Assembly (NCBI GenBank): GCA_014435945.1 | Contig: GCA_014435945.1_4088.1 | From: a phage | Reading direction: 5' to 3' (one strand) | DNA length: 64,000 bases | Part shown: one piece after another, positions 1 to 64,000 of the stretch | Layout of the letters: the number at the start of each line of letters is the position of its first letter | How positions within the stretch are numbered: the first letter of the stretch is position 1 | Program-made: the position numbers and the translations under genes | The notes under the pieces: generated by a model | The model's database searches: none | Told to the model about the DNA's origin: nothing | What the model saw: the letters and a program-made list of their open reading frames with translations, nothing else

Positions 1-80
1 AAAAAAAAACAATTTGACTTAAGTTAAATCTTCCTATAATATTATTTATGTAATCAACAATCAACTAAGAGGGTTAACCA

Positions 81-689
81 GTGGTACGATTATGTAAAGA
101 AATCATCCAATCTATTATTATTATTTTCTTAATTAACTTTCCTGCAAGTGCAGGTGTTGAAAGAAAAAGTATCATTAGATATGATGAATCTAAACAGACA
201 GTTCAGTTCATTTCAACTTTAACTGAAAATTCTGTAAACCGTTTGATGGTTTTTAGAGAAACACACCCATTTGACACTATCATCATTACGTCACCGGGTG
301 GTGATTTTGATGCGGGAGTGGCACTAGGAAATTTTGTCAATGATAACAATTTAACAATTATTGTTGAAAGATATTGTAATTCTTCTTGCACTATCGCATT
401 CTTTAGTGCTAATATAGAAAACAGATACATGATGAAGGACTCAATTCTAGGTCTACATAATGTGTCAATCGAAAGTAAAGCACGAAATAGTGATGACACA
501 TACATAACAGTTCGCCAAATGACTATTTTTGCTGAACAGCTATCAACTAAGGTTGGTGTTCTATTTGCGTTATATGCAGCGAATGGTATTCCTCCAGAAT
601 TGTTAGTGGAGGTTAGTAAGGTTCGTGGTAATGAAGTTGTGAGACTTACACCAGATCAGTTGCTCGAATTAGGTAGTATCATTCATTAG
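81..689 (+). CDS. secreted ClpP/crotonase-fold protease-like protein
   Basis: GTG start 8 nt after AAGAGGG; hydrophobic N-terminal signal-like segment; TSPGGDFD motif reminiscent of ClpP-family peptidases. Confidence 0.35.
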   Translation: MVRLCKEIIQSIIIIFLINFPASAGVERKSIIRYDESKQTVQFISTLTENSVNRLMVFRETHPFDTIIITSPGGDFDAGVALGNFVNDNNLTIIVERYCNSSCTIAFFSANIENRYMMKDSILGLHNVSIESKARNSDDTYITVRQMTIFAEQLSTKVGVLFALYAANGIPPELLVEVSKVRGNEVVRLTPDQLLELGSIIH

Positions 690-781
690 TATTAGATACA
701 AAATAATAATATTATAATAAGAGGATGATAAAGTGGTACATCCTTTGTTATAAGTTCACATACACTAGGAGTGTATAAACT

Positions 782-1042
782 ATGACAAATTTACAAAACT
801 TAACATCTCTTGTTTTTTATGCAACAACTATTGTATATTGCATTACATTAGTTTTAACATGTTTCATCTATAAAGACTACAAACGTGGTTTTATGGATTC
901 CAGTACACACAAATTTGCATCCAAGTTCGAAGCAGGAATTTACTATGTTCTATCAATTTCTTATGGAGCATGTTTACTTACACTAGGGTTGCTGATATAC
1001 TGGTTGTATACGGCACTTTTTGCACAAGGAGTTATTTCATGA
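782..1042 (+). CDS. small membrane protein (hypothetical)
   Basis: ATG ORF with two long hydrophobic segments. Confidence 0.4.
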   Translation: MTNLQNLTSLVFYATTIVYCITLVLTCFIYKDYKRGFMDSSTHKFASKFEAGIYYVLSISYGACLLTLGLLIYWLYTALFAQGVIS

Positions 1043-1632
1043 CTTGTATTATCGCTCACACAAATGGCACATCTTCCTTCATCGCTGGTGATAAATTAGG
1101 AAGCAATGGTTTCACTAAAGCAGTTCAAACTGAGCCTAAAGTGTTTGAGAAAGAGTTCATTAAACTCAATGAGGATGGTCTTACTCGCACTAAAGAAGTA
1201 ATGGCGTTAGGGTATACTACATCGTTCCGCATGGGTCAGTTGTTGAATTACAACCTAACTCTACCAGAACAAGTTGCAGGGGAAACCTTTTCACAGTATC
1301 TAGTACTGAAAGTTATTCCTATCATTCGTCAAATGTTTAAAGATGAATGGGGTGCTCGTGATGCATCACAAGATGTTGGTGGTGGTCAGTTCATTATTCT
1401 TCATAATCATACGATTTATGAAGTTCAAGAAGACTTTTCAGTACTGCAACCTAAAACACAAATTACTGCTGTCGGAAGTGGGACTTATCATGCAATTGCA
1501 TCCATGTCAGCGTATATTGAAGTTCAAGAAGAAACCAATGTTCAGTTACATGAACGTGTTGAGTCTATTTTCAAAATTGTTAGTGATAATGTAACAAGTG
1601 TTAGTCCAGAGTTTGATATTTTGAAATACTGA
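1039..1632 (+). CDS. HslV/proteasome-beta-like Ntn-hydrolase peptidase
   Basis: ATG 8 nt after AAGGAG; N-terminus MTCIIAHTNG..FIAGD parallels HslV MTTIVSVRRNG..VIAGD (Thr at position 2); internal AVGSG motif. Confidence 0.45.
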   Translation: MTCIIAHTNGTSSFIAGDKLGSNGFTKAVQTEPKVFEKEFIKLNEDGLTRTKEVMALGYTTSFRMGQLLNYNLTLPEQVAGETFSQYLVLKVIPIIRQMFKDEWGARDASQDVGGGQFIILHNHTIYEVQEDFSVLQPKTQITAVGSGTYHAIASMSAYIEVQEETNVQLHERVESIFKIVSDNVTSVSPEFDILKY

Positions 1633-1663
1633 GAATAATAATTATAAAGAGAGAGTGTATCTG

Positions 1664-1855
1664 ATGGCATACATAATTTACGAGTGGATTTTTTGTTTCA
1701 TAGTTGTGTTTATTTGTGTGGTGTTATACAATCACACTAAATGTTTATACCGAGAATTCAGGAATGGTAATAAACATGGACACAATAAGTGGATGTATGT
1801 CTATCATATTGCTATCATTGTATTTTTAGTATTAAACTTGATACTTTTTATATAA
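1664..1855 (+). CDS. small membrane protein (hypothetical)
   Basis: ATG after AAAGAGAGAG; hydrophobic helices; ORF track gave GTG at 1655. Confidence 0.35.
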   Translation: MAYIIYEWIFCFIVVFICVVLYNHTKCLYREFRNGNKHGHNKWMYVYHIAIIVFLVLNLILFI

Positions 1856-1864
1856 GGAGTAAAT

Positions 1865-2617
1865 GTGATATCAGATAAATTTATACAAAATGCTGGGAAC
1901 AAAAGATTACTTATAATTTCAGGGGCAGGTCTTTCAGTTGAGAGCGGGATGGAACCATTCCGCTTTGATGATGGGTTGTGGGACAATTTCAAAATTAATG
2001 ATGTTTGTAACATTGCACGACTTAGTTCTAAGTATCATGTAGTTCATTCATTTTATAATACATTGCGTGTAAAATTAGGTGAATGTCATCCTAATGAAAT
2101 GCATTACTTTATTAAATCATTAGAAGATTTGTATGGTGATTGTTTTTTACACATGACTTCTAATATGGATGATCTATATACTAGAATTGGTGGAACCGAA
2201 CTCAAACTACACGGAAATTTATGTGAAGTAATTGAGAACTTTTCTATTAATACTGATGATTACAATGTCATTAATTGTGGTTATGAACCATATATTCCTA
2301 AAGCTGATGTTTTTGCAAAACCAAATGTAGTGATGATTGGTGAGTATCATCGCTACGTTGATGGGGTACGTCTCCCCATTTATGAAGAACGAAATGAAGT
2401 GTTGAAAAGTCTCACAGAAAATGATACAGTTGTAGTTATTGGAAGTAGTGATACAGTACTGGTATGGTCCAGACTAGCTGGTGCACTTCCATGCTATAGT
2501 GTAAATGTTAACATCCGAAAAAATGATAATGATTTTCTTTTTAATGAGAAGGTCATCAAACCTGCGACGAAAGCAATTCCACAGGTTGAAACTATAATTA
2601 AGGAACGAATGCGATGA
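1865..2617 (+). CDS. Sir2-family NAD-dependent deacylase/ADP-ribosyltransferase-like protein
   Basis: Sirtuin motifs GAGLSVESG, HPNEMH, NMDDL..LHG, VVMIGE, VIGSSDTV; GTG start 6 nt after AAGGAG. Confidence 0.7.
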   Translation: MISDKFIQNAGNKRLLIISGAGLSVESGMEPFRFDDGLWDNFKINDVCNIARLSSKYHVVHSFYNTLRVKLGECHPNEMHYFIKSLEDLYGDCFLHMTSNMDDLYTRIGGTELKLHGNLCEVIENFSINTDDYNVINCGYEPYIPKADVFAKPNVVMIGEYHRYVDGVRLPIYEERNEVLKSLTENDTVVVIGSSDTVLVWSRLAGALPCYSVNVNIRKNDNDFLFNEKVIKPATKAIPQVETIIKERMR

Positions 2618-3165
2618 GTAAAGCGGAAGTACCACTGGGGCAAATGGGGAAACGTGCAAATTTTGTATTCTGTTTCTTTTATGCAAAAGAATGTACCCCA
2701 TACGCTGGTTATGAACTAAATGATATCCCAGTGGTTAACTTAGTACTCCTACAAGTGCGTTGGGATGGATTGTTGGGTGCATGTGGTGGAACAGTTGAAA
2801 GTACTGATAAGTCATTAGAAGATGCGTTACAGCGTGAAGTTCAAGAAGAAATGAACTATATCATTGACAAAAGTCGCCTGTCTCCATTAAAATCACTTGA
2901 ATTGTTTCCAGAGGGTCACTCACATAGCTATAGTTATGAAATGACTTATGCTGAACTTAAAAAACTTCGTGATAATTATGCATATGGCAAACATGCTAGT
3001 GCAGAGGTGGCTGGTGTAAATTTATGTCACATCTCTCGTTATTCGAAGGGACAAAATCGAGAAGCAGGATATAATAATCTTATGACACAGAACTTCATCG
3101 GAACTGCGAAACAAGAATTAGAGTATCTTGTACAAAAAGAAAACTTACTAATCAGCTATCTATAG
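2614..3165 (+). CDS. Nudix hydrolase
   Basis: Nudix box GGTVESTDKSLEDALQREVQEEMNY (one-residue insertion relative to consensus); start overlaps upstream stop (ATGA). Confidence 0.6.
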   Translation: MSKAEVPLGQMGKRANFVFCFFYAKECTPYAGYELNDIPVVNLVLLQVRWDGLLGACGGTVESTDKSLEDALQREVQEEMNYIIDKSRLSPLKSLELFPEGHSHSYSYEMTYAELKKLRDNYAYGKHASAEVAGVNLCHISRYSKGQNREAGYNNLMTQNFIGTAKQELEYLVQKENLLISYL

Positions 3166-3174
3166 GAGTTTAAA

Positions 3175-3495
3175 ATGTCGTACTCAATGTTCTTGGATGA
3201 TATTCGTGATTATCAAAAATATTATCCTGACCAAGAGATGGTATTGTGTCGTGACTACGAAAGTGCATGTGAATACGTAATCAAAAATGGAATTCCAGCA
3301 TTTGTCTCATTTGACCATGACTTGGGTGACTTGAGTACAGATGAGAAAACGGGATACACTTTTGCCAAATTTCTAATTGATTATATGTTTGAGCATAATA
3401 TTAAAGAACCATTTAAATACTATGTACATAGTAGTAATCCAGTAGGGAAAGTTAATATTGAAACTTACTTAACTAATGGATTTAATGCACTATGA
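3175..3495 (+). CDS. hypothetical protein (possible receiver-like fold)
   Basis: ATG after GGAG; LDDIRD ... FDHDLG pattern loosely reminiscent of a receiver domain; no firm assignment. Confidence 0.45.
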   Translation: MSYSMFLDDIRDYQKYYPDQEMVLCRDYESACEYVIKNGIPAFVSFDHDLGDLSTDEKTGYTFAKFLIDYMFEHNIKEPFKYYVHSSNPVGKVNIETYLTNGFNAL

Positions 3496-3794
3496 TTTCA
3501 ACACATATCAAGAGTCTTATTTGCACAACACTGTTAGGTATAGGTGTTCTATGGTTCAGTTCATATCATGAGAACACTAAACGTTACAATATTCATTACA
3601 ATACAGCGACTGTAACAGGATTAGGTCAATGTAATGAAAATAAATGCTCATTTACTTATAAAACCAGTACTGGTGAAGTTCGTAATGGGTTATCAAGAGA
3701 TCCAGTATCAATTGGTCAACTAGTTTACCAGGAATGCTGGGAGGAAAAGGCTCGTGGTTCAAGATGTTATGTTGAATACGAACCGAGCATGTAA
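3492..3794 (+). CDS. hypothetical protein with N-terminal hydrophobic segment
   Basis: Start overlaps upstream stop; N-terminal TM/signal-like stretch; several Cys. Confidence 0.45.
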   Translation: MISTHIKSLICTTLLGIGVLWFSSYHENTKRYNIHYNTATVTGLGQCNENKCSFTYKTSTGEVRNGLSRDPVSIGQLVYQECWEEKARGSRCYVEYEPSM

Positions 3795-3855
3795 TATTCC
3801 GAGTCACTAACCATTAGTCGAGTACAAGGATGTACTCATAACTCAAGGATGTTTT

Positions 3856-5295
3856 ATGAAAAAATATACAATTGACACAAACGTACTACTATCTGATCCA
3901 AATGCTACCATTGCTTTTGATGGAGCAGCTATCATTCTACCGTTCACAGTACTTGAAGAATTGGATTCAATCAAAAGTCGTAATGTGGATGTTTCCCGTG
4001 ATGCTCGTGTTGCAATCCGTAACATTGAAGCTATCCTTTCTGATGCATCACATGAAGAAATTAGTAGTACTGGTGTTAATATTGCTGATGTTCATACTAA
4101 TATGAGTCCTGAAAGCAAATTGTTTGTTATTACAAGCGAAGAAGCTGAAGCACTAATTCGTACTGCTGGTAACGAAGAGAAAGTTCAAACTCTTCTAAAA
4201 AGCACAGTACCAGATGATAAAATCATTTTAGTAGCATTAGCAACTGATTCAGTACTGGTTACCCGTGATATCAATATGCGTATCAAGGCTCTAAGCTACG
4301 GGGTGGAAGTTCAAGATTACCGTCATGATATCGTGATTGGTGATAGTGATTTGATTCACATTGGTCAACATCACCTTGACCTACATTTCTGGGATGTGTA
4401 TAGTAATCTGACTGATGTATCTATTCAGTCTGAACAAGTTGGTCGTCGTTTGTACCACTACATTCCAAAAAGCTTGATTGAACATATCATGCCACAAAAT
4501 ATTTGCATCGGTGATTACCTATATGATAATGCTGATGTTCTATTTGTGTACGAAGGTCAATCTGCAATTGAAGAAGATGATGGTACTTTAACACCAGAAG
4601 ATATTCTTGTATTCCAAGATATTGGACAATCCGTTGCTCTACGTGCTAAAGTGTGGGATATTAAGGCTAAGAATATTCAACAAGCACTAGCAATCAACAG
4701 TATCCTAGATCCTGATGTTCATCTAACAGTACTGTTAGGTTCAGCAGGTACTGGTAAAACACTAATCACCATTGCAACTGCACTAGAGTTAGTTCTAGAG
4801 AAGAAAAAATACGACCGTATCATCTTCTCCAAAACACAAGATTCCCAATTCGAAGACATTGGTTTCTTGCCTGGTTCTGAAGCAGAGAAAGTGATTCCTT
4901 TCTGTGGTGCGGCAATCGATGCGTTGGAATTCCTACACAAAGATGATGCTAACCCACAAGGCAGTATCGAAGAAATCATGAAACGCAATGTTATCCAATT
5001 CAAAGCACTAAACTTCGTTCGTGGTCGTTCTTTCACAAATACTATCCTAGTAGTTGATGAATTCCAGAACATCACACCTGCTCAGGCAAAAACAATCTTG
5101 ACTCGTGCAGGGATGAACTGTAAAGTGGTTATTATGGGCAACTTGAGCCAGATTGACTCTAAATTCATTAGTCCAGTAAACAGCGGCCTAACTTATGTTA
5201 CCGAGAAGTTCAAGAACTGGGACGGCTGTCGTGTAATCGAACTAGAAGGTGTCGTTCGTTCACCACTAGCAGAATTTGCAGAAGAAAATATGTAA
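3856..5295 (+). CDS. phoH: PhoH-like ATPase with N-terminal PIN domain
   Basis: N-terminal PIN-like IDTNVLL; C-terminal Walker A LLGSAGTGKT and Walker B ILVVDEFQN typical of PhoH. Confidence 0.85.
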   Translation: MKKYTIDTNVLLSDPNATIAFDGAAIILPFTVLEELDSIKSRNVDVSRDARVAIRNIEAILSDASHEEISSTGVNIADVHTNMSPESKLFVITSEEAEALIRTAGNEEKVQTLLKSTVPDDKIILVALATDSVLVTRDINMRIKALSYGVEVQDYRHDIVIGDSDLIHIGQHHLDLHFWDVYSNLTDVSIQSEQVGRRLYHYIPKSLIEHIMPQNICIGDYLYDNADVLFVYEGQSAIEEDDGTLTPEDILVFQDIGQSVALRAKVWDIKAKNIQQALAINSILDPDVHLTVLLGSAGTGKTLITIATALELVLEKKKYDRIIFSKTQDSQFEDIGFLPGSEAEKVIPFCGAAIDALEFLHKDDANPQGSIEEIMKRNVIQFKALNFVRGRSFTNTILVVDEFQNITPAQAKTILTRAGMNCKVVIMGNLSQIDSKFISPVNSGLTYVTEKFKNWDGCRVIELEGVVRSPLAEFAEENM

Positions 5296-5361
5296 TAATG
5301 TGTGGGACATTCGTCCCATACATGATATAATAATATTGTTAACAACAAAGGAGAAATACTC

Positions 5362-5559
5362 ATGGCAAAGCAACCTAAGAAAAAAGAACCAGTAGCAAAA
5401 GTTAAGAAAGTTAAAGTTATTCAATCTAAAGAACAACGTAATTACGAACTACGTAAAGCAGAAACCCTATCAGGTCTTCAAGCTCTACGTAAACAAGGTG
5501 TTCTAACTCGTGCTCAATACCGTGAGATAGTAGCACAAAAAGGTTATTGGTCCATTTGA
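5362..5559 (+). CDS. small basic protein (hypothetical)
   Basis: ATG after AAAGGAG; Lys/Arg-rich 65-aa ORF followed by a terminator. Confidence 0.45.
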   Translation: MAKQPKKKEPVAKVKKVKVIQSKEQRNYELRKAETLSGLQALRKQGVLTRAQYREIVAQKGYWSI

Positions 5560-5653
5560 AGCAATAAACTGGAGTTCATGATAAATACTTTCATAAGAAT
5601 AATAATACTTTTTATTAATTTAAAAAGAACTCCATGTGTTATTTCAGTTTTTC

Positions 5654-5681
5654 ATCCCTGTCTTTTGGCAGGGATTTTTTC
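5654..5681 (+). terminator. intrinsic terminator
   Basis: ATCCCTG-tcttttgg-CAGGGAT hairpin followed by TTTTTT. Confidence 0.7.
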
Positions 5682-5775
5682 TTTCTAGATATTGACAAAA
5701 GGATTAAACCATGAGAACATGTAGTAAAGGAAGAATGACATTCCATTAGGTTAGTTTAACTTAAAGGAGAAATAT

Positions 5776-6333
5776 ATGTTTTTTGACCAAACATTTACGT
5801 TGTACCATGATTCAGGTAAAGTTGAGATTATTGATAATCTGTTAGAGTACATTGCGGAACATGACGGTATAGACCGTTTCCACAGTAAGATGAAATTCGA
5901 TTTAGCTGAATTCAACAAAAAGAATCGTGAAACATTTTGGAAGAACCGTTTCTATTACGAAATGTATCCAGAAAAGTTCGTAGGTTATTATCTTTGTACT
6001 GAAAAAGGATTACTTGTATCTCCTGATTTACTTATGGGTGAATACATGATACTCTATAATGAGTACTGGGAACATAAGCGTAATGCTCGTGACACTGAAT
6101 GGCGACACAAGCGTTCGTATATGTACAAACATAACCACTCCAGATACAAACGTCCTAAGACCCAACAAGAGCGTCGTATGGCTTGTGCAGTACTGAAGGA
6201 TGAGGGGGAACCTGAAATACGTGGAAGACGTAAGATGCGTTCATTGCCATCGTATTGGGATGATATCAGAACAAGACACAGTACTGGCTGGAAATACAGT
6301 ACAAAACGTAAACATCAATACAAAGGGAGCTAA
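5776..6333 (+). CDS. hypothetical protein
   Basis: ATG after AAAGGAG; 185-aa ORF with basic C-terminus. Confidence 0.5.
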   Translation: MFFDQTFTLYHDSGKVEIIDNLLEYIAEHDGIDRFHSKMKFDLAEFNKKNRETFWKNRFYYEMYPEKFVGYYLCTEKGLLVSPDLLMGEYMILYNEYWEHKRNARDTEWRHKRSYMYKHNHSRYKRPKTQQERRMACAVLKDEGEPEIRGRRKMRSLPSYWDDIRTRHSTGWKYSTKRKHQYKGS

Positions 6334-6360
6334 TGCTCCCTAATTTTATAGGTGAACTTT

Positions 6361-6690
6361 ATGAACAAAATTGACGTTACTGTAGTGATTGGTTATATTG
6401 AAATTGAACCGTGTGGCATTGATACCTTTATTGACACTCTTAATAAGTATCGTGCTGAATATGACGGTCACATTAGTCTTTCACCAGACAGTGGTTACGG
6501 CGGTTTTCATGGATACAATGTAATTTGGACCAGAGAAGAAACTGACGAAGAATATAATACACGAATTGAAGCTGAATCTAAAAGACGTGAAGAAATTGAA
6601 CGTCAAGAAATGAAACACTTAATGAACAAGAAATCATTAAGTACCGAAGAGAAATCTAAACTTTTAAAATACATCAAGGATTACATGTAA
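6361..6690 (+). CDS. hypothetical protein
   Basis: ATG chosen in frame with the ORF-track GTG at 6352; charged C-terminal helix. Confidence 0.45.
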   Translation: MNKIDVTVVIGYIEIEPCGIDTFIDTLNKYRAEYDGHISLSPDSGYGGFHGYNVIWTREETDEEYNTRIEAESKRREEIERQEMKHLMNKKSLSTEEKSKLLKYIKDYM

Positions 6691-7337
6691 TGAAAAATGT
6701 ATCACAAGAAAAGATTCTGTACCTTGCAAAGTACAATGGTGGATTTAATATTACCAGTTGTGAATATCATGGTAACATGGCTAAAATGATTGACGAGCTA
6801 CTAGAAGGTAAAATGCTCCGTTGGGAGACAAATGACCTTTGGTACGAATATGCGGGTCAACAATGGGAAAGTGACTACGATAATGCAATTCATACGTATA
6901 CAATTACTAAAAGTGGTGAAGTACGTTTGGCTATCATGCGTTGTGCTTACACTTACAAAAATTTCAAAGATGAAGAAAAGCATATTCGCCGAAATGAAGA
7001 GTTAGTACACCTAATGGGTGAAGCTGGCATTACAATGCATGACTTGTTCAATGATCCAAGATGGACTGGAAAACTGTCCAAAGCAGAATACAAAGCATTA
7101 CGATACATCCAAGAACCAGAAATCAACAAACCTAAAGAATGTATTGATGATGGTGAACTAAGCCTCAAAAATGTATTTGAAAGTACCAGTACTGAAAGTA
7201 TTACAGACATTTCTGTACAGATGGCACTAAAAGCAATGGAACTTTTCAAGACACAATATGAAGGACACAGTGCTGAAGAAGTAGAGCGTGAGTTCATTAC
7301 GCGAGTACAAATTGCATTACATAAATCAAAAAAGTAG
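6690..7337 (+). CDS. hypothetical protein
   Basis: ATG overlapping upstream stop; 215-aa ORF. Confidence 0.5.
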   Translation: MKNVSQEKILYLAKYNGGFNITSCEYHGNMAKMIDELLEGKMLRWETNDLWYEYAGQQWESDYDNAIHTYTITKSGEVRLAIMRCAYTYKNFKDEEKHIRRNEELVHLMGEAGITMHDLFNDPRWTGKLSKAEYKALRYIQEPEINKPKECIDDGELSLKNVFESTSTESITDISVQMALKAMELFKTQYEGHSAEEVEREFITRVQIALHKSKK

Positions 7338-7343
7338 GTTCAT

Positions 7344-7523
7344 ATGAAAATTTTACTTGTACTAATCGCCGTTCTTATGGTATTATCTTGTTCAGTTAGT
7401 AATGGTTCATACATTTACGTATCAGTATTTGAAGAAGCACCAACGAACTGTGTATTAACTCACACTGGTATTGTGTTAGTTAATGGTAAACCATCAATCG
7501 AGTACTTATGTATAGGTGATTAA
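7344..7523 (+). CDS. small putative lipoprotein
   Basis: 59-aa ORF (below ORF-track cutoff); signal peptide with lipobox-like VLSC. Confidence 0.35.
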   Translation: MKILLVLIAVLMVLSCSVSNGSYIYVSVFEEAPTNCVLTHTGIVLVNGKPSIEYLCIGD

Positions 7524-7526
7524 ATT

Positions 7527-7760
7527 ATGAAATTTATTTCTATTGCAATTGTTTCAGCACTCATGATGTTAGTAACAGGCTGTGCACCTAAAGTTCAGGA
7601 GGCTGATGCAGAGTTCATTCGCCAGAATTTGACTAAACTTAACTACGATGGCACATTGTATGCTTGCCATGAGATGCGTCATGGGCAAGATCTTAATCTC
7701 ATGTGCAGGAAGATTGTGAATCGCAAACGTCTTAATACTGTTCCGAAGGATGCACAATGA
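7527..7760 (+). CDS. small putative lipoprotein
   Basis: Signal peptide with lipobox LVTGC. Confidence 0.45.
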   Translation: MKFISIAIVSALMMLVTGCAPKVQEADAEFIRQNLTKLNYDGTLYACHEMRHGQDLNLMCRKIVNRKRLNTVPKDAQ

Positions 7761-7927
7761 AAGAAGTAATTGGTTACAAATGTAAAAATTGTGGCAAAGA
7801 TAAGGGTAAGCATTCAGTACAAGGGATGGCTTGTCCAAATCCAGGACGTGGTAATTTCAGAGGGTTCAGTACTGAAAAGTCTTACGAACCGGATCATACC
7901 AAACCTGTAATGGGTTATAAATTATGA
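7757..7927 (+). CDS. small zinc-ribbon-like protein (hypothetical)
   Basis: 56-aa ORF, start overlapping upstream stop; CKNCG ... CPNPG cysteine pairs. Confidence 0.3.
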   Translation: MKEVIGYKCKNCGKDKGKHSVQGMACPNPGRGNFRGFSTEKSYEPDHTKPVMGYKL

Positions 7928-8283
7928 GTGATTATGTGGCATTTCTTCATCGCTTTGGTGAAGCTCAAGAAAAACACATTATCCGTATGCCAGCTTATGG
8001 TGAAGAAGACTGGTACAAAAGTACTATCAGTGTAGGTGCATTTCGTGACCGTGAAGCTGAATTCTTTCTGGGTAAGCAACATGAACGAGAGGTACTTTGC
8101 TCACTTTGGCGTTTAGATGAATGGGATAGTGAAAATTCCAGAACGGCTGAATCAATGATGGCTATTGTTGGTATTGCGAACTATCAGCACCCATATGATC
8201 TATTACCTACATTTGAACATGCTTCTTTGTTTGACTTTTACAAAGCAGTAGGGTATGATTATAAAAAGAAACGTTACATTTAA
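7924..8283 (+). CDS. hypothetical protein
   Basis: ATG overlapping upstream stop; 119-aa ORF. Confidence 0.5.
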   Translation: MSDYVAFLHRFGEAQEKHIIRMPAYGEEDWYKSTISVGAFRDREAEFFLGKQHEREVLCSLWRLDEWDSENSRTAESMMAIVGIANYQHPYDLLPTFEHASLFDFYKAVGYDYKKKRYI

Positions 8284-8328
8284 TATCAGTACTGTTATAG
8301 TGGCAGTACTTTTTAATTGGAGATTACT

Positions 8329-8943
8329 ATGACTACATCTGAAAAGTACTGGTGGATTTTGGGCCATCCTAAATTCATCAACGGAGATATGGTTCCCCCA
8401 AGGATTGATATCGAACCACATGATGTGTGTCCAATCACAAACCGCATTGAATCATTTAAAGCTCTGAATACAAAGACACAATTTTGGGTAGAATTCATCT
8501 CACCTATGTACGTTGAGCAAGATGATGAATGGGTACAAGCACATGATTATGAGTTAGATTGCGGTGGTGATACTTATGATGAGGCAATTGATGAACTATA
8601 CAAAAATGTGCTAAACACTTATGGTGATTACACCCAACAAGAAGCAGACGATACGTTTAATAAGATCCATGCAGTCATTTCTACATCATCAATTTACAAT
8701 ACAGCAAAAACAGTTTGGGAAGAACGTCACGGGTGGAGTTCATCTGTAATTGATGCAGAAGCCAAAGAAACAATTCTCGAAGACATAAAAAATATAAAAA
8801 GTACAATAGAAGCCTTGCGTGAATTTATAAAGTCTTGTACAATAGAACAACAGAAAGAGGCAAAGATGCATTTGGAGAGTGAAGAATGTAAACTTTGGGT
8901 TCTAGAGAAATCATTTGAAAAGGGTATAGACTTAGACTTATGA
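8329..8943 (+). CDS. hypothetical protein
   Basis: ATG 6 nt after GGAG (ORF track gave TTG at 8317). Confidence 0.5.
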   Translation: MTTSEKYWWILGHPKFINGDMVPPRIDIEPHDVCPITNRIESFKALNTKTQFWVEFISPMYVEQDDEWVQAHDYELDCGGDTYDEAIDELYKNVLNTYGDYTQQEADDTFNKIHAVISTSSIYNTAKTVWEERHGWSSSVIDAEAKETILEDIKNIKSTIEALREFIKSCTIEQQKEAKMHLESEECKLWVLEKSFEKGIDLDL

Positions 8944-9308
8944 ATCGTAAACTTGAGAAACTAATTGAAGAATTACGACGGATGCCACCCATCGAGCAAG
9001 TGGGGAGCTACAAACGTTATCGTGTGATTGCTCGTGCACTAGATAAGAAAGGTCGTGTATTGGCAACACGTACTAATTCTTACACACATACTCACCCAGT
9101 ACAGAAAGGTTTTGCAATCCGTGCTGGGCGTCCACAAGGTGAATTTCTTCATGCTGAAATCTCATGTTTGCTGGCTTCTCGTGCTGAAGTTCATACTTTG
9201 TTGATTGCACGGGTAAGTAAAGATGGTATTCCAGTCCCTGCCAAGCCTTGTGAGATTTGTACGTTGGCAATTCTGGAATATGGGGTCAAAGAAATTATTC
9301 ATACATGA
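8940..9308 (+). CDS. CMP/dCMP-type zinc deaminase-fold protein
   Basis: Zinc-binding motifs HAE (LHAEISC) and PCxxC (PCEICTLAI). Confidence 0.55.
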   Translation: MNRKLEKLIEELRRMPPIEQVGSYKRYRVIARALDKKGRVLATRTNSYTHTHPVQKGFAIRAGRPQGEFLHAEISCLLASRAEVHTLLIARVSKDGIPVPAKPCEICTLAILEYGVKEIIHT

Positions 9309-9526
9309 AGAAAATCGAACGCTACCAAAACCATACAGTTGTGACTGAAGATGATATATTTTATTATTATATTTTCAGACCCACACACTGTTTACAAATA
9401 ACGACATATGAGAATGGTAAATTCAAAGATGTCAACTTCCATATAACAGATTTAGCAAAATATTCCAGTACTGAATACTTTAGTAATTTAGTGTTTGTGT
9501 ACTGTATACCACATCATAACATTTAA
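9305..9526 (+). CDS. hypothetical protein
   Basis: In-frame ATG overlapping upstream stop; 73 aa. Confidence 0.35.
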   Translation: MKKIERYQNHTVVTEDDIFYYYIFRPTHCLQITTYENGKFKDVNFHITDLAKYSSTEYFSNLVFVYCIPHHNI

Positions 9527-9536
9527 GGAGTCAACT

Positions 9537-9896
9537 GTGGCTAAAACTATTTCTTTAAAAAATGAAAATGTAGGACAACGCAAAGATGGGTTCTTTGGAT
9601 TCTCATGGACAACATTGTTCTTTGGTCCGTTCCCTGCATTGTTTCGTGGTGACTTTATTACGTTCATCGGTGCATTTGTAATTTACTTCATCCTCAACGC
9701 AGTGTCTTTTTGGATTGTGGGTACAATTGCAATGGTCGTGTGGGCATTTCTTTATAATAAGTACTACACTGTGAATCTCATCAAGAATGGGTATAAATTC
9801 AATGGTACACATGAAGAAAATGCTGAAGCTGCAATGGCGTTACAAATTGATCTAAACAAAAACAATACTGTAGATAAAAACAAAGAACCAGAATAA
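9537..9896 (+). CDS. DUF2628-like membrane protein
   Basis: GTG 7 nt after AAGGAG; FGFSWTTLFFGPFPALFRGDF motif and two TM helices, as recalled for DUF2628. Confidence 0.45.
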   Translation: MAKTISLKNENVGQRKDGFFGFSWTTLFFGPFPALFRGDFITFIGAFVIYFILNAVSFWIVGTIAMVVWAFLYNKYYTVNLIKNGYKFNGTHEENAEAAMALQIDLNKNNTVDKNKEPE

Positions 9897-10115
9897 ATGG
9901 ATCAGTATGAGATAACTTACGATTATTATGGTAAGGCTTATATGAAGTGTGGTCGTTTTGTTGAACTATCAAATAGAGAAGCAATCGACCCACAAACCAT
10001 TATATCCATCCATAACTCGTACTATAAAAAAATTACCATAGCTAATTTTGCAACATACGTAGATAATCCTATATTTCCGTATATCATTCATTTCTATTGT
10101 AGAGCTATAAAATAA
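9897..10115 (+). CDS. hypothetical protein
   Basis: 72-aa ORF immediately after upstream stop. Confidence 0.35.
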   Translation: MDQYEITYDYYGKAYMKCGRFVELSNREAIDPQTIISIHNSYYKKITIANFATYVDNPIFPYIIHFYCRAIK

Positions 10116-10125
10116 GGTAAAAAAA

Positions 10126-10536
10126 ATGTTAGCCGATGATTTTATGTCTCTAAGTATCAAGATATTTGATATATTAGGTGATGAAATAGATTTCCATCTA
10201 AATGATAAAACTATACCACACGAAGATGGTGGGTATTTTTTCGCATTTGGTAATAAGTTCAATGTTGATTTTTCAATTCCGGTTCCTGATGGAAGTGATT
10301 ATGCAGCATCAACATATTTTGAATTTCAGTTCAGTGGTCATACCGAGCGTTTACTAACATATAGACGTAAAGGAAATTTCAGTAGACCAGAGATTATATT
10401 AATGGATTTTGAAAAACGCATAGAACTTGCAAAGAATAATCCATTCATCAGTACTTATGCGTTAAACCAATTCATTGATCTATTTGATGGATATCCAGAC
10501 AGAATACGAGGGTCGTTACGTATAAATGCAGAATGA
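10126..10536 (+). CDS. hypothetical protein
   Basis: 136-aa ORF. Confidence 0.45.
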   Translation: MLADDFMSLSIKIFDILGDEIDFHLNDKTIPHEDGGYFFAFGNKFNVDFSIPVPDGSDYAASTYFEFQFSGHTERLLTYRRKGNFSRPEIILMDFEKRIELAKNNPFISTYALNQFIDLFDGYPDRIRGSLRINAE

Positions 10537-10711
10537 AATCTTTAAAAAAGAATACGATGGTGAAAGTCTATATGATATTCAGCGAGACGTACATGAAGCA
10601 TTCGATTCAAGATTTAACCCATTAGCTGGACAAATCCCACAAGATGAGTTTGGTTTCCAAGAAGGCACATTTACAGTGACTATTACATGGAGTCCAGATG
10701 AGACTAGCTAA
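10526..10711 (+). CDS. hypothetical protein
   Basis: 61-aa ORF overlapping upstream stop. Confidence 0.3.
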   Translation: MQNEIFKKEYDGESLYDIQRDVHEAFDSRFNPLAGQIPQDEFGFQEGTFTVTITWSPDETS

Positions 10712-10771
10712 ACTTGTAATCGGATGCAGTGCAATTGCTGCATATATGTTTTTTGCCGCTCCAACCAATGT

Positions 10772-10810
10772 AGTACTGCTAATTTGGGCAGTTTTTATAT
10801 TAGCAGTACT
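10772..10810. repeat. 12-bp perfect inverted repeat, each arm containing AGTACT
   Basis: AGTACTGCTAAT (10772-10783) and ATTAGCAGTACT (10799-10810) are exact reverse complements with a 15-nt spacer. Confidence 0.8.
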
Positions 10811-10813
10811 TTA

Positions 10814-10836
10814 AAGCACCCTAGTGGTGCTTTTTC
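10814..10836 (+). terminator. intrinsic terminator
   Basis: AAGCACC-ctagt-GGTGCTT hairpin followed by T-run. Confidence 0.65.
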
Positions 10837-10973
10837 TATTTGTACAAATATAAAGCAATGTGACCTTTCCTTGATATAGGTCAAGAGAAATACCCTGTTC
10901 TGACGCTATAATGGTGTCTGGTGATGTTAAATAACTTCACCCCCAGATGATTTCAAAATACAAGGAAAGTAAA

Positions 10974-12779
10974 ATGCAATTAGATAAATTATATACTGAC
11001 GTAACAAATTTCCTAAATCAGAGCAATACTGATCTTACAAATGAAAATGCAAACAAAGATGCGAAATGCGTCAATACACACAGGGATTTACTTGCTGGTA
11101 TCCTATCTAAGCATTATTCACAAGATGTTATTCCAAAGGAGCTAATGCAGTGGCATAATGATGGTTATGGTCACATTCATGATTTAGACTACTATATCAG
11201 CCCATTAACTAACTGTTGCTTGGTTAACTACCCAGATATGCTAAAAAATGGATTTACCATTGGTTGTGCCAAAATTGAAGAACCAAAGAGTTTTAGTGTA
11301 GCATGTACAGTACTGACACAAATTGTACAAGCTGTTGCTAGTTCCCAGTACGGTGGTCAATCGTTGGCTCATATCGACGTTGGTCTTGAACCTTACGTCC
11401 AAAAGTCGTGGGATAAGCTATTAGCGAAGCAAAAGGCATATAATCTCAGTACTGAATACATTGAGGAAGAATTACGAAAAGAAGTCTATGATGGGTGTCA
11501 AACCTTACTTTACCAGACAAATTCAATGATTAGTACAAACGGACAAGCAGCATTCATTTCTCTTAGTTTAGGACTGAATACTTCAAAATTTGGAAAATTA
11601 ATCACTGAACAGTACTTAAAAGTACATGAGAATGGTTTAGGCAAAGATAAGATTACTCCAGTGTTTCCTAAAGTAATTTTCTTTTTACAGGACGGAATCA
11701 ACATGAATAGCGATGATTGCAACTATGACATGAAACAGTTGGCAATGCGTTGTGCATCGAAGAGAATCTATCCAGACTTCGTTTCTGTACCGTTAAATCA
11801 CAAAGTGACAGGAAGTAGTAGCACAGCAGTAACTCCGATGGGTTGCCGTTCATTTTTAGGAAAATGGGAAGATTCCAATGGTAATGAGCAATACAACGGT
11901 CGTTTCAACTTAGGCGTGGTTTCCATCAATTTACCACTAATTGCTCTTGAAAGTGCATCAGATGGAGATTTTTTTGATAAAATAGACGAGCATATGAATA
12001 TTGCATATCGTGCTCAGATGAACCGTGTAGAGCGTTTAAAAGGCACAAAAGCGAAGCAGAATCCAATTTTGTTCATGGAAGGTGCACTTTCACGTTTAGG
12101 GGCTGAAGAAACGATTGACAAGCTATTTTATAACGGATATGCTAGTATTAGTATTGGTTACGTTGGTTTAGTTGAATGTTCAGAAATTCTGACTGGTTCT
12201 ATCAGTAAGGAGTTCTGCATGTCAGTTCTGAATTATATGAAAGTTAAATGCGATGAGTTCAAAAAAGAGAGTAACATAGCTTTTAGTCTATATGGAACCC
12301 CAGCAGAGTCACTTTGCTACAAATTTGCACGTTGCATCGAATCTAAGTATCCTTCAGTACTAAAACGTGATTACATCACAAATTCCTTCCACCAACCAGT
12401 ATGGGTAGCAAGTTCACCATTTGATAAGTGGAGTTACGAAGAGGGTTTTGCTTACCTCAGTAATGGTGGAAACATCAGTTATGTTGAATCACCCAACCTA
12501 AGTAACAATATTCAAGCACTTGAGACTTTAGTCAATTACGCTTACACAAAGATCCCATATTTTGGTATCAACCAGCCAATTGACCAGTGTTACGAGTGTG
12601 GGTATAAAGGTGAGTTCAGTGTGGATAAACACGGTTTTCATTGTCCAGTATGTGATAATCGCAATGAGAAGACAATCTCAGTGATTCGTCGTGTTTCTGG
12701 ATATTTGGGGAACCCATCGTCTCGTGGATTCAACAAAGGCAAACAACAAGAATGTTGTGAGCGTATACAACACAAATAA
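10974..12779 (+). CDS. nrdD: anaerobic ribonucleoside-triphosphate reductase (class III)
   Basis: C-terminal glycine-radical motif RRVSGYLG and CxxC..CxxC zinc ribbon; ATG after AAGGAAAG (ORF track started at 10947). Confidence 0.9.
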   Translation: MQLDKLYTDVTNFLNQSNTDLTNENANKDAKCVNTHRDLLAGILSKHYSQDVIPKELMQWHNDGYGHIHDLDYYISPLTNCCLVNYPDMLKNGFTIGCAKIEEPKSFSVACTVLTQIVQAVASSQYGGQSLAHIDVGLEPYVQKSWDKLLAKQKAYNLSTEYIEEELRKEVYDGCQTLLYQTNSMISTNGQAAFISLSLGLNTSKFGKLITEQYLKVHENGLGKDKITPVFPKVIFFLQDGINMNSDDCNYDMKQLAMRCASKRIYPDFVSVPLNHKVTGSSSTAVTPMGCRSFLGKWEDSNGNEQYNGRFNLGVVSINLPLIALESASDGDFFDKIDEHMNIAYRAQMNRVERLKGTKAKQNPILFMEGALSRLGAEETIDKLFYNGYASISIGYVGLVECSEILTGSISKEFCMSVLNYMKVKCDEFKKESNIAFSLYGTPAESLCYKFARCIESKYPSVLKRDYITNSFHQPVWVASSPFDKWSYEEGFAYLSNGGNISYVESPNLSNNIQALETLVNYAYTKIPYFGINQPIDQCYECGYKGEFSVDKHGFHCPVCDNRNEKTISVIRRVSGYLGNPSSRGFNKGKQQECCERIQHK

Positions 12780-12787
12780 GGTACATT

Positions 12788-13114
12788 ATGGATTTAAAGC
12801 CAATTGTGGTTAACAAATATAAAGAACCGTATGATGTGTATATCGGGCGTGGGTCTAAATGGGGAAACCCATTTACCCATATCAGTGATAAACAGACCAA
12901 AGCCGAGTTCATTGTTGCTACAAGGGAAGAATCAATCGAAAAGTTCAGAGAATACATTATTGAGCGTATTTCTAATGGAGAAGTTAAGATTGATGATTTA
13001 CTTGAGTTAGCAGGGAAACGTCTTGGCTGTTTCTGTAAACCGAAATCATGTCATGGTGATGTTCTCGTTGAGATAGTGAGTGCAATATTAGATGAATTAC
13101 CAGACGATAATTAA
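12788..13114 (+). CDS. DUF4326-like protein
   Basis: YIGRGSKWGNPF and CFCKPKSCHGDVL motifs, recalled from memory as DUF4326 signatures; sits between nrdD and nrdG. Confidence 0.45.
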   Translation: MDLKPIVVNKYKEPYDVYIGRGSKWGNPFTHISDKQTKAEFIVATREESIEKFREYIIERISNGEVKIDDLLELAGKRLGCFCKPKSCHGDVLVEIVSAILDELPDDN

Positions 13115-13562
13115 AGACGACCTTATTAATGGGGAGGGAGTAAGATGCTCCCTTTTTGTTAGTGGGTGCAGTCATGGGTGTGCCGGATGCTTCAACGAAG
13201 AAGCATGGGATTATAGAAGTGGACAAGAGTTCAGTACTGATACAATTGATATAATTTTAGCTGAACTCAGTAAGCCTTACGTTAGTGGATTATCCCTCCT
13301 TGGTGGAGATCCTCTAATGAAAAAGAACATAGAAACAATTTTAGAACTATGTAAGATTGTAAAAGAGACTTATCCCAATAAAACTATTTGGTGCTGGAGT
13401 GGATATACTTTAGAAGAGATTATGAATAATCATGCTAAAGACATTCTTCAGTACTTAGATGTATTAGTTGATGGTAAATTTGTTTCAGAAGAAAAGAATT
13501 TAACATTACCATTTCGTGGTTCAAATAACCAACGAATTTTATATAAAAATAAAGACTTTTAA
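13092..13562 (+). CDS. nrdG: anaerobic ribonucleotide reductase activating protein (radical SAM)
   Basis: Cys cluster CSLFVSGCSHGCAGCFN; immediately downstream of nrdD; start overlaps upstream gene. Confidence 0.85.
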   Translation: MNYQTIIKDDLINGEGVRCSLFVSGCSHGCAGCFNEEAWDYRSGQEFSTDTIDIILAELSKPYVSGLSLLGGDPLMKKNIETILELCKIVKETYPNKTIWCWSGYTLEEIMNNHAKDILQYLDVLVDGKFVSEEKNLTLPFRGSNNQRILYKNKDF

Positions 13563-13567
13563 ACACA

Positions 13568-13590
13568 AGCACCCAATGGGTGCTTTTTTA
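13568..13590 (+). terminator. intrinsic terminator
   Basis: AGCACCC-aat-GGGTGCT hairpin followed by TTTTTT; same stem family as the 10814 terminator. Confidence 0.7.
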
Positions 13591-13597
13591 TTACATT

Positions 13598-13605
13598 CAT
13601 AAATA
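13598..13605 (+). promoter_or_regulatory. possible T4-type late promoter-like element
   Basis: CATAAATA (7/8 to TATAAATA) 34 nt upstream of the first fiber gene. Confidence 0.25.
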
Positions 13606-13638
13606 CAGTAACTAATATCTAAATTACAAGGGATATGT

Positions 13639-16335
13639 ATGTCAAAGAAAATATATGGTGGCTTAGACGTCACTCATAATGTGACAGTTAAAGGGAAAAG
13701 AACAGTACAGGGCATCAATGATCAAGTATTTGATGCTAATGGTAATATGGAAATTGATACATATTCCAAAGAAGAATTACTTGATGTAATTAGTTTACTT
13801 CCAATCTCGCATTATGGTACACATAACTATCTACCTGCTGGGGTATCTGGTGATTTTAATGGTGCATCAGAAAACCAATCCCAACGTAGAAACAAAATAC
13901 TTTTAGAAAACGATGGCACATTAGTACTATTACGTAGTGGTACAAACGGTAGTGTTGAAGGTTTGTTTTATTCTTACCTAGCGAACGCATTATCCGTTAC
14001 CGATATGAGCCGTACTGTTAATACAAGCCGTCAGTATAAGCCTGGCTATTTTGGGGCAAACCGTGTTGCTATTGGTTTATACAATACCGATTCAAAAATA
14101 CTGTTAGGTCGTTACAATGACACATCTACCAATACTAATGGGTTGTTTATATCAGTAACGAATGGTACATTGGATGATACACAACATAGTGGTCTTTTTG
14201 TGAACCAAGCTGATATTTCACCTGAAGGTGGGATTGAGTATGCTATGATGGCAGAAGACGGTTCAGTTTATGTATTCAACGTCCTTAATGAAAATAACAA
14301 ACTACAGATTGTTGTTGTTCGTGTTGTATTGAATATTGCAAACGGTACTTATACTGCTACCCGAATCACGGGGTGGACAACAAAAACTTTTTATAATACT
14401 ACATATACTGCTCAGAATAATATGATCATTACTGACCATGTTAACTCAACTAATATTGCTGATAAGCCCTATGTCTATGTACCACAAAATTTGGCTGGTA
14501 TGGGGATTTATATGACATCTATCGATTTATATGTTGCTCAGGAGCCAGGAACGCAGAACTTCCGATTCAGAATGAATGGTGACGCATGGTTCACTATGGC
14601 AAACTACAATACCCGACCACAGCATAGTTATAGTTTCAATTTTAACATGAGTACTAAACAATGTAACTTGGATAATGGGAACGATATTGGTACATTTGCT
14701 GCACCATTTGTTGTTACAAACACAGGTTCGGCATTGGTTGCTACTGGTAATGTTCTCAACAACGATCCGTTATATGACCATAGCGGTGCAAGAAACATTT
14801 ACAGTTCATATTATTATTTGAATACAGGTGAAGTATTCTGTACTGCATGTCCAAACTTAGCAGAACCATTACTTATGCAGAAAGCTAAATTTACTGCACA
14901 ATCAATATATAGCATGATTAATGTACGTGCGAACATTTCAACTGATTTCAGAAATGGCATAGTTCGTCCTTCATTTGGTTCAGCAGTTGGTTCTTTTATT
15001 AACGGCGTAGAATTGCTTCCAGGGAACAGTACTAAACAGTATTCTCGTTCAACTGGTTCTGGTGCATTCCGTCCATCTTATGCAGTTCATAAAAGTACTC
15101 CTAACTTTACGTTTAATTCTTTATCACGTGGAACCATACAAGGTTATGAGCCAACAACAGAACGTGCTAATGTGACAGATAACACGAACAACAGAGTTTT
15201 TATTAGTTCCATTAGTGGTAATAATGTTACTACAAATGGTGGGATATTCATGGTAGGTCAGAGATATTCCCAATCACTATCATATGATAAAAATATGAAC
15301 GGAACTGGTATCATTAGTGTTACTCAATCTGTACTTGATAATTTCAGAAATGCTGAATACGCTAAAGTACTAAGCGACTGGAACTTATCTTCTGCTGCTT
15401 ATAAAGATATGACATTGTTTGTTCCACAACAAACTGATATACCTGCATTCGTAATGCTAAGTACAGTTACAAATACATATCAGAACTATATTAGAATTGC
15501 TGAAGTGAATGTGAATACACGTTCAGGTAATATCACTACAATTACCTTCAAGCGTTTAGTACTAGAAAACGTTTACGGAAGTAACTTTACACCAAATGGT
15601 AATGGTAGTTTTGCATCGTCTTCTGTTGGTTTAACAATATATGATGGTGGTTCTTTCTACTTCATAGGTGGTTCTGACCCATTATCTCACCCAACTATAG
15701 GTAATACAAGTACACATCAATTTAGAGCATATGTAACAAAAGCTACTGCACAATTTGATAGTTTTATTATCAGTGGTTCACATGCAAGTTATGAGCAAGG
15801 TATTCAACCAGCAGCTTTACCTGGTATTGGTTTTGGTTATTTCCAAGCAATAGACTATGTAAACAAAATGACTTTCCAAAAATGTGGTACTACAATTGCT
15901 GATTATAATAACTGGACTGCTCAAGGTGCACCGATTAACGTAGTTTCACAAGACGTTGCTCAAGGTTTTATTGTGTACTTCACAGAAGAAACTCCAGTAA
16001 TTCTTTCTGGTAAAGCATTTACATTACCGATTACTAGTATAAACTTAACTACAGTTAAGGCTAATCCAGCAAACACATTATTTCATGTATATGTTAAAAT
16101 GGAACAAGGTAATGCAAAATATGTAATAACAACTGATGTTATTTCAGAGACTGGTACTACAGCATATAATATTTTCTGGATAGGTACTATACAAACAAAC
16201 TCACTACAAATATCAAATGTTAACATACAAAAACGTTCAAGATTGGATATTTTCGGTGCGTCTCTTGAAGCTGCTGGTTCTTCATTCCCAGTTAGTTATG
16301 GTCTACCGTCACAAACAGGAACAATCAATTGGTAA
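13639..16335 (+). CDS. tail fiber / receptor-binding protein, paralog 1
   Basis: 898-aa S/T/N/G-rich protein; shares N-terminal LPISHYG module and C-terminal GSSFPVSYGLPSQTGTINW module with 16348 and 16952. Confidence 0.55.
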   Translation: MSKKIYGGLDVTHNVTVKGKRTVQGINDQVFDANGNMEIDTYSKEELLDVISLLPISHYGTHNYLPAGVSGDFNGASENQSQRRNKILLENDGTLVLLRSGTNGSVEGLFYSYLANALSVTDMSRTVNTSRQYKPGYFGANRVAIGLYNTDSKILLGRYNDTSTNTNGLFISVTNGTLDDTQHSGLFVNQADISPEGGIEYAMMAEDGSVYVFNVLNENNKLQIVVVRVVLNIANGTYTATRITGWTTKTFYNTTYTAQNNMIITDHVNSTNIADKPYVYVPQNLAGMGIYMTSIDLYVAQEPGTQNFRFRMNGDAWFTMANYNTRPQHSYSFNFNMSTKQCNLDNGNDIGTFAAPFVVTNTGSALVATGNVLNNDPLYDHSGARNIYSSYYYLNTGEVFCTACPNLAEPLLMQKAKFTAQSIYSMINVRANISTDFRNGIVRPSFGSAVGSFINGVELLPGNSTKQYSRSTGSGAFRPSYAVHKSTPNFTFNSLSRGTIQGYEPTTERANVTDNTNNRVFISSISGNNVTTNGGIFMVGQRYSQSLSYDKNMNGTGIISVTQSVLDNFRNAEYAKVLSDWNLSSAAYKDMTLFVPQQTDIPAFVMLSTVTNTYQNYIRIAEVNVNTRSGNITTITFKRLVLENVYGSNFTPNGNGSFASSSVGLTIYDGGSFYFIGGSDPLSHPTIGNTSTHQFRAYVTKATAQFDSFIISGSHASYEQGIQPAALPGIGFGYFQAIDYVNKMTFQKCGTTIADYNNWTAQGAPINVVSQDVAQGFIVYFTEETPVILSGKAFTLPITSINLTTVKANPANTLFHVYVKMEQGNAKYVITTDVISETGTTAYNIFWIGTIQTNSLQISNVNIQKRSRLDIFGASLEAAGSSFPVSYGLPSQTGTINW

Positions 16336-16347
16336 AGGATTAATCTT

Positions 16348-16935
16348 ATGGCATATATTATAAGATCCGATATCGAAGCTATGTCACAAATCGTAGTCCA
16401 GAATAAAAACACTGGACTATCTATTAGTGATATTAATGACGTATCGTATCGAACAGACGCAAATGGGGAATGTACATTCCCCCTCTTAACAAAAGATGAA
16501 GTTGATTCTATTGTTAACGGTTTACCATTATCACAATATGGTGAACTTTATGATGTATCTAGTTTGTCAATTACATCAAGCGGTTATTCATTACGTTTTA
16601 ACCGAGAGATACCTGCATTCATCGGTGGCTATCTTTATAATTACCCTGTTGTTGCAGTGACAGCACCAACAGTTGTATCAGGAACACAAACACAATATGT
16701 ATACGCTACTTTAGTACTGGGTGAGCCAATTTATAGAATCTCAACTTCACAATTACAAGAATCACAGATTATAATGTTCATCGGGACTATTACCGTTGGA
16801 ACTTCTGGTATTACTGCTATCAACATTGAACGCGTATCACGATTCAATACATACAGACCAAGTACAACACAAAAAGGTTCATCTTTCCCAGTCAGTACTG
16901 GAAATCCAACACAAACTGGTACATTAGGCTGGTAA
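16348..16935 (+). CDS. mini fiber paralog (N- and C-terminal fiber modules only)
   Basis: 195 aa; LPLSQYG N-terminal module and RFNTYRPSTTQKGSSFPVSTGNPTQTGTLGW C-terminus matching flanking fibers. Confidence 0.4.
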   Translation: MAYIIRSDIEAMSQIVVQNKNTGLSISDINDVSYRTDANGECTFPLLTKDEVDSIVNGLPLSQYGELYDVSSLSITSSGYSLRFNREIPAFIGGYLYNYPVVAVTAPTVVSGTQTQYVYATLVLGEPIYRISTSQLQESQIIMFIGTITVGTSGITAINIERVSRFNTYRPSTTQKGSSFPVSTGNPTQTGTLGW

Positions 16936-16951
16936 TTAAAGGAAAAAGAAT

Positions 16952-19681
16952 ATGTCATCCAAACGCATCATTGGTAGTGCTGCTATACTTGGAAATTTAG
17001 CAATTGGTGGAAAGTACGCTATGCGTACTTTTAATGGTACAGCACCAGACGCAAATACAGGTATTGTTAACTATCCAATTTATAAAAGATCAGAAGTTCA
17101 AAAAATACTTGATATGTTACCAATCTCCCGTATAGGGGAAATGGATTATCTACCATTAAACGTTAATGGTTCATACGAAGGGGCAACGTCGCTTTCAGAT
17201 GTATACCGTATGCAACCAACAATAGTCGAAGATGATGGTACTGGTGTGGTATTACGTGCTGGTACAAATGGTAGTACTGAAGGATATTACTATGCATTCA
17301 TTCGTGATTTGCGTAATATTGATGCACTAACACAAAGTAGTGTTATCAGTACTACATCAAAATATCATCCTAGAATTCTTCCAAGTACTGAAAATGTTAA
17401 ACAGTTTATCGGAACGAATGGTTATGAATTACTAGTTAGCCTATCTAGTGCAAGTAATTATATTTTCACTTTAACAAATGGTACATTTAACGAAGTTGCA
17501 CATATTCACGCTTCTATCGCTGCTACATCATTTGGTACAGATAAACCATTGTATGCACATATCGTTAATGATAAAGTATTTGTGTGGTGCAAAGACACTA
17601 CTATAGCAAACTATGGTTTGGCTTTAACATTATATACTGTTAATACAAGTAGTATTAAAGATGGTACTATGAGTACTTTTGCTAAGGTTACTGGTTTTTC
17701 TGGTCAAACCTTAAGAAGTGTTAACTACACAAGTGCTAATAATTTGAAAATTTATGAAAGATTATATTCAGTTGGAACTAGTAGTGATTCATTATTTGAA
17801 TGCACTTCACCAGTTACACGAGTTGAATATTCAGATTATACAGATTATAATATACAAGCAAACGTAAGTCCAGATTTATCAAAGATTAGAATTACATTAT
17901 TCCCAACTAACCGTTTAGTATCAAATCTATATATTAGTACTGTTTATGCTAGTGGTTTTAGTTTTGTTTATACTATCAACTCTAAATCATTATCAATTGA
18001 TGGAAGTAGTAGAGCACCAATAGCAGCGGAATATAATGATGTTGATGGATTCACATTAACAAACCCATTTGCCATTGAGATGAACAACTTCATGGGTACA
18101 CAGTTAGGTGTTCCGCAATTAGGTAACGTTGGTTCTATATGCCAAACCTATGACGGTTTAGTATTCAGTACTCGTGCTCGTTGGAGTTCTTCTGAAACCT
18201 ATGGTATTCAGGTTTATAACGTAACAGGAACACCATATGATAGTTGGGTTGCCAGTACTCGCAAAGCGAACAATTCTAAATTTGTAAACGTTGCCCCAAC
18301 ATATGGTAGTGCAGTAGGTGAAAACCTTTTAGGAACACGTTTTATTGATAAACGTAAAGTACTGTTAGCATGTTCTGGAACATATGAAGATGAGTCATAT
18401 GGTTATAACAATACAGTATTTTCTGAAATTGGCACTGATCCAACCTTCCAGTTCAATTCAGTACAAAACAATACAACACTTAATGGTTTTGCACCACAAG
18501 CCAACCGAACTCGCCTCGGCGACAACTACAAATATACAGGTATGATTTCATTAATTGATACTGACGGTTCAGTTAAATGTTATGGGACATCATTCATTGA
18601 AGGTGTATACAAAACAAGTGGTGGTTTGTTTAACCCAGATACTTTAGAATTTGATGGTTCTTATACAATTGGTGATAATGTTCTGGAAACATTAAAACAA
18701 GAAATACTTGCTAATATTGGAATAGTAGGAGCATTTACTGGTAAAATTGCTTTATATTATGTACCAGATAGTTCTTTCTCAAAATCTATTGCGGTGGTTT
18801 CTGCATATAACTTAGGAAATAACCAAGGTTATGCAATATATTCTGAAGTTGATGTCACTGTTTCAGGAACCAATATTAGTTCTGCGTCTATGGTGAGTTC
18901 TAGATACGAAACACTTAATTCTGTAACAGGTATTGTAACCGAAGCCTATATGAAACGCTGTACTGGTCTAACTGTTGCTAAGTATTCTGGTTTTGGTTAT
19001 ATTGGTGTTGATGCAGTTCATCAGTTTTCACAACCTGGTAATGCTCAATTCAAATTGATGATTGCTAAAACAGTGAATGGTTTGATTACATCTAACCGAT
19101 TTATGTCATCCAGCTACATAGATAATGGCAATGCATTCCAGCACGGAGTTATACCAGGTGTTGGATTTGGATACTATCATCTTCAAGATTCAGATTATCA
19201 AACTAAAGCAGTGTTTAGTCTCTTTGGGACAACATCAGCACAGATGGATGGGTTGATTGATGGTTCAGGAACTGTACAAGATAAAATCGTAGTAGTTTCA
19301 CAAGATGTTGCTGAAGGTTTCACTGTGTACTTCACCCGTGAAGTTCCGGTATTCCTTGGTGGTATGTTTGATAGATTAGCGATTCAAACCATAGAATTAA
19401 GTACTATTAAAACTAACCCAGCTAACAGTACTTTTTATCTTTACATTCAAATGAACCGTAACACAAGAAAAGCGGCATACGTTATCAGTACAACTCTTCT
19501 TGATGAGACATTGACAAACGTATATGTTGGTGATATTGTTACTGGAAGTACGAGTATTACGTCAATTGATACTGAAAAGGTAACCCGATTCTTGACATAC
19601 AGACCTAGTACGACCAAGCGTGGTTCTGCTATCCCAGCAAGTACTGGTGTTCCTTCAAGCTCTGGTACACGTTGGCATTAA
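16952..19681 (+). CDS. tail fiber / receptor-binding protein, paralog 2
   Basis: 909 aa; LPISRIG N-terminal module; C-terminus RFLTYRPSTTKRGSAIPASTGVPSSSGTRWH. Confidence 0.55.
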   Translation: MSSKRIIGSAAILGNLAIGGKYAMRTFNGTAPDANTGIVNYPIYKRSEVQKILDMLPISRIGEMDYLPLNVNGSYEGATSLSDVYRMQPTIVEDDGTGVVLRAGTNGSTEGYYYAFIRDLRNIDALTQSSVISTTSKYHPRILPSTENVKQFIGTNGYELLVSLSSASNYIFTLTNGTFNEVAHIHASIAATSFGTDKPLYAHIVNDKVFVWCKDTTIANYGLALTLYTVNTSSIKDGTMSTFAKVTGFSGQTLRSVNYTSANNLKIYERLYSVGTSSDSLFECTSPVTRVEYSDYTDYNIQANVSPDLSKIRITLFPTNRLVSNLYISTVYASGFSFVYTINSKSLSIDGSSRAPIAAEYNDVDGFTLTNPFAIEMNNFMGTQLGVPQLGNVGSICQTYDGLVFSTRARWSSSETYGIQVYNVTGTPYDSWVASTRKANNSKFVNVAPTYGSAVGENLLGTRFIDKRKVLLACSGTYEDESYGYNNTVFSEIGTDPTFQFNSVQNNTTLNGFAPQANRTRLGDNYKYTGMISLIDTDGSVKCYGTSFIEGVYKTSGGLFNPDTLEFDGSYTIGDNVLETLKQEILANIGIVGAFTGKIALYYVPDSSFSKSIAVVSAYNLGNNQGYAIYSEVDVTVSGTNISSASMVSSRYETLNSVTGIVTEAYMKRCTGLTVAKYSGFGYIGVDAVHQFSQPGNAQFKLMIAKTVNGLITSNRFMSSSYIDNGNAFQHGVIPGVGFGYYHLQDSDYQTKAVFSLFGTTSAQMDGLIDGSGTVQDKIVVVSQDVAEGFTVYFTREVPVFLGGMFDRLAIQTIELSTIKTNPANSTFYLYIQMNRNTRKAAYVISTTLLDETLTNVYVGDIVTGSTSITSIDTEKVTRFLTYRPSTTKRGSAIPASTGVPSSSGTRWH

Positions 19682-19689
19682 AAATTTTA

Positions 19690-19717
19690 AGCTCGTCTAT
19701 TGACGGGCTTTTCTTTT
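19690..19717 (+). terminator. intrinsic terminator
   Basis: AGCTCGTC-tatt-GACGGGCT hairpin (one G-U pair) followed by T-rich run. Confidence 0.55.
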
Positions 19718-19728
19718 ATGTGTATAAT
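19700..19728 (+). promoter_or_regulatory. sigma70-type promoter
   Basis: TTGACG, 17-nt spacer, TATAAT; 24 nt upstream of the 19752 ORF. Confidence 0.6.
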
Positions 19729-19751
19729 GCTAGAAAATACAGGAGGAAATT

Positions 19752-20318
19752 ATGGTCAAATCTTTACTACCACCACCAAAGCGTCACAAAATCCAAGAAA
19801 TGAAAGACCAACGTACATTAAAGATGTACAACAATTTAGTTAAGTTACTGTGTAAAAGTCCATCGCTCAAAGCAGAGTTTAAAACTGATGATGACCGCAA
19901 AGCACTAATTGAGATGAAGTATATGCTCAGTAAAATGTCCTTTTACAAATTTGTAAAAGAATACGCATCTGACCCATTTAGTCCTCGTTGGAGAACCAAA
20001 CCAAGAGAGTTTTTTTTCGGTGGTTCATATACTGATATCATTCAAGATACTGTGATAGGCGTAGAGTTCGAGATTGATTATGAGCCGAATGGTGTGGAAA
20101 ACTTGCTGATTGAGAAACGTTTACCAAGTGAAGAAGAAATTTATGTTTATGCAAGAAAACTTTCAACTTACAGTTCAAGAATTACTCTAGGCAAGTTAGA
20201 TTCATTTATTATTTTCTATATACGTGTTGGTGTAGATAAAATGGTAACTAAACTCAATGAACTTTCATTACAACAAAAACAGATTAATGCATACAAAGAC
20301 ATTACTGATTTATACTAA
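19752..20318 (+). CDS. hypothetical protein, tandem paralog A
   Basis: Shares TDDDRKALIEMKYMLSK-type motif with the next two ORFs; ATG after CAGGAGG. Confidence 0.5.
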   Translation: MVKSLLPPPKRHKIQEMKDQRTLKMYNNLVKLLCKSPSLKAEFKTDDDRKALIEMKYMLSKMSFYKFVKEYASDPFSPRWRTKPREFFFGGSYTDIIQDTVIGVEFEIDYEPNGVENLLIEKRLPSEEEIYVYARKLSTYSSRITLGKLDSFIIFYIRVGVDKMVTKLNELSLQQKQINAYKDITDLY

Positions 20319-20324
20319 TGAGGA

Positions 20325-20846
20325 ATGAATATGTTTTTTGGCCCAGTTGGAAAACAAAACAGTACTTTAATTTGGCATGAAATTATCTTTAAAATTATAT
20401 CAAAAAGTTTCACACTTAAAGATATCATCAATACAGATCAAGATCGTCGTGTTCTGTTAGAAGCAAAATATAAATTGAGCAAACACCCTTTGCTACCATT
20501 AATCATTGATTACGTTAATGATTATGAATCCAGTCGTTGGAAGTTTGAAGAAGGCGGTTTATTTCGTGGAAAAACATTCTACGGTGCGGAACGATATGTA
20601 TTCAGTGATGCAACAAATGGCGTTAAGTTTGCTATTAGAAACTTTAACTCCAAAGAAAATGATTATCTTGAAAGTGGAGTGAAAGTATATATCGATAATA
20701 ATAGCAATGTTCTAACATATGACGAATCACTAATTATGTTACAAATAATGCGTGGCGTTGAAGGTGTAAGACACAATCTTACTAATTTGAAAATTCAGCA
20801 AAATGATATACATAATAGACAGAAAATTAAGGGTTTATATAAATGA
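20325..20846 (+). CDS. hypothetical protein, tandem paralog B
   Basis: Motif TDQDRRVLLEAKYKLSK; similar length. Confidence 0.5.
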   Translation: MNMFFGPVGKQNSTLIWHEIIFKIISKSFTLKDIINTDQDRRVLLEAKYKLSKHPLLPLIIDYVNDYESSRWKFEEGGLFRGKTFYGAERYVFSDATNGVKFAIRNFNSKENDYLESGVKVYIDNNSNVLTYDESLIMLQIMRGVEGVRHNLTNLKIQQNDIHNRQKIKGLYK

Positions 20847-21352
20847 TTTCATTTTTCAAAAAGAAAGAAAAAGTTGATGAAACTGGATTAGAATCGTTTC
20901 TATGGACTCTTATCATCAAAAAAAGTCCATTGATAAAAGAATATGCCATCAATGATACTAATAGAAAAACTATCATTGAATACAAATACGAATTATCAAA
21001 ATGTGATCCGATTGTTTACCACTTTGTAAAGTACTGTTCTAAAAATTTATCGGATATCACCATTGATTATGAGTCAGTACCAATGAGTTTTCCTTATGGA
21101 GATTGGGTAAATACTTATGATATTTTTGATGGGTCTAACGGATTCAATTTTTATTTCACATCAAATAAAGCATATGTTCGAATCAAAACAGATATAGGTT
21201 GGGCATTACATAGCTCAAATAAAGAAGATTATAATTTATTAGCTGATGTATACAGAAGTGTTAAGAATTCAAAGGATATTGATGAAAGAATTAAAAAGCA
21301 AAATCGCATTTCTTTATCTTTAGAAACATATAAGTCAAAGTACGGTGGTTAA
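20843..21352 (+). CDS. hypothetical protein, tandem paralog C
   Basis: Motif NDTNRKTIIEYKYELSK; start overlaps upstream stop. Confidence 0.5.
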   Translation: MISFFKKKEKVDETGLESFLWTLIIKKSPLIKEYAINDTNRKTIIEYKYELSKCDPIVYHFVKYCSKNLSDITIDYESVPMSFPYGDWVNTYDIFDGSNGFNFYFTSNKAYVRIKTDIGWALHSSNKEDYNLLADVYRSVKNSKDIDERIKKQNRISLSLETYKSKYGG

Positions 21353-21354
21353 TT

Positions 21355-21756
21355 ATGACTACAATCGATGATATCTACAGTACTATACGCAATATGAGTA
21401 CAGATAGAAAAGTCTTTGGTGACAAAGAAAAGTCCAAATGTTATGGCATCGATTCTTTTGATATTATTTCATACGAATATAATAACAATGGGACAAGTTC
21501 ACTAAACATTGTGTGTCCACGAGATCCAGAAAATAATTTCATGTACGTTGAAATTAACAATGATGGTATGTTCTTTACTAAAGTATATAAAGGTGGGAAA
21601 GAATACGAACCCATCGAAGTAATGAATGAAGAGAAATTCTTCCAAGAAGATACCATCATCAATCTTGGATTTAGTTACAATGACTATCAAGTACTGGATC
21701 ATGATTTTAAACGATACTATAATGGTTTTCTAAAGGAGTTAACGATTTACTTATGA
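21355..21756 (+). CDS. hypothetical protein
   Basis: 133-aa ORF. Confidence 0.45.
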   Translation: MTTIDDIYSTIRNMSTDRKVFGDKEKSKCYGIDSFDIISYEYNNNGTSSLNIVCPRDPENNFMYVEINNDGMFFTKVYKGGKEYEPIEVMNEEKFFQEDTIINLGFSYNDYQVLDHDFKRYYNGFLKELTIYL

Positions 21757-22991
21757 AAAACAATTTTCTAGAACAAACTATTGTGAAACACTTAGCTGGT
21801 TCACAGGCGTATGGCACAAGCACACCAGAAAGTGATACAGATTATCGTGGTATCTTCCTTGCAAACAAAGAATATATCCTAACTCCTTTTTTTAATGTTA
21901 AGGAAGTTTCAGATACTTCTGAAGAAGATACTAAATTTTATGAAATCAATCAGTACTTAAGTCTGTATACTGAAGCTAACCCAAACATTCTTGAATCACT
22001 ATGGGTTAAACCGGAACACATCGTAGAAAGTACTGAAATCTATGACTATCTACGCTCATTCAATCAGCAATTATTGAGTTCAAAGATTGCACATTCATAC
22101 AGTGGTTATGCATACAATCAGGTTAAGCGTATGTCTAATCACCACGGCTGGCTCGATAAGGAACGAATTGCTGAACGTAAACTAAATGAAATTTTAGAAG
22201 AACATCCAGTTGACGAAGTACTTTCATGGATGTATGATACATTCCCGCAGTATTTGGTAGACCGTTTGAATAAATCCAATCTTCACCCATTCAATGCTAC
22301 AAAAATTGATTTTGAAAAATACATGCGTGATACTTCATTACAATTAGTTTCAACACAAGCATTGAAACAATATCATTTTGTACGTTTAGTACATAATTAT
22401 AGTACTGACAAAGTATTAGATCGTGATTTCAATTTATTGAATTACAATTCAGGGTATGAACTAATCCATTACGGTGAAAACATCTTTGGGGTAATTATCA
22501 ACCCGAATGAAAGTACAGTGAATGCTGATGGTTCACTACGTTACTTCAACAAAGAACGTACTACAGAAGAATTGAAAGTTCGTCCTGAACTCATTGTAAA
22601 ATTCAATGAAAAGGAATACAAAGAAAATAGTGAGAACCGTAAGAGTTATCACAAATGGAAGCAGAATCGTAATGCCAAACGTGCTATTCTTGAATCACAC
22701 CACGGTTATGACTGCAAACATGCTATGCATACAATCAGGCTGCTGAATACAGCACAGGAAGCACTTGAAACTGGTATCATCCAAGTTCACCGACCGGATG
22801 CTGCTATGTTGATGGACATTCGTAACGGGAAGTGGTTGTATCAAGAAGTTATGGATTATTTCAACGAAAAGGTTGACTACATCCGAAATGTGGCGTATCA
22901 TAAGACCCATCTACCGAAGCGACCAAACATAAAGTTGGCTACGAAGGTACTATTAGATATCCGTGAAATGCAATGGTACAGTAAAAAATAA
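21753..22991 (+). CDS. Pol-beta-superfamily nucleotidyltransferase (possibly PF10127-like)
   Basis: N-terminal GSQAYGTSTPESDTDYRGIF (GS ... [DE]xD NTase motif). Confidence 0.45.
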   Translation: MKNNFLEQTIVKHLAGSQAYGTSTPESDTDYRGIFLANKEYILTPFFNVKEVSDTSEEDTKFYEINQYLSLYTEANPNILESLWVKPEHIVESTEIYDYLRSFNQQLLSSKIAHSYSGYAYNQVKRMSNHHGWLDKERIAERKLNEILEEHPVDEVLSWMYDTFPQYLVDRLNKSNLHPFNATKIDFEKYMRDTSLQLVSTQALKQYHFVRLVHNYSTDKVLDRDFNLLNYNSGYELIHYGENIFGVIINPNESTVNADGSLRYFNKERTTEELKVRPELIVKFNEKEYKENSENRKSYHKWKQNRNAKRAILESHHGYDCKHAMHTIRLLNTAQEALETGIIQVHRPDAAMLMDIRNGKWLYQEVMDYFNEKVDYIRNVAYHKTHLPKRPNIKLATKVLLDIREMQWYSKK

Positions 22992-23001
22992 GAGGATTGT
23001 T

Positions 23002-23418
23002 ATGCTAAACGAACAAATCAAAGACGCACTACGTGTACTGAATCGCGAAGTTAACCGCATCCAGAAAAGTACTGATCGTTATAAACTAATGCATGAACTT
23101 AGACTTTCGTTGGAAGCTATCAATAATGGCGAATGGTATCTTGAACCAGAATATCGCACTCGTGAATTAACTGACGTTGAAAAAGCAATTGTCAAATTCA
23201 TTACAAGTCGCGACAAAAATGCATCCGAAAAAGATGTATCAATGAACTTCCATCTTACTAAATGTGAAGTCGTGGAAAAATTTAAATTCGATTGGCTTGA
23301 CTGGATTGAAATGATCATGGAACTTGAAGAAGAATTCAAAGTTGAAGTTGATTTGGAATACGAGAATGAAAACACTAAACTGTATAAACTCGTAGATCAT
23401 ATTCAAAAAATGTTGTAA
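23002..23418 (+). CDS. acyl-carrier-protein-like domain protein (attachment Ser replaced)
   Basis: C-terminal FDWLDWIEMIMELEEEF aligns with ACP DSLDTVELVMALEEEF, Trp in place of the phosphopantetheine Ser; ATG after AAGAGGA. Confidence 0.45.
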   Translation: MLNEQIKDALRVLNREVNRIQKSTDRYKLMHELRLSLEAINNGEWYLEPEYRTRELTDVEKAIVKFITSRDKNASEKDVSMNFHLTKCEVVEKFKFDWLDWIEMIMELEEEFKVEVDLEYENENTKLYKLVDHIQKML

Positions 23419-23471
23419 ACATATAATATAGTACACTCTAAATAATATTACCAACTATAGGAGATGTTATT

Positions 23472-23846
23472 ATGAGTGTACTAGAAATTATTGTTTCAAA
23501 AGTTTTAATACCATATTGGAAACCAATTTTGGTAGTAGGAGTAATGGCAGGTTGTGTTTACGGTGGATGGTCAGCAAATACTTATTATACTGGTTATAAA
23601 GAAAGTATTGACCAAAAAATAGAAAAGAAAGTTGATTCTGCACTCGCTAAGATGCAGCAAGAAAATGCAAAAAACTATATAGAAACCAAAAAGATAATGC
23701 AAGATAATGCTAAAGTTATCGAGACACAAGTGCCTATTATAGTAGAAAGAGAAGTTTACAAAAACGTATGTCTAGATGAAGATGGCGTTAAACTTCTGAA
23801 TGAACTTAAACAGAATTCCCTTGCAGCGAGGAATAAATTCAAATGA
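23472..23846 (+). CDS. putative i-spanin (inner-membrane spanin component)
   Basis: N-terminal TM helix followed by charged coiled-coil-like region; adjacent to lipoprotein gene. Confidence 0.45.
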   Translation: MSVLEIIVSKVLIPYWKPILVVGVMAGCVYGGWSANTYYTGYKESIDQKIEKKVDSALAKMQQENAKNYIETKKIMQDNAKVIETQVPIIVEREVYKNVCLDEDGVKLLNELKQNSLAARNKFK

Positions 23847-24157
23847 AATACGCTTTAGTATTTGCAATTTCTTTTCTATTAATTAGTGGTTGTGCTGAAG
23901 AAATTAAGTATCAACCTAAACCAATTGTAGAACAAGAAATCTTACTTGAACGTTGTGACGAAAATACACCACTACCAAGTAAAATCATGGTCGATAAAAA
24001 CGGGTTCAGAGGATATGATGGTGCTGAAATTCTTGCAGTACTTGCAAAATGGGATGCAATGTACAATGACTGTGCACTAAAACATGATGCATTAATTAAA
24101 ACTATTCGTGATTTACAAAATCAAGATGTTAAGGTTAAAATTAAATCCGAGGATTAA
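23843..24157 (+). CDS. putative o-spanin (outer-membrane lipoprotein)
   Basis: Signal peptide with lipobox LISGC; start overlaps upstream stop. Confidence 0.5.
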   Translation: MKYALVFAISFLLISGCAEEIKYQPKPIVEQEILLERCDENTPLPSKIMVDKNGFRGYDGAEILAVLAKWDAMYNDCALKHDALIKTIRDLQNQDVKVKIKSED

Positions 24158-24159
24158 AA

Positions 24160-24771
24160 ATGTCAAAATATCAGGTCTACTATGTTGCCAAACTATCACT
24201 TCTTGATGAGTTAAATCAAAGAAGTACGCAGATGAAACGCTATACATATAACGGTGTTACTTTCCGATACTTCCCACAAAAAGTACTTACATTCGTTAAG
24301 AATCGTAAATGCGTTGCGTGTGGTATTGAAGCCACTGAAGTTCGCATTGAGCGTTCACATAGCACTGATCCGGTATATGGTAAACCTCACTTAAATGTCT
24401 ATGCAGTTTGTGGTCTATATGAAGTACTGATGACAGTAGATCATAACCAATTAGCATCTAAGGGTGGACCTGATTTAGAGTCAAATTACAACACCATGTG
24501 TTCACGTTGTAACAGTCTTCGTTCTAATAAAACTGAATCAGTAGGTGAATTCCTGGAAAAAGTTAAGGGTAGAAATCTACTGGAAGAGCATATGAATGAT
24601 TTTTTCAATAAAGATAAGAAGAAATCTAAAACTCCTACTCCAGAAGAATTGGAAGAACGCCGTTTACGTACAGAACTATGGGAAACCGACCATATATGGC
24701 ATGTTCGTGATTTTGGACGACATATGAAAGCTCTAAAAAAAGAACAAAAGAAATTGAATAATCACAATTAA
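24160..24771 (+). CDS. HNH endonuclease (free-standing homing-type)
   Basis: Zinc-finger CVACG ... HNH core TVDHNQLASKGGPDLESNYNTMCSRCNSLRSN. Confidence 0.55.
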   Translation: MSKYQVYYVAKLSLLDELNQRSTQMKRYTYNGVTFRYFPQKVLTFVKNRKCVACGIEATEVRIERSHSTDPVYGKPHLNVYAVCGLYEVLMTVDHNQLASKGGPDLESNYNTMCSRCNSLRSNKTESVGEFLEKVKGRNLLEEHMNDFFNKDKKKSKTPTPEELEERRLRTELWETDHIWHVRDFGRHMKALKKEQKKLNNHN

Positions 24772-24780
24772 TATGTTATG

Positions 24781-24815
24781 ATAGGGACTTGAGAAATCGA
24801 GTCCCTATTTTTTTT
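24781..24815 (+). terminator. intrinsic terminator
   Basis: ATAGGGACT-10 nt loop-AGTCCCTAT hairpin followed by T7; GGAG and ATG follow directly. Confidence 0.75.
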
Positions 24816-24826
24816 GGAGAAAATAA

Positions 24827-25183
24827 ATGAAATCTAAAATCTTTTTACCACAGTTAATGTGGCATCTGGCAGAGTTAGATGAAGATGATGAATATACTGA
24901 CTATGGTACATGGGATGACAGTACTGAATCATTCAATCCCGATGTTAAGTACAAAATCATTAGTAATGAAAGTAAAGGGCATAGACGATGGACAGAAGAA
25001 TTTGATCTAGTTTTTCTTGACATGAACACGAACAAATATTATCATTGTACGTATGAACGAGGTTTAACAGAAGATAGACCAGCAGAACCATTCAGAAATG
25101 AAACTGATGGTGTTAAGTGCTATGAAGTTTCTGTTACCAGAGAAGAAATTATCACTTATCGAACTTTGTGGAAATATTTGTAA
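24827..25183 (+). CDS. hypothetical protein
   Basis: ATG 7 nt after GGAG; 118 aa. Confidence 0.5.
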   Translation: MKSKIFLPQLMWHLAELDEDDEYTDYGTWDDSTESFNPDVKYKIISNESKGHRRWTEEFDLVFLDMNTNKYYHCTYERGLTEDRPAEPFRNETDGVKCYEVSVTREEIITYRTLWKYL

Positions 25184-25581
25184 TGCTAAAAGAATTAGAT
25201 TTTTCAAACTTAGAAATCATCAGTGCTGTTAAAAATATCTCTGACTTTGGAGATGAGAAGTCAGTACTGGTAACTGTTACATTCGTCAAAGAACAGGATA
25301 GCTATAGCCATTTAGATGGTATTGAAGAACTAATTCACAAGACTAATCTACAAAACGATGGTAAACTCATTAAGCTTCAGGCTTCCTATACGCAAAAATC
25401 GTCATTTTTTGTAGACCTAAATAATGTAGTCAAGGTGGTATACAATCACCCTGAACACAAATACAGGAACACGACAAGAAACGAGAATGATGCTATAGAC
25501 TCCAATATCAAAGAGGATGTCGAATTCATCAACACAATTTTTGACCGTTGTTCCAAGGATTTGAAAAAGGTATACATGTAA
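25183..25581 (+). CDS. hypothetical protein
   Basis: ATG overlapping upstream stop (TAATG); ORF track gave GTG at 25168. Confidence 0.45.
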   Translation: MLKELDFSNLEIISAVKNISDFGDEKSVLVTVTFVKEQDSYSHLDGIEELIHKTNLQNDGKLIKLQASYTQKSSFFVDLNNVVKVVYNHPEHKYRNTTRNENDAIDSNIKEDVEFINTIFDRCSKDLKKVYM

Positions 25582-25601
25582 CGGGACATAACACATCCTA
25601 G

Positions 25602-25610
25602 TGATATAAT
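25602..25610 (+). promoter_or_regulatory. extended -10 promoter element (TGATATAAT)
   Basis: TGnTATAAT; same 9-mer recurs at 36899, 40505, 52848 and 55908. Confidence 0.45.
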
Positions 25611-25887
25611 GTATATTGTAAAATGACAACGGACATTGAAAAATGGATAATGAGAACCTACTTCTCTTGAAAATGTAAAGGATAGATGAGCTTTACCGTT
25701 GTAGCGAACAGCAAAAGAAACCTGTTAGAGTACTGGCAATCAAACAAACACGAGATAAGACCACGAATCACGGCGACACGGCTGTATAAAGAACTCCAAT
25801 AAGCACACAGAGAGTTCCTAGATAGATGTATAAGGTTCGCACCTTACGAATTTGCTAAGGGAGTTCAAGGATTGTGGACGCGATTTT

Positions 25888-25916
25888 ACAAGAAAGTTGC
25901 GTCCAAAATTTGAGAA
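25888..25916 (+). repeat. direct repeat copy 1 (core CGTCCAAAATTTGAGAA)
   Basis: ACAAGAAAGTTGCGTCCAAAATTTGAGAA; 17-nt core identical to copy at 26053. Confidence 0.7.
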
Positions 25917-26040
25917 CAGGTACTACTTTGATCGAATAGAGTTTAGTACTGAGTGCTGTTGATGAAAAGACCAGCGACCGTTGCATATGACTGCGATAGA
26001 GAGAAACCGAGCAACCCGCTTTCGCTCTCTAAATTTTGGT

Positions 26041-26069
26041 ACAGGAAAGATCCGTCCAAAATTTGAGAA
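26041..26069 (+). repeat. direct repeat copy 2 (core CGTCCAAAATTTGAGAA)
   Basis: ACAGGAAAGATCCGTCCAAAATTTGAGAA; core identical to copy 1. Confidence 0.7.
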
Positions 26070-26108
26070 ATTCGCAATTCGATAATATCCGATGCCATCA
26101 TCGTCAAG

Positions 26109-26131
26109 AGAGACTTAATTGTCTCTTTTTT
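26109..26131 (+). terminator. intrinsic terminator (short stem)
   Basis: AGAGAC-ttaatt-GTCTCT followed by TTTTT. Confidence 0.45.
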
Positions 26132-26137
26132 ATTACC

Positions 26138-26161
26138 TTCATTCCCCTGCGGGGGGATGAA
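26138..26161 (+). other. stable GC-rich hairpin with UGCG loop
   Basis: TTCATTCCCC-tgcg-GGGGGATGAA (10 bp with G-U pairs); no following T-run. Confidence 0.5.
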
Positions 26162-26271
26162 ATAGTCCTCAACAAATCCCGTCAAGCTTTTAAAGTACAT
26201 TATCATTTTCAGAAGGAACTAGTTTACGAAGTAAACGTAGTGACTTCTTGAGTTACGAGAGAACGAAGTGA

Positions 26272-26700
26272 ATGAGTAACACAACGAAAATATCCAATAC
26301 ATCTGAATTAACACAAATGTTATTCAAAGAATATTTTGAGTATCAAATCAAAAGCGATCATAATTTGGTTCAGACCTATTTGAAGAGAATCAAAGATCCA
26401 TTAAGTTTAAACAAAGGAACTGAATTTTATAACAGTATTTTAGATTTTATTAATTTAGTTCATACAAACAGACCTATTGTAGTTTTCTTCTTTGATAAAT
26501 CAATTCCTGTAGAAGTTCCTGATAATGTATTTTTTGTTACAGAAACTGATTTAAGTAATCAAAGTACTGTAAGTAGATTAAGGAATTGCTTACTTATAAT
26601 TTGTGATTCTTCATTATATAACAATAGAGTACTATGGAATAGAAGTAAGAGAAATGCAGTTTCAGAAATGAATCCTGAAGTTACCTTTATTATTAACTAA
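26272..26700 (+). CDS. hypothetical protein
   Basis: 142-aa ORF, very AT-rich. Confidence 0.45.
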   Translation: MSNTTKISNTSELTQMLFKEYFEYQIKSDHNLVQTYLKRIKDPLSLNKGTEFYNSILDFINLVHTNRPIVVFFFDKSIPVEVPDNVFFVTETDLSNQSTVSRLRNCLLIICDSSLYNNRVLWNRSKRNAVSEMNPEVTFIIN

Positions 26701-26730
26701 ATACCATAGAATAACTCTAAGGAGAGATTT

Positions 26731-27171
26731 ATGGAAAATATTAATGATTTGCGACATGTAATGGACTTTATTGGAGATACTGAAGAAGATAGTTCTTATG
26801 ATGAAGTACTACTTACATTTATTGAGAATAGTTTATTTTTAAGTGCTGCTGCTCACAACTGGCATTTACAGAGCCATTTCTACACTAAGCACCTACAATT
26901 GGATGAACTATACAAAGAGTTACCTGAGTACGTTGATGCATTTGTAGAGGGTATTATGAACACTCGCGGTGCATTGCAGGTAGGTACTGGTAACAGTTAT
27001 CGTTTTACCCCTATCGAGGATTGTGTACCAATTCTTGAAGAATATGTTAGTCAATGTAAAGCCATTCATGCTATGCTTGAAGAGGCTGAAGACTATGGCA
27101 GTACTAACACGCTAGAAGACATTATGAGTTTTTGTGAAGGAATGCTTTACAAACTCAAAGTTTTACAATAA
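26731..27171 (+). CDS. hypothetical protein (possible Dps/ferritin-like fold)
   Basis: AHNWHLQ ... HLQLDELY ... EEAEDYGSTNTLEDIM loosely recalls Dps helices; weak. Confidence 0.35.
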   Translation: MENINDLRHVMDFIGDTEEDSSYDEVLLTFIENSLFLSAAAHNWHLQSHFYTKHLQLDELYKELPEYVDAFVEGIMNTRGALQVGTGNSYRFTPIEDCVPILEEYVSQCKAIHAMLEEAEDYGSTNTLEDIMSFCEGMLYKLKVLQ

Positions 27172-27178
27172 AATATAT

Positions 27179-27208
27179 GGAGAGTCATTGTGACTCTCCT
27201 TTTCTTTT
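27179..27208 (+). terminator. intrinsic terminator
   Basis: GGAGAGTCA-ttg-TGACTCTCC followed by TTTTCTTTT then GGAG. Confidence 0.75.
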
Positions 27209-27219
27209 GGAGAATATAT

Positions 27220-27573
27220 ATGAGTGATTACCGCGTAACATCTGGACTAATGGCCCGTCTTATTGAAGCAGTTCCTGAAGATGATTATGAAGCTATTTCA
27301 GATCGTCTTTTTGACGCAGATTCTAAACTCCATATTACATATGATGGTGCATTGATTTTCAGTACTGATATTGATATGTCTAGTTATGAATTTGAGATTT
27401 CTTTTGGTAACAAACTAACTACTGAAGAATTCGCTCAAAAATGTGAGCGTGAAGGGTTGTGTATTGATATTAGTTCAGTTCAGCCATATACATCACTGTG
27501 GTATGATGGTGCTGATAGTCCAATGTCTACTACATCTTTACAGGATTTTCTAAATGCAAATCAAAAAGATTAA
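27220..27573 (+). CDS. hypothetical protein
   Basis: ATG 7 nt after GGAG; the ORF-track GTG at 27190 lies inside the terminator hairpin. Confidence 0.5.
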   Translation: MSDYRVTSGLMARLIEAVPEDDYEAISDRLFDADSKLHITYDGALIFSTDIDMSSYEFEISFGNKLTTEEFAQKCEREGLCIDISSVQPYTSLWYDGADSPMSTTSLQDFLNANQKD

Positions 27574-27946
27574 ATTCCACCAGCATTGTTCTATACATGA
27601 ATGTGATGATTGTGGTATGAACATGAGTGACATTTATACAGTTTCCTGTAAAGGATTCAAATTCACTCACGGTGAACCTGCATATTGTTATGGCACAGAA
27701 GAAGGTGATATCGAAGTAGTACTGAAAGAATTGTTCCAGTACTTGCAAAGTGCAGGTCATGATGTTACAATGCCCACATATTACGAAGATGATTATGACT
27801 CACATGTAGAAGAAAATACATATTATAATCAATTCGTTCATGGTAATGGCTTTATCACATACCTTCATGAGAATGGTATTGAGGTAAAAACTAAGTACAC
27901 TAGTGATGATTACGAAAGTGATGACTCTATGGAGATTGAAGATTGA
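27554..27946 (+). CDS. hypothetical Cys-rich protein
   Basis: 130-aa ORF; CxxxxCxxC cluster near N-terminus; acidic C-terminus. Confidence 0.45.
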   Translation: MQIKKIKFHQHCSIHECDDCGMNMSDIYTVSCKGFKFTHGEPAYCYGTEEGDIEVVLKELFQYLQSAGHDVTMPTYYEDDYDSHVEENTYYNQFVHGNGFITYLHENGIEVKTKYTSDDYESDDSMEIED

Positions 27947-28530
27947 AAGCAAAAGACCTAGCAGCACTGTTGATGCAGAACCCTGAAATGGAAGTGTATC
28001 ATGAGCACATGCATATTGATGATATGTGTGAATCGTACTATTCACCAGAAAATGTGTCTGGGATTGAAATCACACCAAGTGGTGTATTCATCAGTACTGA
28101 ACGTATTGATTACAATTCCCAGCAAGAAATCAAAACTCCACATAATAAACCTCGCATTGGTGCTATTGACCTAGTATTTCATCAGGACCGTTTGGTGGAA
28201 TATGATGAAGACGATGGTACTACCCGAACTGATGTTGAGAATGTTGTTTTTCCTTTTTATAACGCCTATGATGACCCAACAACAGGTGAAGATTTCTTCC
28301 GTGAGTTATCAGAGGATGGTTATGTTTATGGTGAAAATGGAACTATTTTTGTACTGGACCCTAATTATGAGCCAGATCACAACACTTGGCAATTCTATAC
28401 ACCTCAAGATGTAATGGAAGTTAAAGTACTTACAGATCTTGACGATAATTGGAACCCAGTATATACTTCAATGACATTTGAAGAAGCAAAAAACCATTTC
28501 GTTTCTAAACTAAACATTACAAAAGAATAA
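27943..28530 (+). CDS. hypothetical protein
   Basis: TTG start 8 nt after GGAG (in-frame ATG 30 nt downstream possible); acidic. Confidence 0.45.
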   Translation: MKAKDLAALLMQNPEMEVYHEHMHIDDMCESYYSPENVSGIEITPSGVFISTERIDYNSQQEIKTPHNKPRIGAIDLVFHQDRLVEYDEDDGTTRTDVENVVFPFYNAYDDPTTGEDFFRELSEDGYVYGENGTIFVLDPNYEPDHNTWQFYTPQDVMEVKVLTDLDDNWNPVYTSMTFEEAKNHFVSKLNITKE

Positions 28531-28543
28531 GGATTTGAAATTT

Positions 28544-28825
28544 ATGAAAATTGTCGCAAGTGCATGGATGAAACTTACTGATGGTACTACTGCTTTTGAA
28601 GAGTATGGCTTTGTTGAAAGTGTAGAAGAATTAAAGCGTTTCAAAAGTGAAAATGATGATGATGTATTTGACATTGTATTCACCTATCACCATATTCCAA
28701 ATGATACAGATTATGAACATTATTATTACAATCAAGATCTGTTGGAAAATCTAGTGTGCGACAATCAACATGAAATTGATGAAAACACTGCTCTACTAAT
28801 GCTGAGTACCGTATCTCCGGTATAA
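28544..28825 (+). CDS. hypothetical protein
   Basis: ATG after AAGGA; acidic 93 aa. Confidence 0.45.
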   Translation: MKIVASAWMKLTDGTTAFEEYGFVESVEELKRFKSENDDDVFDIVFTYHHIPNDTDYEHYYYNQDLLENLVCDNQHEIDENTALLMLSTVSPV

Positions 28826-28833
28826 GGAGTTAT

Positions 28834-29313
28834 ATGTATAACCTTACAATTATCCGCGAACCAAATGAATATGACGGTAATACAACCTATGGTGAAGTTT
28901 TGGTATTTCAAAGTACTGAACAAAGTGGTATTGAACATAAATTAAAAGATTATTTACGTGATCATTTATATCTGCACCGTACTGATGCAAATTGTAATTA
29001 TGGTGATATAATGTTTATTGTAACGCACAATGGTGCGGTAATTGAACATATGAACATGACAAATGTAATGGATTTTTATAATTACACTGATACTTCTTTT
29101 CCATTGGATAACTATTTCAGTACTGTTTTTGATGCGTTACGTAAGAACGTTGCTAAAAATGATAGATTCTGTACTAATTTTAGATTATTAGAAACAAATA
29201 CAAGAAAGAATCTTTCTAAGAAGTATGATGAAGAACATAAGAAAAATCAGGAAATTCAACGTTTACATGAGTTAATGAAGAAATATCCCAACGAGGTCAA
29301 ATATGGCTCTTAG
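28834..29313 (+). CDS. hypothetical protein
   Basis: ATG after AAGGAG; 159 aa. Confidence 0.5.
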   Translation: MYNLTIIREPNEYDGNTTYGEVLVFQSTEQSGIEHKLKDYLRDHLYLHRTDANCNYGDIMFIVTHNGAVIEHMNMTNVMDFYNYTDTSFPLDNYFSTVFDALRKNVAKNDRFCTNFRLLETNTRKNLSKKYDEEHKKNQEIQRLHELMKKYPNEVKYGS

Positions 29314-29641
29314 AGGACAAACTCAATATAAGTGTATTGAAGAAATCAGAAAGAAAGATGGAACACTTTTTGACAGGAAATTAAAACAAGAATATAAAGA
29401 CCTAAGAGATGTTATCCGAAATGAAAGTTTCGGTGGGAAGCGTAGACAGAAGATTTATGAATTTCTGAAGAATGGTGTAGAAATTCAAGTCAATGGTCTT
29501 CATTGTGTACAAACCAAAAACGATCCAGATATTTTACGTCTTTTAAAAGAGGGTAAAATAGAAATGTTCAATATCCCAATTTCATCCTATGGTAATAGAT
29601 TAAAATGTAAGCACACGTACTTAAGGATTAAAAATGGGTAA
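29303..29641 (+). CDS. hypothetical protein
   Basis: 112-aa basic ORF overlapping neighbours. Confidence 0.45.
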   Translation: MALRGQTQYKCIEEIRKKDGTLFDRKLKQEYKDLRDVIRNESFGGKRRQKIYEFLKNGVEIQVNGLHCVQTKNDPDILRLLKEGKIEMFNIPISSYGNRLKCKHTYLRIKNG

Positions 29642-30218
29642 ATTAGTATATTACTATGGTAGTATGTCTAGTGGTAAAAGTACTCATCTTTTACAAAAAG
29701 CATATAACCATAAGAAAAATGGAATGAAGGTAATTTACTTAACCAGTGCACTTGATGATCGTTATGGAACAGGAAAGATTACTTCAAGAATTGGCATCGA
29801 AGCTGTGGCTGAAGTAATTCCAAAAAATGACATTAGTGTTCTTCTTAAAGTTAAAGAAACACTCAAAAATGACGTTGACATTAACAGTATCTATGTTGAT
29901 GAATGTCAATTTTTAAACAGAGAACAGATTGACCATTTAGCTGATATAGCAGATAATTATGGTGTTGATGTTTCCTGTTATGGAATCCGAACAGATTTTG
30001 AATCCAATCTATTTGAAGGTTCACAAAGACTGTTCGAAATAGCTGATGACATACATGAACTTAAGAACGTGTGTGAGAATCAGAAGTGTGGCAAAGAAGC
30101 CACTATGAATGCCCGTATAGTTGAAAGTACTGATAAAGTCTTTATTGGTGGTGATGAATCATACAAGAGTCTATGCAGAACTTGCTATATGGATTATATG
30201 AGGAATAAAAATGGTTGA
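29634..30218 (+). CDS. tdk: thymidine kinase
   Basis: P-loop YYGSMSSGKST, DECQFL, C-terminal zinc motif CxxxxC ... CxxC. Confidence 0.9.
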   Translation: MGKLVYYYGSMSSGKSTHLLQKAYNHKKNGMKVIYLTSALDDRYGTGKITSRIGIEAVAEVIPKNDISVLLKVKETLKNDVDINSIYVDECQFLNREQIDHLADIADNYGVDVSCYGIRTDFESNLFEGSQRLFEIADDIHELKNVCENQKCGKEATMNARIVESTDKVFIGGDESYKSLCRTCYMDYMRNKNG

Positions 30219-30435
30219 TTCATTTATGAAACGCGTTTTGAATGATGTACTATCTGGATTTAAAAAAGCGACTAGTCTTATTTTTAGTTCAGTAGTGATG
30301 GTTATTACCGTAATGGCATTTGCACTTGTACTGCATTTTGTACCATTCTGGTTAGTATTCATTGTACTCATTGTTCTTCTAGGTACGCATGTTTATTATG
30401 TTTACTGTGAAGCTTTGGATGATGATAACGTTTAA
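30211..30435 (+). CDS. small membrane protein (hypothetical)
   Basis: Two hydrophobic helices. Confidence 0.4.
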   Translation: MVDSFMKRVLNDVLSGFKKATSLIFSSVVMVITVMAFALVLHFVPFWLVFIVLIVLLGTHVYYVYCEALDDDNV

Positions 30436-30443
30436 AAGTGTTT

Positions 30444-30467
30444 GACCTCACTATGTGGGGTCTTTTT
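30444..30467 (+). terminator. intrinsic terminator
   Basis: GACCTCAC-tat-GTGGGGTC (one G-U) followed by TTTTT. Confidence 0.55.
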
Positions 30468-30478
30468 AAGGTATCTAT

Positions 30479-30922
30479 ATGCATAACGAAACTGAAGTCT
30501 TCAAACGTTTCATTGATATTTGTTTACACACGAATTTGGTATATTTGGGTCCAGGAGCAAACTTCAGAACTTTATCTTCAATTTTAGGATACACTGAACC
30601 ATCATGCTTATATTGCGATGGGAACATGATCCATCTAACTGATGGTGATTTTAATGTTCAGTACATTTCTCAATGTGATATGTATGTATTCAATACACCA
30701 GAATATAATATTATTATTGAAGAACGTACTAAAGATAATTACCCAACCCAATATGTAAGTTGGGATAGAACAGATTGCGTATATGCCACTGGCCCAGTAC
30801 AGAAACCTATGAACTATCCTACTATTCATTTGAATGTTATCCATGATGAATTGAAAGATTACTGTAACAGTATTTCAGATTCGGAAACAAAATACTTTCC
30901 TATTATATTTTTTAAGGTTTGA
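30479..30922 (+). CDS. hypothetical protein
   Basis: 147-aa ORF. Confidence 0.5.
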   Translation: MHNETEVFKRFIDICLHTNLVYLGPGANFRTLSSILGYTEPSCLYCDGNMIHLTDGDFNVQYISQCDMYVFNTPEYNIIIEERTKDNYPTQYVSWDRTDCVYATGPVQKPMNYPTIHLNVIHDELKDYCNSISDSETKYFPIIFFKV

Positions 30923-31314
30923 TTATGAGATGGCGTAAACGACATGTAACAAGATTTAATAAAATAATCAAAAAGTATTTCTCGCATAAGTTAGATCCAA
31001 TCATACTTCAACTAAGAAGTAGTATGTTTGATAGACGTTTCCCACAGTGTTTAGAATCGTACAGTCGTAAACGTTACAAGAATGAATACCTGGTATATCG
31101 TTATGATTTATCAGAATTCTTTTTGAATACTCGTGTATCTGTACCCATCAGACTGTACTCAAGGGTAAAACGAAGTAGGGTCCAAGATATCACTTATGGT
31201 TATCTTATGCTTGAGATTAATGAACTCAATGAAAAAACAGGTAGAAATTTCAGTACTTTATGTCTGGAAAACAATGATATCATAAAAAGAATTATAGAAG
31301 ATTTGGGCAAGTAG
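30919..31314 (+). CDS. hypothetical basic protein
   Basis: 131 aa, Arg/Lys-rich. Confidence 0.45.
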   Translation: MIMRWRKRHVTRFNKIIKKYFSHKLDPIILQLRSSMFDRRFPQCLESYSRKRYKNEYLVYRYDLSEFFLNTRVSVPIRLYSRVKRSRVQDITYGYLMLEINELNEKTGRNFSTLCLENNDIIKRIIEDLGK

Positions 31315-31343
31315 GATTTTTTATGCTATAATTGGAGATGAGT

Positions 31344-31688
31344 ATGAAATACATCGACAAAGGTACAGTTGAAACACAGTACTGGAATATTCATATTGCT
31401 GGTGATATCCAAACAGCAAGAGAGTACACACGAAAGTTTGCATTCAAGCTTGGATTTTGTGTACAATTGATTCCGTGTGAATACATCTACACGGGTGGTC
31501 TTGAAAGTGGAATGTGTGCTCGTATTATTCAGTACCCACGCTTCCCAAAAGAAGAAATATATCTCAACCGAGATGTATTAAACTATGCTAAGGGTTTAGC
31601 TGAAGAGTTGTGTCAAAAGAGTTTTACTATTGAACGAAATAATGATACAATCTATTATGAAAGTACCGACCCTTTACACAAGAAATGA
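31344..31688 (+). CDS. hypothetical protein
   Basis: ATG 6 nt after GGAG (ORF track gave TTG at 31332). Confidence 0.45.
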   Translation: MKYIDKGTVETQYWNIHIAGDIQTAREYTRKFAFKLGFCVQLIPCEYIYTGGLESGMCARIIQYPRFPKEEIYLNRDVLNYAKGLAEELCQKSFTIERNNDTIYYESTDPLHKK

Positions 31689-31699
31689 AAGGAAAATAT

Positions 31700-31831
31700 A
31701 TGAATGGACTAAAAAAGTTTGGTAAAGATTTTCTAAAGTGCATCCGATACACATATGATGCAAATCCAGAAATGACTGCCATCGTGGGTGTGTTTATTAC
31801 ACTCGTTGTATTAAGCTTTATTGTGGTGTAA
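31700..31831 (+). CDS. small membrane protein (hypothetical)
   Basis: 43-aa ORF below track cutoff; ATG after AAAGGAAAA; C-terminal TM helix. Confidence 0.3.
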   Translation: MNGLKKFGKDFLKCIRYTYDANPEMTAIVGVFITLVVLSFIVV

Positions 31832-31834
31832 CAT

Positions 31835-32038
31835 ATGATTGAAATTAATGCTGATATATATTGTAGTGCATCACCCAATTACTTCATTTATGCACTAAGT
31901 ACATTTGGTGAAACTGAAGGTGAAACTTTTGTTTTAGTAGATAATACTACATGGTACAAAACAAGTAATAAAATTCCGAAAGATGTTTTGGAAACTTATG
32001 TTCGTATTGAAAATAAAAACATATATGTAAATTTATAG
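31835..32038 (+). CDS. hypothetical protein
   Basis: 67-aa ORF. Confidence 0.35.
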   Translation: MIEINADIYCSASPNYFIYALSTFGETEGETFVLVDNTTWYKTSNKIPKDVLETYVRIENKNIYVNL

Positions 32039-32045
32039 GTAAAAT

Positions 32046-32456
32046 ATGATTGAAATGGAAGGAACTCTGGTGTATGATCCAGATCGTGGCACTATGAAAA
32101 AGAAGAAGGACTTCTGGTTAGTACTGCAACTTCCATTACAGTTGGTTCGATACTACCAGTACTTCATCAGAACTGACTTACATATTGATATCAAAGACCC
32201 ACAATGGGGAGCACATGTCAGTATCGTTCGTGGTGAAGTGCCACCAAATCCAGAGTACTGGAAAAAGTACGATGGTATGAAAGTTAAGATTAAGTTCGAA
32301 CCTTTCATCGAAGAAGTAAAAGACAATAAGAAACCTGGGTCATTCTTTATCATAGAGTTTGAAGATGATTTCATTGCACAAATTCGTGATGAACTTGGTT
32401 TAGCATCTAAATATTTCAAATATCACATCACCATTGGTAGAACATACTACGATTAA
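32046..32456 (+). CDS. 2H-phosphoesterase-superfamily protein (LigT-like)
   Basis: Two H-x-[ST]-x motifs about 90 residues apart: GAHVSIVRGE and KYHITIGR. Confidence 0.5.
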   Translation: MIEMEGTLVYDPDRGTMKKKKDFWLVLQLPLQLVRYYQYFIRTDLHIDIKDPQWGAHVSIVRGEVPPNPEYWKKYDGMKVKIKFEPFIEEVKDNKKPGSFFIIEFEDDFIAQIRDELGLASKYFKYHITIGRTYYD

Positions 32457-32623
32457 TGTGGTTATTTGGTAAATAGGTCTTGATATAACTAAAAAGTATG
32501 CTATACTACTTAAATGTTCCAAAGAACAACTGAGTACTGTAGAAAGTCCAATGAGGCTTTTGCAAATGGCCTCTTTGCCCTCTTTGTGATTGCTCATTGT
32601 TAACAACCAACAAAGGAGGCGTT

Positions 32624-33550
32624 TTGAAAAAAGCGAAAAAAGCACTGAAAACTAAAATTGCCGTAGGCGTATTAGTTTCATCAGCCCTATTCGCTGCTAT
32701 TGGATTTTATGGTTTTTCTCAAAGTGATCATGTACCATCATTAGACGAAAGTCAGGTGCATAATTTAAAACCACAGTTTACTCAAATTCAAAAGCAGGAA
32801 CTACCAAAGGTATCAGTACCAAAAGCAGTTCCAAGCAGCGAGAAACATTATACGGTTCAACCTGGTGATAGTTATTATTCTATTGCACAGAAATTTAAAC
32901 CTAAAAATGTACAGATTGAAGATTATGTCATTTTGTTGAAGAACATCAACTTAAATGCAACTCTTCATACTTCTCAGGGTATCTTTATCCCAACAAAAGA
33001 GGATTTGAAGCACGTATTGTTACCAGATGTGACTGTACTGTTTGATTATAAAGATCCAGAAATTGTCAATCACATCAAAGAAGCTGAAGGTTCTATTGAA
33101 TTTCAGTCCAAGAACAAACGACGTTTACTTGGTGGGAAAGTTGGAGTTCCATATCGAAATTCTAAATTTTATCCGTATCGTGATATAAAAGGTAACTTCA
33201 CTATTGGGTACGGACATTATCTTGGAAAGAAAGAATCAGATGCAAGTAAGTATCGTAATGGTATTACGAAGTCACAAGCACATAAACTTTTATTGTCTGA
33301 CATGGAACGAACTAATAATGATTTAGTTTTATTATTGAAGAAAAGAAATGCAACAAACCTTACGGCTGAACAACAACGAATTTTATTTGAGATGGCATTT
33401 ACATTAGGAGTTGATAAGTTAAATACTTTCAATAAATTATGGAAAAGCGTTGATAATCAAAATAATAACAAGTTCAAAAAAGAAATTAAGAATTCTCTAT
33501 GGTATCGTCAAGTAGGAAACCGTGCAGAATTGTTAGTTAGTAATTTGTAA
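32624..33550 (+). CDS. endolysin: N-terminal membrane anchor + LysM + T4-type (GH24) lysozyme domain
   Basis: TTG 5 nt after AAAGGAGG; TM segment; LysM YTVQPGDSYYSIAQKF; lysozyme motifs EAEGS, FTIGYGH, WYRQVGNRAELL. Confidence 0.75.
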   Translation: MKKAKKALKTKIAVGVLVSSALFAAIGFYGFSQSDHVPSLDESQVHNLKPQFTQIQKQELPKVSVPKAVPSSEKHYTVQPGDSYYSIAQKFKPKNVQIEDYVILLKNINLNATLHTSQGIFIPTKEDLKHVLLPDVTVLFDYKDPEIVNHIKEAEGSIEFQSKNKRRLLGGKVGVPYRNSKFYPYRDIKGNFTIGYGHYLGKKESDASKYRNGITKSQAHKLLLSDMERTNNDLVLLLKKRNATNLTAEQQRILFEMAFTLGVDKLNTFNKLWKSVDNQNNNKFKKEIKNSLWYRQVGNRAELLVSNL

Positions 33551-33558
33551 TTTACAAT

Positions 33559-33589
33559 AAAGGATGATATGTATCATCCTTTATTTTTA
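33559..33589 (+). terminator. intrinsic terminator
   Basis: AAAGGATGAT-atgt-ATCATCCTTT followed by ATTTTT. Confidence 0.7.
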
Positions 33590-33599
33590 AGGTAAAAAT

Positions 33600-34232
33600 A
33601 TGATATATAATGTTGGTATAAATGATGTACCAGGTGATTCTAAATCGGATAGTGATGGTTATTATATATATGTGAAATGGAAAAGTATGATTAAACGATG
33701 CTACTCAGTTGAATATCAAAAAATACATCATTCATATATTGGAACAACTGTATGTAATGAATGGCTTACATATTCAAATTTTAAAGATTGGTATCTAAAT
33801 AATTACATAGACGGGTATGTTTTAGATAAAGACTTGATATCGGGTGATTTACAAGTATACTCACCAGTGACATGTTCATTTGTACCACAAGAATTAAATT
33901 GTTCTATTCTTGAAAGTAATAGTGCTAAAACAAAACTACCATTGGGTGTGTCATATCAACAGAAAACTAAAAATATGATAAATGAACGTTCGAAACCATA
34001 TGATTCATATATAAAAATGTATGGTAAGTTGTATCGTCTTGGTAGTTATGAATGTCCTGAACTTGCACATAAAGAATGGCAAATCGCCAAGAAAAAATAT
34101 CTCGAAGAACTCATTGACAGATATAAAAATTCTGTTAAAATGGAAGTCATAGAAGGTATTCAGAAACGAATTGATATATTACATAATGATATAGTCAATA
34201 ACGGTGTTACAATCACAATCAATAAGATATAA
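33600..34232 (+). CDS. putative homing-endonuclease-associated DNA-binding protein
   Basis: WKSMIKRCYS ... YIGTTVCNEWLTYSNFKDW pattern recalled from phage proteins annotated HNH/AP2; tentative. Confidence 0.35.
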   Translation: MIYNVGINDVPGDSKSDSDGYYIYVKWKSMIKRCYSVEYQKIHHSYIGTTVCNEWLTYSNFKDWYLNNYIDGYVLDKDLISGDLQVYSPVTCSFVPQELNCSILESNSAKTKLPLGVSYQQKTKNMINERSKPYDSYIKMYGKLYRLGSYECPELAHKEWQIAKKKYLEELIDRYKNSVKMEVIEGIQKRIDILHNDIVNNGVTITINKI

Positions 34233-34244
34233 GGTAGGTAAATT

Positions 34245-34577
34245 ATGCTAGATTTAGTTATCCAAGGTAATGTTGATATTACTCCAGCAATCAATTACGC
34301 GATTCATGCAGAAGCAAATGCACTAACGAAGTTTAGTGATTCTTCAGTACTTTATATCGGTGTTCATGTGAAGAAAGAGCATAAGTCTCAATACTCTGTG
34401 ACTCTAACATCAGGTAGTAAATCAGTTACTGCCGATGCAGCAGATTTATACAAGGCGATTGCTGATTCATTTGAAAAAATGGAAACTGTATTCAGTAAAG
34501 ACAAAAGCATTAAATTGCACCGCCGAAACCATCCAGAACATCCAGTTCAAGAAGACTTGACTGACAACGAAGAGTAA
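34245..34577 (+). CDS. hypothetical protein
   Basis: 110-aa ORF. Confidence 0.5.
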   Translation: MLDLVIQGNVDITPAINYAIHAEANALTKFSDSSVLYIGVHVKKEHKSQYSVTLTSGSKSVTADAADLYKAIADSFEKMETVFSKDKSIKLHRRNHPEHPVQEDLTDNEE

Positions 34578-34588
34578 TATATAATAAA

Positions 34589-34620
34589 GGGACAGAGATA
34601 ATTCTGTCCCTTTTCTTTTT
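34589..34620 (+). terminator. intrinsic terminator
   Basis: GGGACAGA-gataat-TCTGTCCC followed by TTTTCTTTTT then GGAG. Confidence 0.75.
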
Positions 34621-34630
34621 GGAGTACATT

Positions 34631-34810
34631 ATGAATGCAGTACTGATATTTTTAATGTGTGTGGTATTTGGTGCTTTTGGTCTATTCGTAATTTTAGATA
34701 CTGAACCTAGTACTGAAGTAGGTACAACCATTACACTTAAACCTGGTGTTAAAATTAATGATACCTATTGCTACAATCCAAACATAAACCGTTATGAGAT
34801 TTGTTTATGA
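34631..34810 (+). CDS. small membrane protein (hypothetical)
   Basis: ATG 7 nt after GGAG; N-terminal TM helix. Confidence 0.4.
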   Translation: MNAVLIFLMCVVFGAFGLFVILDTEPSTEVGTTITLKPGVKINDTYCYNPNINRYEICL

Positions 34811-35214
34811 AAACATTCAATATTGTTCATATAATTGAACCGATTGCAGAACATATTAAAAACATAAGTAAGAACGATTCAGGTTTTTTCTTCAATTTAG
34901 ACAAACTTCATCGCTATACCAATGTATCTAGTTTTAATCGTGCTAAGAGACTTTATATCCGTATACACAACCTATGGTACAGTGACGATACGTTGATGAT
35001 AGATATTACTGTTGATGAAGACATAACATTAAGATACATTGACGATTTTAAATCAGATGATATTCGTTCTGGCTCATTACCAATTGATGCTTCATATGAA
35101 GAATATATGCAATATCAGTTCATTGATGACACATTTGGATTTGACTTTGATCTATATAATAGTATAATGAACGTATACCATATATACGAAAGGAATTTGA
35201 ATGGACATTCGTAA
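34801..35214 (+). CDS. hypothetical protein, tandem paralog 1
   Basis: C-terminus YMQYQFIDDTFGFDFDLYNSIMNVYHIYERNL resembles the next ORF. Confidence 0.45.
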   Translation: MFMKTFNIVHIIEPIAEHIKNISKNDSGFFFNLDKLHRYTNVSSFNRAKRLYIRIHNLWYSDDTLMIDITVDEDITLRYIDDFKSDDIRSGSLPIDASYEEYMQYQFIDDTFGFDFDLYNSIMNVYHIYERNLNGHS

Positions 35215-35623
35215 AATACCAAATTTCCACAGTACATTAATGTACTTTTCTGAACAAGAAATCAGTACTGAAAGACGTGGTTTAGTTACATATAATCAAC
35301 ATCGTGTTATGTACACTAATAATTTTCAGGGTACTGTACGAATAAAATTTCGTAATGCGTTAGAAGAGAATGATGAATTGTTAATTTTACTAAGAAAAAG
35401 TAAGATTGAATTGACATACGCAACTCACCATATTGAAAGTGAGTTGATGTGGCACACCCTATCAAAAAAAGAAGGTTCATTGCCAGTTGTTGATAATGGT
35501 CCTGAAACACTTGATCAGTACATGTTCATTGATGATACATTTAGTATTGACTATCCATCATTTCAGTGTATACTAGATATACATGCAAAATATTACGACC
35601 GTCTACGTGATAGATTAATTTAA
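35201..35623 (+). CDS. hypothetical protein, tandem paralog 2
   Basis: C-terminus LDQYMFIDDTFSIDYPSFQCILDIHAKYYDRL. Confidence 0.45.
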   Translation: MDIRKIPNFHSTLMYFSEQEISTERRGLVTYNQHRVMYTNNFQGTVRIKFRNALEENDELLILLRKSKIELTYATHHIESELMWHTLSKKEGSLPVVDNGPETLDQYMFIDDTFSIDYPSFQCILDIHAKYYDRLRDRLI

Positions 35624-35758
35624 TTGGAGGCATTGTGATTACAGTATTAGAAGAAGATTGGGGTGTTTCCGAGCAAGGAACAGATGAATATGAATATCCA
35701 GAATATCAGCCAAAAGGCTTCTGGGAACGTCTACGTGATTGGTTGATGGGGGAATGAT

Positions 35759-36874
35759 ATGAAAAAGTATTTGGTTGGTGGCTACGTTCGTGACCGTTTA
35801 ATGGGCATCCGTGCAAAAGACAAAGATTATGTTATTGTTGGTGCTACCGAATCCGATATTAAGTACTTGCAAAGTATTGGATACAAGCAAGTAGGTAAGG
35901 ATTTCCCTGTATATCTAAGTCCAGAAGGTAATGAACACGCATTAGCCCGTACTGAGCGTAAAACTGGTACTGGATATGGTGGCTTCGAAGTGAATACAAA
36001 AGGTGTGACACTAGAACAAGATCTATATCGTCGTGATCTCACAATCAATAGTATTGCATATGATCCAGTACTCCAGATTCACATCGACCCTTATGGCGGG
36101 AAAGCTGATATCAAGAACAAAGTACTTCGTCATGTATCAGAACACTTTAAAGAAGATCCATTGCGTGTTCTACGTTTGGCCCGTTTCGCTACGCGTTACT
36201 CCGACTTTACAATCCATGATGATACTATGACAATGTGTAAAGATATGGTTAGTACTGGTGAACTAGACCATCTAGTCCCAGAACGTGTATTTGTTGAATT
36301 CGAAAAAGCACTTTCTGAAGAAAACCCTTCCAAGTTTATCAAAACTCTGGTACAATTTGGTTATTACGAAAAGGCATTTACTACAGTTCCAGTTACCAAG
36401 AAACGTCTGGAATTAATTGATGCTATCGCTGCAAATTGTACAGAAGAATATAAACCATATTTCTTATGGACAGTACTTCTTGAAAATGAAGAAGTAAATA
36501 ATGATTCAGTACTTAACGGTTCCATTAAGGTTCCAGTTAAGTACGTGAAGTTTAGTAATTACATCAAGCGTTTCCGTGAAGATATTAAAACCTTCCGTAA
36601 GAAGACCCCAGTTGAAATGGGGCAAATCTTACTGGATATGAATATCAAAAACAATGGTGGTGAAGATTTCCTTTACAAAGTACTGGAAAACTTCATTTTG
36701 AACAAAGAAATTGATTCTGAACTTGAAGATTTGATTATTAAAGTTTATGATCGTTATACTGATGTTGAATTACCTGATATTCAGCAGTTAGTGAAAGATG
36801 GTGAACTCCAAACATCGGAGATTCGTGATTTTGTTGCTGAATTGCGTATTGAAGCAATCAAGCAAATGTTCTAA
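35759..36874 (+). CDS. cca: tRNA nucleotidyltransferase (CCA-adding enzyme)
   Basis: Head-domain motifs GGYVRDRLMG, DxD, RRDLTINSIAYD, ERKTGTGYGGF. Confidence 0.85.
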   Translation: MKKYLVGGYVRDRLMGIRAKDKDYVIVGATESDIKYLQSIGYKQVGKDFPVYLSPEGNEHALARTERKTGTGYGGFEVNTKGVTLEQDLYRRDLTINSIAYDPVLQIHIDPYGGKADIKNKVLRHVSEHFKEDPLRVLRLARFATRYSDFTIHDDTMTMCKDMVSTGELDHLVPERVFVEFEKALSEENPSKFIKTLVQFGYYEKAFTTVPVTKKRLELIDAIAANCTEEYKPYFLWTVLLENEEVNNDSVLNGSIKVPVKYVKFSNYIKRFREDIKTFRKKTPVEMGQILLDMNIKNNGGEDFLYKVLENFILNKEIDSELEDLIIKVYDRYTDVELPDIQQLVKDGELQTSEIRDFVAELRIEAIKQMF

Positions 36875-36898
36875 AAGCTGGGACAAGTTAACATCTTC

Positions 36899-36907
36899 TG
36901 ATATAAT
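36899..36907 (+). promoter_or_regulatory. extended -10 promoter element (TGATATAAT)
   Basis: TGATATAAT 43 nt upstream of the Nudix ATG. Confidence 0.4.
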
Positions 36908-36949
36908 TACTAGTATCTGAACATCACTTGATGATAAAGAGATAAGATT

Positions 36950-37394
36950 ATGCGTTATAGCTGTGGTATAATATTTTATCGTGATGGTCAGATACTTATC
37001 GGGCATACAACACGGACAGAATCACTGGGACTTACCTAAAGGTAAAACTGAAGGTACAGAAACATTTAAAGAGGCTGCTGTACGTGAATGCTACGAAGAG
37101 ACAGGATATGAAATCGATGAAGATGATCTTCTGTTTCTTGGTGATGTATCGTATAGAAAGGGGAAACGTTTAGTTTTATTTTTCTATACAGCCAAAGATA
37201 AGCCTATACCAGAAGAGTTGGTGTGTAAAAGTACTTACACAAACAGATATGGTAGAAGTCACCCAGAATTGGATAAGTTCATGTACATTGATGTACTAGA
37301 TTGTCAAAAGTATTTGACTGAACGAATGTGTAACAGTATAATAAAGGCTGTTACAATGTTTCAACGAAATAAAGGGAAAAGAAATGAAAGTTAA
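36950..37394 (+). pseudogene. Nudix hydrolase with apparent +1 frameshift near codon 25
   Basis: Frame A (ATG 36950) encodes Nudix-like N-terminus GIIFYRDGQILIGHTTR then stops at 37037; frame B (+1) encodes LPKGKTEGTETFKEAAVRECYEETGY (perfect Nudix box) to 37394. Confidence 0.55.
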
Positions 37395-37632
37395 AATTTA
37401 TGGTCGCACTACTGGTTGTAAATTCTGCGACACTGCTAAAGCAGTATGTGAAAATAACAAATTTGATATGGAGTTTATCGATATTGTTACCGCTGGTATT
37501 GATGGTGCTAAACTATCTGAACTATGTGGTGAGCCAGTACGACAGGTTCCACAAATTTTCGTAAACGATGTTTACGTTCCAGGTGGCTGTACTGGTTTCG
37601 TTGAAGGTCTTAAAGAAGGTCGCTGGAATTAA
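37384..37632 (+). CDS. glutaredoxin/thioredoxin-like protein (NrdC-like)
   Basis: 82 aa; active-site CKFC near N-terminus; size and pattern as T4 NrdC/NrdH-type redoxins. Confidence 0.7.
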   Translation: MKVKIYGRTTGCKFCDTAKAVCENNKFDMEFIDIVTAGIDGAKLSELCGEPVRQVPQIFVNDVYVPGGCTGFVEGLKEGRWN

Positions 37633-37874
37633 TGAATATTGATAAAGTATCATCTCGTGCAAAACATTTAGCTGACACATTGGGTGTTGAATTTAAAATG
37701 CCTGATATGGAAGCTGCAAAAGTTAAAGCACAACGTAAAATTCACAAAATGAAAGAATACACTACTAAGAAAGAACAGTACGATAAAGCGGTTGCTTATA
37801 TTATTGAAGCTTTCAGTAAAGATGATATTTTGGCATTCATCGCTTCAGTAGAGGTTTCGAGCAACCCTAAATAA
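37632..37874 (+). CDS. hypothetical protein
   Basis: 80-aa ORF overlapping upstream stop. Confidence 0.4.
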   Translation: MNIDKVSSRAKHLADTLGVEFKMPDMEAAKVKAQRKIHKMKEYTTKKEQYDKAVAYIIEAFSKDDILAFIASVEVSSNPK

Positions 37875-37919
37875 TAATGAAGAACACAAGTTCTTCGTAA
37901 CAATTTGGGAGATACTATT

Positions 37920-38162
37920 ATGCTCAGTTTTCGTGAACAATTAGCAAAAGGCCAATTCGCTGCTAAAGCTCAAACATCCATTCCTAAAAAGTCTGCTTTC
38001 TTAGGGACGATTACAGAAGATGGTTATTGTGATTATAATGCACCAGAAGATTCATGGTACATTACGAAAGACACAAAACGTGGTAATAGACTTCACAAAA
38101 GTACCATTGCTCGCAAACAACGAAAAGAATTGAAAAAAATTCGATTCGGTGAAGAAGAATAA
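37920..38162 (+). CDS. hypothetical basic protein
   Basis: ATG after GGGAGA (ORF track gave TTG at 37905). Confidence 0.4.
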   Translation: MLSFREQLAKGQFAAKAQTSIPKKSAFLGTITEDGYCDYNAPEDSWYITKDTKRGNRLHKSTIARKQRKELKKIRFGEEE

Positions 38163-38173
38163 AATATAAATTA

Positions 38174-38203
38174 AGGACTCTGATTACAGAGTCCTTTCTT
38201 TTC
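38174..38203 (+). terminator. intrinsic terminator
   Basis: AGGACTCTG-atta-CAGAGTCCT followed by TTCTTTTC then GGAG. Confidence 0.75.
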
Positions 38204-38213
38204 GGAGAATATA

Positions 38214-38690
38214 ATGATACATGAACACCTAGGTAATTTGTTTGAATTGTTCAACTCTGTTACTGATGATCAAACCGCGTTGCATATAATCGCTCATGGT
38301 TGTAATGCACAGGGTAAGATGGGTTCGGGTTTTGCAAAAGAACTAAGAAATCGTTACCCGATGGCATATGATGATTATAAAGCATATGAAAAGGAAATGG
38401 GATTTCTAAGAACAGGACAAATTTCATATTCTTCTATAAGTGATGATTTGCTTATCGCAAACTGCATTACCCAACAGTACTATGGTAATGACGGTTCTAA
38501 GTATGTAAGTTATGATGCAATCGATGATGTTTTCAAACAACTAAATTACTTATGTAACGTTGAACGCACTGTTCATGTACACTTCCCGAAAATTGGAGCC
38601 GATTTAGGCGGTGGTAACTGGAACGTTATCAAAGAAATCATTGACCACAGACTGGTTAATGCAGAAAAACACTTATACATTCTAAAATAA
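38214..38690 (+). CDS. macro-domain protein (ADP-ribose binding/processing)
   Basis: ALHIIAHGCNAQGKMGSGFA resembles the macro-domain motif [IV]xHxxNCQGxMGAGIA. Confidence 0.55.
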   Translation: MIHEHLGNLFELFNSVTDDQTALHIIAHGCNAQGKMGSGFAKELRNRYPMAYDDYKAYEKEMGFLRTGQISYSSISDDLLIANCITQQYYGNDGSKYVSYDAIDDVFKQLNYLCNVERTVHVHFPKIGADLGGGNWNVIKEIIDHRLVNAEKHLYILK

Positions 38691-38709
38691 ACAAAAGGAC
38701 TTGACAAAA

Positions 38710-39018
38710 ATGACTATGACCGTTAAACTACTAAACATCAACAGCGTTGGCCCAGTACTAGCAATTCTACAAAATGATGCACCAGAAGCAGTAGTAGTTA
38801 ACTACCCAGCCCAGCTAGGTACTGACGAACAAGGTGAAATCATTCTACGTGATTACCTAGAATTCATTAGTTCTGAAAAAGGCGTTATTTTTTATAAATC
38901 CAACATCATTAGCATCAGCGATGCAAACCCTGCACTAGTTGAAGCTTATGTTGAAGCAATCAAGGCTATCGAAGAAAAACCAGCACTGATTGTTCCTGAT
39001 AACAAAATCATTCTATAA
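38710..39018 (+). CDS. hypothetical protein
   Basis: ATG after AAAAGGA (ORF track gave TTG at 38701). Confidence 0.45.
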   Translation: MTMTVKLLNINSVGPVLAILQNDAPEAVVVNYPAQLGTDEQGEIILRDYLEFISSEKGVIFYKSNIISISDANPALVEAYVEAIKAIEEKPALIVPDNKIIL

Positions 39019-39030
39019 TAGAGGTATCTA

Positions 39031-39408
39031 ATGGCTGCTCAAAACGTTAAAGTTAAAACTATCCAAGCTATCGTAGTACTGAAAGATTCTACTCCATCAC
39101 CAAAAGAACTGGTTATGGCTGGTATGACAATGCTACATCAGTACAATCCAGAATCACCTAACTATGTACTGGAATACGAAGCGAAGCAGTTTAAAGAACA
39201 TTGGCAGTCATGGATTAAAGATAATGAAATGGAACAGGTTGTTTATGCTGCTGATGACATTTTCGAATTAGAACAAATCGAATATCTAGCAGGACAACAA
39301 TCTGTACCATTGAGTATCTTCGGTAATGGAGAAGAAGTTTTAGTACTGGGACCATTTACCGCTGATGCCATCATGCATTTACTAAGTAATTGTAAAAAAG
39401 TTGGCTAA
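39031..39408 (+). CDS. hypothetical protein
   Basis: ATG after AGAGG; 125 aa. Confidence 0.5.
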   Translation: MAAQNVKVKTIQAIVVLKDSTPSPKELVMAGMTMLHQYNPESPNYVLEYEAKQFKEHWQSWIKDNEMEQVVYAADDIFELEQIEYLAGQQSVPLSIFGNGEEVLVLGPFTADAIMHLLSNCKKVG

Positions 39409-39619
39409 AAAACAAATATTATCAGGTTACCGTAATAACACGTTGCACTACAATGACTTAAAGTACTGGGTTGACCCACACAACAATAAGTCATTGTTGC
39501 TGTACAGAGATAAATTTCGAGATTTGTACGGTATATATGACACCCAGTTAATATACTTAGTTGATACCGAACATTTTGCTCCTATGGTATACTTGTATTG
39601 CTTGTATAATTCCAAATAA
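39401..39619 (+). CDS. hypothetical protein
   Basis: 72-aa ORF overlapping upstream stop. Confidence 0.35.
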   Translation: MAKKQILSGYRNNTLHYNDLKYWVDPHNNKSLLLYRDKFRDLYGIYDTQLIYLVDTEHFAPMVYLYCLYNSK

Positions 39620-39669
39620 CTATTAGCACCTCTAAATAATGTATATAAACATTAATGAGGTGCTTTTTT

Positions 39670-40461
39670 ATGTCTTACGATTATATGGGTGGAAACCCAG
39701 ATGCTCCAAACTTTGATCATCGTGAAAAACTGAAAGATGTTATCACTCAAATGTTAGGTGCTGGTGCAGTTGAAGTTGAAATTACTGATGGTCAATTGGA
39801 AATTGCAATTGATAATGCGGTATCAAACTACCGAGCATGGAGTTCTGCTTCAAAAGAAGAAGCATTCTTGAACATGAAATTCTATGATTCACAATCTGTA
39901 TACATGCTTCCTACTGAAGTTGAAATTGTCAAACAGATTTATCGTTATGGTAACGGTTATCTAAGTTCTGGTAGTGGTAACTCAGTAGACCCTTTTTCAC
40001 TCGCATTTACCAACACTTACCTTTTAACGTCTGCACGTAACGCTGGTGGTTATGACTTAACTACTTATGATTTTAGTTTTCAGTTCCAAGAATTAGTTGG
40101 GCGTATGTTTGGTAGAGAAATCATCTTCCAGTTCAACCCAATGACCAAAAAACTAATAATTGACCGTGATATTCGTGGTACTGAAGAAGTGCTATTACAT
40201 GTATATCATAATATACCTGAACCATTGCTATTCCAACGTCAACAAAGCTATCCTTGGCTACGTGACTGGGCATTGTCTGAAGCTATGATTATGTTGGGTC
40301 GCAACCGTGCTAAATTTGCTACATTACCTGGACCACAGGGTACATTCTCTATGGATGGTGATACATTACGTAATGAAGGTGCACAACTTCAAGAACAGCT
40401 TAAAGAACAGTTGAAGAGATACAAAGATGGTGGTGATCCACTTGGAATGATTATCGGATAA
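39670..40461 (+). CDS. hypothetical protein (possibly virion-associated)
   Basis: ATG 9 nt after GAGG; 263 aa; lies upstream of the tail module. Confidence 0.45.
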   Translation: MSYDYMGGNPDAPNFDHREKLKDVITQMLGAGAVEVEITDGQLEIAIDNAVSNYRAWSSASKEEAFLNMKFYDSQSVYMLPTEVEIVKQIYRYGNGYLSSGSGNSVDPFSLAFTNTYLLTSARNAGGYDLTTYDFSFQFQELVGRMFGREIIFQFNPMTKKLIIDRDIRGTEEVLLHVYHNIPEPLLFQRQQSYPWLRDWALSEAMIMLGRNRAKFATLPGPQGTFSMDGDTLRNEGAQLQEQLKEQLKRYKDGGDPLGMIIG

Positions 40462-40471
40462 AACAAAAAAA

Positions 40472-40497
40472 AGACTCCTATATGGGGTCTTTTTTTA
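40472..40497 (+). terminator. intrinsic terminator
   Basis: AGACTCC-tatat-GGGGTCT (one G-U) followed by T7; resembles the 30444 terminator. Confidence 0.6.
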
Positions 40498-40504
40498 TAT
40501 GTTG

Positions 40505-40513
40505 TGATATAAT
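40505..40513 (+). promoter_or_regulatory. extended -10 promoter element (TGATATAAT)
   Basis: TGATATAAT immediately after the terminator, 28 nt upstream of the 40541 ORF. Confidence 0.4.
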
Positions 40514-40540
40514 GATAATATTAATCTAAAGGAACCTGAC

Positions 40541-40819
40541 ATGAATAACAACATAGATGCAGTGTATGCAATGTATAACAAATATACTTGTGGAGCACCT
40601 ACATTGGATTATGAATCAACCGAAAAGAACTGGAAATTTATAAAAGAATCAATCGTAGATGTTTTCGGTAGAGATCGAATAAACGCGTGGGCGAGTATAT
40701 GTCGTGATGATAATGGAGAAACATTCTACATCACTTATGTTACTATATATTATGGGAGTGAGTTTATAGTTGGATTACTTGAATGTTTAGTAGGAAAGGA
40801 TTTAGTAGTACTTATATAA
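40541..40819 (+). CDS. hypothetical protein
   Basis: ATG after AAAGGAAC; 92 aa. Confidence 0.45.
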   Translation: MNNNIDAVYAMYNKYTCGAPTLDYESTEKNWKFIKESIVDVFGRDRINAWASICRDDNGETFYITYVTIYYGSEFIVGLLECLVGKDLVVLI

Positions 40820-40837
40820 TATACATGGAGAAGTATT

Positions 40838-41464
40838 ATGGAAAGACAAATAATTGCAATTAACGGTACTATCGGTAGTGGCAAAGATACTTTTGGTGAA
40901 ACTTTTATCAATAATGGTTACACAAGAATGTCATTTGCAACTAATCTTAAAGATTCAGTTGCTGCTATCTTTGGATGGGATCGTGAAATGCTTGAGGGTT
41001 CGACTAAGGAAAGTCGTAAACTCCGTGAAGAGCCAGACCAGTACTGGTGTGAGAAGTTGGGTCGTGATGATGTTTCCCCTCGTTGGGTATTACAGAATTA
41101 CGGTACTAATATTTTGCGTAAGTACTTTCATAATGATATTTGGGTCCATAGTTTAGAGAAGTCAATGCAATCTGTTGAAGGGAATATTATCATTACTGAC
41201 TGCCGATTTCCAAATGAACTAAAAATGATTCGTTCATTAAATGGTATTGTGATTGAAGTTCAGCGTACCCTCCCACACTGGTATGGTTTAGCAGCATCTT
41301 TTAATAAAGGTGATATTAGCATGAAACCAATTGAGTTAGAATCAGTTCATGAATCTGAATGGGCGTGGATTGGTATCAATAATCCTGATATCATTGTACA
41401 AAATAATAGCACAATTGAAGCGTTGCACCAACAAGCATTGAGCGTTATTTATGCCAATAAGTGA
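40838..41464 (+). CDS. deoxynucleoside monophosphate kinase (T4 gp1-like)
   Basis: P-loop INGTIGSGKDT; ITDCRFPNE..IVIEVQR region parallels T4 dNMP kinase IVPDTRQDHE..VIHVVR. Confidence 0.6.
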   Translation: MERQIIAINGTIGSGKDTFGETFINNGYTRMSFATNLKDSVAAIFGWDREMLEGSTKESRKLREEPDQYWCEKLGRDDVSPRWVLQNYGTNILRKYFHNDIWVHSLEKSMQSVEGNIIITDCRFPNELKMIRSLNGIVIEVQRTLPHWYGLAASFNKGDISMKPIELESVHESEWAWIGINNPDIIVQNNSTIEALHQQALSVIYANK

Positions 41465-41500
41465 AATTAAAACAATTAGGACTTGACATTCAAATCCTTC

Positions 41501-41508
41501 AATAAATA
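41501..41508 (+). promoter_or_regulatory. possible T4-type late promoter-like element
   Basis: AATAAATA (7/8 to TATAAATA) 51 nt upstream of the tail sheath gene. Confidence 0.25.
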
Positions 41509-41558
41509 AGACTATACGAATATAATTCGAATAACCAATTATTTTTGGAGGATTTAAT

Positions 41559-44222
41559 ATGGCAGGAGATCTACTCTCACCTGGCGTTTCCATTTCAGTA
41601 ACTGATGAAAGTATGAGTACTGCTGCTGCTCCTGGCACAGTACCACTATTTGTAATCGCTACTGCTGAAGACAAACTTGTTCCTGGTAGCAGTGCAATCG
41701 CTGCTGGAACCACTAAAGCAAACGCTGGTAAACTACAGCTACTAACATCACAGAAAAGCTCACTAGATACATTTGGCTCACCAATTTTCCAAATGAACAA
41801 TGGTTCAGTTGTTCAAGGTGACGAACTAAACGAATATGGTCTACATGCTGTATATTCTTATCTAGGCATCACCAACCGTGCATATGTTATTCGTGCTGAT
41901 ATCGATTTAGCTCAACTATCACCAAGTGCAACTGCACCAACTGGTCCAGTACCAAATGGTACTCTATGGTTTGATGCTGCTCAATCACAAATTGAAGCTT
42001 ATGTTGCTAAGAAAGACAGCCCAAGCAGTTTCTATGACTGGCAATTAAAGCCTGTTACAATCGTAAGTTCTGAAGAAGTTGACGATGTAAGCCTAGTTGG
42101 TCTAAACGTTGATGATCTCGTTCTACGTTACAAACCAAGTAATGGTCAAATGCTTATGTACAAACGTGCAGCATCTGGTCTAGTACAGGTTGAAACTTAC
42201 CTATCACCAATCAACAAAGTTCCAGTTGGTTCAACTGTTGAACAAGGTAACGTATGGATTCGTGATGGTTATACTCAAAATGGTTCAAACTATTTTGGTA
42301 CTCGTTTTGTTCTAAAACGTTATGCATCTCTAACTCAAGTTTGGAATATCGTTCCAGCATATACTGGTAATTCTTTCCAAGAAGTTGAAGCTAAGAGTGG
42401 TGTACTAAACAACAGTTATATTGCTTGCCGTTTTGATGATGATAGTAAGAGTTTCTCTTTCTATATTCAAAGTGCAAAACTATCAGCAATTAGTGCTCCA
42501 GCAGTACCACTAGGTGAAACTGTTATTGAGCAAGCTGGTGAAAATAGTTATTTGACTTTCGCTTACCTAAACAAATCTGTTAAAGTACTTGCAGTACCAC
42601 AAGGTGGCGTAATTAATACTCAAACTATCATCGATAATCTAAATGTTAGTGCTGATCTTATCAATGATGGATTCAAATTCAAACGTGAATCTAATGGCGG
42701 TTTGGTAGTTACAAACACCAAAGGTTATAGCTTTAAAGTTACCCAAAGCGGTGATGATATTTTTGCAGCGAATGAACTAGCTAAACTAACTGTAGATAGT
42801 AACAACTATTCTCTAGTTAACGTTAATAACTTACGTGTTAGCTCTTCTGTTCCACGTAGTATTGCTAAAGACGGTACTATTTGGTATGATTTCGGTAATT
42901 CCGATAACCTAACTGTTACCATGTACATTGCAGATGTTGCAAATGACGAATGGGATCTAGTACAAGAAGATAACAAATATGTTCAAGTTGATGAACCTGC
43001 GGCAGACCGTCTAATTTGGGTACGCCCTCTATCTCAAGGAATTGATGGTTATGATTTCTATCGTAACGTTGATGGTGAGTGGGTTAAACTAGACAATACT
43101 GACCAAAGTACTCTAAACGGTATGATTTTCGCTGACTTTAACTTCCCTGAACAAGTTGCTTCTGCTGCTCTTTATCAGAATGGTATGCTTGCAATTGACC
43201 TCGGTAATACCGAAGGTGTTGTTAAGAAAATGGTTAATGGTCAATGGCAAGTTGTTAGTGGTGTTAGTCTTGATGGTGCAGGTCTATTCGGTCGTGCAGC
43301 ACAACGCAAACTAATCGTTGAAGCACTAGCTGCTGTAATCATCGGTAATGATGATATCCGTTCTGAATTCATCAACTTTAACCTAATCTGTGTTCCTGGT
43401 TATGTAGAAACTCTAGATGAATGTATTACCCTAAACACTGATCGTAAAGAAACAGCGTTTATCGTAACTGATGTACCTGCTCGTTTGAACCCAACCGGAA
43501 ACGGTAGTGCAGTTCAAGAATGGGCTACCAACGCAAACAACGCACCAAGTAATGGTTCAGTAGGCCGTACTTCTGCATATGATTATGCTGCTCAGTACAT
43601 GGGCTGGTGTTTAAGTACTAACGTTGATGGTGAAGAAGTTGCAGTGCCAGGCAGTACTGTTGCAATGCGTACCTATGCGTACAGTGATAGTGTTAGTTAT
43701 GTGTGGTATCCACCTGCTGGTACTACTCGTGGTGTTGTAACCAACGCTGCAAGTACTGGTTTCATTAATAGTGAAGGTGAATATCAACCAGTAGTATACA
43801 ACCAAGGTCAACGTGACGTGATGTATACCAACAACATTAACCCAATTGCAATGCGTCCTAACCGTGGCTTGCTAGTATATGGTGATAAAACACTATCTGC
43901 TAACCAAACCTCTGCACTAAGCCGTGTTAACGTTGCTCGTTTGGTTGTTTACATTCGTCGTCAACTAGAAATCATCTCTGAACCATTCCTATTCCGTTTG
44001 AATACTCCAAGTACTCGTCAGGAATTCAGTGGTGTAGTGAATAGCTTCCTAGCTGAAATCGTTCAACAACAAGGTCTATATAACTTCGCAGTAGTTTGTG
44101 ACGAAAGTAACAACACTTCTGAACGTATTGACCGTAACGAACTTTGGATGGATATTGCAATCCAACCTACCAAGTCTATCAACTTCATTTACGTACCTAT
44201 TCGTATTGAAAAGACTCAATAA
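41559..44222 (+). CDS. tail sheath protein
   Basis: 887 aa; conserved sheath C-terminal domain (GLLVYGDKTLS ... RVNVARLVVYIRRQLE ... FAVVCDESNNT ... WMDIAIQP). Confidence 0.85.
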   Translation: MAGDLLSPGVSISVTDESMSTAAAPGTVPLFVIATAEDKLVPGSSAIAAGTTKANAGKLQLLTSQKSSLDTFGSPIFQMNNGSVVQGDELNEYGLHAVYSYLGITNRAYVIRADIDLAQLSPSATAPTGPVPNGTLWFDAAQSQIEAYVAKKDSPSSFYDWQLKPVTIVSSEEVDDVSLVGLNVDDLVLRYKPSNGQMLMYKRAASGLVQVETYLSPINKVPVGSTVEQGNVWIRDGYTQNGSNYFGTRFVLKRYASLTQVWNIVPAYTGNSFQEVEAKSGVLNNSYIACRFDDDSKSFSFYIQSAKLSAISAPAVPLGETVIEQAGENSYLTFAYLNKSVKVLAVPQGGVINTQTIIDNLNVSADLINDGFKFKRESNGGLVVTNTKGYSFKVTQSGDDIFAANELAKLTVDSNNYSLVNVNNLRVSSSVPRSIAKDGTIWYDFGNSDNLTVTMYIADVANDEWDLVQEDNKYVQVDEPAADRLIWVRPLSQGIDGYDFYRNVDGEWVKLDNTDQSTLNGMIFADFNFPEQVASAALYQNGMLAIDLGNTEGVVKKMVNGQWQVVSGVSLDGAGLFGRAAQRKLIVEALAAVIIGNDDIRSEFINFNLICVPGYVETLDECITLNTDRKETAFIVTDVPARLNPTGNGSAVQEWATNANNAPSNGSVGRTSAYDYAAQYMGWCLSTNVDGEEVAVPGSTVAMRTYAYSDSVSYVWYPPAGTTRGVVTNAASTGFINSEGEYQPVVYNQGQRDVMYTNNINPIAMRPNRGLLVYGDKTLSANQTSALSRVNVARLVVYIRRQLEIISEPFLFRLNTPSTRQEFSGVVNSFLAEIVQQQGLYNFAVVCDESNNTSERIDRNELWMDIAIQPTKSINFIYVPIRIEKTQ

Positions 44223-44229
44223 AACACTA

Positions 44230-44255
44230 AGGGAACCTTTTGGTTCCCTTTTTTA
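44230..44255 (+). terminator. intrinsic terminator
   Basis: AGGGAACC-tttt-GGTTCCCT followed by TTTTTT. Confidence 0.75.
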
Positions 44256-44305
44256 TTGTTTAAAATTAAATACGTTATGTTATTAATTCAACGATCAGGA
44301 ATAAT

Positions 44306-44452
44306 ATGGAAGAAATACTTAAAAAAACATTACAAGATGTAAGTAAAACTGTAGCAACACAGGACGATGCCGTAAAAATCCTTAAAGCTTTTATACAAAA
44401 TTTGGAACATTGTCGGTATAATTCGAGAATACAATGTTTACACAAATGGTAA
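44306..44452 (+). CDS. small hypothetical ORF
   Basis: 48-aa ORF, ATG 6 nt after AGGA; below ORF-track cutoff. Confidence 0.25.
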   Translation: MEEILKKTLQDVSKTVATQDDAVKILKAFIQNLEHCRYNSRIQCLHKW

Positions 44453-44609
44453 ATGGTCGGTTGGTGTAAACTATACAGATCATAAACAAGAAAAAAAGTA
44501 CTTGTATTGTGTGAATATAGATTGGTTTCCTGTTGATGAGATACTTCAATAAAAGTGTAAGTAATAGATAAATAATATAAAGATGTCATTCCATAACAGG
44601 AGAATATAA

Positions 44610-45296
44610 ATGGCTACAATGCTTGATCGATATGGCGTTCCGCTCGCTGGCGGTGGTCGTATCTCTATGAAACAACCTAAAGCAAAATATAAATTCCGTG
44701 TTGTTTTCTTTGGCTTCGGTGCTAACGACGATGGCAATATGATTACCCTAGATACCAACACCGTTGGTGCTGTATCTGTATCACATGAAAACGTCACTGT
44801 GCATAGTTATAACAGTTCTGCTCACTATAAAGGTAAGTATACTTGGGATACTATTGATGTGGCTTTCCGTGATTCAGTTGGTAATGCTTCTGCTAAAGCT
44901 CTTTATAACCAAATGCGTAAAGAATTTAACTATTACAGTCAAGAATCTCGTATGACTGATTCCCAGTTCAAATTTGAAATGTGGATTCAAGAACTAGATG
45001 GTTCTAATAGTGAAAACACTTCTAACCTTTTTGAAGGTACTTTGAGTACTTGGGTATGTCAAGGCTGCTTTATTGAATCTAGTAACTTTGGTGACTGGGA
45101 TTATTCCTCAAGTGAAGCACAAGTTATTTCTATGACAATTCAACCAGACGGCTGTGCAAAACTCGGTCCTAATGGTGAAGCGTTCGGTGATGAAATTACT
45201 GGTTTCGGTAACCCATCCACTGCTACCTCTATTAGTGGTGCACAAACCAACATTAGTAGTACTACTCTACCAGATAGTAACTTCTACGAAAATTAA
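44610..45296 (+). CDS. putative tail tube protein, paralog 1
   Basis: Directly downstream of sheath; N-terminus DRYGVPLAGGGRISMKQPKAKYKFRVVFFGFG shared with next ORF; fold not verified. Confidence 0.45.
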   Translation: MATMLDRYGVPLAGGGRISMKQPKAKYKFRVVFFGFGANDDGNMITLDTNTVGAVSVSHENVTVHSYNSSAHYKGKYTWDTIDVAFRDSVGNASAKALYNQMRKEFNYYSQESRMTDSQFKFEMWIQELDGSNSENTSNLFEGTLSTWVCQGCFIESSNFGDWDYSSSEAQVISMTIQPDGCAKLGPNGEAFGDEITGFGNPSTATSISGAQTNISSTTLPDSNFYEN

Positions 45297-45312
45297 TTTT
45301 TCTTTTAAACGT

Positions 45313-45341
45313 AAGCCTCGAACTAGTTCGGGGCTTTTTTT
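45313..45341 (+). terminator. intrinsic terminator
   Basis: AAGCCTCGAAC ... GTTCGGGGCTT hairpin followed by T7. Confidence 0.65.
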
Positions 45342-45385
45342 ATGCTAAATAAAGTATAATACCTTATAAAATAAAAGAGGTTGCT

Positions 45386-46162
45386 ATGGCAAATAACATG
45401 ATTAATAAATATGGCGTTCCTCTACCATCAGGACGTAACCGTTCAATGTTACAACCGAAAGCAAAATACAAATTTCGTGTTATTGTATATAATTTCGGTA
45501 CTGATATAGATGAGCGTGATCACATTGCATTAGATGTTGATAAAGTTGATAGACCTACTGTTACTTTCAGTACTCATAAACTATATCAATTTACAACAAA
45601 TACATCTTACATTGGTAGTCACGATTGGGACCCAATTACTTTAACTATCCGTGATTCAGTTGGTAATGCATCAGCAAAAGCCTTGTCACGACAATTACAG
45701 AAACAATTAGATTTTCAACGAAGAATTACTTCCAGAACTGACCATGATTATGGTTCATATAAGTTCGGAATTGTCATTCAGATGTTGAATGGTCGCAACT
45801 CTGATGATACACTAGAAGACTTGGGAAGAAACACATTAGTTAATGCAACAACTGCCGCTACCAACAATACTGGATTAGTCAACGCTGTTGATCAGTTCAT
45901 TGGTGGTTCATCATACAATAGTGCTGGCGTTATGGAGTACTTTGTACTAACAGGATGTGTTATACAAAATATATCATATGATTCACTTGACTATAGTTCA
46001 AGTTCTCCTGTTGAAATGGTTATTACAATAAAACCTGATAATTGTATCCAATTCGATAATATCGAAGAAATGTACAGTACTAGAATAAATTCACTTTTAC
46101 CTGAAAACGTAAACCAAGGATTAGATATCATTGACCGTGTTTTCGGTAGCATTGGATTATAA
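45386..46162 (+). CDS. putative tail tube protein, paralog 2
   Basis: N-terminus NKYGVPLPSGRNRSMLQPKAKYKFRVIVYNFG paralogous to 44610; ATG after AAAGAGG. Confidence 0.45.
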   Translation: MANNMINKYGVPLPSGRNRSMLQPKAKYKFRVIVYNFGTDIDERDHIALDVDKVDRPTVTFSTHKLYQFTTNTSYIGSHDWDPITLTIRDSVGNASAKALSRQLQKQLDFQRRITSRTDHDYGSYKFGIVIQMLNGRNSDDTLEDLGRNTLVNATTAATNNTGLVNAVDQFIGGSSYNSAGVMEYFVLTGCVIQNISYDSLDYSSSSPVEMVITIKPDNCIQFDNIEEMYSTRINSLLPENVNQGLDIIDRVFGSIGL

Positions 46163-46173
46163 GGAGATAACCC

Positions 46174-47268
46174 ATGAGTGATTTTTTTGATTCATTTGTC
46201 AGTACTGGGACTAGTATAGTTAATGGTGTTATTGATAATATCAACATCATTAGAGAACCAGCTTTTGAGAATTATAACGCTGCACAACGTGTGTTTGGTA
46301 CAGCAGGTGAAATGGGTTTTTCATTCTATAATTTACCAAAATTTAAGAACAGTTTTATTATCGAATTCGTACTAACCCCGTTCGCAAAGAATTTTATTAA
46401 AACTCAACTCCCAGATACACATACTGATTTTGATGTTAATAATGTATCGTGCTTTGTAAAAGATGTAACACTTCCTAGTTTTTCTTTTAGTGTTGAAACC
46501 GTAAACCAATACAACAAAAAACGTTTAGTTACTGGTGATATTGTTTATAAACCCAGTAATGTTGTTTTCTATGATACTGTTGATGGTGCTGGATATCTCC
46601 TAATGGACGCATATCGTAAGTTCTACTATGGTGACTTCTTTGACAAGAACCCACAATCTTACCGAAATGACGTACTCAGTACACCAGAAAATTTCAATGG
46701 TTTAGGTGGAAACTGGGGTCGTTCTGTAATGAACAATGGTAACTACGACAACCAGTACTTTTTCAAATCAATTAATATCTATGAAATTGATAATGAAACC
46801 TATACAGTTCATAACATGATAAATGTATTCATCGAAGATATACAATTAGAAACTAAATCTATGGAAAGTGAAGGTGACCCAGCACTATTATCTTTGACTA
46901 TGCGTTATGAAGCGTGTAACAACTTTGGTCCTGAAGGGTACTTGAGTATTGGTGTCCCTACAATGGAAATTGCACAACTCATCACCGATACTGAAGGTCT
47001 TGGTGTGAGTGGATTCTTTAAGTACTTTGGTGAACTTGATGACAAAACTAAAGGAATTTCGACAGTTGGTAAAATTATCCGAGCAGGAACATCAGTTAGT
47101 GATATAATCAGTAGTGCTGGTGATATCCTTCGTGGTGACATTACTCCTGATACCATCCGAAACATAGGTTCCGCAGTGACAAGAGGTGCAAATGCTATTG
47201 GTTTAGGAAGCATCGTTTCTTCTGCAAGCTCAAAATTCGGATTAGGTAATATATTAGGAGATTTTTAA
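46174..47268 (+). CDS. hypothetical virion protein
   Basis: 364 aa, ATG after AAGGAGA; Gly/Ser-rich C-terminus; within tail module. Confidence 0.5.
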   Translation: MSDFFDSFVSTGTSIVNGVIDNINIIREPAFENYNAAQRVFGTAGEMGFSFYNLPKFKNSFIIEFVLTPFAKNFIKTQLPDTHTDFDVNNVSCFVKDVTLPSFSFSVETVNQYNKKRLVTGDIVYKPSNVVFYDTVDGAGYLLMDAYRKFYYGDFFDKNPQSYRNDVLSTPENFNGLGGNWGRSVMNNGNYDNQYFFKSINIYEIDNETYTVHNMINVFIEDIQLETKSMESEGDPALLSLTMRYEACNNFGPEGYLSIGVPTMEIAQLITDTEGLGVSGFFKYFGELDDKTKGISTVGKIIRAGTSVSDIISSAGDILRGDITPDTIRNIGSAVTRGANAIGLGSIVSSASSKFGLGNILGDF

Positions 47269-48285
<1,017 letters not shown>

Positions 48286-48312
48286 CTTAAACGACCTTAT
48301 GGAGTTATTAAA

Positions 48313-48846
48313 ATGAATAGATTACAACAAATCCTAACGGATAAAAAACCAGTTTTTGAATACCGAGTCAAGTTTGCAGTTGAACCTACCAATGAGCAAC
48401 TACGTAAAGTATCACAACGCCTAATGGATCGTTATGATGCATTTGATATTGGTGCACTAAAGAAAACTATTTTCATGGAAAGACCACTAGATTTTTATGA
48501 ATTAGATTGTGGTGAAATTTGGATGTTTGATTTCAAATGCCACCGTGGTGTTCAATCAAACGTACTAATGTATGAAATTGGCAACCTACTAAGTATGACT
48601 GAAGCTCTAATCCGTGTACGTAGTAAAGATGAACCACGTCAACAAGAAATGACCGAACTCGAAGATGATATTGACTTTGACGATTACGAACCAGTAATTG
48701 GTGTTGATTTTGGTAAACCAGAAGACAGCCACGATTTAGCTGGTGAAGAACGTGCTGTAACCGCAGTTAAAGATGCGATTGAAGCAGTAAAAAGTGACAA
48801 TAAATACTCTCAATATATGAGTGCTGGTTTTGGTAAAAAGGATTGA
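48313..48846 (+). CDS. hypothetical protein
   Basis: 177 aa; acidic C-terminal half. Confidence 0.5.
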   Translation: MNRLQQILTDKKPVFEYRVKFAVEPTNEQLRKVSQRLMDRYDAFDIGALKKTIFMERPLDFYELDCGEIWMFDFKCHRGVQSNVLMYEIGNLLSMTEALIRVRSKDEPRQQEMTELEDDIDFDDYEPVIGVDFGKPEDSHDLAGEERAVTAVKDAIEAVKSDNKYSQYMSAGFGKKD

Positions 48847-48849
48847 GAC

Positions 48850-49395
48850 ATGAGTATACTTAATGAAATGTTAGATTATAATGATGAAGAGCTAAATGAA
48901 GCTCGTCCATATAGTCGTTCACAAAGTGCAGTAGATAGTGCAAAAGGAAAAGTAAAAGGCTTTTTCGGTAGTGGTCAAGTAGAACAAGGTGCACAAGAAG
49001 TTGGTGCAGAAGCAAACCGTCTTTGGGCTGAATTTAAACGCTATGTTGGACGCAAATACGGTAAAGCACAGCCATCAGTACCATATGCTGATGTTGCACA
49101 ATTCTTCAAAGGAAATAACCTTGATATAAAACATTTGGGCAATAACAGTCGTCGTACTTTTACTCCTAAAGATGTTGGTTCTGCTCTATTGGCAGCAGCA
49201 CGTGACTTGATGAATGATTATCGTGATGATGATAAAGGTGAAGAACAACAACGTCCTGCACCACAAGCTCAACCTGACAATGCTCCACAATCAGCACCAC
49301 AGGAACAGCCAAAAGCACAAGGTTCTAGTATCCCTGATGCTCTACAAAAATTAAGTCCAGAGCAGCGTGAACAACTTTTGCGTATGCTTTCTTAA
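48850..49395 (+). CDS. hypothetical protein
   Basis: 181 aa; Q/P-rich low-complexity C-terminus. Confidence 0.5.
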   Translation: MSILNEMLDYNDEELNEARPYSRSQSAVDSAKGKVKGFFGSGQVEQGAQEVGAEANRLWAEFKRYVGRKYGKAQPSVPYADVAQFFKGNNLDIKHLGNNSRRTFTPKDVGSALLAAARDLMNDYRDDDKGEEQQRPAPQAQPDNAPQSAPQEQPKAQGSSIPDALQKLSPEQREQLLRMLS

Positions 49396-49408
49396 GGAGA
49401 ATCAACAC

Positions 49409-50920
49409 ATGGATAATTTTTTCAGTACTGAAACTACCACAGTACCTAATGGATATGTATATACTTCTCACACTGGTGGCAAATATGTATTTCTTGAAGG
49501 TTTCTGGTTTAACGACAATAATATGTTAATGGTAGACCCTAAAAAATACCCATCCATGTACGCAAGTGCTCGACAACAGATTGTTGAGCACAATCTATCT
49601 TCTAGTGAATATAAAATTGGTAACAAATATATTCTTGAAGGTAAAGAGTGTACATTTCTTGGTGAAAATCGTTTCAATTCTAAAGATGGAATTCTACTAA
49701 CTGAAAGTGAAATTATCACTGAACTAATGGCAGATGACCACCGTGTATATAATGTTTCAAAAGAAACTCTACAAAAAGAATGGAACTCCCTAAAATTCTA
49801 TATCCTTCCACCATATGCTGATGATATTTCTATTCCAGCAGGTATGGAAGTTAGTGGATTTAAATTCATCCCTAAAAATCACCGTTTTGTTGATGCAAAA
49901 TCTGGACGTCCAGTTGATCCAGCAATGACCCGTAAACTTTCCGATGAAGGTATGCGTATTGCTCGCCAATTAGCACCAAAAAACAAACTAATTCCAATTA
50001 AATCTACTTTAGTACAAGGCAATACTCGTTCCGAATGGAATGGTAAAGAATTTTGTGATAATGATGGTAATGTTGTAATTCCAGAACAAAATGCACATGT
50101 AATCTTTAATGCATATCAGCAATTTGTTAAGGCTAACCCTGGTGATTTTCCTTCACTAACTGGTGAACATGAATCAGGTGAACAACGTTTTGGTTCAGGT
50201 GAAAAGCCAGAACAACCTAAACAACCAGTAAAACAGCCAGTATTCGCAACAAAAGAATCCATTAATGAAGCAGATGAAGAGATTGAAGAAACTGAATCTG
50301 TTGTGGTTCCAAATGGTTACCGCATTACTTCAAATAAAGGTAAAACATACATTAAACAAAAAGATGCATGGTTTGATGTAGAAACTAAAAAACAACTAAA
50401 TGTTAGTGCTGCAAAAAGTGTTGAACGTGCTGCTCAACGTGATATAATTCGCCATAACAGTTCTGGTGCAATGAAAATCGGAACTAAAGTAAAATCTAAG
50501 AAAGGCACAGAGTATTCTTATATCGGTGGTAACCGCTTTATTAGTGCTGATGGTAAATTGATTCCAAAATCAACTGCTGATAACATTCTTGCTCGTTATG
50601 ATGCAGAACGTGCTGATAAGAAAGAAGAAGAACCTGAAGAGAAAGTAGATGCTGAAGTATCAAGTACTGATGTAGTTGAGCCAAAAGCTGAACCTACTAA
50701 AGAACCAGAACCTGTTGCAGAGCCAGAACCTGAAGTTCCTGCTGCTGGGGATGAAGTTCAATCATTAGCTTCACGAATTAAAGAATCACCTTACGCTAAG
50801 AAAATTACAGTACTCTTAACGCGTGGTGATGAGGTTTCTCTAATTGCTGCTGACATTTTACTATCTGGTAAAAAGGATGAAACAGTGCAAATTTTAAAAT
50901 CATTAAATAAGAATGATTGA
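49409..50920 (+). CDS. hypothetical protein with internal ~90-aa duplication
   Basis: ATG after AAGGAGA; VPNGYVYTSHTGGKY ... and VVPNGYRITSNKGKTY ... repeat units; acidic C-terminal region. Confidence 0.55.
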   Translation: MDNFFSTETTTVPNGYVYTSHTGGKYVFLEGFWFNDNNMLMVDPKKYPSMYASARQQIVEHNLSSSEYKIGNKYILEGKECTFLGENRFNSKDGILLTESEIITELMADDHRVYNVSKETLQKEWNSLKFYILPPYADDISIPAGMEVSGFKFIPKNHRFVDAKSGRPVDPAMTRKLSDEGMRIARQLAPKNKLIPIKSTLVQGNTRSEWNGKEFCDNDGNVVIPEQNAHVIFNAYQQFVKANPGDFPSLTGEHESGEQRFGSGEKPEQPKQPVKQPVFATKESINEADEEIEETESVVVPNGYRITSNKGKTYIKQKDAWFDVETKKQLNVSAAKSVERAAQRDIIRHNSSGAMKIGTKVKSKKGTEYSYIGGNRFISADGKLIPKSTADNILARYDAERADKKEEEPEEKVDAEVSSTDVVEPKAEPTKEPEPVAEPEPEVPAAGDEVQSLASRIKESPYAKKITVLLTRGDEVSLIAADILLSGKKDETVQILKSLNKND

Positions 50921-50942
50921 TAACTAAAAGGATTTATTTAAA

Positions 50943-51935
50943 ATGGCTAAAAAAATTAATGAAGCACAAGTTAAAATCGATATCGCAGGTCTAGAATCTG
51001 AAGATCTAGAAACACTATCTCGTATGCTTGCATTAGCTGGTCAAGCAGAGCGTCAAGCTTCTCCTGTTGCTGCTCCAGTTCCTTCTATGGGGTCTATGAC
51101 CCCTTCTCTACCACCAATCGCTCCACTCGACATGGATTCCATTGGTGCGGGTGCTGAAGAAGAAGTTGGTGGTACAATGGATGGTGCGATTGATGCACCA
51201 GTTGAAGACCCATTGGAAGTAGCTGCTGACTCACTATCTGCTGAAGCTGGTGATTTTGGTGGTGATTCTGAAGAAGTAAGTATGGATGCAGAGTTCGAAG
51301 AGCCTGGTGTTGCAGATGAAGAAGAGTTTTCTTTAGATCTTTCCGGTCAACCTCAACTAGAATCAGTTGAAGAAGAGGAAGAAGAAGAAGAAATCATCGA
51401 AGAAGAATTCGATTTCAGTCGTATGCTATCTCTAGCTGGTCTTCAAGACGAACCAGAAGATGAATATTCAGTAGAAGGTAACCCAGATACTGAAGTTAAA
51501 GTTGAAGAAAACACTTTCCTACCAGACCTAACCATCTCTGAAGATGAAGAACAAGGTGACAGTACTGATTTTGGTCCTTACAACACTGAAGCTGATGCTG
51601 TTCGTGACGGTCAAGCTAAAACTAATGGTGTAGAAGGTGACCACTTTGTTGTTATTACCAAGGGTAACAAGTTCTACTGGAGACGTGTCGTTGATGAAGA
51701 TGTTGACAATCGTCCTGAACCAGAGTACTATGACAATGACGGTAACGAGAACCGTGTTCACAAATTTGAACCTAAGTTTCCAGGTACTGCTCTAGGTGAC
51801 AACCCACTCAATGTTAATGAGAGTGATGAGTCAGTGGAAGGTAACGAAGAACTAGAAGATGAAAGCGATGAAGAAGTCGAAGACATTTTCGAAAGTCTCC
51901 AGAAGAAATATCAACAATTTCTAGGGGACAAATAA
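50943..51935 (+). CDS. highly acidic protein (hypothetical)
   Basis: 330 aa, long Glu/Asp runs (EEEEEEEEIIEEE). Confidence 0.5.
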   Translation: MAKKINEAQVKIDIAGLESEDLETLSRMLALAGQAERQASPVAAPVPSMGSMTPSLPPIAPLDMDSIGAGAEEEVGGTMDGAIDAPVEDPLEVAADSLSAEAGDFGGDSEEVSMDAEFEEPGVADEEEFSLDLSGQPQLESVEEEEEEEEIIEEEFDFSRMLSLAGLQDEPEDEYSVEGNPDTEVKVEENTFLPDLTISEDEEQGDSTDFGPYNTEADAVRDGQAKTNGVEGDHFVVITKGNKFYWRRVVDEDVDNRPEPEYYDNDGNENRVHKFEPKFPGTALGDNPLNVNESDESVEGNEELEDESDEEVEDIFESLQKKYQQFLGDK

Positions 51936-51936
51936 G

Positions 51937-52329
51937 ATGGGATATAATTATCGTGAATTGGTTGAAGCATTAGATGAAATCACTTCTAGTGAAGAATCTA
52001 CTGAAGAAGAAAGTTTTGCAGTTGAGACTCCTTCTGATGCTGTTGCCACCGATTTACTTAAAGATATCACCGAATGCCTTATCCACATTGTGGATAAGGT
52101 TAAATCAGGTGAAGATCAAAAAGAAATCGTAGAAAAGCTTCAAAAAGCGTGTGACATTTTATCGGATGTTCGATATAATGATGAAAGTACTGAAGAAGTT
52201 GATGAATCCACTGATTGCTGCTTCGGAACCAAAGATATGGGTCCGAAAATTGGTAAAGATGGTGTCCAAGACTATAAAGTTAAAGATGCTCCTTCATATG
52301 CAGCAAGACAGGGTTTCGTGGGGATGTAA
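51937..52329 (+). CDS. hypothetical acidic protein
   Basis: 130 aa. Confidence 0.45.
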   Translation: MGYNYRELVEALDEITSSEESTEEESFAVETPSDAVATDLLKDITECLIHIVDKVKSGEDQKEIVEKLQKACDILSDVRYNDESTEEVDESTDCCFGTKDMGPKIGKDGVQDYKVKDAPSYAARQGFVGM

Positions 52330-52332
52330 TTT

Positions 52333-52710
52333 ATGATTCCTGAACCACACAACAGTACTGAATTTCAAAACGATGTACTTTTAAAAGTTAGAGAAGTACA
52401 TGGATCAGACGCTGAATTAACAGACCGTATGCTTCTGATGTCAATTTTTGAAAATTTCAGAACTGGCGGTGGTTTAAGACTTAGCAAGTTTGGATATACA
52501 ATTTGTAAAGAAAACATTCTTTATGAATTTACAAAAATCCCCTTGCAAAGAGAGTTCAAAAGTTCTATAATCTTTACATCGCTTGATAGGATATGTACTT
52601 CACCCTACTATGTAGAAGGGCAGTACATATACCTCTCGGACGCAATGATAGTTACAGAGTTAACATTGTGTGGTGATGATTTTAGAATGTTATTTTCGAT
52701 GCACATGTAG
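52333..52710 (+). CDS. hypothetical protein
   Basis: 125 aa. Confidence 0.45.
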   Translation: MIPEPHNSTEFQNDVLLKVREVHGSDAELTDRMLLMSIFENFRTGGGLRLSKFGYTICKENILYEFTKIPLQREFKSSIIFTSLDRICTSPYYVEGQYIYLSDAMIVTELTLCGDDFRMLFSMHM

Positions 52711-52736
52711 CTTCGAAAATAAAGAAAAAAAAGATG

Positions 52737-52764
52737 TTGACAACGCCGAATGATGTGTTATAAT
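52737..52764 (+). promoter_or_regulatory. sigma70-type promoter P1 (tandem copy 1)
   Basis: TTGACA, 16-nt spacer, TGtTATAAT (extended -10); ~40-nt unit repeated at 52829. Confidence 0.6.
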
Positions 52765-52828
52765 GACCACCACGAAGCAAGTTTTCAAAATCACAAGATG
52801 TGAGATTGAAAAAGAAATAAAAAAGTTG

Positions 52829-52856
52829 TTGACAAGCCTGAACGATGTGATATAAT
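52829..52856 (+). promoter_or_regulatory. sigma70-type promoter P2 (tandem copy 2)
   Basis: TTGACA, 16-nt spacer, TGaTATAAT; near-identical to P1. Confidence 0.6.
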
Positions 52857-52919
52857 GACCACATCAAGACGGCAAAGAGAAATGCCTTTTTAAATACACG
52901 GATGATTCATGAAGTAACA

Positions 52920-52960
52920 AAGGAACTGATAAGTTAAAAATTCTTTTAACACAGTTCCTT
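52920..52960 (+). other. long nested hairpin followed by T-rich tract (attenuator/terminator-like)
   Basis: AAGGAACTG ... CAGTTCCTT outer stem enclosing GTTAAAA-attc-TTTTAAC; followed by TACTTTTG. Confidence 0.5.
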
Positions 52961-52987
52961 TACTTTTGCCCACGGATTGGCTATAAT
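52959..52987 (+). promoter_or_regulatory. possible third promoter (weak -35)
   Basis: TTTACT, 17-nt spacer, TATAAT; 41 nt upstream of the MoxR ATG. Confidence 0.35.
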
Positions 52988-53027
52988 AGAAACCTAAACG
53001 ATTTTATCCAACAAAAGGAAAATATAC

Positions 53028-54356
53028 ATGTCTACTCAAAACAACGATATCCTGAACGTAAAACTGACTCCTAAGAAAGCTAAAGAAGCAATGGCACTGG
53101 CTGACATGATTCAAGATAGCCTGATGATTTGGGGTAGCCCTGGTATCGGTAAATCTGCCATCGCACGTCAATACGCTGATGAGAACTACCCACTGCGTAA
53201 AGATAACGTGGCAAAAATTGAGTTCATGAAACAACAAATCGAAGCTGATACTGAAAATGCTGATCAACTTCGCCGTGAACTGGCAGCGTTTGAAGCCAAA
53301 CTAATCGACCAAGACACTAACTTTATCGATTTCCGTTTGTCTCAGATTGAACCAAGTGACCTTCGCGGTATCCCAGTTCCAGAGAAAGTGTTCCTTGATA
53401 TGGATGGTAAGCAACTGATTGAATCTGAACTGGCTAGTGCACAAGATTACATCGCTGAAACAGCAGTTGTGTGGGCAGCACCTAAAGTACTGAAACTGTC
53501 TCCAGATTGGAAAGGTGTTATTCTGTTTGACGAAATCAACTCTGCAATGCCGATTGTACAGGCAGCGTCTTATCAGCTAATCCTCGACCGTTGTGTTGGT
53601 GAGATGAAGCTACCTAAGACTGCACTGATTCTCGCAGCAGGTAACCGTGAAACTGATGGCGGTGTAACGTTCTCTCTAGCTACACCACTGCGTGACCGTA
53701 TGACCCACATCGAAATGATTCCTTATCATCAAGATTGGATTAACGATTATGCGATTGGTAAGCGTTTGAACCCAGCAACTGTAGCGTTCATCAACAACAC
53801 TGGTGCTAAACACTTCAACACCCTTAGCCCACAAGATCCTTCTCACTGTGGTGGTACTTCTCCACGTTCATGGGAAGCAGTAGCACGCTACGAAGATCTG
53901 AAGAAAGTTAAGAACATTGATAAAGAAGTGTTCCGTGCGATGATTGCAGGTCGTGTTGGTGAAGGCGTAGCAACTGAATACATCGAGTATGTTGATAACG
54001 TAGCTAAACTACCAGATACCATGTCCATCCTACAGGGTGAGATTAAAGAGATTGATGCTTCGCTTGATATTTCCGCGAACTACTTCATCACTCTGAATCT
54101 GGTTTACAAAATTATCGACCTCTACAATGAGAAGCAAGAACAACGTCTACCAGTGGAAGATTGGGGTAAGCTGTGCAACAACTTCATCACCTTCCTAGAC
54201 CATAACTTCTCTGCAACTCAAGCAGAACTGGCAGTACTGGCGATTCGTACCATCACGCTTCATAAAGTAGCGATTACGATTAAAGATGTACCAGCGTTTA
54301 AAGACTTCGTTATGAAGTACTCTGACCTAGTACGTAAAGCACGCTCTCTTGGTTAA
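53028..54356 (+). CDS. MoxR-like AAA+ ATPase
   Basis: Walker A WGSPGIGKS, Walker B ILFDEIN; size and pattern of MoxR/CbbQ-type ATPases. Confidence 0.8.
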   Translation: MSTQNNDILNVKLTPKKAKEAMALADMIQDSLMIWGSPGIGKSAIARQYADENYPLRKDNVAKIEFMKQQIEADTENADQLRRELAAFEAKLIDQDTNFIDFRLSQIEPSDLRGIPVPEKVFLDMDGKQLIESELASAQDYIAETAVVWAAPKVLKLSPDWKGVILFDEINSAMPIVQAASYQLILDRCVGEMKLPKTALILAAGNRETDGGVTFSLATPLRDRMTHIEMIPYHQDWINDYAIGKRLNPATVAFINNTGAKHFNTLSPQDPSHCGGTSPRSWEAVARYEDLKKVKNIDKEVFRAMIAGRVGEGVATEYIEYVDNVAKLPDTMSILQGEIKEIDASLDISANYFITLNLVYKIIDLYNEKQEQRLPVEDWGKLCNNFITFLDHNFSATQAELAVLAIRTITLHKVAITIKDVPAFKDFVMKYSDLVRKARSLG

Positions 54357-54380
54357 TAATTAAAAAGAGTGTTGACAAGG

Positions 54381-54406
54381 AGGATACCACATGGTATCCT
54401 TCTTTT
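54381..54406 (+). terminator. intrinsic terminator
   Basis: AGGATACC-acat-GGTATCCT followed by TCTTTT. Confidence 0.6.
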
Positions 54407-54431
54407 ATCTTAACTAAACGAGGAAATACAA

Positions 54432-55841
54432 ATGTCAGATAAACGTTTCAGTGATGTTACTCCGGCTCTCCAGAAAGAATGTCAAGATCGTCTGATCTTA
54501 GCTCGAACATCTTTAATGCTAACATTCCCATTCTTTGGTGTACTGGCTTCTCGTCTGCGTCCAGTTGCAAACAACACATGGTGTCGTACTTTGGCTGTAG
54601 ATGGTAAGCATTTATTCTACAACGTAGAATTCATCATGGGTATTCAGGACCAATCCAAAAAGTCAGCATACGAAGAAGCAATTCGTGAGAAACATCCTGA
54701 AGTAACTGAAGAACAACTTAAAGAAATGACAGAAGGTTTGACTGATGAAAACCTGATTGCAGTTATTTGTCATGAAATTCTTCACTGTGCATATGACCAC
54801 TTCTTGCGTCGTGGTATGCGTGACCCGCAGCGTTATAACCGTGCTGCTGACTATGCAATTAACCAGATTCTTGTTCGTGATAAAATTGGTAAAATCCAAA
54901 GCCAATGGCTGTACGATAAAAAGTACGATGGTATGACTGCTGAAGAGATTTATAACATTCTCGAAGAAGAAGATAAACAGGATCAAGACGGGGAAGGTGA
55001 AGGAAATCCACAGGCTGGTAGTGGTGAGGGTGAAGGTAAATCACGCGGTACTTTTGGTGATATCAAAGATGGTAAAGGCAAAGGTACAACAATCGACCAG
55101 CATGACGTTCCACAAGAAGGTCAAGAAGGTGGTTCAAGTGATAAACAAAAACGTGATTATATGGATGATTTCAAAACAGCAATGATGAATGCTGCTCGTG
55201 CAGGTGGTACTCCTGCTGAAATCGCACGTATGATTAACAACTTCAAAGAACCTAAGATTGACTGGCGTTCCAAACTTCACCGCACACTGCGTAGCTGGTT
55301 GAAGTCTGATGCAACTTATCAAAATCCTAATCGTCGTTCATGGGGTGCTGGTTTTGGTAGTTCTGGTTCATTCTACGGGAATCCAATCTTCCCTGGTATG
55401 AAACCAGATGATGATATTGATATTGCAATTGCACTAGATGCATCCGGTTCTATCTCTGAAGATATGCTCCGTGATTTCATCAGTGAAGTACTGGGTATCA
55501 CTAAGCAGTTTAAACAATTTAAAATCCGTATCATGACGTTCGATACTGAAGTTTATACTGTTAAAGATTACAAAACTGGTGAAGAGAGTAAGATTCTCGA
55601 ATATCCAGTGAAAGGTGGTGGTGGTACTGACTTTGAAGCAGTATGGGTTCATATGAAGCATGACAACTATAAGCCTAAACAGCTTATTATGTTTACCGAT
55701 GGTGAGCCGTGGCAGTCATGGGGTGATCCTGATTACTGTAAGACACTGTTTGTTATCCACAGTAATCCTAACAAACAAGCACCATTTGGCGAAACTGTAC
55801 ACTACGAATATGAAGCTGACAAAAAGCGTCAACGTAGCTAA
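54432..55841 (+). CDS. von Willebrand factor A domain protein with N-terminal metallopeptidase-like domain
   Basis: HEILHCAYDH (HExxH) in N-terminal half; C-terminal MIDAS motif DIAIALDASGS; Gly/Glu-rich linker. Confidence 0.7.
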   Translation: MSDKRFSDVTPALQKECQDRLILARTSLMLTFPFFGVLASRLRPVANNTWCRTLAVDGKHLFYNVEFIMGIQDQSKKSAYEEAIREKHPEVTEEQLKEMTEGLTDENLIAVICHEILHCAYDHFLRRGMRDPQRYNRAADYAINQILVRDKIGKIQSQWLYDKKYDGMTAEEIYNILEEEDKQDQDGEGEGNPQAGSGEGEGKSRGTFGDIKDGKGKGTTIDQHDVPQEGQEGGSSDKQKRDYMDDFKTAMMNAARAGGTPAEIARMINNFKEPKIDWRSKLHRTLRSWLKSDATYQNPNRRSWGAGFGSSGSFYGNPIFPGMKPDDDIDIAIALDASGSISEDMLRDFISEVLGITKQFKQFKIRIMTFDTEVYTVKDYKTGEESKILEYPVKGGGGTDFEAVWVHMKHDNYKPKQLIMFTDGEPWQSWGDPDYCKTLFVIHSNPNKQAPFGETVHYEYEADKKRQRS

Positions 55842-55853
55842 GTACTAAATAAT

Positions 55854-55885
55854 GAGAACGGAAAATTCCGTTCTCTACTTTTTTC
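55854..55885 (+). terminator. intrinsic terminator
   Basis: GAGAACGG-aaaatt-CCGTTCTC followed by TACTTTTTTC. Confidence 0.75.
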
Positions 55886-55907
55886 AGCGGGACAGCTTGG
55901 AAAAAGG

Positions 55908-55916
55908 TGATATAAT
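55908..55916 (+). promoter_or_regulatory. extended -10 promoter element (TGATATAAT)
   Basis: TGATATAAT 35 nt upstream of the 55951 ATG. Confidence 0.4.
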
Positions 55917-55950
55917 TATATTTGTAACAACATACATGGAGAGTATTAAA

Positions 55951-56181
55951 ATGGAACAAGAACCAGAAAAAATTCAACTAACCCTAATCGACCTAATCAA
56001 CGCTGCTAAAATCATGGAAGCTGCTGTTGCTCGTAATTCATTTAAAGTCGAAGAACTTGTTGATGTTGCTCCAGTCGTATCTAAGTTTGTTGAGTTTGCT
56101 AACTCTGCACTCGAAGATATCAAAGCACAAGAAGAAGCTGATGCTGCACAAGCTGCTGCTGAACAAAATAAAGGAGAATAA
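55951..56181 (+). CDS. hypothetical acidic protein
   Basis: ATG after GGAGAG; 76 aa (ORF track started upstream at 55852). Confidence 0.45.
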   Translation: MEQEPEKIQLTLIDLINAAKIMEAAVARNSFKVEELVDVAPVVSKFVEFANSALEDIKAQEEADAAQAAAEQNKGE

Positions 56182-56183
56182 TA

Positions 56184-56837
56184 ATGGCTATTCGTCACGT
56201 TGGTGTAGTACGTAATACGGGTTCACGAGTATTTGTGGTATGGCGTTCACTCCCTGATGATCCAGAACATTGTCTCATTGTTTATCGCGACTCACTTCCT
56301 GAAGCATATGCTCAATCTGTTGCAGATTTAGTAATGAATCAAGGTCAATCGAATGTAGATTTGTGGGAAGTTATGCATAAGATTGGTCATCTAGACGGTC
56401 GCAAAATGCTAGATGTTCTTCATAATCTACAACATTTGCGTCGTGCACGTACTTGTGATATTGATATGCATGTTGGTGGAAACAGTAAGATTTCTCTTGA
56501 TGTTCTAAACACCGCAATCAATGATAATGATGCTAAAAAACATGAAGATGGTAAAGTTAAAGAATACAACCCATTCAAGCCACAAGAAGTTGATACTTCT
56601 GTTGAAGAAGCTACCATTGTTGAGCAACTACTTAAAGATGCACAACGTTATGAGCAGTTGGCTAAAGAGCACTTTGAACGTGCTTACAACTTAGAACCAT
56701 CTCTACGTCCACAAGTTCAAGCAACACCTGTAGCACCTGATAGCAAAACTTTCTATATTGAAATCCCAGAAGGAATTTCACAAACCAAAGCAATTGAGAA
56801 AGTTAAACAGGCATTTGCTGAACGTAAAGCAAAATAA
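56184..56837 (+). CDS. hypothetical protein
   Basis: 217 aa. Confidence 0.5.
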   Translation: MAIRHVGVVRNTGSRVFVVWRSLPDDPEHCLIVYRDSLPEAYAQSVADLVMNQGQSNVDLWEVMHKIGHLDGRKMLDVLHNLQHLRRARTCDIDMHVGGNSKISLDVLNTAINDNDAKKHEDGKVKEYNPFKPQEVDTSVEEATIVEQLLKDAQRYEQLAKEHFERAYNLEPSLRPQVQATPVAPDSKTFYIEIPEGISQTKAIEKVKQAFAERKAK

Positions 56838-56842
56838 TATAA

Positions 56843-57436
56843 ATGAATAAAATAGAATTAGATGAAGCAATCAATGGTTTATCTAATGTATGTTTCAGTG
56901 GCGGGGCAGCAGGTGCTGACCGCCTTTTTTCTATCTATGCAAAAGACAATGGATTTGAAGTAATAAATTTTTCATTCAAGGGTCACCAAAGCAGTGTAGA
57001 TGAAAATACTATATTAGAAATTCCATCCAATATCCTTTGTGATAGTTCAATATTAAAACAATTAAACATTGCATGTTACTCTTTACGCCGTAAAGTTCCT
57101 AAGCCTGGTTCGTATGTATATAACTTACTTGCAAGGAATAGTTACCAGATACTTAATACTAAAAGAGTATATTGTATTGCAAATATTACATCACCCACGC
57201 AAGTTTCAGGTGGAACTGCATGGGCAGTACAGATGTATATGGATTCAGTTGACAATCCAGAAATATATTGTTATGATATGAACACTCGCTCTGTATTTTA
57301 TTATGATACAGTACTGAAAGAGTTTACTGAAACATTCTCAATACCAGCACCACACGGTAACTGGACTGGGATTGGTTCACGTAATGCTACACAAAAACAC
57401 ATGGAACACTTTATTACATTTTTCAAGGACGTATAA
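56843..57436 (+). CDS. hypothetical protein (possible DprA/LOG-like Rossmann fold)
   Basis: N-terminal CFSGGAAGADRLFSIYA resembles GxAxGxD of DprA/LOG-like proteins; tentative. Confidence 0.3.
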   Translation: MNKIELDEAINGLSNVCFSGGAAGADRLFSIYAKDNGFEVINFSFKGHQSSVDENTILEIPSNILCDSSILKQLNIACYSLRRKVPKPGSYVYNLLARNSYQILNTKRVYCIANITSPTQVSGGTAWAVQMYMDSVDNPEIYCYDMNTRSVFYYDTVLKEFTETFSIPAPHGNWTGIGSRNATQKHMEHFITFFKDV

Positions 57437-58365
57437 TGAAACAACTACAAGAACTATATCAAAGAATTCTGGATCAAGGTGTCGAAAGCGTTGATCGTAC
57501 TGGTGTTGGCACTATCAAGCTAATCGGACAACAAATGCGTTTTGACCTAAAAGAAGGTTTCCCAGCAGTAACTACTAAACGTTTAGCTTGGAAAGCAATG
57601 ACTTCAGAATTGTTATGGTTTATTGAAGGTTCTCACGATGAGCGTCGTCTGTGTGAAATTTTACACGGGACACGTGATGTAGAAAAGAAAACAATTTGGA
57701 CAGACAACTACCTTAATCAAGGTGTAAGCCTTGGGTATTCTGATGGTGAGCTTGGCCCAGTTTATGGTAAACAATGGCGTGAATGGGAAGATTATAAATT
57801 CAGTTCCAGTACTGAAGAAATTCAAGAACTAAAAGATAAAGGGTATAAAGTTATTGATTATACTGGTTCACATGGTGTTATTATGCGTCGTGTAACTGAC
57901 CAGCTAAAACAAGTTATTGAAGGTATCAATACTGATCCATACGGTCGTCGTCACATTCTAAGTGCATGGAACGTTGGTGAGCTTGATGCTATGACTTTGC
58001 CACCCTGTCATAGCTTTGTGCAGTTTTGTGTTGTACAGGGTAAACTAAGTTGTATTCTTCATCAACGTAGTGCTGATCTATTCCTTGGTGTACCATTTAA
58101 TATTAGTAGTTACTCACTACTAACTCATATGATTGCACAAATTACAGGGTTAGATGTTGGTGAATTTATTTGGAATGGTGGTGACTGCCATATCTATCAA
58201 AACCATATTGAACAAGTAAAAGAGCAACTCCAACGTGAACCACGTACATTACCAGAATTATGGCTAGATCCTACTATTACTGATATTGAAGATTTCACTA
58301 TGGATTCTTTCAAATTAGTTAATTACGATCCAATGCCAACAATCAAAGCACCAATGGCTGTATAA
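57436..58365 (+). CDS. thyA: thymidylate synthase (ThyA type)
   Basis: DRTGVGT, GPVYGKQWR, SAWNVGELD, catalytic LPPCH, HQRSADLFLGVPFNI; ~30-aa insertion relative to E. coli ThyA. Confidence 0.9.
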   Translation: MKQLQELYQRILDQGVESVDRTGVGTIKLIGQQMRFDLKEGFPAVTTKRLAWKAMTSELLWFIEGSHDERRLCEILHGTRDVEKKTIWTDNYLNQGVSLGYSDGELGPVYGKQWREWEDYKFSSSTEEIQELKDKGYKVIDYTGSHGVIMRRVTDQLKQVIEGINTDPYGRRHILSAWNVGELDAMTLPPCHSFVQFCVVQGKLSCILHQRSADLFLGVPFNISSYSLLTHMIAQITGLDVGEFIWNGGDCHIYQNHIEQVKEQLQREPRTLPELWLDPTITDIEDFTMDSFKLVNYDPMPTIKAPMAV

Positions 58366-58372
58366 AAGAAAA

Positions 58373-58396
58373 GGGAGACTTATGTCTCCCTTTTTT
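58373..58396. terminator. bidirectional intrinsic terminator between convergent modules
   Basis: GGGAGAC-ttat-GTCTCCC flanked by A-run upstream and T6 downstream. Confidence 0.75.
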
Positions 58397-58397
58397 A

Positions 58398-60362
58398 TTA
58401 TCTTAATGTAACCAGTGTACGTCCGGCAAATCTCACATCAGGAGTTGCAGGGATACTGAACACTACGCTTGTTCCATTGAATGTAACACTATCAACTTCA
58501 ACACGAGTGTAAACACCAGTACTTACGAGTTCTTGAATTTCAGCAGTTACTATGTTACTAGCAGTTACTGTTAATGTGTAATATGAGCCGTTTAAAACCC
58601 ACGCTGACGCAGTAAACGGGTCAGTACGTACAGAACCAGAACCAATTGGAACCCATTGTCCTTGGACCTTCTGCATCGATGTACGTTCGGTATTTGAGTA
58701 TGCAATCATACCATCAACACCAACTGAGTTATCAATTGTAGCCAGTACTGGTAATTGAATACCATATCGGTTGAAACGAGTACGAATAACACCGTTATCA
58801 TATATACTTACATCAGCATAACTTCCCATAGTGAAACGTAAGTCTGCACCAAGTAGTTTTATATCACTTTGGTTTGTAGTACTTTCTAATGTGAATACAC
58901 CATTCTCTAGTAAGTTTATGTTTTTGAATTTGTTATTAGTTCCATTGAAATTAGTATTTGCATTATAAGTACTAACACCATTAACTGTAATAGTGTCACC
59001 AGTAGTGTCGCCTAGTGTTGTATTACCTTTAACAACTAAATTCCCGCTGGCAGTGATGTTACCTGCGTTTAAATCACCAGTTAGTGATGTTGATCCATCT
59101 ACAATAATATTTCCATGAAAATGTGATTCACCATTTTTAAATTCAACTTGAACTTTATTCATTGAACTTAAAGAAATAATATTACTACTTGCACTTATCC
59201 CTACGTTTGTGTTTGATGCATTATCAAAACGTATTACTGGCGTAGCTGCTGGTGTAGCGGTAGTTTGGAATAATGTTAATGTTCCATTATTAATTCTAAC
59301 ACGCTCAGTTCCGGCTGTTGTAAAACCAATTGCGTCATCGGATGGATGAAATATACCAGTATTAGCATCGGACCACTTAGTTGGGTCATTACCTGGGTTA
59401 TTCGTTGGGTCAAACGGATTATTATTAAATGTCAATGCTGGTGCTGCTGCACTGCCATACACCACCCCAAAACGCCCAGAGCCGTCTGTTCCATCATTAT
59501 ACATGGAATCGCCAGTTCTACGTAAACACTCAATCACAACGTTATCTATGGATGTTTGAACGGTCCCTGCGTTTGTTCTAAATTGGCGATGATTTGCAAT
59601 CATTACAGTATTGTCATATAATACTGAAGCAGCGGAAATGCTTGTTCTTGACTGACGAAGACGTATATTCTTATCTTCAGTTATAATAATCCAATCACCA
59701 TCTGAAAGTGCAGTTTGGTTCATTGGAACACCAGATGCAAATGGTTTGGTCAAGTCAGTATCTGTTGCTAAATTTTCAAGGCCATCATGTCCAGTACTGG
59801 GAATAGATGCAGTAATAATTCTAGCAAAAGCGTATGTTACTAGTTTAGCACCAGATATATTTGGATTAGAGTCAACATAATATAAAATTTCAATCCAATT
59901 ACCTTGTCCAGTTGGATTTGTAGGTGTAAATGTAACAGGACTTGTTTGTGGATTATTTGCTTCATAATGTGCTTGTGCGGCATCCATTATACCACGAACG
60001 ACATAATAATCACCATTAAGCGATGGTGATGGTGCTGGTAGTGGAGTTTGTGCTAAAGGTGGATCGATATCATCTGGGATGGGATTATATGTACCAACAA
60101 ATTGTAAACCACTAGTTACTGAATCTGGTAATTGGGAAGTAAGAAGTTTACCGTTTGCATCTAGGTTTGCAAAACGTCGATATGCCATTGAACCATCTTC
60201 AAAGTCTAGTACACCTTCAAATGCTTTCCATCCTTTATTGTATCTAATCATCCCTGATCTAACCACATCAGCGGTTTCTTTAGTCGGTGCTTTAGGTAAT
60301 TCTAGAAATGCCTGACTATCTATAATTACACCACCATCACCTCTAATTCGATTTATACTCAT
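58398..60362 (-). CDS. tail fiber / receptor-binding protein
   Basis: 654 aa, Gly/Thr/Asn/Ser-rich with short beta-repeat character; convergent with + strand genes. Confidence 0.55.
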   Translation of the reverse strand: MSINRIRGDGGVIIDSQAFLELPKAPTKETADVVRSGMIRYNKGWKAFEGVLDFEDGSMAYRRFANLDANGKLLTSQLPDSVTSGLQFVGTYNPIPDDIDPPLAQTPLPAPSPSLNGDYYVVRGIMDAAQAHYEANNPQTSPVTFTPTNPTGQGNWIEILYYVDSNPNISGAKLVTYAFARIITASIPSTGHDGLENLATDTDLTKPFASGVPMNQTALSDGDWIIITEDKNIRLRQSRTSISAASVLYDNTVMIANHRQFRTNAGTVQTSIDNVVIECLRRTGDSMYNDGTDGSGRFGVVYGSAAAPALTFNNNPFDPTNNPGNDPTKWSDANTGIFHPSDDAIGFTTAGTERVRINNGTLTLFQTTATPAATPVIRFDNASNTNVGISASSNIISLSSMNKVQVEFKNGESHFHGNIIVDGSTSLTGDLNAGNITASGNLVVKGNTTLGDTTGDTITVNGVSTYNANTNFNGTNNKFKNINLLENGVFTLESTTNQSDIKLLGADLRFTMGSYADVSIYDNGVIRTRFNRYGIQLPVLATIDNSVGVDGMIAYSNTERTSMQKVQGQWVPIGSGSVRTDPFTASAWVLNGSYYTLTVTASNIVTAEIQELVSTGVYTRVEVDSVTFNGTSVVFSIPATPDVRFAGRTLVTLR

Positions 60363-60408
60363 TTAAATATTTCCTCAGAATAGATTATATATTAAGTATT
60401 TATTTTAG

Positions 60409-60439
60409 ATAAAAGAAAAGGCCAACCATAGTTGACCTT
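60409..60439 (-). terminator. intrinsic terminator (minus strand)
   Basis: On the minus strand AAGGTCAAC-uaug-GUUGGCCUU followed by UUUUCUUUU. Confidence 0.6.
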
Positions 60440-60452
60440 TAAAAAATATAAA

Positions 60453-61232
60453 TTAACGAGTACGCTCAGGAATATCAATACCTTCATATACCCATACAGC
60501 CGCCTGTTGTGCTTTATAAATTGCATCTTCATCAGCATCAGGAACTGCATCAATGTCAGCACATTGCTTATCACACTCTGCGAATAGTGATTCAACCATA
60601 GCAAATGCTTCCGTGTATAGTTGTGTCATGTCAGCAGCAGATAGTTTAACAATTGCATCATCAAGGAAAATAGAAACACTATCAGCACCTGAAGTTACTT
60701 GAGTGTAATAGTTAAGAAGCATTTGACGACCAGCTAGATCAGTACTATAACGATGACCGTTAAACATATAACCAGCATTAATACGGTCACTACGAGATGA
60801 TACGGTGCGTGCTTTCAGATCAGATTTAACTGATGCAATATCCATATCAACATAATTATAAGTTTTCAGTACTGTTAACTCTTTATATTCACCTTCTGCT
60901 TCTTCTAAGAATGTAATGACTGGTTGATTACTATCTAGTAGTTTAATATATTCCAAATTCTCATTAATTGCGTTCACGTTACCAACATTCTTATATTCCA
61001 ACCACCAGAACCCCTCTTCTTTACGAACAGCGTTATTAGGTTCAATTTCAGAACCATCTTTACTTGAAATACCATAAAGTGCACGAATATCGCTGTACAA
61101 ATAACGATATGTTTGTTCATCATCTGGAGTTGCTCCAGGGCGTTCTTTTAAACCCTTAACACCAACTGGGTTGGAGATGATGTTACCCAATTCATAATTT
61201 TCTTTAGAACTACCTTTTACATATGTAAACAT
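60453..61232 (-). CDS. hypothetical protein between fiber genes (possible fiber-associated)
   Basis: 259 aa; minus-strand ATG preceded by GAGGT; acidic C-terminus. Confidence 0.5.
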   Translation of the reverse strand: MFTYVKGSSKENYELGNIISNPVGVKGLKERPGATPDDEQTYRYLYSDIRALYGISSKDGSEIEPNNAVRKEEGFWWLEYKNVGNVNAINENLEYIKLLDSNQPVITFLEEAEGEYKELTVLKTYNYVDMDIASVKSDLKARTVSSRSDRINAGYMFNGHRYSTDLAGRQMLLNYYTQVTSGADSVSIFLDDAIVKLSAADMTQLYTEAFAMVESLFAECDKQCADIDAVPDADEDAIYKAQQAAVWVYEGIDIPERTR

Positions 61233-61255
61233 ATAACTACCTCACTTGTTAAGAT

Positions 61256-61289
61256 GGTGTCACCATTATTGATGACACCGTTTTTTTTT
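61256..61289 (+). other. hairpin followed by T9 on the + strand (terminator-like, antisense to fiber module)
   Basis: GGTGTCA-10 nt loop-TGACACC followed by TTTTTTTTT; the T-run is on the + strand although flanking genes are on the minus strand. Confidence 0.45.
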
Positions 61290-61299
61290 ATTTTAATTA

Positions 61300-64000
61300 T
61301 TAAGCAGTACGTTGTGCAATGAACAAATCAGTAACTGAACTTACACCATCATAAATTACTTGGTAAATGGTCACGCTACCAGCAGTTTTGTTTAGTTCAC
61401 CATCAACAACAGCATAAGTACCATCAGTTGTAAAGTTTCTGTTACCAGTTGTATCTTGTTTAACATAGATGTATACTGATGCAGCTTTACCACCACCAAT
61501 TAGGCCAGTAATTGGAGCCAACGTGGTATCTTGGTCTAGAGTGATGAAGTATACGTTACTTGTACCATCTGGAGTCCATGTTCCGGTTGGAGCAATTACT
61601 GATGATGTAACTTGAGTTGGGATTACATCATACTTTTTGGTAGTTACTGTTGTAGTAGTTAAGTTAGCATTAGTAGTGGTTAGTTCACCAGTTACTGTTA
61701 CTGCCTTATCAAACACAGCATTTTCTTTAAATGATGAAGTTGCATTAACGGTTAGAACGTCAGCCGCTGCGTCACCTAATGTTACGTTACCATTCGCAGT
61801 TAGTGCTCCTGTTACTGCTAGTGTTCCACCTACTGTTGCGTTACCAGTAACGGATGCACTTGCAAGTGTAGCCAAACCTGATGTTGTAATTGTAGAAACG
61901 GTTGTTGCACCGAATCCAGCAGTACCAGTTGCAGAGATATTACCACCTACTGTTAGGTTACCAGCAGTGATACCAACAGTACCAGTGATGTTTGCACCAC
62001 TTGACATAGTTACTGCACCACCAAATGAACCAGTAGTAGTAACTTCTAAAGTATTACCTTTAAGCAATCCAGTTGCAGTGATAGAAGTACCAGCAGTAAT
62101 TGAAGTGTTAGCAGTAATTGAAGTGCCAGCCGCTACGTTGTTAGTTGCAGTCAAAGACTTAACAGCTACATCGGAATCTGCTTGGTTCAATTGTGCATTT
62201 AGTACACCAGTAACAGTAAAGTCACCGTTGTTTACAACGTTACCATTAACGATTAGGTTGTTGTTTTGTGAACCGACTTCACCAATTGTTGCAGAACTTG
62301 AAATAATTGCCGCACCAGCAGTAATATTACCAGCAGAAGATAAAGAATCGGATGCTATTACTGCAAACGGTTCTAGTGTTTGTCCACCAACATCGATATC
62401 TGCGTTAATACCACCTTCAACACGTAGTTTACCAGCAATATAAGTGTCTGGCATAATCTGTACAGTTTCAGGCTGCTCACCTAATGGTGTACCAACTGTT
62501 AGAGTTGCACCAGTTTTAACAGAACCTAGTGTTGTTTGACCAACTACACCTAGTGTACCACCAACGGTTGCGTTGTTAGTTACTGCTAGACCAGTTCCTG
62601 AACCATTCAAGGTTGCAGATGGAGCAGTTACTGCACCAGAAGTTAGTGTTCCACCAATTGTTGCTAAACCAGTTACACCTAATGTTCCACCAAGGGTAGC
62701 ATTACCTGTCGCATTTAATGTTTCAGATAGAGTTAGTGTTTTAGCAGAGATATCTGCACCAGTTAGATCTAAGCTACCAGGAGTTAGTGTTCCAACTACA
62801 GTTACATCGTTACCAAATGTCGCAGCACCAGTAACGCCAAGAGTAGTACTGAAAGAGCCACTTGTTGCAGATACACCAGAAGTTACGATAGAACCAAGTG
62901 ATGCTTGACCAGTTACTCCTAATGTACCACCAATAGTTGCATTATTAGTTACTGCTAGTGCAGTACCAGTACCGCTTAGGGTTGCCGATGGAGCAGTTAC
63001 TTCACCAGTTACACCTAATGTTCCACCTACTGTTGTGTTACCACCAAAGGAAGCTGCACCATCAGAGTGAATAGTTTCAGATACTGACAAACTCTTAGCT
63101 GTAATGTCAGCAGTTGTTAGGTCTAAACCACCTGCTGGTGTGAATACACCTTCAACAGTTACATCGTTGTCAAATGTAGCTGCACCAGTAACATCCAATG
63201 TAGAACTAAATGTACCAGTACTACCCGATACAGCACCGGAAACCAATGAACCAACAGTTGTTACACCAGTAATATTCACAAGACCAGTTACAGTCAATGG
63301 ACCTGAAGATAATGAGCCAGTTACACCTAATGTTCCACCAACGGTCGCATTGTTAGTAACACCCAAACTACCAGCATTCACTGTGCCAGATGCAGTAACA
63401 TCAGTAGTACTAACACCACCACTTAGTGTGCTTAGGCCAGTTGCAGTGATGGTTGAAGCAGTTGCAAGACTATTAGCAGAAATATCTGCACCAGTTAGGT
63501 CAATACCACCTTGTGGAACCAATTCACCTTCAACTGTTAGTTTCTGAACAGTACTATCACCAGATACATTTAAGGATGCAGCACTTAGTGCAGCTACTGT
63601 ACTTTGACCAGTTACATTTAAAGTGGTGTTTACTGTAGTGTTGTTTAAAGTTGTATCACCGGATACTAATATAGCGTTGGTATTGATACCACCAGCATCA
63701 ACTTGAATACCACCAGTGCTTACAGTTACTTTCTTGCCGATATTTACGATATCAGTTAGGGTAGTTGCACCAGTTACTGAAGCAGTACCTGCGACTGAAA
63801 GGTTTCCAGATACGGATGGGCTACCAGTTACAACACCAGTTGTTAGTACTAGGTTACCACCAACGGTAGTATTACCAGAACTAGCAAGGGTAATTGCTGA
63901 AACATTGGAAGAACTTAAATCAATTGAACCATTAACAACTAGGTCACCACCAATTGTAGCACCTTCAGTAGTACTTAGGGATTTAGAACTAATATCGGTA
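61300..64000 (-). CDS. tail fiber protein with repetitive GT-rich units, 5' end beyond window
   Basis: ORF-track start (TTG at 63522) is internal: the same minus-strand frame has no stop from 63523 to 64000; repeated GGTLGVTG-type units. Confidence 0.6.
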   Translation of the reverse strand, partial: TDISSKSLSTTEGATIGGDLVVNGSIDLSSSNVSAITLASSGNTTVGGNLVLTTGVVTGSPSVSGNLSVAGTASVTGATTLTDIVNIGKKVTVSTGGIQVDAGGINTNAILVSGDTTLNNTTVNTTLNVTGQSTVAALSAASLNVSGDSTVQKLTVEGELVPQGGIDLTGADISANSLATASTITATGLSTLSGGVSTTDVTASGTVNAGSLGVTNNATVGGTLGVTGSLSSGPLTVTGLVNITGVTTVGSLVSGAVSGSTGTFSSTLDVTGAATFDNDVTVEGVFTPAGGLDLTTADITAKSLSVSETIHSDGAASFGGNTTVGGTLGVTGEVTAPSATLSGTGTALAVTNNATIGGTLGVTGQASLGSIVTSGVSATSGSFSTTLGVTGAATFGNDVTVVGTLTPGSLDLTGADISAKTLTLSETLNATGNATLGGTLGVTGLATIGGTLTSGAVTAPSATLNGSGTGLAVTNNATVGGTLGVVGQTTLGSVKTGATLTVGTPLGEQPETVQIMPDTYIAGKLRVEGGINADIDVGGQTLEPFAVIASDSLSSAGNITAGAAIISSSATIGEVGSQNNNLIVNGNVVNNGDFTVTGVLNAQLNQADSDVAVKSLTATNNVAAGTSITANTSITAGTSITATGLLKGNTLEVTTTGSFGGAVTMSSGANITGTVGITAGNLTVGGNISATGTAGFGATTVSTITTSGLATLASASVTGNATVGGTLAVTGALTANGNVTLGDAAADVLTVNATSSFKENAVFDKAVTVTGELTTTNANLTTTTVTTKKYDVIPTQVTSSVIAPTGTWTPDGTSNVYFITLDQDTTLAPITGLIGGGKAASVYIYVKQDTTGNRNFTTDGTYAVVDGELNKTAGSVTIYQVIYDGVSSVTDLFIAQRTA

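Follow-up and report, generated by a model that had tools for sequence, protein, structure and literature searches.

Established +1 recoding sites in bacteria and phages are, to our knowledge, few, and nearly all of them involve a stop codon or a slippery P-site codon. Some known +1 sites lack a cis stimulator. In prfB (RF2), a bacterial +1 shift at CUU_UGA_C fuses two ORFs to give a single protein of essential length, and combines a stop codon in the A site with CUU-to-UUU re-pairing and an upstream SD element. Yeast Ty3, which shifts at GCG_AGU_U, has a 3′ stimulator of 14 nt and a special wobble situation in the P site. In E. coli, CGG_C is a favoured +1 A-site (PMC2790909), tRNA-Arg(CCG) amounts to ~639 molecules per cell (PMC2790909), and the FSscan study confirmed frameshifting in yehP, at the site GTT_CGG_C, by mass spectrometry (PMC2790909). 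In glass-sponge mitochondria, +1 shifts at rare CGG_A or UGG_A follow from an inserted base 5′ of GGA and have been read as Ty3-like (PMC5009743).

The window analysed here, a stretch of 64,000 nucleotides, derives from an Asteriusvirus jumbo phage of E. coli and carries a Nudix gene split between frame 0 and frame +1, with a proposed shift site ending in ACA_CGG_A. This site shares with yehP E. coli translation, CGG in the A site, a +1 Gly codon, a poorly re-pairing P-site tRNA and the lack of any involvement of a stop codon. In yehP the shift yields a truncated protein and is not known to serve a function, whereas in the phage it would give back a conserved enzyme at full length; the predicted yehP cassette has an upstream SD-like GGAG, while the phage site is without a conserved SD-like element; and the base after CGG is C in yehP, A in the phage. 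With the glass sponges the phage gene shares one base (C or T) placed directly 5′ of GGA, which yields the very rare CGG or UGG, an insertion retained in evolution, and a protein colinear with intact homologues. The sponge cases, however, concern several genes in animal mitochondrial translation, and the phage case a single accessory gene read by E. coli ribosomes. The joining of two ORFs by a bacterial +1 shift, as proposed for the phage gene, recalls prfB, but the stop codon, the re-pairing and the SD of prfB all have no counterpart at the phage site. Unlike eukaryotic Ty3, the phage site reads ACA by a cognate tRNA, and no 3′ stimulator was found.

Layout and family membership of the gene

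The features of the locus are, in order:

35759..36874, plus strand: CCA-adding tRNA nucleotidyltransferase, upstream neighbour (Pfam PolyA_pol, 5.5e-19)
36880..36907, plus strand: predicted sigma-70-like promoter, GGGACA-16 nt-TGATATAAT, with extended -10, directly upstream of ORF-a (consensus scan)
36950..37039, plus strand: ORF-a, 29 codons and TAA, frame 0
36984..37013, plus strand: +1-frame stretch from the internal ATG at 36984, the start annotated in GenBank (GTG at 36981), encoding the unconserved MVRYLSGIQH
37007..37016, plus strand: proposed shift site ACA_ACA_CGG_A (DNA alignments with intact orthologues)
37014..37394, plus strand: +1-frame coding part, GQNHWDLPKGK... via the Nudix box to the TAA at 37392-37394 (Pfam NUDIX, 9.6e-12)
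37037..37039, plus strand: frame-0 TAA that closes the unshifted 29-aa product (read from the sequence)
37384..37632, plus strand: glutaredoxin, downstream neighbour (Pfam Glutaredoxin, 9.8e-9)

From the ATG at 36950, ORF-a encodes MRYSCGIIFYRDGQILIGHTTRTESLGLT; in phage A4 its frame-0 stop lies two codons further on. Codons 1-21 encode the first two strands of the Nudix fold, beta1 and beta2 (MRYSCGIIFYRDGQILIGHTT), and match the N-termini of intact orthologues residue for residue or nearly so. ORF-b, open in the +1 frame from 36972, carries the Nudix box GKTEGTETFKEAAVRECYEETGY. The initial annotation had already described ORF-a with its stop at 37037 and a Nudix box in the +1 frame running to 37394; both are found in the sequence as claimed, the latter with a Pfam NUDIX score above cut-off. 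Other details of it need amendment. The internal ATG had been placed at 36981, which is a GTG, the ATG being at 36984. The gene had been counted as a second Nudix gene, while a Nudix-box regex over the window matched this gene and no other. The frame switch had been sought at about 37010-37025, in a context without homopolymer; the context is indeed free of homopolymers, and the location is revised to 37007-37016.

The order of tRNA nucleotidyltransferase and Nudix gene is the same across all relatives, and the glutaredoxin gene overlaps the 3′ end of the Nudix gene by 11 nt. The element at 36880..36907, which scored 10/12 matches plus TG in the consensus scan, may act as a promoter of the split gene. 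The frameshifted clade keeps both GGGACA and TGATATAAT, as does L043, an intact relative; the intact relatives L006 and Munch retain GGGACA with a weaker -10.

The gene is predicted to encode a NudE-like Nudix hydrolase. The Nudix box GX5EX7REUXEEXGU is present at 37041-37109 as G31-KTEGT-E37-TFKEAAV-R45-E46-C-Y-E49-E50-T-G52-Y, with C and Y at its two U positions. Against Pfam NUDIX (PF00293, cut-off 21.1 bits), ORF-b alone scores 45.5 bits over profile positions 26-97, and the joined protein 49.4 bits over positions 7-97. The split arrangement is not a matter of chance: with the one extra base removed, the gene encodes 147 aa that are colinear with more than 20 single-ORF orthologues, 135 codons aligning without a gap. 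The joined protein is 35-39% identical over residues 4-113 to T4-type NudE genes; T4 NudE (gene e.1) is likewise a small phage enzyme of similar length with a Nudix box, but is encoded by one uninterrupted ORF. Across the junction, the joined protein aligns with the Aquifex Ap4A hydrolase 3i7u (query residues 3-74, E 1.3e-8). For the structure, we used an AF2 model of the intact orthologue P0005 (pLDDT 88.6, pTM 0.81), a protein that BLASTP aligns with ORF-b at 80% identity. The model displays the alpha/beta/alpha Nudix fold inclusive of N-terminal strands, at residues 3-8 and 14-19 (mean pLDDT 88 in block 1-10 and 93 in block 11-20), and the shift site maps to its loop at residues 20-25. The closest structural matches of the phage enzyme, obtained by Foldseek with the P0005 model at probability 1.00, are the Ap4A hydrolase 3i7u, RppH and Dcp2.

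Origin of the extra base and selection on both frames

In sister lineages, intact one-ORF orthologues read GHTTGQxHWDLPKG, with TT, CT or AT ahead of the Gly, and the window holds one base more. Such intact genes are found in GAP32, CBB, BF, fHe-Yen9-04, Munch, EJP2, XaC1 and phiKp_21, in many UViGs, and in L042 and L043. The extra base is C 37013 (equivalently A 37012), giving ACA ACA C GGA, and the same one is present in all sampled asteriusviruses of E. coli and Salmonella and in one metagenome contig. Direct reading confirms it, away from any homopolymer, in 12 independent sequences: the window, vB_Ec-M-J, 121Q, JNE01, Turkey5, ph0011, SD-1_S14, UE-S1, A4, CMSTMSU, TH47 and the metagenome contig OEQX01000033. 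For the other ~25 Asteriusvirus records, it is indicated by a tblastn match that is split in two or starts late. Degenerate scans of IMG/VR and JGI metagenomes for a second origin (HTT, one extra nucleotide, GQxHWDLPKG) gave only 121Q-type sequences. The comparison of orthologues proposed at the outset therefore contrasts one intact ORF in the sister lineages with a split gene in the whole E. coli/Salmonella clade; the suggestion that orthologues might all start at the internal ATG fails, as those outside the clade are intact from the upstream ATG.

Before the intact L043 was added, the frameshifted clade was monophyletic in 193/200 NJ bootstraps; once it is included, support drops to 11/300. 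Site-by-site inspection displays a recombinant patch, ~+150 to +280, common to A4 and L043, which disturbs the gene tree; the flanks of A4 and its shift-site region are of the frameshifted type. Taken together, the alignments indicate that the ancestor of the E. coli and Salmonella asteriusviruses gained one base (ACA ACN GGA to ACA ACA C GGA), which its descendants have all retained.

Within the clade, ORF-a codons 2-21 display pN of 0-0.022 and pS of 0.15-0.44, and ORF-b displays pN of 0.04-0.08 and pS of 0.45-0.70, so that pN/pS is ~0.1 downstream and at most 0.1 upstream. At least 10 substitutions fall in ORF-a, 9 of them at frame-0 third positions and one an Ile/Val exchange; binomial estimates give P ~4e-4 for this phase against uniform positions, and P ~1e-5 for at most one non-synonymous among 10 changes under neutrality. 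Read in the +1 frame, these substitutions alter amino acids. This holds for every substitution in 36984-37013 (V/G, S/L, G/D/V, I/T), all of them synonymous or conservative in frame 0, whereas from 37017 on it is the +1 frame in which substitutions are silent (CAG/CAA, CAC/CAT, GAC/GAT). The phase of substitution thus corresponds to frame 0 through codon 19 and to frame +1 from 37017. These patterns point to strong purifying selection on both halves, each in its own frame. We had also considered the low pS at the 5′ end as a signal specific to the clade; it was rejected, as intact relatives are low there too (a/b ratios 0.47 and 0.59).

Decoding at the proposed shift site

The change of frame is confined to the 10 nt ACA_ACA_CGG_A (37007-37016), composed of the P-site codon ACA at 37010-37012, the 0-frame A-site codon CGG at 37013-37015 and the overlapping +1-frame codon GGA at 37014-37016. 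It is invariant in all 7 distinct clade lineages, while the same codons occur in 3 synonymous forms each in intact relatives. Within the clade, ACA, ACA and GGA are invariant as compared with 12/34 other four-fold sites, which is of marginal significance (P ~0.04).

With moderate confidence we propose that the full-length enzyme would be made by compensatory Ty3-like +1 frameshifting at ACA_CGG_A. Peptidyl-tRNA-Thr on ACA would leave CGG in the 0-frame A site, where the ribosome would stall for want of the scarce E. coli tRNA for this codon. The stalled ribosome would then accept Gly-tRNA on the overlapping GGA and go on in the +1 frame. The shifted product would read ...LIGHTT-GQNHWDLPKGK..., as in intact orthologues, with the junction peptide DGQILIGHTTGQNHWDLPK; ribosomes that do not shift would stop 8 codons on and release a 29-aa peptide. 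From the sequences we infer the shift itself, the Ty3-like out-of-frame decoding without P-site re-pairing, and its efficiency. The features expected of frameshifted genes are found here: the 0 and +1 ORFs are jointly colinear with single-ORF homologues, and the split is kept across diverged lineages with both sides under purifying selection in their respective frames. A programmed frameshift is accordingly the best supported of the four options that the initial annotation had listed, short of proof. The literature searched offers no connection between frameshifting and either Asteriusvirus or phage Nudix genes.

CGG is the rarest sense codon in the window (3/16,260 codons, 0.4% of Arg codons), a rarity that does not count separately as evidence that a signal was selected, because an insertion before GG creates CGG automatically. 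The tRNA clusters examined hold no tRNA for CGG, and the window itself holds no tRNA genes. Rarity and tRNA supply together suggest that CGG would be a slow-to-decode codon in the 0-frame A site. On the side of the +1 codon, 121Q carries tRNA-Gly(UCC), which reads GGA, along with tRNA-Thr(UGU), and fEgEco12, which is near-identical to the window, carries two tRNA-Thr(UGU); a phage tRNA-Gly is absent in the window's own subgroup, and GGA is not abundant in the decoding capacity of E. coli. P-site slippage of the prfB or Ty1 type was rejected: ACA to CAC leaves the anticodon UGU of tRNA-Thr unpaired in the +1 frame. Because this tRNA cannot re-pair, only the less efficient Ty3-type route would be available.

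Stimulators were sought on both sides of the site. Upstream, the Gly codon of an SD-like element varies (GGG/GGA/GGT), and the element is unconserved. Downstream, folding of the single sequence gave no significant RNA structure (z -0.76), and an alignment fold of 7 lineages gave 0 compensatory pairs with a positive covariation term. Among CGG-linked junctions of frames 0 and +1 on the plus strand of the window, only 37013 qualifies; two other plus-strand CGG flags were discarded, both lying within long +1-frame ORFs.

It is tentatively conceivable, though we would not expect it, that the shift is programmed and selectively maintained, with the Nudix dose set by host tRNA-Arg(CCG) against phage Gly(UCC) and Thr(UGU) tRNAs. 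The shift site would then be a sensor of the host's translational state and not a tolerated lesion. If true, we would know of no earlier bacteriophage gene in which a Ty3-type sense-codon +1 recoding event is conserved. Independently of such a role, a single-base insertion has survived while synonymous divergence came close to saturation, with selection acting on both halves of the gene, and the 10-nt site offers a natural and easily cloned E. coli test case for a sense-codon, hungry-codon shift without P-site re-pairing. Should the shift be real, a ribosomal_slippage join would belong in ~35 GenBank annotations, which now omit two strands of the fold.

Alternative explanations

ORF-b might instead be translated from a start of its own. 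These ~35 GenBank records begin the gene at the internal ATG and annotate a 131-136-aa protein, whose N-terminus would be MVRYLSGIQHGQ or, as an N-terminal peptide, MVRYLSGIQHGQNHWDLPK. One such explanation holds that the 29-aa ORF-a product and an ORF-b product from ATG 36984 or GTG 36981 assemble non-covalently into a two-piece enzyme, split in the loop between beta2 and WDLPKG. It would account equally well for purifying selection on both ORFs, the split point is a loop of the modelled fold, and in every clade member the +1 frame is open from ATG 36984 as far as the Nudix box. The openness of this frame upstream of the shift site was rejected as evidence of internal initiation, as ordinary codon usage suffices to produce it; it is uninformative because ATA or GTA would close the frame, and ATT, ATC and GTT are simply commoner. 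A perfect extended -10 (TGGTATAAT, 36963-36971) lies ~10 nt before ATG 36984 in most members, but it is lost in ph0011 and A4 and hence unconserved. SD duplex energies with the anti-SD did not discriminate between the starts: at -2.8 kcal/mol, ATG 36984 is no worse than ATG 36950 (-2.9 kcal/mol), yet both are weak and within the weakest fifth of the window's gene starts. A two-piece enzyme would moreover need initiation out of frame inside an ORF under translation; the GAT-GGT that forms the ATG is ancestral, present in intact relatives too, and no derived adaptation; and the N-terminal +1-frame residues are unconstrained. We consider this arrangement unlikely. We know of no naturally split Nudix domain, and a two-chain enzyme would be one, equally unreported.

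Still less probable, in our view, is that the truncated protein from ATG 36984 is functional alone, with ORF-a kept as a uORF control or through recombination with intact alleles. Its start is the one used in all database annotations, and recombination with intact alleles does occur in the gene, as the patch common to A4 and L043 displays. ORF-a is conserved, however, as frame-0 amino acids of ancestral Nudix sequence, which a regulatory uORF would not need, and the truncated product would go without two modelled beta-strands and 19 Pfam profile positions. If recombination refreshed ORF-a, the tracts would in many cases reach the insertion, 10-60 nt away, and repair it too, yet it is kept everywhere. 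The internal-ATG product suggested earlier thus has the annotated start in its favour, but leaves 21 upstream codons conserved in frame 0 unexplained.

Other kinds of recoding at the same site would satisfy the selection data as well as +1 frameshifting at ACA_CGG_A does, but they appear very improbable. A 7-nt hop of peptidyl-tRNA-His from CAU 37004-37006 to CAC 37011-37013 (...LIGH-GQNHW..., peptide DGQILIGHGQNHWDLPK) could draw on two codons that are both read by one tRNA-His and whose 7-nt spacing suits the phase; the common ACA that follows CAU offers no trigger, however, and the hop would delete the TT, CT or AT that intact orthologues keep before Gly. In A4 the take-off codon of this hop is CAC, which is still compatible with it. 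A +1 shift after decoding of CGG (...HTTR-QNHW...) would require tRNA-Arg(CCG) to re-pair on GGA, which it is unable to do. A four-base decoding tRNA was rejected on the phage tRNAs examined: in fEgEco12 the anticodon loops of the tRNA-Thr(UGU) genes have the usual 7 nt, and in 121Q ARAGORN called ordinary three-base anticodons and no tRNA-Arg.

A broken frame with a stop 8 codons on is the usual signature of a pseudogene, and the initial annotation had named a plain inactivating mutation, which the clade would have inherited in a decaying gene. Purifying selection on both halves inside the clade contradicts this: pN/pS is ~0.1 or less in both parts although synonymous sites are near saturation, the 7 distinct clade lineages have gained no further indels or stops, and the start codon, the promoter-like site and ORF-a are all intact. 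Decay of the gene is accordingly hardly credible. An assembly or sequencing error in this record, another of the early suggestions, can practically be dismissed, as the identical extra base occurs without any homopolymer in the 12 independent sequences, which come from many laboratories and platforms and from a metagenome contig; the CMSTMSU record does have homopolymer errors, but elsewhere.

Layout of the split Nudix gene and its intact orthologues

From the ATG at 36950 the upstream frame (ORF-a) reads MRYSCGIIFYRDGQILIGHTTRTESLGLT and ends at the TAA at 37037–37039. The +1 frame (ORF-b) is open from 36972 to the TAA at 37392–37394 and holds HWDLPKGKTEGTETFKEAAVRECYEETGY together with the remainder of the Nudix domain (Pfam PF00293, 45.5 bits, cut-off 21.1). 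Both frames are thus as first described in the initial annotation, as is the junction, which contains no homopolymer. The internal ATG, formerly placed at 36981, lies at 36984; position 36981 is a GTG. The gene had also been called the second Nudix gene: it is a Nudix gene, and strict and relaxed Nudix-box regular expressions run over the whole window found no first one, the split gene being the sole match (a divergent one may exist). In every annotated record the CDS starts at the internal ATG, giving a 131–136-aa product, and a slippage join is annotated in no database record of this gene.

With the conceptually joined, frame-repaired protein as query, tblastn returned a single unbroken match starting at residue 1 in jumbo-phage relatives, namely GAP32, CBB, Serratia BF, Yersinia fHe-Yen9-04, Salmonella Munch/7t3/SE_PL, Erwinia pEa_SNUABM phages, EJP2, XaC1/XbC2 and Klebsiella phiKp_21. 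In E. coli/Salmonella asteriusviruses the match came in two pieces or started only at residues 13–22. About 20 further intact genes were found in IMG/VR and Logan/ENA contigs. All intact genes encode G-H-(T/C/A)-T-G-Q-x-H-W-D-L-P-K-G (codon examples CAT ACA ACC GGA CAA and CAT ACT ACT GGT CAG); the window reads CAT ACA ACA CGG ACA G, with one base extra before GGA. With C 37013 deleted, the gene encodes 147 aa; this protein runs colinear with intact orthologues for 135 codons, free of gaps, and aligns with the Aquifex Ap4A hydrolase 3i7u across the junction. T4-type NudE genes are homologues (35–39% identity).

An AlphaFold2 model was made of the intact orthologue P0005 (pLDDT 88.6, pTM 0.81), which is 80% identical to ORF-b in the BLASTP alignment and matches ORF-a over its first 16 residues. 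The model has beta-strands at residues 3–8 and 14–19 (mean pLDDT 88 for block 1–10, 93 for block 11–20), and the shift site maps to a loop at residues 20–25. The Pfam profile match starts at position 26 for ORF-b alone and at position 7 for the joined protein. Because of this later start and the modelled strands, ORF-a is taken to encode a structural part of the enzyme. By Foldseek the model has a Nudix fold (Ap4A hydrolase, RppH and Dcp2 Nudix domains, probability 1.00). The protein itself is predicted to be an ordinary NudE-like phage Nudix hydrolase; what is notable about the gene is how it is expressed.

Selection on both halves and history of the insertion

An assembly error, one of the options initially raised, is excluded by the identical extra base read directly in 12 independent sequences, which include a metagenome contig and records differing at flanking synonymous sites. 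The record of phage CMSTMSU, with clear homopolymer-length errors elsewhere in the gene, has none at the shift site. In that record (L046, UNVERIFIED_ORG) G-runs are shortened at ~560 and 774 of the locus (GGGG to GGG, GGG to GG), splitting ORF-b into small annotated ORFs; these changes look like sequencing errors.

Neither does an inactivating mutation fit, since both halves show purifying selection in the frameshifted clade (pN << pS; Nei-Gojobori among 7 lineages: window type, 121Q, ph0011, UE-S1, JNE01, Turkey5, A4):

Codons 2–21, frame 0, upstream part: pS 0.15–0.44, pN 0–0.022
Codons 22–135, +1 frame, downstream part: pS 0.45–0.70, pN 0.04–0.08

Synonymous sites are close to saturation, hence the insertion is old, and both halves have been under purifying selection ever since it arose. 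By parsimony, ORF-a carries at least 10 substitutions (AGC/AGT, GGT/GGA/GGC, ATA/ATT, GGT/GGG, ATC/GTT, GGG/GGA/GGT, CAT/CAC); 9 of 10 fall at frame-0 third positions, and the remaining one is an Ile/Val change also found in intact orthologues. The binomial estimate for this bias against position-uniform change is ~4e-4, or 7e-3 without three A4-specific changes, A4 being mosaic; that for at most one non-synonymous change among 10 under neutrality is ~1e-5. From 37017 on the phase flips, CAG/CAA, CAC/CAT and GAC/GAT being synonymous in the +1 frame. This flip places the frame change inside ACA ACA CGG A (37007–37016); the switch zone is narrow, as proposed earlier, with these bounds replacing the ~15 nt around 37,010–37,025. 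Evolution thus provides strong evidence that both halves are translated.

In 193 of 200 NJ bootstraps of the repaired coding sequence, run without the intact metagenome gene L043, the frameshifted genomes group as a single clade. Once added, L043 groups with A4 owing to a shared recombinant patch (~+150 to +280 of the gene, by sliding-window and site-by-site comparison); A4 is of frameshifted type in its flanks and around the shift site (+32 to +116). A single origin of the insertion with later mosaicism is the simplest history. The patch represents gene-internal mosaicism among these jumbo phages, with flanks that follow the genome phylogeny, and it puts intact alleles within recombinational reach. 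Despite this, the insertion is unrepaired in every sampled E. coli/Salmonella asteriusvirus.

Codons 14–16 (CAG ATA CTT; codons 13–16 are 36986–36997) are nucleotide-invariant, synonymous sites included, in the frameshifted and intact genes compared, and at codon 13 only ph0011 (GGG) departs from GGT; codons 13–16 vary in the more distant XaC1 and phiKp_21. Over codons 2–21, pS is about half that of the remainder in both groups.

Decoding at the proposed shift site and alternative products

We infer +1 frameshifting at ACA ACA CGG A. With ACA (37010–37012) in the P-site and CGG as 0-frame A-site codon, the sole simple route would be for the ribosome to decode GGA (37014–37016) out of frame, which would give ...GHTT-GQNHWD..., an exact match to the orthologous sequence. 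CGG, created by the insertion, is the rarest sense codon in window ORFs (3/16,260, 0.4% of Arg codons). Phage 121Q encodes tRNAs Gly(UCC), Ser(UGA), Ser(ACU), Met, Asn and one Thr(UGU) (L048 12683–17970); this set would supply P-site ACA and +1 GGA and leave 0-frame CGG without a phage tRNA. fEgEco12, of the window's subgroup, has Ser (two), Met, Asn and Thr(UGU) (two), and no tRNA-Gly. No tRNA for CGG was found in either cluster. Both fEgEco12 tRNA-Thr genes have ordinary 7-nt anticodon loops, and the remaining tRNAs have ordinary three-base anticodons (ARAGORN). Within the clade ACA, ACA and GGA never vary, compared with 12 invariant sites among the 34 other four-fold ones (P ~0.04), which is only suggestive as a signal. 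No stimulator was found upstream, where the Gly codon varies, and downstream RNA showed neither a significant fold (z -0.76) nor covariation.

The two subgroups thus differ in their tRNA sets; the fEgEco12 tRNA-Thr genes lie in tandem (L037 14988–15141), and a 121Q tRNA-Leu(taa) annotated in GenBank has no ARAGORN call. Avoidance of CGG is extreme across the window (63 ORFs, 16,260 codons; 0.2 per 1000), the next rarest codons being AGG (18) and CCC (20); GC content is 36%.

In E. coli, +1 frameshifting favours CGG_C in the A-site, a cell contains ~639 molecules of tRNA-Arg(CCG), and mass spectrometry confirmed the +1 shift in yehP, whose site is given as GTT_CGG_C (PMC2790909). Glass-sponge mitochondria use corrective +1 frameshifting, interpreted as Ty3-like, at rare CGG_A/UGG_A arising from C or T inserted 5' of GGA (PMC5009743), and their local anatomy is the same as here. 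We propose that the Nudix gene most resembles this sense-codon, hungry-codon type (yehP, Ty3, glass-sponge mitochondria). It lacks the features that define the prfB type, and prfB/Ty1-type slippage was ruled out because tRNA-Thr(UGU) is unable to re-pair on CAC. Our literature search found no report of frameshifting in the Nudix gene of asteriusviruses.

It is unlikely that ORF-a and ORF-b act as separate chains of one enzyme, and a truncated product from ATG 36984, as initially considered, is less probable again, leaving the amino-acid-level conservation of ORF-a unexplained. Both would draw on the ATG and open +1 frame in all clade members, on an anti-SD score (-2.8 kcal/mol) equal to that of ATG 36950 (-2.9; both weak), and on an extended -10, TGGTATAAT (36963–36971), upstream of this ATG in most members (missing from ph0011 and A4). 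However, the ATG is ancestral, since GAT-GGT is also present in intact genes, and the +1-frame leader is unconstrained; ORF-a changes 3' of ATG 36984 are all non-synonymous in the +1 frame, where MVRYLSGIQH varies to MVRYLLVIQH, MVRYLLDTQH, MGRYLSGIQH and MVRYLSDIQH. Minor options are a CAU-to-CAC hop and a shift that follows decoding of CGG.

Located within ORF-a, ~10 nt 5' of GTG 36981 and ATG 36984, TGGTATAAT is a perfect extended -10 that intact relatives lack. Either it arose by chance or a near-leaderless transcript of ORF-b could be driven from it.

Gene neighbourhood

Over the Nudix region, identity is 99.9% to the Escherichia phages Ecwhy_1, vB_Ec-M-J, fEgEco12 and others, and 81–86% to 121Q, PBECO4, JNE01 and Turkey5, all named phages being jumbo phages of the genus Asteriusvirus. 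One promoter candidate was located:

36880–36907, given strand: sigma-70-like promoter with extended -10, GGGACA-16-TGATATAAT, just 5' of ORF-a, with a conserved GTATCTGA after it

GGGACA and TGATATAAT are kept in the frameshifted clade and in intact L043; the intact relatives L006 and Munch keep GGGACA with a weaker -10. The combined motif has no second copy in the window.

Gene order is conserved: CCA-adding enzyme, Nudix, glutaredoxin, two small ORFs, macro-domain protein. This RNA-end/nucleotide-metabolism cluster (35759–38690) occurs in every Rak2-like jumbo phage examined; at this same site XaC1 carries an annotated tRNA amidotransferase gene. In EJP2 (L004 1501–2178) and six metagenomic protein clusters (P0007, P0009, P0014, P0015, P0018, P0023) Nudix and glutaredoxin are fused in one 225–227-aa ORF (PF00293 + PF00462); their window counterparts are separate genes, with an 11-nt overlap only (37384–37394).

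What the first reader, a model, noticed from the sequence alone, without database searches (positions are those of the whole stretch)
38214..38690. Free-standing macro-domain protein
The motif HIIAHGCNAQGKMGSGFA resembles the ADP-ribose-binding loop of macro domains of the TARG1/DarG type. Macro domains remove or read ADP-ribose marks (established knowledge). Together with the Sir2, Nudix and 2H genes this points to a coordinated ADP-ribose-related function (inference).
Basis: partly seen in the sequence, partly recalled or inferred. Interest (0 to 1): 0.45.

Follow-up and report, generated by a model that had tools for sequence, protein, structure and literature searches.

The report
Phage macro domain, likely anti-DarTG2
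This is a real, stand-alone macro-domain (ADP-ribose-removing) gene of a jumbo E. coli phage; public records already label it as such, and it most likely strips ADP-ribose from phage DNA to defeat the bacterial DarTG2 defence, so it is an ordinary member of a known family.

Summary
The ORF at 38214..38690 (+, 158 aa) and its motif exist as described. The window is an Asteriusvirus jumbo coliphage, 99.7% identical to vB_Ec-M-J. The orthologue in 121Q (gp544) is already annotated "macro domain-containing protein".

The macro fold is confirmed. The AlphaFold2 model has pLDDT 94.6.

It lacks the TARG1 Lys/Asp dyad and the DarG Lys. It has Gln87, invariant in 265 homologues, plus His28 and Asn31. 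That is the SCO6735 active site, and SCO6735 removes ADP-ribose from thymidine in DNA. T4 Tk.4 shares this site and the same PHROG 335 (BLASTP 4e-12). Tk.4 was recently named AdfM, an orphan macro domain needed to resist DarTG2.

The most likely function is therefore an AdfM-type counter-defence enzyme. This is untested for this phage.

The "coordinated Sir2/Nudix/2H module" idea is not supported. Sir2-Nudix-cREC is a separate tight block 35 kb away. The 2H candidate scores below threshold and lies 6 kb away. A terminator-like hairpin separates the macro gene from the nearby Nudix gene. Homologues in other phages have unrelated neighbours.

Interest is low.

The parts
38214..38690 (+). Macro-domain CDS (158 aa plus stop). 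Orthologue of 121Q gp544 and vB_Ec-M-J EcMJ_276. Member of PHROG 335, which also holds T4 Tk.4/AdfM and PhiKZ gp104/AdfM.
38283..38336 (+). Residues 24-41, HIIAHGCNAQGKMGSGFA. This is strand beta-2 plus the first ADP-ribose-binding loop. It contains His28 and Asn31 (equivalent to SCO6735 His24 and Asn27, and PhiKZ AdfM Asn23) and the G-x-G motif (Gly37-Ser38-Gly39).
   Evidence: Invariant or near-invariant in 265 homologues. The roles of the equivalent residues are described in PMC9411070 and PMC13309987.
38472..38474 (+). Codon for Gln87, at the position of catalytic Lys84 of TARG1 and Lys80 of DarG. It is equivalent to the essential Gln85 of SCO6735 and to the Gln of T4 Tk.4 ('YTQ').
   Evidence: Q in 265 of 265 aligned homologues and in T4 Tk.4, BT1257 and SCO6735; K in TARG1. 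SCO6735 Q85A is inactive (PMC9411070).
38586..38621 (+). Residues 125-136, PKIGADLGGGNW: the second, glycine-rich phosphate-binding loop. Gly132 occupies the position of TARG1 Asp125.
38173..38203 (+). Terminator-like hairpin (a 10-bp stem AAGGACTCTG / CAGAGTCCTT with loop ATTA) followed by TCTTTTC. It ends 10 nt before the macro start codon and separates the gene from the upstream Nudix-glutaredoxin block. The GGAG ribosome-binding site follows at 38204-38207.
   Evidence: The stem is conserved in 121Q while the loop has changed (ATTA to ACCA). It is absent in XaC1, where the ORFs overlap.

Best explanation
The gene encodes a stand-alone, catalytically competent macro domain of the ALC1-like class, Gln-type subgroup (SCO6735 / BT1257 / T4 Tk.4). 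It most likely acts as an 'orphan antitoxin' of the AdfM type.

Proposed mechanism: during infection the enzyme binds ADP-ribose attached to the N3 of thymine in single-stranded phage DNA. This modification is placed by the host DarT2 toxin of DarTG2 defence systems at TNTC motifs. The enzyme hydrolyses the N-glycosidic link, releasing free ADP-ribose and restoring a replicable and packageable template. Gln87, positioned by Asn31, would orient the distal ribose, as proposed for SCO6735 Gln85 and Asn27. His28 and the two glycine-rich loops would hold the ADP-ribose.

Shown here: the fold, the class, the active-site residues, homology to T4 Tk.4, and purifying selection.
Inferred: the substrate (T-ADPr DNA) and the biological role (anti-DarTG2).
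For: - Fold: AlphaFold2 pLDDT 94.6, pTM 0.91. Foldseek against the PDB ranks 2FG1/2AFC (BT1257), 5E3B (SCO6735), Poa1p, DarG and TARG1 at the top, with TM 0.69-0.82.
- Sequence: phmmer gives BT1257 8e-16 and SCO6735 2e-11. The family profile gives 2e-26 and 1e-19, DarG 8e-13 and TARG1 3e-10.
- Defence libraries: the only NCBIfam and PADLOC hits are to the macro half of DarG. T4 AdfM scores about the same against PADLOC DarG (36 bits against 39.5).
- Homology to a genetically validated anti-DarTG2 factor: T4 Tk.4 gives BLASTP 4e-12 (29% identity over 120 aa), hhalign probability 99.5% and the same PHROG 335. The top hit in the viral structure library is a tk.4 protein. A tk.4 knockout sensitises T4 to DarTG2 (bioRxiv 10.1101/2025.11.20.689424).
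- A second AdfM, PhiKZ gp104, de-ADP-ribosylates DarT2-modified DNA in vitro (PMC13309987). It is a remote homologue (hhalign 98%) in the same PHROG.
- Active site: H28, N31 and Q87 match SCO6735 H24, N27 and Q85. These residues are invariant or near-invariant across 265 homologues, and Q87 is invariant. SCO6735 removes T-linked ADPr from DNA and rescues DarT toxicity, and its Q85A and N27S mutants lose activity (PMC9411070).
- Selection: dN/dS is 0.11 against 121Q.
- The host is E. coli, where DarTG2 restricts phages.
Against: - No experiment exists for this protein or for any Asteriusvirus.
- Identity to T4 Tk.4 is only about 29% and to PhiKZ AdfM about 21%. Macro domains of one class can differ in substrate: SCO6735 also acts on Glu-linked protein ADPr and on U-ADPr RNA.
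- The SCO6735 DNA-contact lysines K34 and K89 are not conserved (S38 and G91). T4 Tk.4 also has Ser at the first of these positions.
- The gene sits among tRNA and translation-related genes: a CCA-adding enzyme, HPF and a PTH2-like ORF. It lies directly upstream of the neck and tail genes. It is not in an obvious early anti-defence cluster, and its expression timing is unknown.
Confidence: 0.58

Rival explanations
1. Small-molecule ADP-ribose clean-up. The macro domain would dephosphorylate ADP-ribose-1''-phosphate (like Poa1p) or deacylate O-acyl-ADP-ribose (the OARD1 activity). These compounds would be produced by the phage's own Sir2-Nudix-cREC (+2H) NAD-dependent RNA-repair genes, and a Nudix enzyme would then split the ADP-ribose. 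This is the first reader's 'coordinated' idea made specific, and it is the origin of the database label 'phosphatase'.
For: - Poa1p is in the same class and is matched at 1.7e-6 by single sequence, 5e-14 by profile and TM 0.69.
- The window does encode Sir2, a Nudt16-like Nudix and cREC, a sub-threshold 2H-SAK-like ORF and an RlaP gene, and a second Nudix 0.8 kb upstream.
Against: - The Sir2 block is 35 kb away. The published description of this sirtuin neighbourhood notes that it is not coupled to an adjacent macro gene.
- A terminator-like hairpin lies between the near Nudix block and the macro gene.
- Homologues in T4-like, Felix-O1-like, rV5-like, Barba and Bacillus phages have no Sir2, Nudix or 2H neighbours. 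T4 has Tk.4 but no annotated Sir2 in that region.
- Poa1p Ser30 is not conserved (Lys35 here), and Poa1p has Ser where this family has its invariant Gln.
Confidence: 0.14
2. RNA de-ADP-ribosylation. The enzyme would remove ADP-ribose from uracil or other positions in tRNA, mRNA or rRNA modified by host RNA-targeting ADP-ribosyltransferase toxins. It would form part of a tRNA and translation maintenance gene set.
For: - SCO6735, the closest characterised enzyme, efficiently reverses U-ADPr on ssRNA (PMC13036486).
- The order lysozyme, HPF, CCA-adding enzyme, Nudix, glutaredoxin, macro, PTH2-like, neck is kept in the distant jumbo phage XaC1, whose macro protein is 45% identical.
Against: - Synteny across this jumbo lineage is general, so it is not evidence of functional linkage.
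- No bacterial uracil-ADP-ribosylating defence toxin is named in the papers read here.
- The only in vivo phenotypes for phage members of PHROG 335 concern DNA and DarTG2.
- This reading is not mutually exclusive with the best explanation.
Confidence: 0.12
3. Protein de-ADP-ribosylation. The enzyme would reverse Glu/Asp-linked mono-ADP-ribosylation of host or phage proteins, for example marks from host ART defences or from phage-encoded Alt/Mod-like enzymes.
For: SCO6735 and TARG1 remove Glu-linked ADPr from PARP1 E988Q (PMC9411070).
Against: No ART gene was found among the roughly 45 window ORFs screened. The TARG1 Lys/Asp dyad used for ester cleavage is absent. DarG-type enzymes act on DNA only.
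Confidence: 0.08
4. A non-catalytic ADP-ribose reader or sponge that binds ADPr-derived signals without hydrolysing them.
For: Some macro domains only bind their ligand. Pfam Macro scores just below its threshold.
Against: All residues shown to be needed for SCO6735 catalysis (His, Asn, Gln, Gly loop) are invariant under strong purifying selection.
Confidence: 0.03

Closest known systems
T4 Tk.4 = AdfM (anti-DarT factor macrodomain), bioRxiv 10.1101/2025.11.20.689424
   Same: A phage-encoded, free-standing macro domain of about 155 aa from an E. coli myophage. It is in the same PHROG 335. It shares the AHGCN...MGSG...TQ...P(K/R)IGA.(L/I)G.GNW active-site pattern, including Gln at the catalytic position. 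BLASTP 4e-12, hhalign 99.5%.
   Different: Only about 29% identity. The genomic setting differs (between vs and tk in an early region of T4). Function has been demonstrated genetically for T4 only.
Streptomyces coelicolor SCO6735 (PDB 5E3B) and Bacteroides BT1257 (PDB 2FG1/2AFC)
   Same: These are the best solved-structure matches by both sequence and fold. They share the His/Asn/Gln catalytic set. SCO6735 is a thymidine-ADPr DNA glycohydrolase that neutralises DarT.
   Different: They are cellular proteins. SCO6735 Val25, Lys34 and Lys89 correspond to Gly29, Ser38 and Gly91 here, and the mobile loop differs.
PhiKZ gp104 = AdfM (PMC13309987)
   Same: A stand-alone phage macro domain in PHROG 335 with the conserved catalytic Asn (N23, equivalent to N31). 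It removes DarT2-made ADPr from DNA.
   Different: About 21% identity. It retains the DarG-like Lys ('FPTKDNW') instead of Gln, and it is imported into a phage nucleus, which Asteriusviruses are not known to build.
DarG (DarTG2 antitoxin; PDB 5M31, 5M3E, 5M3I)
   Same: Same macro class. It gives the only NCBIfam and PADLOC hit.
   Different: The window protein has no C-terminal DarT-binding domain, no adjacent darT gene and no catalytic Lys80. It scores 33 bits against a 250-bit equivalog cutoff.
Human TARG1/OARD1 (PDB 4J5S)
   Same: Same ALC1-like fold (TM 0.76). TARG1 also cleaves T-ADPr DNA and U-ADPr RNA.
   Different: The Lys84/Asp125 dyad is replaced by Gln87/Gly132.
Yeast Poa1p (PDB 6LFQ-6LFU), ADP-ribose-1''-phosphate phosphatase
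   Same: Same class, with His23 equivalent to His28. It is the source of the 'phosphatase' and 'Appr-1-p processing' labels.
   Different: The match is weaker (TM 0.69). Ser30 is not conserved, and Poa1p has Ser at the Gln87 position.

Membership tests
Macro domain superfamily (Pfam PF01661) | Three-layer alpha/beta/alpha macro fold | tested here: met
   The AF2 model has pLDDT 94.6. 224 PDB matches at E<=1e-3; all 50 matches listed are macro domains.
Macro domain superfamily (Pfam PF01661) | Profile match above the curated threshold | tested here: inconclusive
   The window protein scores 20.4 bits against a gathering cutoff of 22. Many homologues at 40-68% identity carry a precomputed PF01661 hit, and the family profile hits solved macro domains at 2e-26.
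Macro domain superfamily (Pfam PF01661) | ADP-ribose-binding loops (N...GxG after beta-2; a Gly-rich loop after beta-5) | tested here: met
   N31, G37-S38-G39, G128 and G132-G134 are conserved in 265 homologues.
ALC1-like class, Gln-type subgroup (SCO6735/BT1257) | Gln at the position of TARG1 Lys84 / DarG Lys80, with the His24 and Asn27 equivalents | tested here: met
   Q87, H28 and N31. Q is present in 265 of 265 homologues. The roles are described in PMC9411070.
ALC1-like class, Gln-type subgroup (SCO6735/BT1257) | The SCO6735 DNA-contact lysines Lys34 and Lys89, and Val25 | tested here: not met
   S38, G91 and G29 at the aligned positions. T4 Tk.4 also has Ser and Gly at two of these. The Val25 role is backbone-mediated, so the side chain may not matter.
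AdfM (phage anti-DarT factor macrodomain) | A phage-encoded, single-domain macro protein homologous to T4 Tk.4 / PhiKZ gp104 | tested here: met
   BLASTP 4e-12, hhalign 99.5%, same PHROG 335; PhiKZ, 98%; top BFVD hit is tk.4.
AdfM (phage anti-DarT factor macrodomain) | Removes ADP-ribose from DarT2-modified ssDNA | not testable with these tools
   Needs an enzyme assay.
AdfM (phage anti-DarT factor macrodomain) | Required or sufficient for phage growth on DarTG2 hosts | not testable with these tools
   Needs plaque assays or a knockout.
DarG antitoxin (NCBIfam NF048014) | Equivalog score cutoff | tested here: not met
   33.2 bits against 250, and only the macro half of the model is matched (positions 20-139 of 338).
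DarG antitoxin (NCBIfam NF048014) | C-terminal DarT-binding domain and an adjacent darT gene | tested here: not met
   The protein is 158 aa and is all macro domain. The flanking ORFs have no Pfam hit.
DarG antitoxin (NCBIfam NF048014) | Catalytic Lys80 | tested here: not met
   Gln87 occupies that position.
TARG1/OARD1 | Lys84/Asp125 catalytic dyad | tested here: not met
   Gln87 and Gly132 at those positions.
Poa1p-type ADPr-1''-phosphate phosphatase | His23 and Ser30, the residues mutated in PDB entries 6LFS (H23A) and 6LFT (S30A) | tested here: inconclusive
   His23 corresponds to His28 and is conserved. Ser30 corresponds to Lys35 and is not (alignment). Activity is not testable.

The most novel reading that the evidence does not exclude
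The Gln-type phage macro domains may not be DNA-specific anti-DarT2 enzymes. In this jumbo-phage lineage they could act on RNA, removing uracil-linked or other ADP-ribose from tRNA or mRNA. They would work alongside the syntenic CCA-adding enzyme, the Nudix gene and the PTH2-like gene as a translation-apparatus repair set, aimed at a still-undescribed RNA-ADP-ribosylating host defence.
Probability: 0.1. Interest if true: 0.55.

Novelty: new member of a known kind. Interest (0 to 1): 0.2.

Why it matters
If this protein is an AdfM, the large Asteriusvirus coliphages, several of which are being characterised for phage therapy, carry a ready-made counter to DarTG2. That would help predict their host range. 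It would also show that the Gln-type (SCO6735-like) catalytic solution, rather than the DarG Lys type, is the one widely used by enterobacterial myophages. It does not open a new question, because the family, the fold and the likely role are all already described.

Tried and rejected
- Pfam alone gave only a sub-threshold Macro hit. This was resolved with profile and structure searches.
- I tested whether the gene immediately downstream (38701-39018) is the YAcAr/SLOG partner seen beside a homologue in a metagenomic phage. There was no similarity (E=0.2). It is only the lineage-specific orthologue of an XaC1 ORF.
- I looked for conserved Sir2, Nudix or 2H neighbours of homologues in XaC1, three metagenomic contigs, Mosigvirus SF, T4, SUSP2, UP17, Barba32A and FADO. 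Only the closely syntenic jumbo lineage keeps the Nudix-glutaredoxin neighbourhood.
- I scanned about 45 window ORFs for ART, KptA, NADAR, SLOG and NAMPT domains. None was found. I did find cREC next to Sir2-Nudix.
- A regular-expression scan for paired HxT/S motifs gave two ORFs. Only 32046-32456 has any 2H profile support, and it scores below threshold.
- Direct orthology to PhiKZ AdfM is rejected: homology is remote and PhiKZ AdfM is Lys-type.
- DarG and TARG1 membership are rejected on their catalytic residues and, for DarG, its domain architecture.
- A TATAAATT (T4-late-promoter-like) sequence just before the hairpin was noticed but not pursued. It is not conserved in 121Q.
- The literature search for Asteriusvirus with DarTG found no experimental test of this gene.

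Full report
**Observation.** The window contains a maximal ORF at 38214..38690 on the + strand (158 aa, ATG start). A GGAG ribosome-binding site lies 6 nt upstream. The quoted motif HIIAHGCNAQGKMGSGFA is residues 24-41. The ORF is a real gene. It is 99% identical to an annotated protein of Escherichia phage vB_Ec-M-J. It has 181 homologues in the indexed search and 17,475 cluster representatives at E<=1e-3 in the exhaustive profile search. dN/dS against the 121Q orthologue is 0.11.

**What genome this is.** Megablast of 36.9-39.5 kb finds 38 phage records. The best are 99-99.7% identical: vB_Ec-M-J, WPEC3, fEgEco12 and others. All are Asteriusvirus jumbo coliphages of the 121Q/PBECO4 group. 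In those records the gene is called "phosphatase", "Appr-1-p processing domain protein" or, in RefSeq 121Q gp544 and in the PBECO4 RefSeq record, "macro domain-containing protein". The bare observation is therefore already in public annotation.

**Is it a macro domain?**
- Pfam Macro alone is marginal: 20.4 bits, E 5e-4, gathering cutoff 22.
- PHROG 335 ("phosphatase") matches at 3e-46.
- phmmer against PDB sequences gives BT1257 (2FG1/2AFC) at 8e-16, SCO6735 (5E3B) at 2e-11, Poa1p at 2e-6 and DarG at 2.5e-3.
- A profile of 43 homologues (A1) raises these to 2e-26, 1e-19, 5e-14 and 8e-13. It also adds TARG1/C6orf130 at 3e-10.
- AlphaFold2 on that alignment gives pLDDT 94.6 and pTM 0.91, with the expected alternating strand and helix order.
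- Foldseek against the PDB ranks BT1257, SCO6735, Poa1p, DarG and TARG1 first (TM 0.69-0.82). Coronavirus, YmdB and macroH2A macro domains follow.

**Which kind of macro domain?** All top matches belong to the ALC1-like class, so "TARG1/DarG type" is right at that level. I aligned 265 fetched homologues with reference sequences. His28, Asn31, Gly39, Gln87, Gly91, Tyr100, Pro125 and Gly128 are essentially invariant.
- Gln87 sits where TARG1 has catalytic Lys84.
- Gly132 sits where TARG1 has Asp125.
- SCO6735, BT1257 and T4 Tk.4 all share His, Asn and Gln at these positions.

Hlousek-Kasun et al. (PMC9411070) showed that SCO6735 lacks the TARG1 and DarG catalytic residues. They also showed that Gln85 (Q85A) and Asn27 (N27S) are required for activity. 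SCO6735 removes thymidine-linked ADP-ribose from DNA faster than DarG or TARG1, and it protects cells from DarT. The window protein has that active site. It does not have SCO6735's DNA-contact lysines (Ser38 and Gly91 here). It is not a DarG: NCBIfam DarG scores 33 bits against a 250-bit cutoff, and only the macro half of the model is matched. PADLOC DarG scores 39.5 bits. The protein has no C-terminal DarT-binding domain, and no darT gene lies next to it.

**Link to characterised phage proteins.** Two recent studies independently named phage macro domains AdfM.
- PhiKZ gp104 removes DarT2-made ADP-ribose from DNA in vitro and rescues DarT2 toxicity. The same study reports that chimalliviruses need AdfM to resist DarTG2 (PMC13309987).
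- T4 tk.4 was the single significant hit in a transposon screen on a DarTG2 host, and a clean knockout sensitises T4 to DarTG2 (bioRxiv 10.1101/2025.11.20.689424).

I fetched T4 tk.4. It matches the window protein at BLASTP 4e-12 (29% identity over 120 aa) and matches the family profile at hhalign probability 99.5%. The window protein, Tk.4 and PhiKZ gp104 all fall in PHROG 335. Tk.4 is Gln-type like the window protein ("YTQ"). PhiKZ gp104 is a more remote homologue (hhalign 98%, 21% identity) and keeps the DarG-like Lys. The best match in the viral predicted-structure library is a tk.4 protein of Acinetobacter phage 133. tblastn finds homologues in 1,504 of 50,697 phage records. In T4-like phages these lie in the vs-tk interval.

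**Most likely function.** The protein is most likely an orphan, DarG-like "antitoxin" that hydrolyses ADP-ribose from thymine in phage ssDNA and so defeats DarTG2. The fold, the class, the catalytic residues, the homology and the purifying selection are shown here. The substrate and the role are inferred from SCO6735 and the two AdfM proteins. I put this at about 0.58, because macro domains of this class are promiscuous. SCO6735 also acts on Glu-linked protein ADPr and on U-ADPr RNA (PMC13036486).

**The "coordinated Sir2/Nudix/2H" inference.**
- Sir2 (1865-2617; Pfam SIR2 1e-19), a Nudt16-like Nudix (2614-3165; PF22327 1.5e-18) and a cREC cyclic-phosphate-processing domain (3175-3495; 1.9e-23) form a tight block 35 kb upstream.
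- This block matches the sirtuin-Nudix-cREC(-2H) neighbourhood that Iyer et al. predicted to be an NAD-dependent RNA-end repair system in jumbo phages. They note that in these neighbourhoods the sirtuin is not coupled to an adjacent macro gene (PMC9503650).
- The only 2H candidate (32046-32456, with HVSI...HITI) scores 23.8 bits against 27 for Pfam 2H-SAK, and it lies 6 kb away.
- A second, MutT-like Nudix (36981-37394) and a glutaredoxin gene lie 0.8 kb upstream. Two small ORFs and a strong terminator-like hairpin (38173-38196 plus a T-tract) separate them from the macro gene. The hairpin's stem is conserved in 121Q while its loop has changed.
- The CCA-enzyme, Nudix, glutaredoxin, macro, PTH2-like and neck order is retained in Xanthomonas jumbo phage XaC1. 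That lineage is broadly syntenic, so this is weak evidence of linkage.
- In unrelated phages the neighbours are quite different: NAMPT, HAD-SAK, metallophosphatase and YAcAr in one contig; cpYpsA, HD and Gad2 in another; unannotated small ORFs in SUSP2, UP17 and Barba32A; and a COG3236 (NADAR) gene in Bacillus phage FADO.
- Roughly 45 window ORFs were screened, and no ART, KptA, NADAR, SLOG or NAMPT domain was found.

A metabolic hand-off (Sir2 product to macro to Nudix) cannot be excluded. Nothing in the anatomy points to it, and the published genetics for Tk.4 point elsewhere.

**Verdict.** The macro-domain interpretation is supported, with a refinement: the protein is Gln-type and SCO6735/Tk.4-like, and it is not a TARG1 or DarG orthologue. 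The coordinated-module inference is not supported. This is a new, untested member of a known and recently characterised family, so interest is low (0.2).

Noticed in passing
window 1865-3495 (+): There is a tight three-gene block. Sir2 (Pfam SIR2 1e-19; CobB-like NCBIfam hits, all below cutoff) is followed directly by a Nudt16-like Nudix (PF22327 1.5e-18), with the end of one gene overlapping the start of the next. A cREC cyclic-phosphate-processing receiver domain (PF20274 1.9e-23) comes next. The block matches the sirtuin-centred NAD-dependent RNA-repair neighbourhood predicted for jumbo phages by Iyer et al. 2022 (PMC9503650). That system has not been tested experimentally in the papers read here.
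   Followed up: partly
window 32046-32456 (+): A 136-aa ORF carries two HxT/S motifs (HVSI at residue 57, HITI at 127) and a sub-threshold Pfam 2H-SAK hit (23.8 bits against 27). It falls in PHROG 12204 (unknown function). It could be a small 2H phosphoesterase, either an Acb1-like cyclic-nucleotide degrader or an RNA-end processing enzyme.
   Followed up: partly
window 33600-34232 (+): An HNH endonuclease gene (PHROG 953, 4e-68) lies between the lysozyme and HPF genes. It is absent at that position from the near-identical (99.7% over the compared 2.6 kb) phage vB_Ec-M-J. This looks like a recent homing-endonuclease insertion.
   Followed up: no
window 21753-22991 (+): An RlaP-family RNA-repair-pathway nucleotidyltransferase (PF10127, 4e-17) is annotated only as 'nucleotidyltransferase'. 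With the CCA-adding enzyme (35759-36874) and the HPF homologue (34245-34577), it adds to an RNA and translation maintenance theme in this region.
   Followed up: no
window 39031-39408 (+): A 125-aa ORF two genes downstream of the macro gene is 30% identical to an XaC1 ORF that has a weak PTH2 (peptidyl-tRNA hydrolase) hit. Some records (fEgEco12, Turkey3) annotate it as an aminoacyl- or peptidyl-tRNA hydrolase. It gave no Pfam hit here.
   Followed up: partly
window 81-1632 (+): Two adjacent peptidase-like ORFs: a ClpP-like one (PF00574, 20.6 bits, just above its cutoff) and an HslV-family-like one (PHROG 1040, 2e-23). Both are annotated as hypothetical in the related phage.
   Followed up: no
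window 38163-38203 (+): A TATAAATT sequence resembling the T4 late-promoter box sits immediately before the terminator-like hairpin upstream of the macro gene. The box is not conserved in 121Q, although the hairpin stem is. The transcriptional organisation of this junction is unknown.
   Followed up: partly
L012 (Escherichia phage SUSP2) 2477-3259: In Felix-O1-like phages the homologous macro domain is the N-terminal part of a 260-aa protein with a C-terminal extension of about 100 aa. That extension was not examined here. BFVD also lists tk.4-like proteins of 230-260 aa.
   Followed up: no

Follow-up and report, generated by a model that had tools for sequence, protein, structure and literature searches.

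Three tandem tail-tube family genes behind the sheath gene of an Asteriusvirus-type Escherichia coli phage, and a proposed division of labour among them

The window, a stretch of phage DNA of 64,000 nucleotides, was found to share 99.6% DNA identity with Escherichia phage vB_Ec-M-J, and 37 phage records were related to the query region at a coverage of at least 80%. Judged by these sequence matches, its source is a known giant E. coli phage of the genus Asteriusvirus, in the RaK2/121Q group. The locus described here is the tail-tube module of this RaK2-like jumbo myovirus and contains the following features, in which the three tube-family genes are called A, B and C:

41559..44222, + strand: tail sheath gene, 887 aa, T4 gp18-like (Pfam Phage_sheath_1C, 1.7e-14; phrog_10581 'tail sheath' over the full length)
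44229..44250, + strand: intrinsic-terminator-like hairpin and T run after the sheath gene (9-bp stem with 5 G-C pairs, then TTTTATTGTT)
44306..44452, + strand: short ORF of 48 codons between the sheath gene and A, its significance doubtful (hypothetical EcMJ_283 in vB_Ec-M-J)
44568..44574, + strand: ATAAATA, candidate late-promoter element upstream of tube A
44610..45296, + strand: tube A, 228 aa, proposed major tail tube protein and gp19 equivalent (phrog_4542 'tail tube protein', 6.9e-86)
45313..45336, + strand: intrinsic-terminator-like hairpin and T run after tube A (10-bp stem with 5 G-C pairs, then TTTTTATGCT)
45345..45351, + strand: CTAAATA, candidate late-promoter element upstream of tube B, inferred only from the motif class shared with the sheath gene and A
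45386..46162, + strand: tube B, 258 aa, diverged tube paralogue, proposed to be a low-copy specialised tube-fold protein (phrog_4542, 1e-80)
46174..47268, + strand: protein C, 364 aa, third tube-family protein (phrog_13438 'tail tube protein', 2e-225; phrog_4542, 8e-6)
47269..47697, + strand: T4 gp4-like head-completion gene, directly 3' of C and in the same unit as B and C (phrog_218 'head closure', 1.2e-39; Pfam Tn7_TnsA-like_N, 8.6e-17; T4 gp4-like in the 121Q annotation)

A preliminary description of this DNA had reported two ORFs with related N-termini downstream of an 887-aa sheath gene, each behind its own terminator and Shine-Dalgarno sequence, and this layout was borne out. The sheath ORF, with its Pfam match, lies upstream of both genes, the two hairpins precede A and B respectively, and the Shine-Dalgarno sequences are GGAG (44599-44602) for A and GAGG (45377-45380) for B. 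BLASTP alignment of A with B gave 32% identity over 230 columns with an E value of 2e-35, far beyond chance, and in the N-terminal stretch, MLDRYGVPLAGGGRISMKQPKAKYKFRVVFFGFG in A and MINKYGVPLPSGRNRSMLQPKAKYKFRVIVYNFG in B, 21 of 34 residues are identical. The N-terminal motif as first written was one dot short before 'FG', a trivial slip. An 887-aa sheath corresponds to the 'type 4' multidomain sheath that has been catalogued for Asteriusvirus SP27 and RaK2 (PMC9230969).

Between the sheath gene and A there is a spacer of 387 nt with the 48-codon ORF (44306-44452), which had been passed over previously; this ORF is annotated in vB_Ec-M-J and not in 121Q. At the corresponding junction PA5oct has a homing endonuclease, and Atu_ph07 has four genes.

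The hairpins at 44229-44250 and 45313-45336 are the strongest two of the region. Equivalents of the post-sheath hairpin are present in 121Q, RaK2, CBB and Vibrio phage 2.275.O, the post-A hairpin is kept in the same four phages, and a similar hairpin follows the single tube gene of PA5oct. A hairpin scan of the region found no terminator 3' of B, a point absent from the preliminary description. The exact T4 late-promoter motif TATAAATA was considered and rejected as the promoter here, as no copies were found. In its place [AC]TAAATA is proposed as a candidate promoter motif: [AC]TAAATAA precedes the gp13-like gene, the sheath gene, A and B and is absent ahead of C and the gp4-like gene, and CTAAATA occurs nine times on the plus strand and not at all on the minus strand. 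Gene A thus makes up a single-gene unit bounded by a promoter-like motif and a terminator, and B, C and the gp4-like gene, 0-11 nt apart, form one unit headed by B. This layout is kept in 121Q, RaK2, CBB and the Vibrio phage; in the last of these two foreign genes lie between A and B, yet B remains with C. Since B has a promoter-like motif of its own, the terminator after A would not by itself reduce B expression.

Both A and B are tube-fold proteins homologous to gp19. AlphaFold2 models were obtained with a pLDDT of 84 for A and 81 for B, and both show the tube fold, a beta-sandwich that is flanked by a helix and carries a long hairpin. Foldseek searches of the PDB with either model returned T4 gp19, T4 gp3, the KP1 tube and the PVC/AFP tubes at E values of about 1e-7 to 1e-10, with target TM scores of 0.7-0.87 for targets that included the KP1 tube (9ev2), T4 gp19 (5w5f), cyanophage A-1(L) (8kee) and PVC (6j0b). 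At the profile level both proteins resemble gp19/Hcp-type tube proteins (phrog_4542 / phrog_45); the A/B family aligned with T4 gp19 at an hhalign probability of 91% (E 9e-7, 139 columns), and T4 gp19 itself matches phrog_4542 at 5e-10. The suggestion that both proteins are tube-like therefore held, and the fold predictions gave no indication that either fails to be so. Pfam contained no family for A, B or C, and PDB sequence searches with A, B, C, the A/B profile and the C profile returned only chance matches to TRPV1 and lipase (E >0.2) and no solved structure from the A/B family. B differs from A in a conserved insertion of about 32 aa (about residues 143-176), which is kept across B orthologues and is predicted as two low-confidence helices, and in a C-terminal amphipathic helix that the model places at residues 240-253. 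Taken together, A and B are real, anciently duplicated tail-tube genes.

A third tube-family gene, C, had not been noticed in the preliminary description. Its start lies 11 nt 3' of B with GGAG ahead of it, and the protein has a tube domain at approximately residues 36-246 followed by a Gly/Ser-rich C-terminal region of about 115 aa. The C family aligned with the A/B family at an hhalign probability of 98.4% (E 9.5e-15), and C has a weak match (1.9e-4) to phrog_45, the family that holds gp19, gp54 and gp3 together. Orthologues of C are found 3' of the tube gene in PA5oct, Atu_ph07, Vibrio 2.275.O and SCTP-2. An HMM search of the structural region of about 160 kb revealed no tube-family genes beyond A, B and C.

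The orthologues of A, B and C are EcMJ_284/285/286 in vB_Ec-M-J, gp552/553/554 in 121Q, ORF042/043/044 in RaK2 and CBB_205/206/207 in CBB. The order sheath, A, B, C, gp4-like gene, with the tube gene beside the sheath gene in the tail module, is common to 121Q, RaK2, CBB and the window, and the locus shows no substantive difference from those of the sequenced RaK2-like phages. In the existing annotation of vB_Ec-M-J each of the three proteins is a 'tail tube protein', and in RaK2-like phages the orthologues go under the name 'tail tube protein' or 'structural protein'. The three tandem genes are thus already known and labelled, with no distinction made among them; we found no publication that assigns separate roles to the tube paralogues, and literature searches turned up no RaK2-like tail studied by cryo-EM. 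In the 2013 RaK2 paper the A and B orthologues were not recognised as tube proteins and gp106w/gp107w were proposed instead. The orthologues of these two candidates were not tube-like in the HMM search of the same region of about 160 kb.

Codon usage was compared by CAI, a proxy only for abundance, with the capsid and sheath genes as the reference set and with ranks taken among 77 ORFs; A scored 0.688 (rank 3), B 0.447 (rank 53) and C 0.503 (rank 32). Seven of the 14 Arg codons in B are AGA or CGA, as against none of 34 in the sheath gene. CAI is also higher for A than for B in 121Q, RaK2 and Vibrio 2.275.O, with a small difference in RaK2 (0.673 vs 0.628). A is more conserved than B. It is 100% identical in vB_Ec-M-J, and the identities for A and B respectively are 97 and 93% with 121Q, 78 and 75% with RaK2, and 49 and 37% with the Vibrio phage. 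The accompanying tree was constructed by neighbour joining and carries no support values.

It had been proposed that the tube pair would be called into question if only one of the proteins were present in virions, and this is not the case, as mass spectrometry of RaK2 virions identified the orthologues of A and B alike. In the published, non-quantitative data gp042 (A) was represented by 5 peptides with 23% coverage and gp043 (B) by 3 peptides with 17%. The published CBB virion proteome, also non-quantitative, gives 6 for CBB_205 (A) and 9 for CBB_207 (C) and does not list CBB_206 (B); since the sheath is missing from the same list, the absence of B from it is weak evidence. In PA5oct the tube protein and C are flagged ESI-MS/MS.

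PA5oct and Atu_ph07 each have a single tube gene together with C and a gp4-like gene. The PA5oct tube protein aligned with A over its full length (36%, 134 bits) and with B over the N-terminal 139 residues only (83 bits), and A therefore appears to be the ancestral-like copy, to which the single tube of PA5oct and Atu_ph07 is closer. The codon bias, the operon structure and these one-tube relatives argue that A is an ordinary major tube protein and B a minor component. On balance we favour, with some confidence, a reading in which A is the tube-building subunit, with B and C as low-copy proteins of the same fold positioned at an end of the tube. A would form stacked hexameric rings inside the 887-aa sheath, as gp19 does in T4. 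B would have arisen by an old tube-gene duplication in the RaK2-like/Vibrio lineage, retaining the tube fold and N-terminal arm while gaining the conserved insertion of about 32 aa and an amphipathic helix in place of the C-terminal arm. It would be produced in smaller amounts, along with C and the gp4-like head-completion protein, and may form a specialised ring, present in few copies, at one of the two tube ends, with a job like that of T4 gp3, gp54/gp48 or Afp5/Pvc5. Copy number, ring formation and position in the tail are what we infer for A, B and C from the observations above.

As to which end of the tube B would occupy, the capsid-proximal end next to C is put forward tentatively, and the baseplate end is considered only slightly less likely. 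B and C share a gene cluster with the neck gene (gp13-like) and with the sheath, tube and gp4-like genes, and the hub and tape-measure genes, near which an initiator gene would be expected, lie 40-60 kb away by one estimate and 65-70 kb away in vB_Ec-M-J by another; this neighbourhood leans towards the capsid end, and it is gene neighbourhood that would place B and C as terminators there. A gp15-like gene is also present (EcMJ_314, phrog_227 at 6e-18). In phiKp24, SPP1 and 80alpha the C-terminal arm of the tube protein reaches the ring above, and its replacement in B may point the same way, the polarity in this argument being borrowed from unrelated tube families. Foldseek searches of the PDB and BFVD did not tell tube, terminator and initiator apart: A and B match gp19 and gp3 about equally, and the match to the confirmed gp3 chain (9mkb_AC) is no better than that to gp19. 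B and C were also considered as specific homologues of gp3 or of gp54/gp48, and neither identification was supported; hhalign comparisons of the A/B and C families with single T4 gp3, gp48, gp54 and gp15 sequences were non-significant, with probabilities of at most 1% against gp3 and at most 1.6% against gp54/gp48.

The same data bear on whether A and B could both be bulk tube proteins, in mixed rings, alternating rings or successive segments. RaK2 virions hold both proteins at similar coverage, the A/B pair is kept across all RaK2-like genera, two likely interface elements, the N-terminal arm and the RDSVGNASAKAL segment, show strong conservation from A to B, and a mixed tube has a precedent in SPP1 gp17.1/gp17.1* (PMC8718954). 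A heteromeric tube of this kind is nevertheless improbable, given codon-bias ranks of 3 and 53 out of 77, the location of B in a unit with C and the gp4-like gene and not with A, the faster divergence of B, the listing of A and C but not B in the CBB virion proteome, and the sufficiency of one tube gene in PA5oct and Atu_ph07, which have a homologous sheath, C and gp4-like gene. If it were true, RaK2-like phages would have a two-paralogue tail tube, undescribed for any contractile tail, and the insertion in B would provide periodic sites on the tube surface or lumen.

We regard it as very unlikely that the roles are the reverse of those proposed, with B as the major tube protein and A as a minor initiator or terminator ring. 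Such a reversal would fit the tube fold of both proteins, the greater size of B and the expectation of the RaK2 authors that a larger sheath would go with a larger tube protein; however, it is A that the single tube of PA5oct and Atu_ph07 resembles in length and sequence, that has sheath-like codon bias, that is more conserved and that appears in the RaK2 proteome as well as in that of CBB, where B is not listed. Equally unlikely is a B that bears no load and is carried incidentally, as an assembly factor or as a decoy against DSR2-type sensing of tube proteins. Related phages without B still make tails, the codon adaptation of B is low, and tube proteins are known to trigger DSR2 (abstract of PMC11850899). 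The RaK2 orthologue is, however, present in purified virions, B has long been conserved across at least nine host genera together with its insertion and C-terminal helix, its gene stays closely linked to the structural gene C, and the family matches obtained for B include none that is defence-related.

For the preferred reading, in which A is the bulk subunit, the main value lies in a tidier annotation that sets the probable bulk subunit A apart from the probable low-copy B and C, and these assignments would be of direct use to anyone solving a RaK2-like tail by cryo-EM. The specialisation of a recently duplicated tube protein would represent a younger analogue of the ancient split among T4 gp19, gp3 and gp54. 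Other practical or conceptual impact is small.

The preliminary description also assumed one tube gene for most contractile-tail phages and took a duplicated tube as a hint of a non-standard tail, and neither of these points was supported by comparison with known systems. T4 also has gp48, and the eCIS have Afp1/5/7 and Pvc1/5/7. T4 gp19, gp54 (tube initiator) and gp3 (tube terminator) are paralogues within a single PHROG family, phrog_45, and their roles are summarised in PMC8718954. Extra tube paralogues are thus the norm in T4 and the eCIS, and no unusual tail architecture is needed to account for A and B. The proposed arrangement is similar to that of T4 in having one major tube protein and several low-copy tube-fold paralogues that start or cap the tube; the A and B models superpose on gp19 (5w5f) and gp3 (9mkb_AC), and both genomes keep dNMP kinase, tube-fold genes and gp4 in one neighbourhood. 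It differs from T4 in that B is a recent gp19-type duplicate (32% identity to A), in contrast to gp3 and gp54, which have only a very remote relationship to gp19, and in that the minor paralogues of T4 lie apart from one another, gp48/54 close to hub genes and gp3 close to gp2/gp4, whereas those of the window belong to a tandem trio after the sheath gene.

The eCIS (Afp1/Afp5/Afp7 and Pvc1/Pvc5/Pvc7) likewise combine a major tube protein with a paralogue of similar size that forms a single specialised ring, and Foldseek pairs A and B with AFP and PVC tube, baseplate and cap chains; their paralogue lies at the baseplate end, however, whereas B leans to the other, sequence similarity is undetectable and gene order is different. 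In phiKp24 (gp119, 8bfk) and phiKZ (9xpf) the tube gene is also 3' of the sheath gene, and the proteins share the tube core fold with long terminal arms for inter-subunit contacts, but they belong to another tube family of about 290 aa with weak fold matches (rank 33-40, TM about 0.4), and for phiKp24 a single tube gene is described. A similar module is also found in PA5oct, Atu_ph07 and Salicola SCTP-2, where a homologous tube gene is followed by C and then by a gp4-like gene. PA5oct and Atu_ph07 have one gp19-type tube gene each, the RaK2-like phages and Vibrio 2.275.O have two, and SCTP-2 has three, so that across the RaK2/PA5oct/Atu_ph07/SCTP-2 supergroup the number of tube genes ranges from 1 to 3 while C is constant.

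The region was 99.6% identical to Escherichia phage vB_Ec-M-J and approximately 87% identical to 121Q and PBECO4, all three belonging to the genus Asteriusvirus of RaK2-like jumbo myoviruses. Three consecutive genes behind the tail sheath gene, here called tube A, tube B and protein C, are each annotated as 'tail tube protein' in vB_Ec-M-J and RefSeq 121Q and are followed by a T4 gp4-like head-completion gene; the same arrangement is found in RaK2 (ORF042-044) and CBB (CBB_205-207). The feature is real, and the locus is an ordinary tail module known at annotation level: public records already contain the genes with their 'tail tube' label, their PHROG families and the detection of orthologues in virions. 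In the literature searched, no paper gave A, B and C separate roles and none reported a structure of a RaK2-like tail. The features are as follows.

41559-44222, + strand: tail sheath, 887 aa (Pfam Phage_sheath_1C, 1.7e-14; full-length match to phrog_10581)
44229-44250, + strand: strong terminator-like hairpin and T run
44610-45296, + strand: tube A, 228 aa, downstream of the sheath gene
45313-45336, + strand: strong terminator-like hairpin and T run
45386-46162, + strand: tube B, 258 aa, downstream of the sheath gene
46174-47268, + strand: protein C, 364 aa
47269-47697, + strand: gp4-like head-completion protein

The preliminary description had placed two related ORFs after an 887-aa sheath, each behind its own terminator and Shine-Dalgarno sequence, and it was confirmed in its coordinates, the sheath family, the hairpins ahead of both ORFs and the Shine-Dalgarno sequences upstream of both start codons. 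By sequence, A and B are clear paralogues: BLASTP gave 32% identity (E 2e-35), identity rises to 62% across the N-terminal 34 residues, and the two proteins share a further block, RDSVGNASAKAL, exactly. Absent from that description were C, the related gene directly after B, and the lack of a terminator downstream of B. The 887-aa sheath has already been catalogued as a 'type 4' sheath (PMC9230969). The sheath-A spacer (44223-44609, 387 nt) holds a 48-codon ORF (44306-44452) that is annotated in vB_Ec-M-J only. Elsewhere the sheath-tube junction contains a Hef-like homing endonuclease gene (PA5oct) or four genes (Atu_ph07), and in Vibrio phage 2.275.O the A and B genes are separated by a pectin-lyase-fold gene and an ORF in reverse orientation; the junctions beside the tube gene are apparent hot spots for insertion.

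Pfam and PDB sequence searches with A and B returned no matches, and no PDB entry had detectable sequence similarity to A, B or C. Both A and B matched phrog_4542 'tail tube protein' (1e-80 to 1e-86). Searching 1.84 billion cluster representatives with a profile yielded 1630 relatives, from which deep alignments for structure prediction were built, and the resulting AlphaFold2 models (pLDDT 84 for A, 81 for B) were confident in the core. Foldseek aligned both with solved tail tubes (E 1e-7 to 5e-10), those of Klebsiella phage KP1, T4 gp19 (5w5f), cyanophage A-1(L), PVC and AFP, and also with the tube terminator of T4, gp3 (9mkb_AC, a chain verified to be gp3). The A/B family profile matched the T4 gp19 sequence with 91% probability (E 9e-7), and phrog_4542 matched gp19 itself at 5e-10. 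On the basis of the phrog_4542, AlphaFold2/Foldseek and gp19 profile matches, A and B are members of the gp19-type tube family; the earlier proposal that both are tube-like thus held when structure prediction and comparison were run, both models matching the T4 gp19 and PVC/AFP tubes.

Four independent proxies (codon adaptation, layout, conservation and proteomics of orthologues) point to A as the bulk subunit. With the major capsid and sheath genes as reference set, A had a codon adaptation index (CAI) of 0.688 and ranked third among the 77 window ORFs; C came at rank 32 (0.503) and B at rank 53 (0.447). Half of the Arg codons in B are AGA or CGA, neither of which occurs in the sheath gene. 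CAI is also higher for A than for B in 121Q, RaK2 and the Vibrio phage, the gap in RaK2 being small. Like the sheath gene, A forms a unit of its own, with a promoter-like [AC]TAAATA ahead of it and a terminator behind, whereas B, C and the gp4-like gene lie 0-11 nt apart with no terminator between them. This layout is kept in 121Q, RaK2, CBB and the Vibrio phage, where two foreign genes part A from B and B is still joined to C; the single tube gene of PA5oct also has a hairpin downstream. In each comparison made, from near to distant relatives, A is better conserved than B (97 vs 93%, 78 vs 75%, 49 vs 37%), and reversed roles, with B as bulk tube and A as minor protein, are unlikely. In published virion proteomics A orthologues were found in RaK2 and CBB, B in RaK2 only and C in CBB only, which fits a lower abundance of B and C, although these data are non-quantitative and even the sheath is missing from the CBB list. 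A non-structural or decoy role for B, detected as it is in RaK2 virions, is likewise unlikely.

A heteromeric tube built from both A and B would agree with the similar RaK2 peptide counts for the two proteins, but is improbable given their different codon bias, the operon structure and the existence of relatives with a single tube gene. Nor does a non-standard tail architecture follow from two tube genes, as had been suggested, because complex contractile tails normally contain several tube-fold paralogues.

The T4 late-promoter octamer TATAAATA has no copies in the 64 kb (8.4 +/- 2.9 expected), and all nine copies of CTAAATA are on the + strand. [AC]TAAATAA lies upstream of a gp13-like gene, the sheath gene, A (44568-44574) and B (45345-45351), and is a candidate late promoter, to be recognised by the gp55-like sigma factor of this phage. 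The highest codon adaptation in the window, sheath aside, belongs to a 102-aa ORF at 38710-39018 (CAI 0.738), labelled 'methylamine utilization' in vB_Ec-M-J and hypothetical in 121Q; its product may be a small, very highly expressed and possibly structural protein.

With A as tblastn query, two places were hit in every RaK2-like phage (hosts Escherichia, Klebsiella, Salmonella, Erwinia, Cronobacter, Serratia, Yersinia and Pectobacterium) and in Vibrio phage 2.275.O, and a single place in the PA5oct group, Atu_ph07, XacN1 and RAS14. By locus inspection and an HMM scan, PA5oct and Atu_ph07 have one tube gene, C and a gp4-like gene; C accompanies two tube genes in the RaK2-like phages and Vibrio phage 2.275.O, and three in Salicola SCTP-2. 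The sole PA5oct tube protein aligned with A over its full length (36%, 134 bits) and with B over 139 residues only (83 bits). A tree built by neighbour joining, which carries no support values, grouped the A clade with the B clade as sisters inside the single-copy outgroups. B carries an insertion of approximately 32 residues, absent from A and the single-copy proteins and strongly conserved among B orthologues (consensus roughly T-A-x-T-N-N-x-G-L-V-N-x-x-D-x-x-x-G-G). Its C-terminus is an amphipathic helix (...LDIIDRVFGSIGL), unlike that of A, a Ser/Thr-rich tail with a conserved NF[YF] motif at the end. SCTP-2 (stretch L006, 7001-10525) has tandem gp19-type paralogues of 215, 260 and 259 aa, then C-like and gp4-like genes; since these paralogues branch away from the RaK2-like A and B clades in the same tree, their sequences suggest a separate expansion.

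C gave a match to phrog_13438 'tail tube protein' and a weak one to phrog_4542. When C orthologues were aligned and compared with the A/B family, residues 36-246, approximately the extent of the tube domain, matched at 98.4% probability (E 9.5e-15), and the C-terminal 115 or so residues are Gly/Ser/Ile-rich with repeated G-x-G and (I/L)FG-like motifs. PA5oct (492 aa), Atu_ph07 (328 aa), Vibrio phage 2.275.O and SCTP-2 all keep a C orthologue beside the tube gene. No tube-family members other than A, B and C were detectable in approximately 160 kb spanning the structural region. The gp4-like protein matches Pfam Tn7_TnsA-like_N (8.6e-17) and endonuclease PHROGs, and is therefore predicted to have a restriction-endonuclease-like fold.

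The authors of the RaK2 study (2013) proposed gp106w/gp107w, very abundant in RaK2 virions (53-55% coverage), as the tail tube. Their orthologues and one further structural gene lie outside the window.

25985-27289 of vB_Ec-M-J stretch L009: EcMJ_351/352, orthologues of gp106w/gp107w, a paralogous pair of 229 and 199 aa
23733-25076 of vB_Ec-M-J stretch L008: EcMJ_314, 447 aa (phrog_227 'tail sheath stabilizer', 6e-18)

We rejected EcMJ_351/352 as tube proteins, as they belong to phrog_9326 (head and packaging) and were not hit by the tube profile; they are probably capsid-associated. EcMJ_314 is annotated as a second 'tail sheath protein', which we also rejected, its phrog_227 match making it gp15-like. 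The CBB virion proteome also includes a 'major tail protein', CBB_112, and hair-like whiskers of approximately 120 nm have been described along the tail sheath of several RaK2-like phages including Asteriusvirus (CBB, PhAPEC6, fEgEco12).

We propose that A would polymerise into the tube, while B and C would be low-copy tube-fold proteins forming specialised rings at one tube end. Sequence profiles did not link B or C specifically to gp3, gp48 or gp54, Foldseek matches do not tell gp19-like from gp3-, gp48- or gp54-like roles for B, and the vB_Ec-M-J structural regions searched contained no separate gene resembling gp3, gp48 or gp54. We lean towards the capsid-proximal end for B, because the genes of B and C sit among those for neck, sheath, tube and head completion and a long way from those for the hub and tape measure, much as T4 gene 3 adjoins genes 1, 2 and 4, and because, by analogy, it is specifically the C-terminal arm that B has replaced, the arm that extends to the ring above in the phiKp24, SPP1 and 80alpha tubes. 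The scheme resembles the standard logic of contractile tails, with T4 as model: gp48 and gp54 hexamers start the tube, gp19 builds it, and a gp3 hexamer caps it and is then bound by gp15 (PMC8718954). T4 gp19, gp54 and gp3 share one PHROG family, and a gp15-like gene is present here as EcMJ_314, far larger (447 aa) than T4 gp15 (272 aa).
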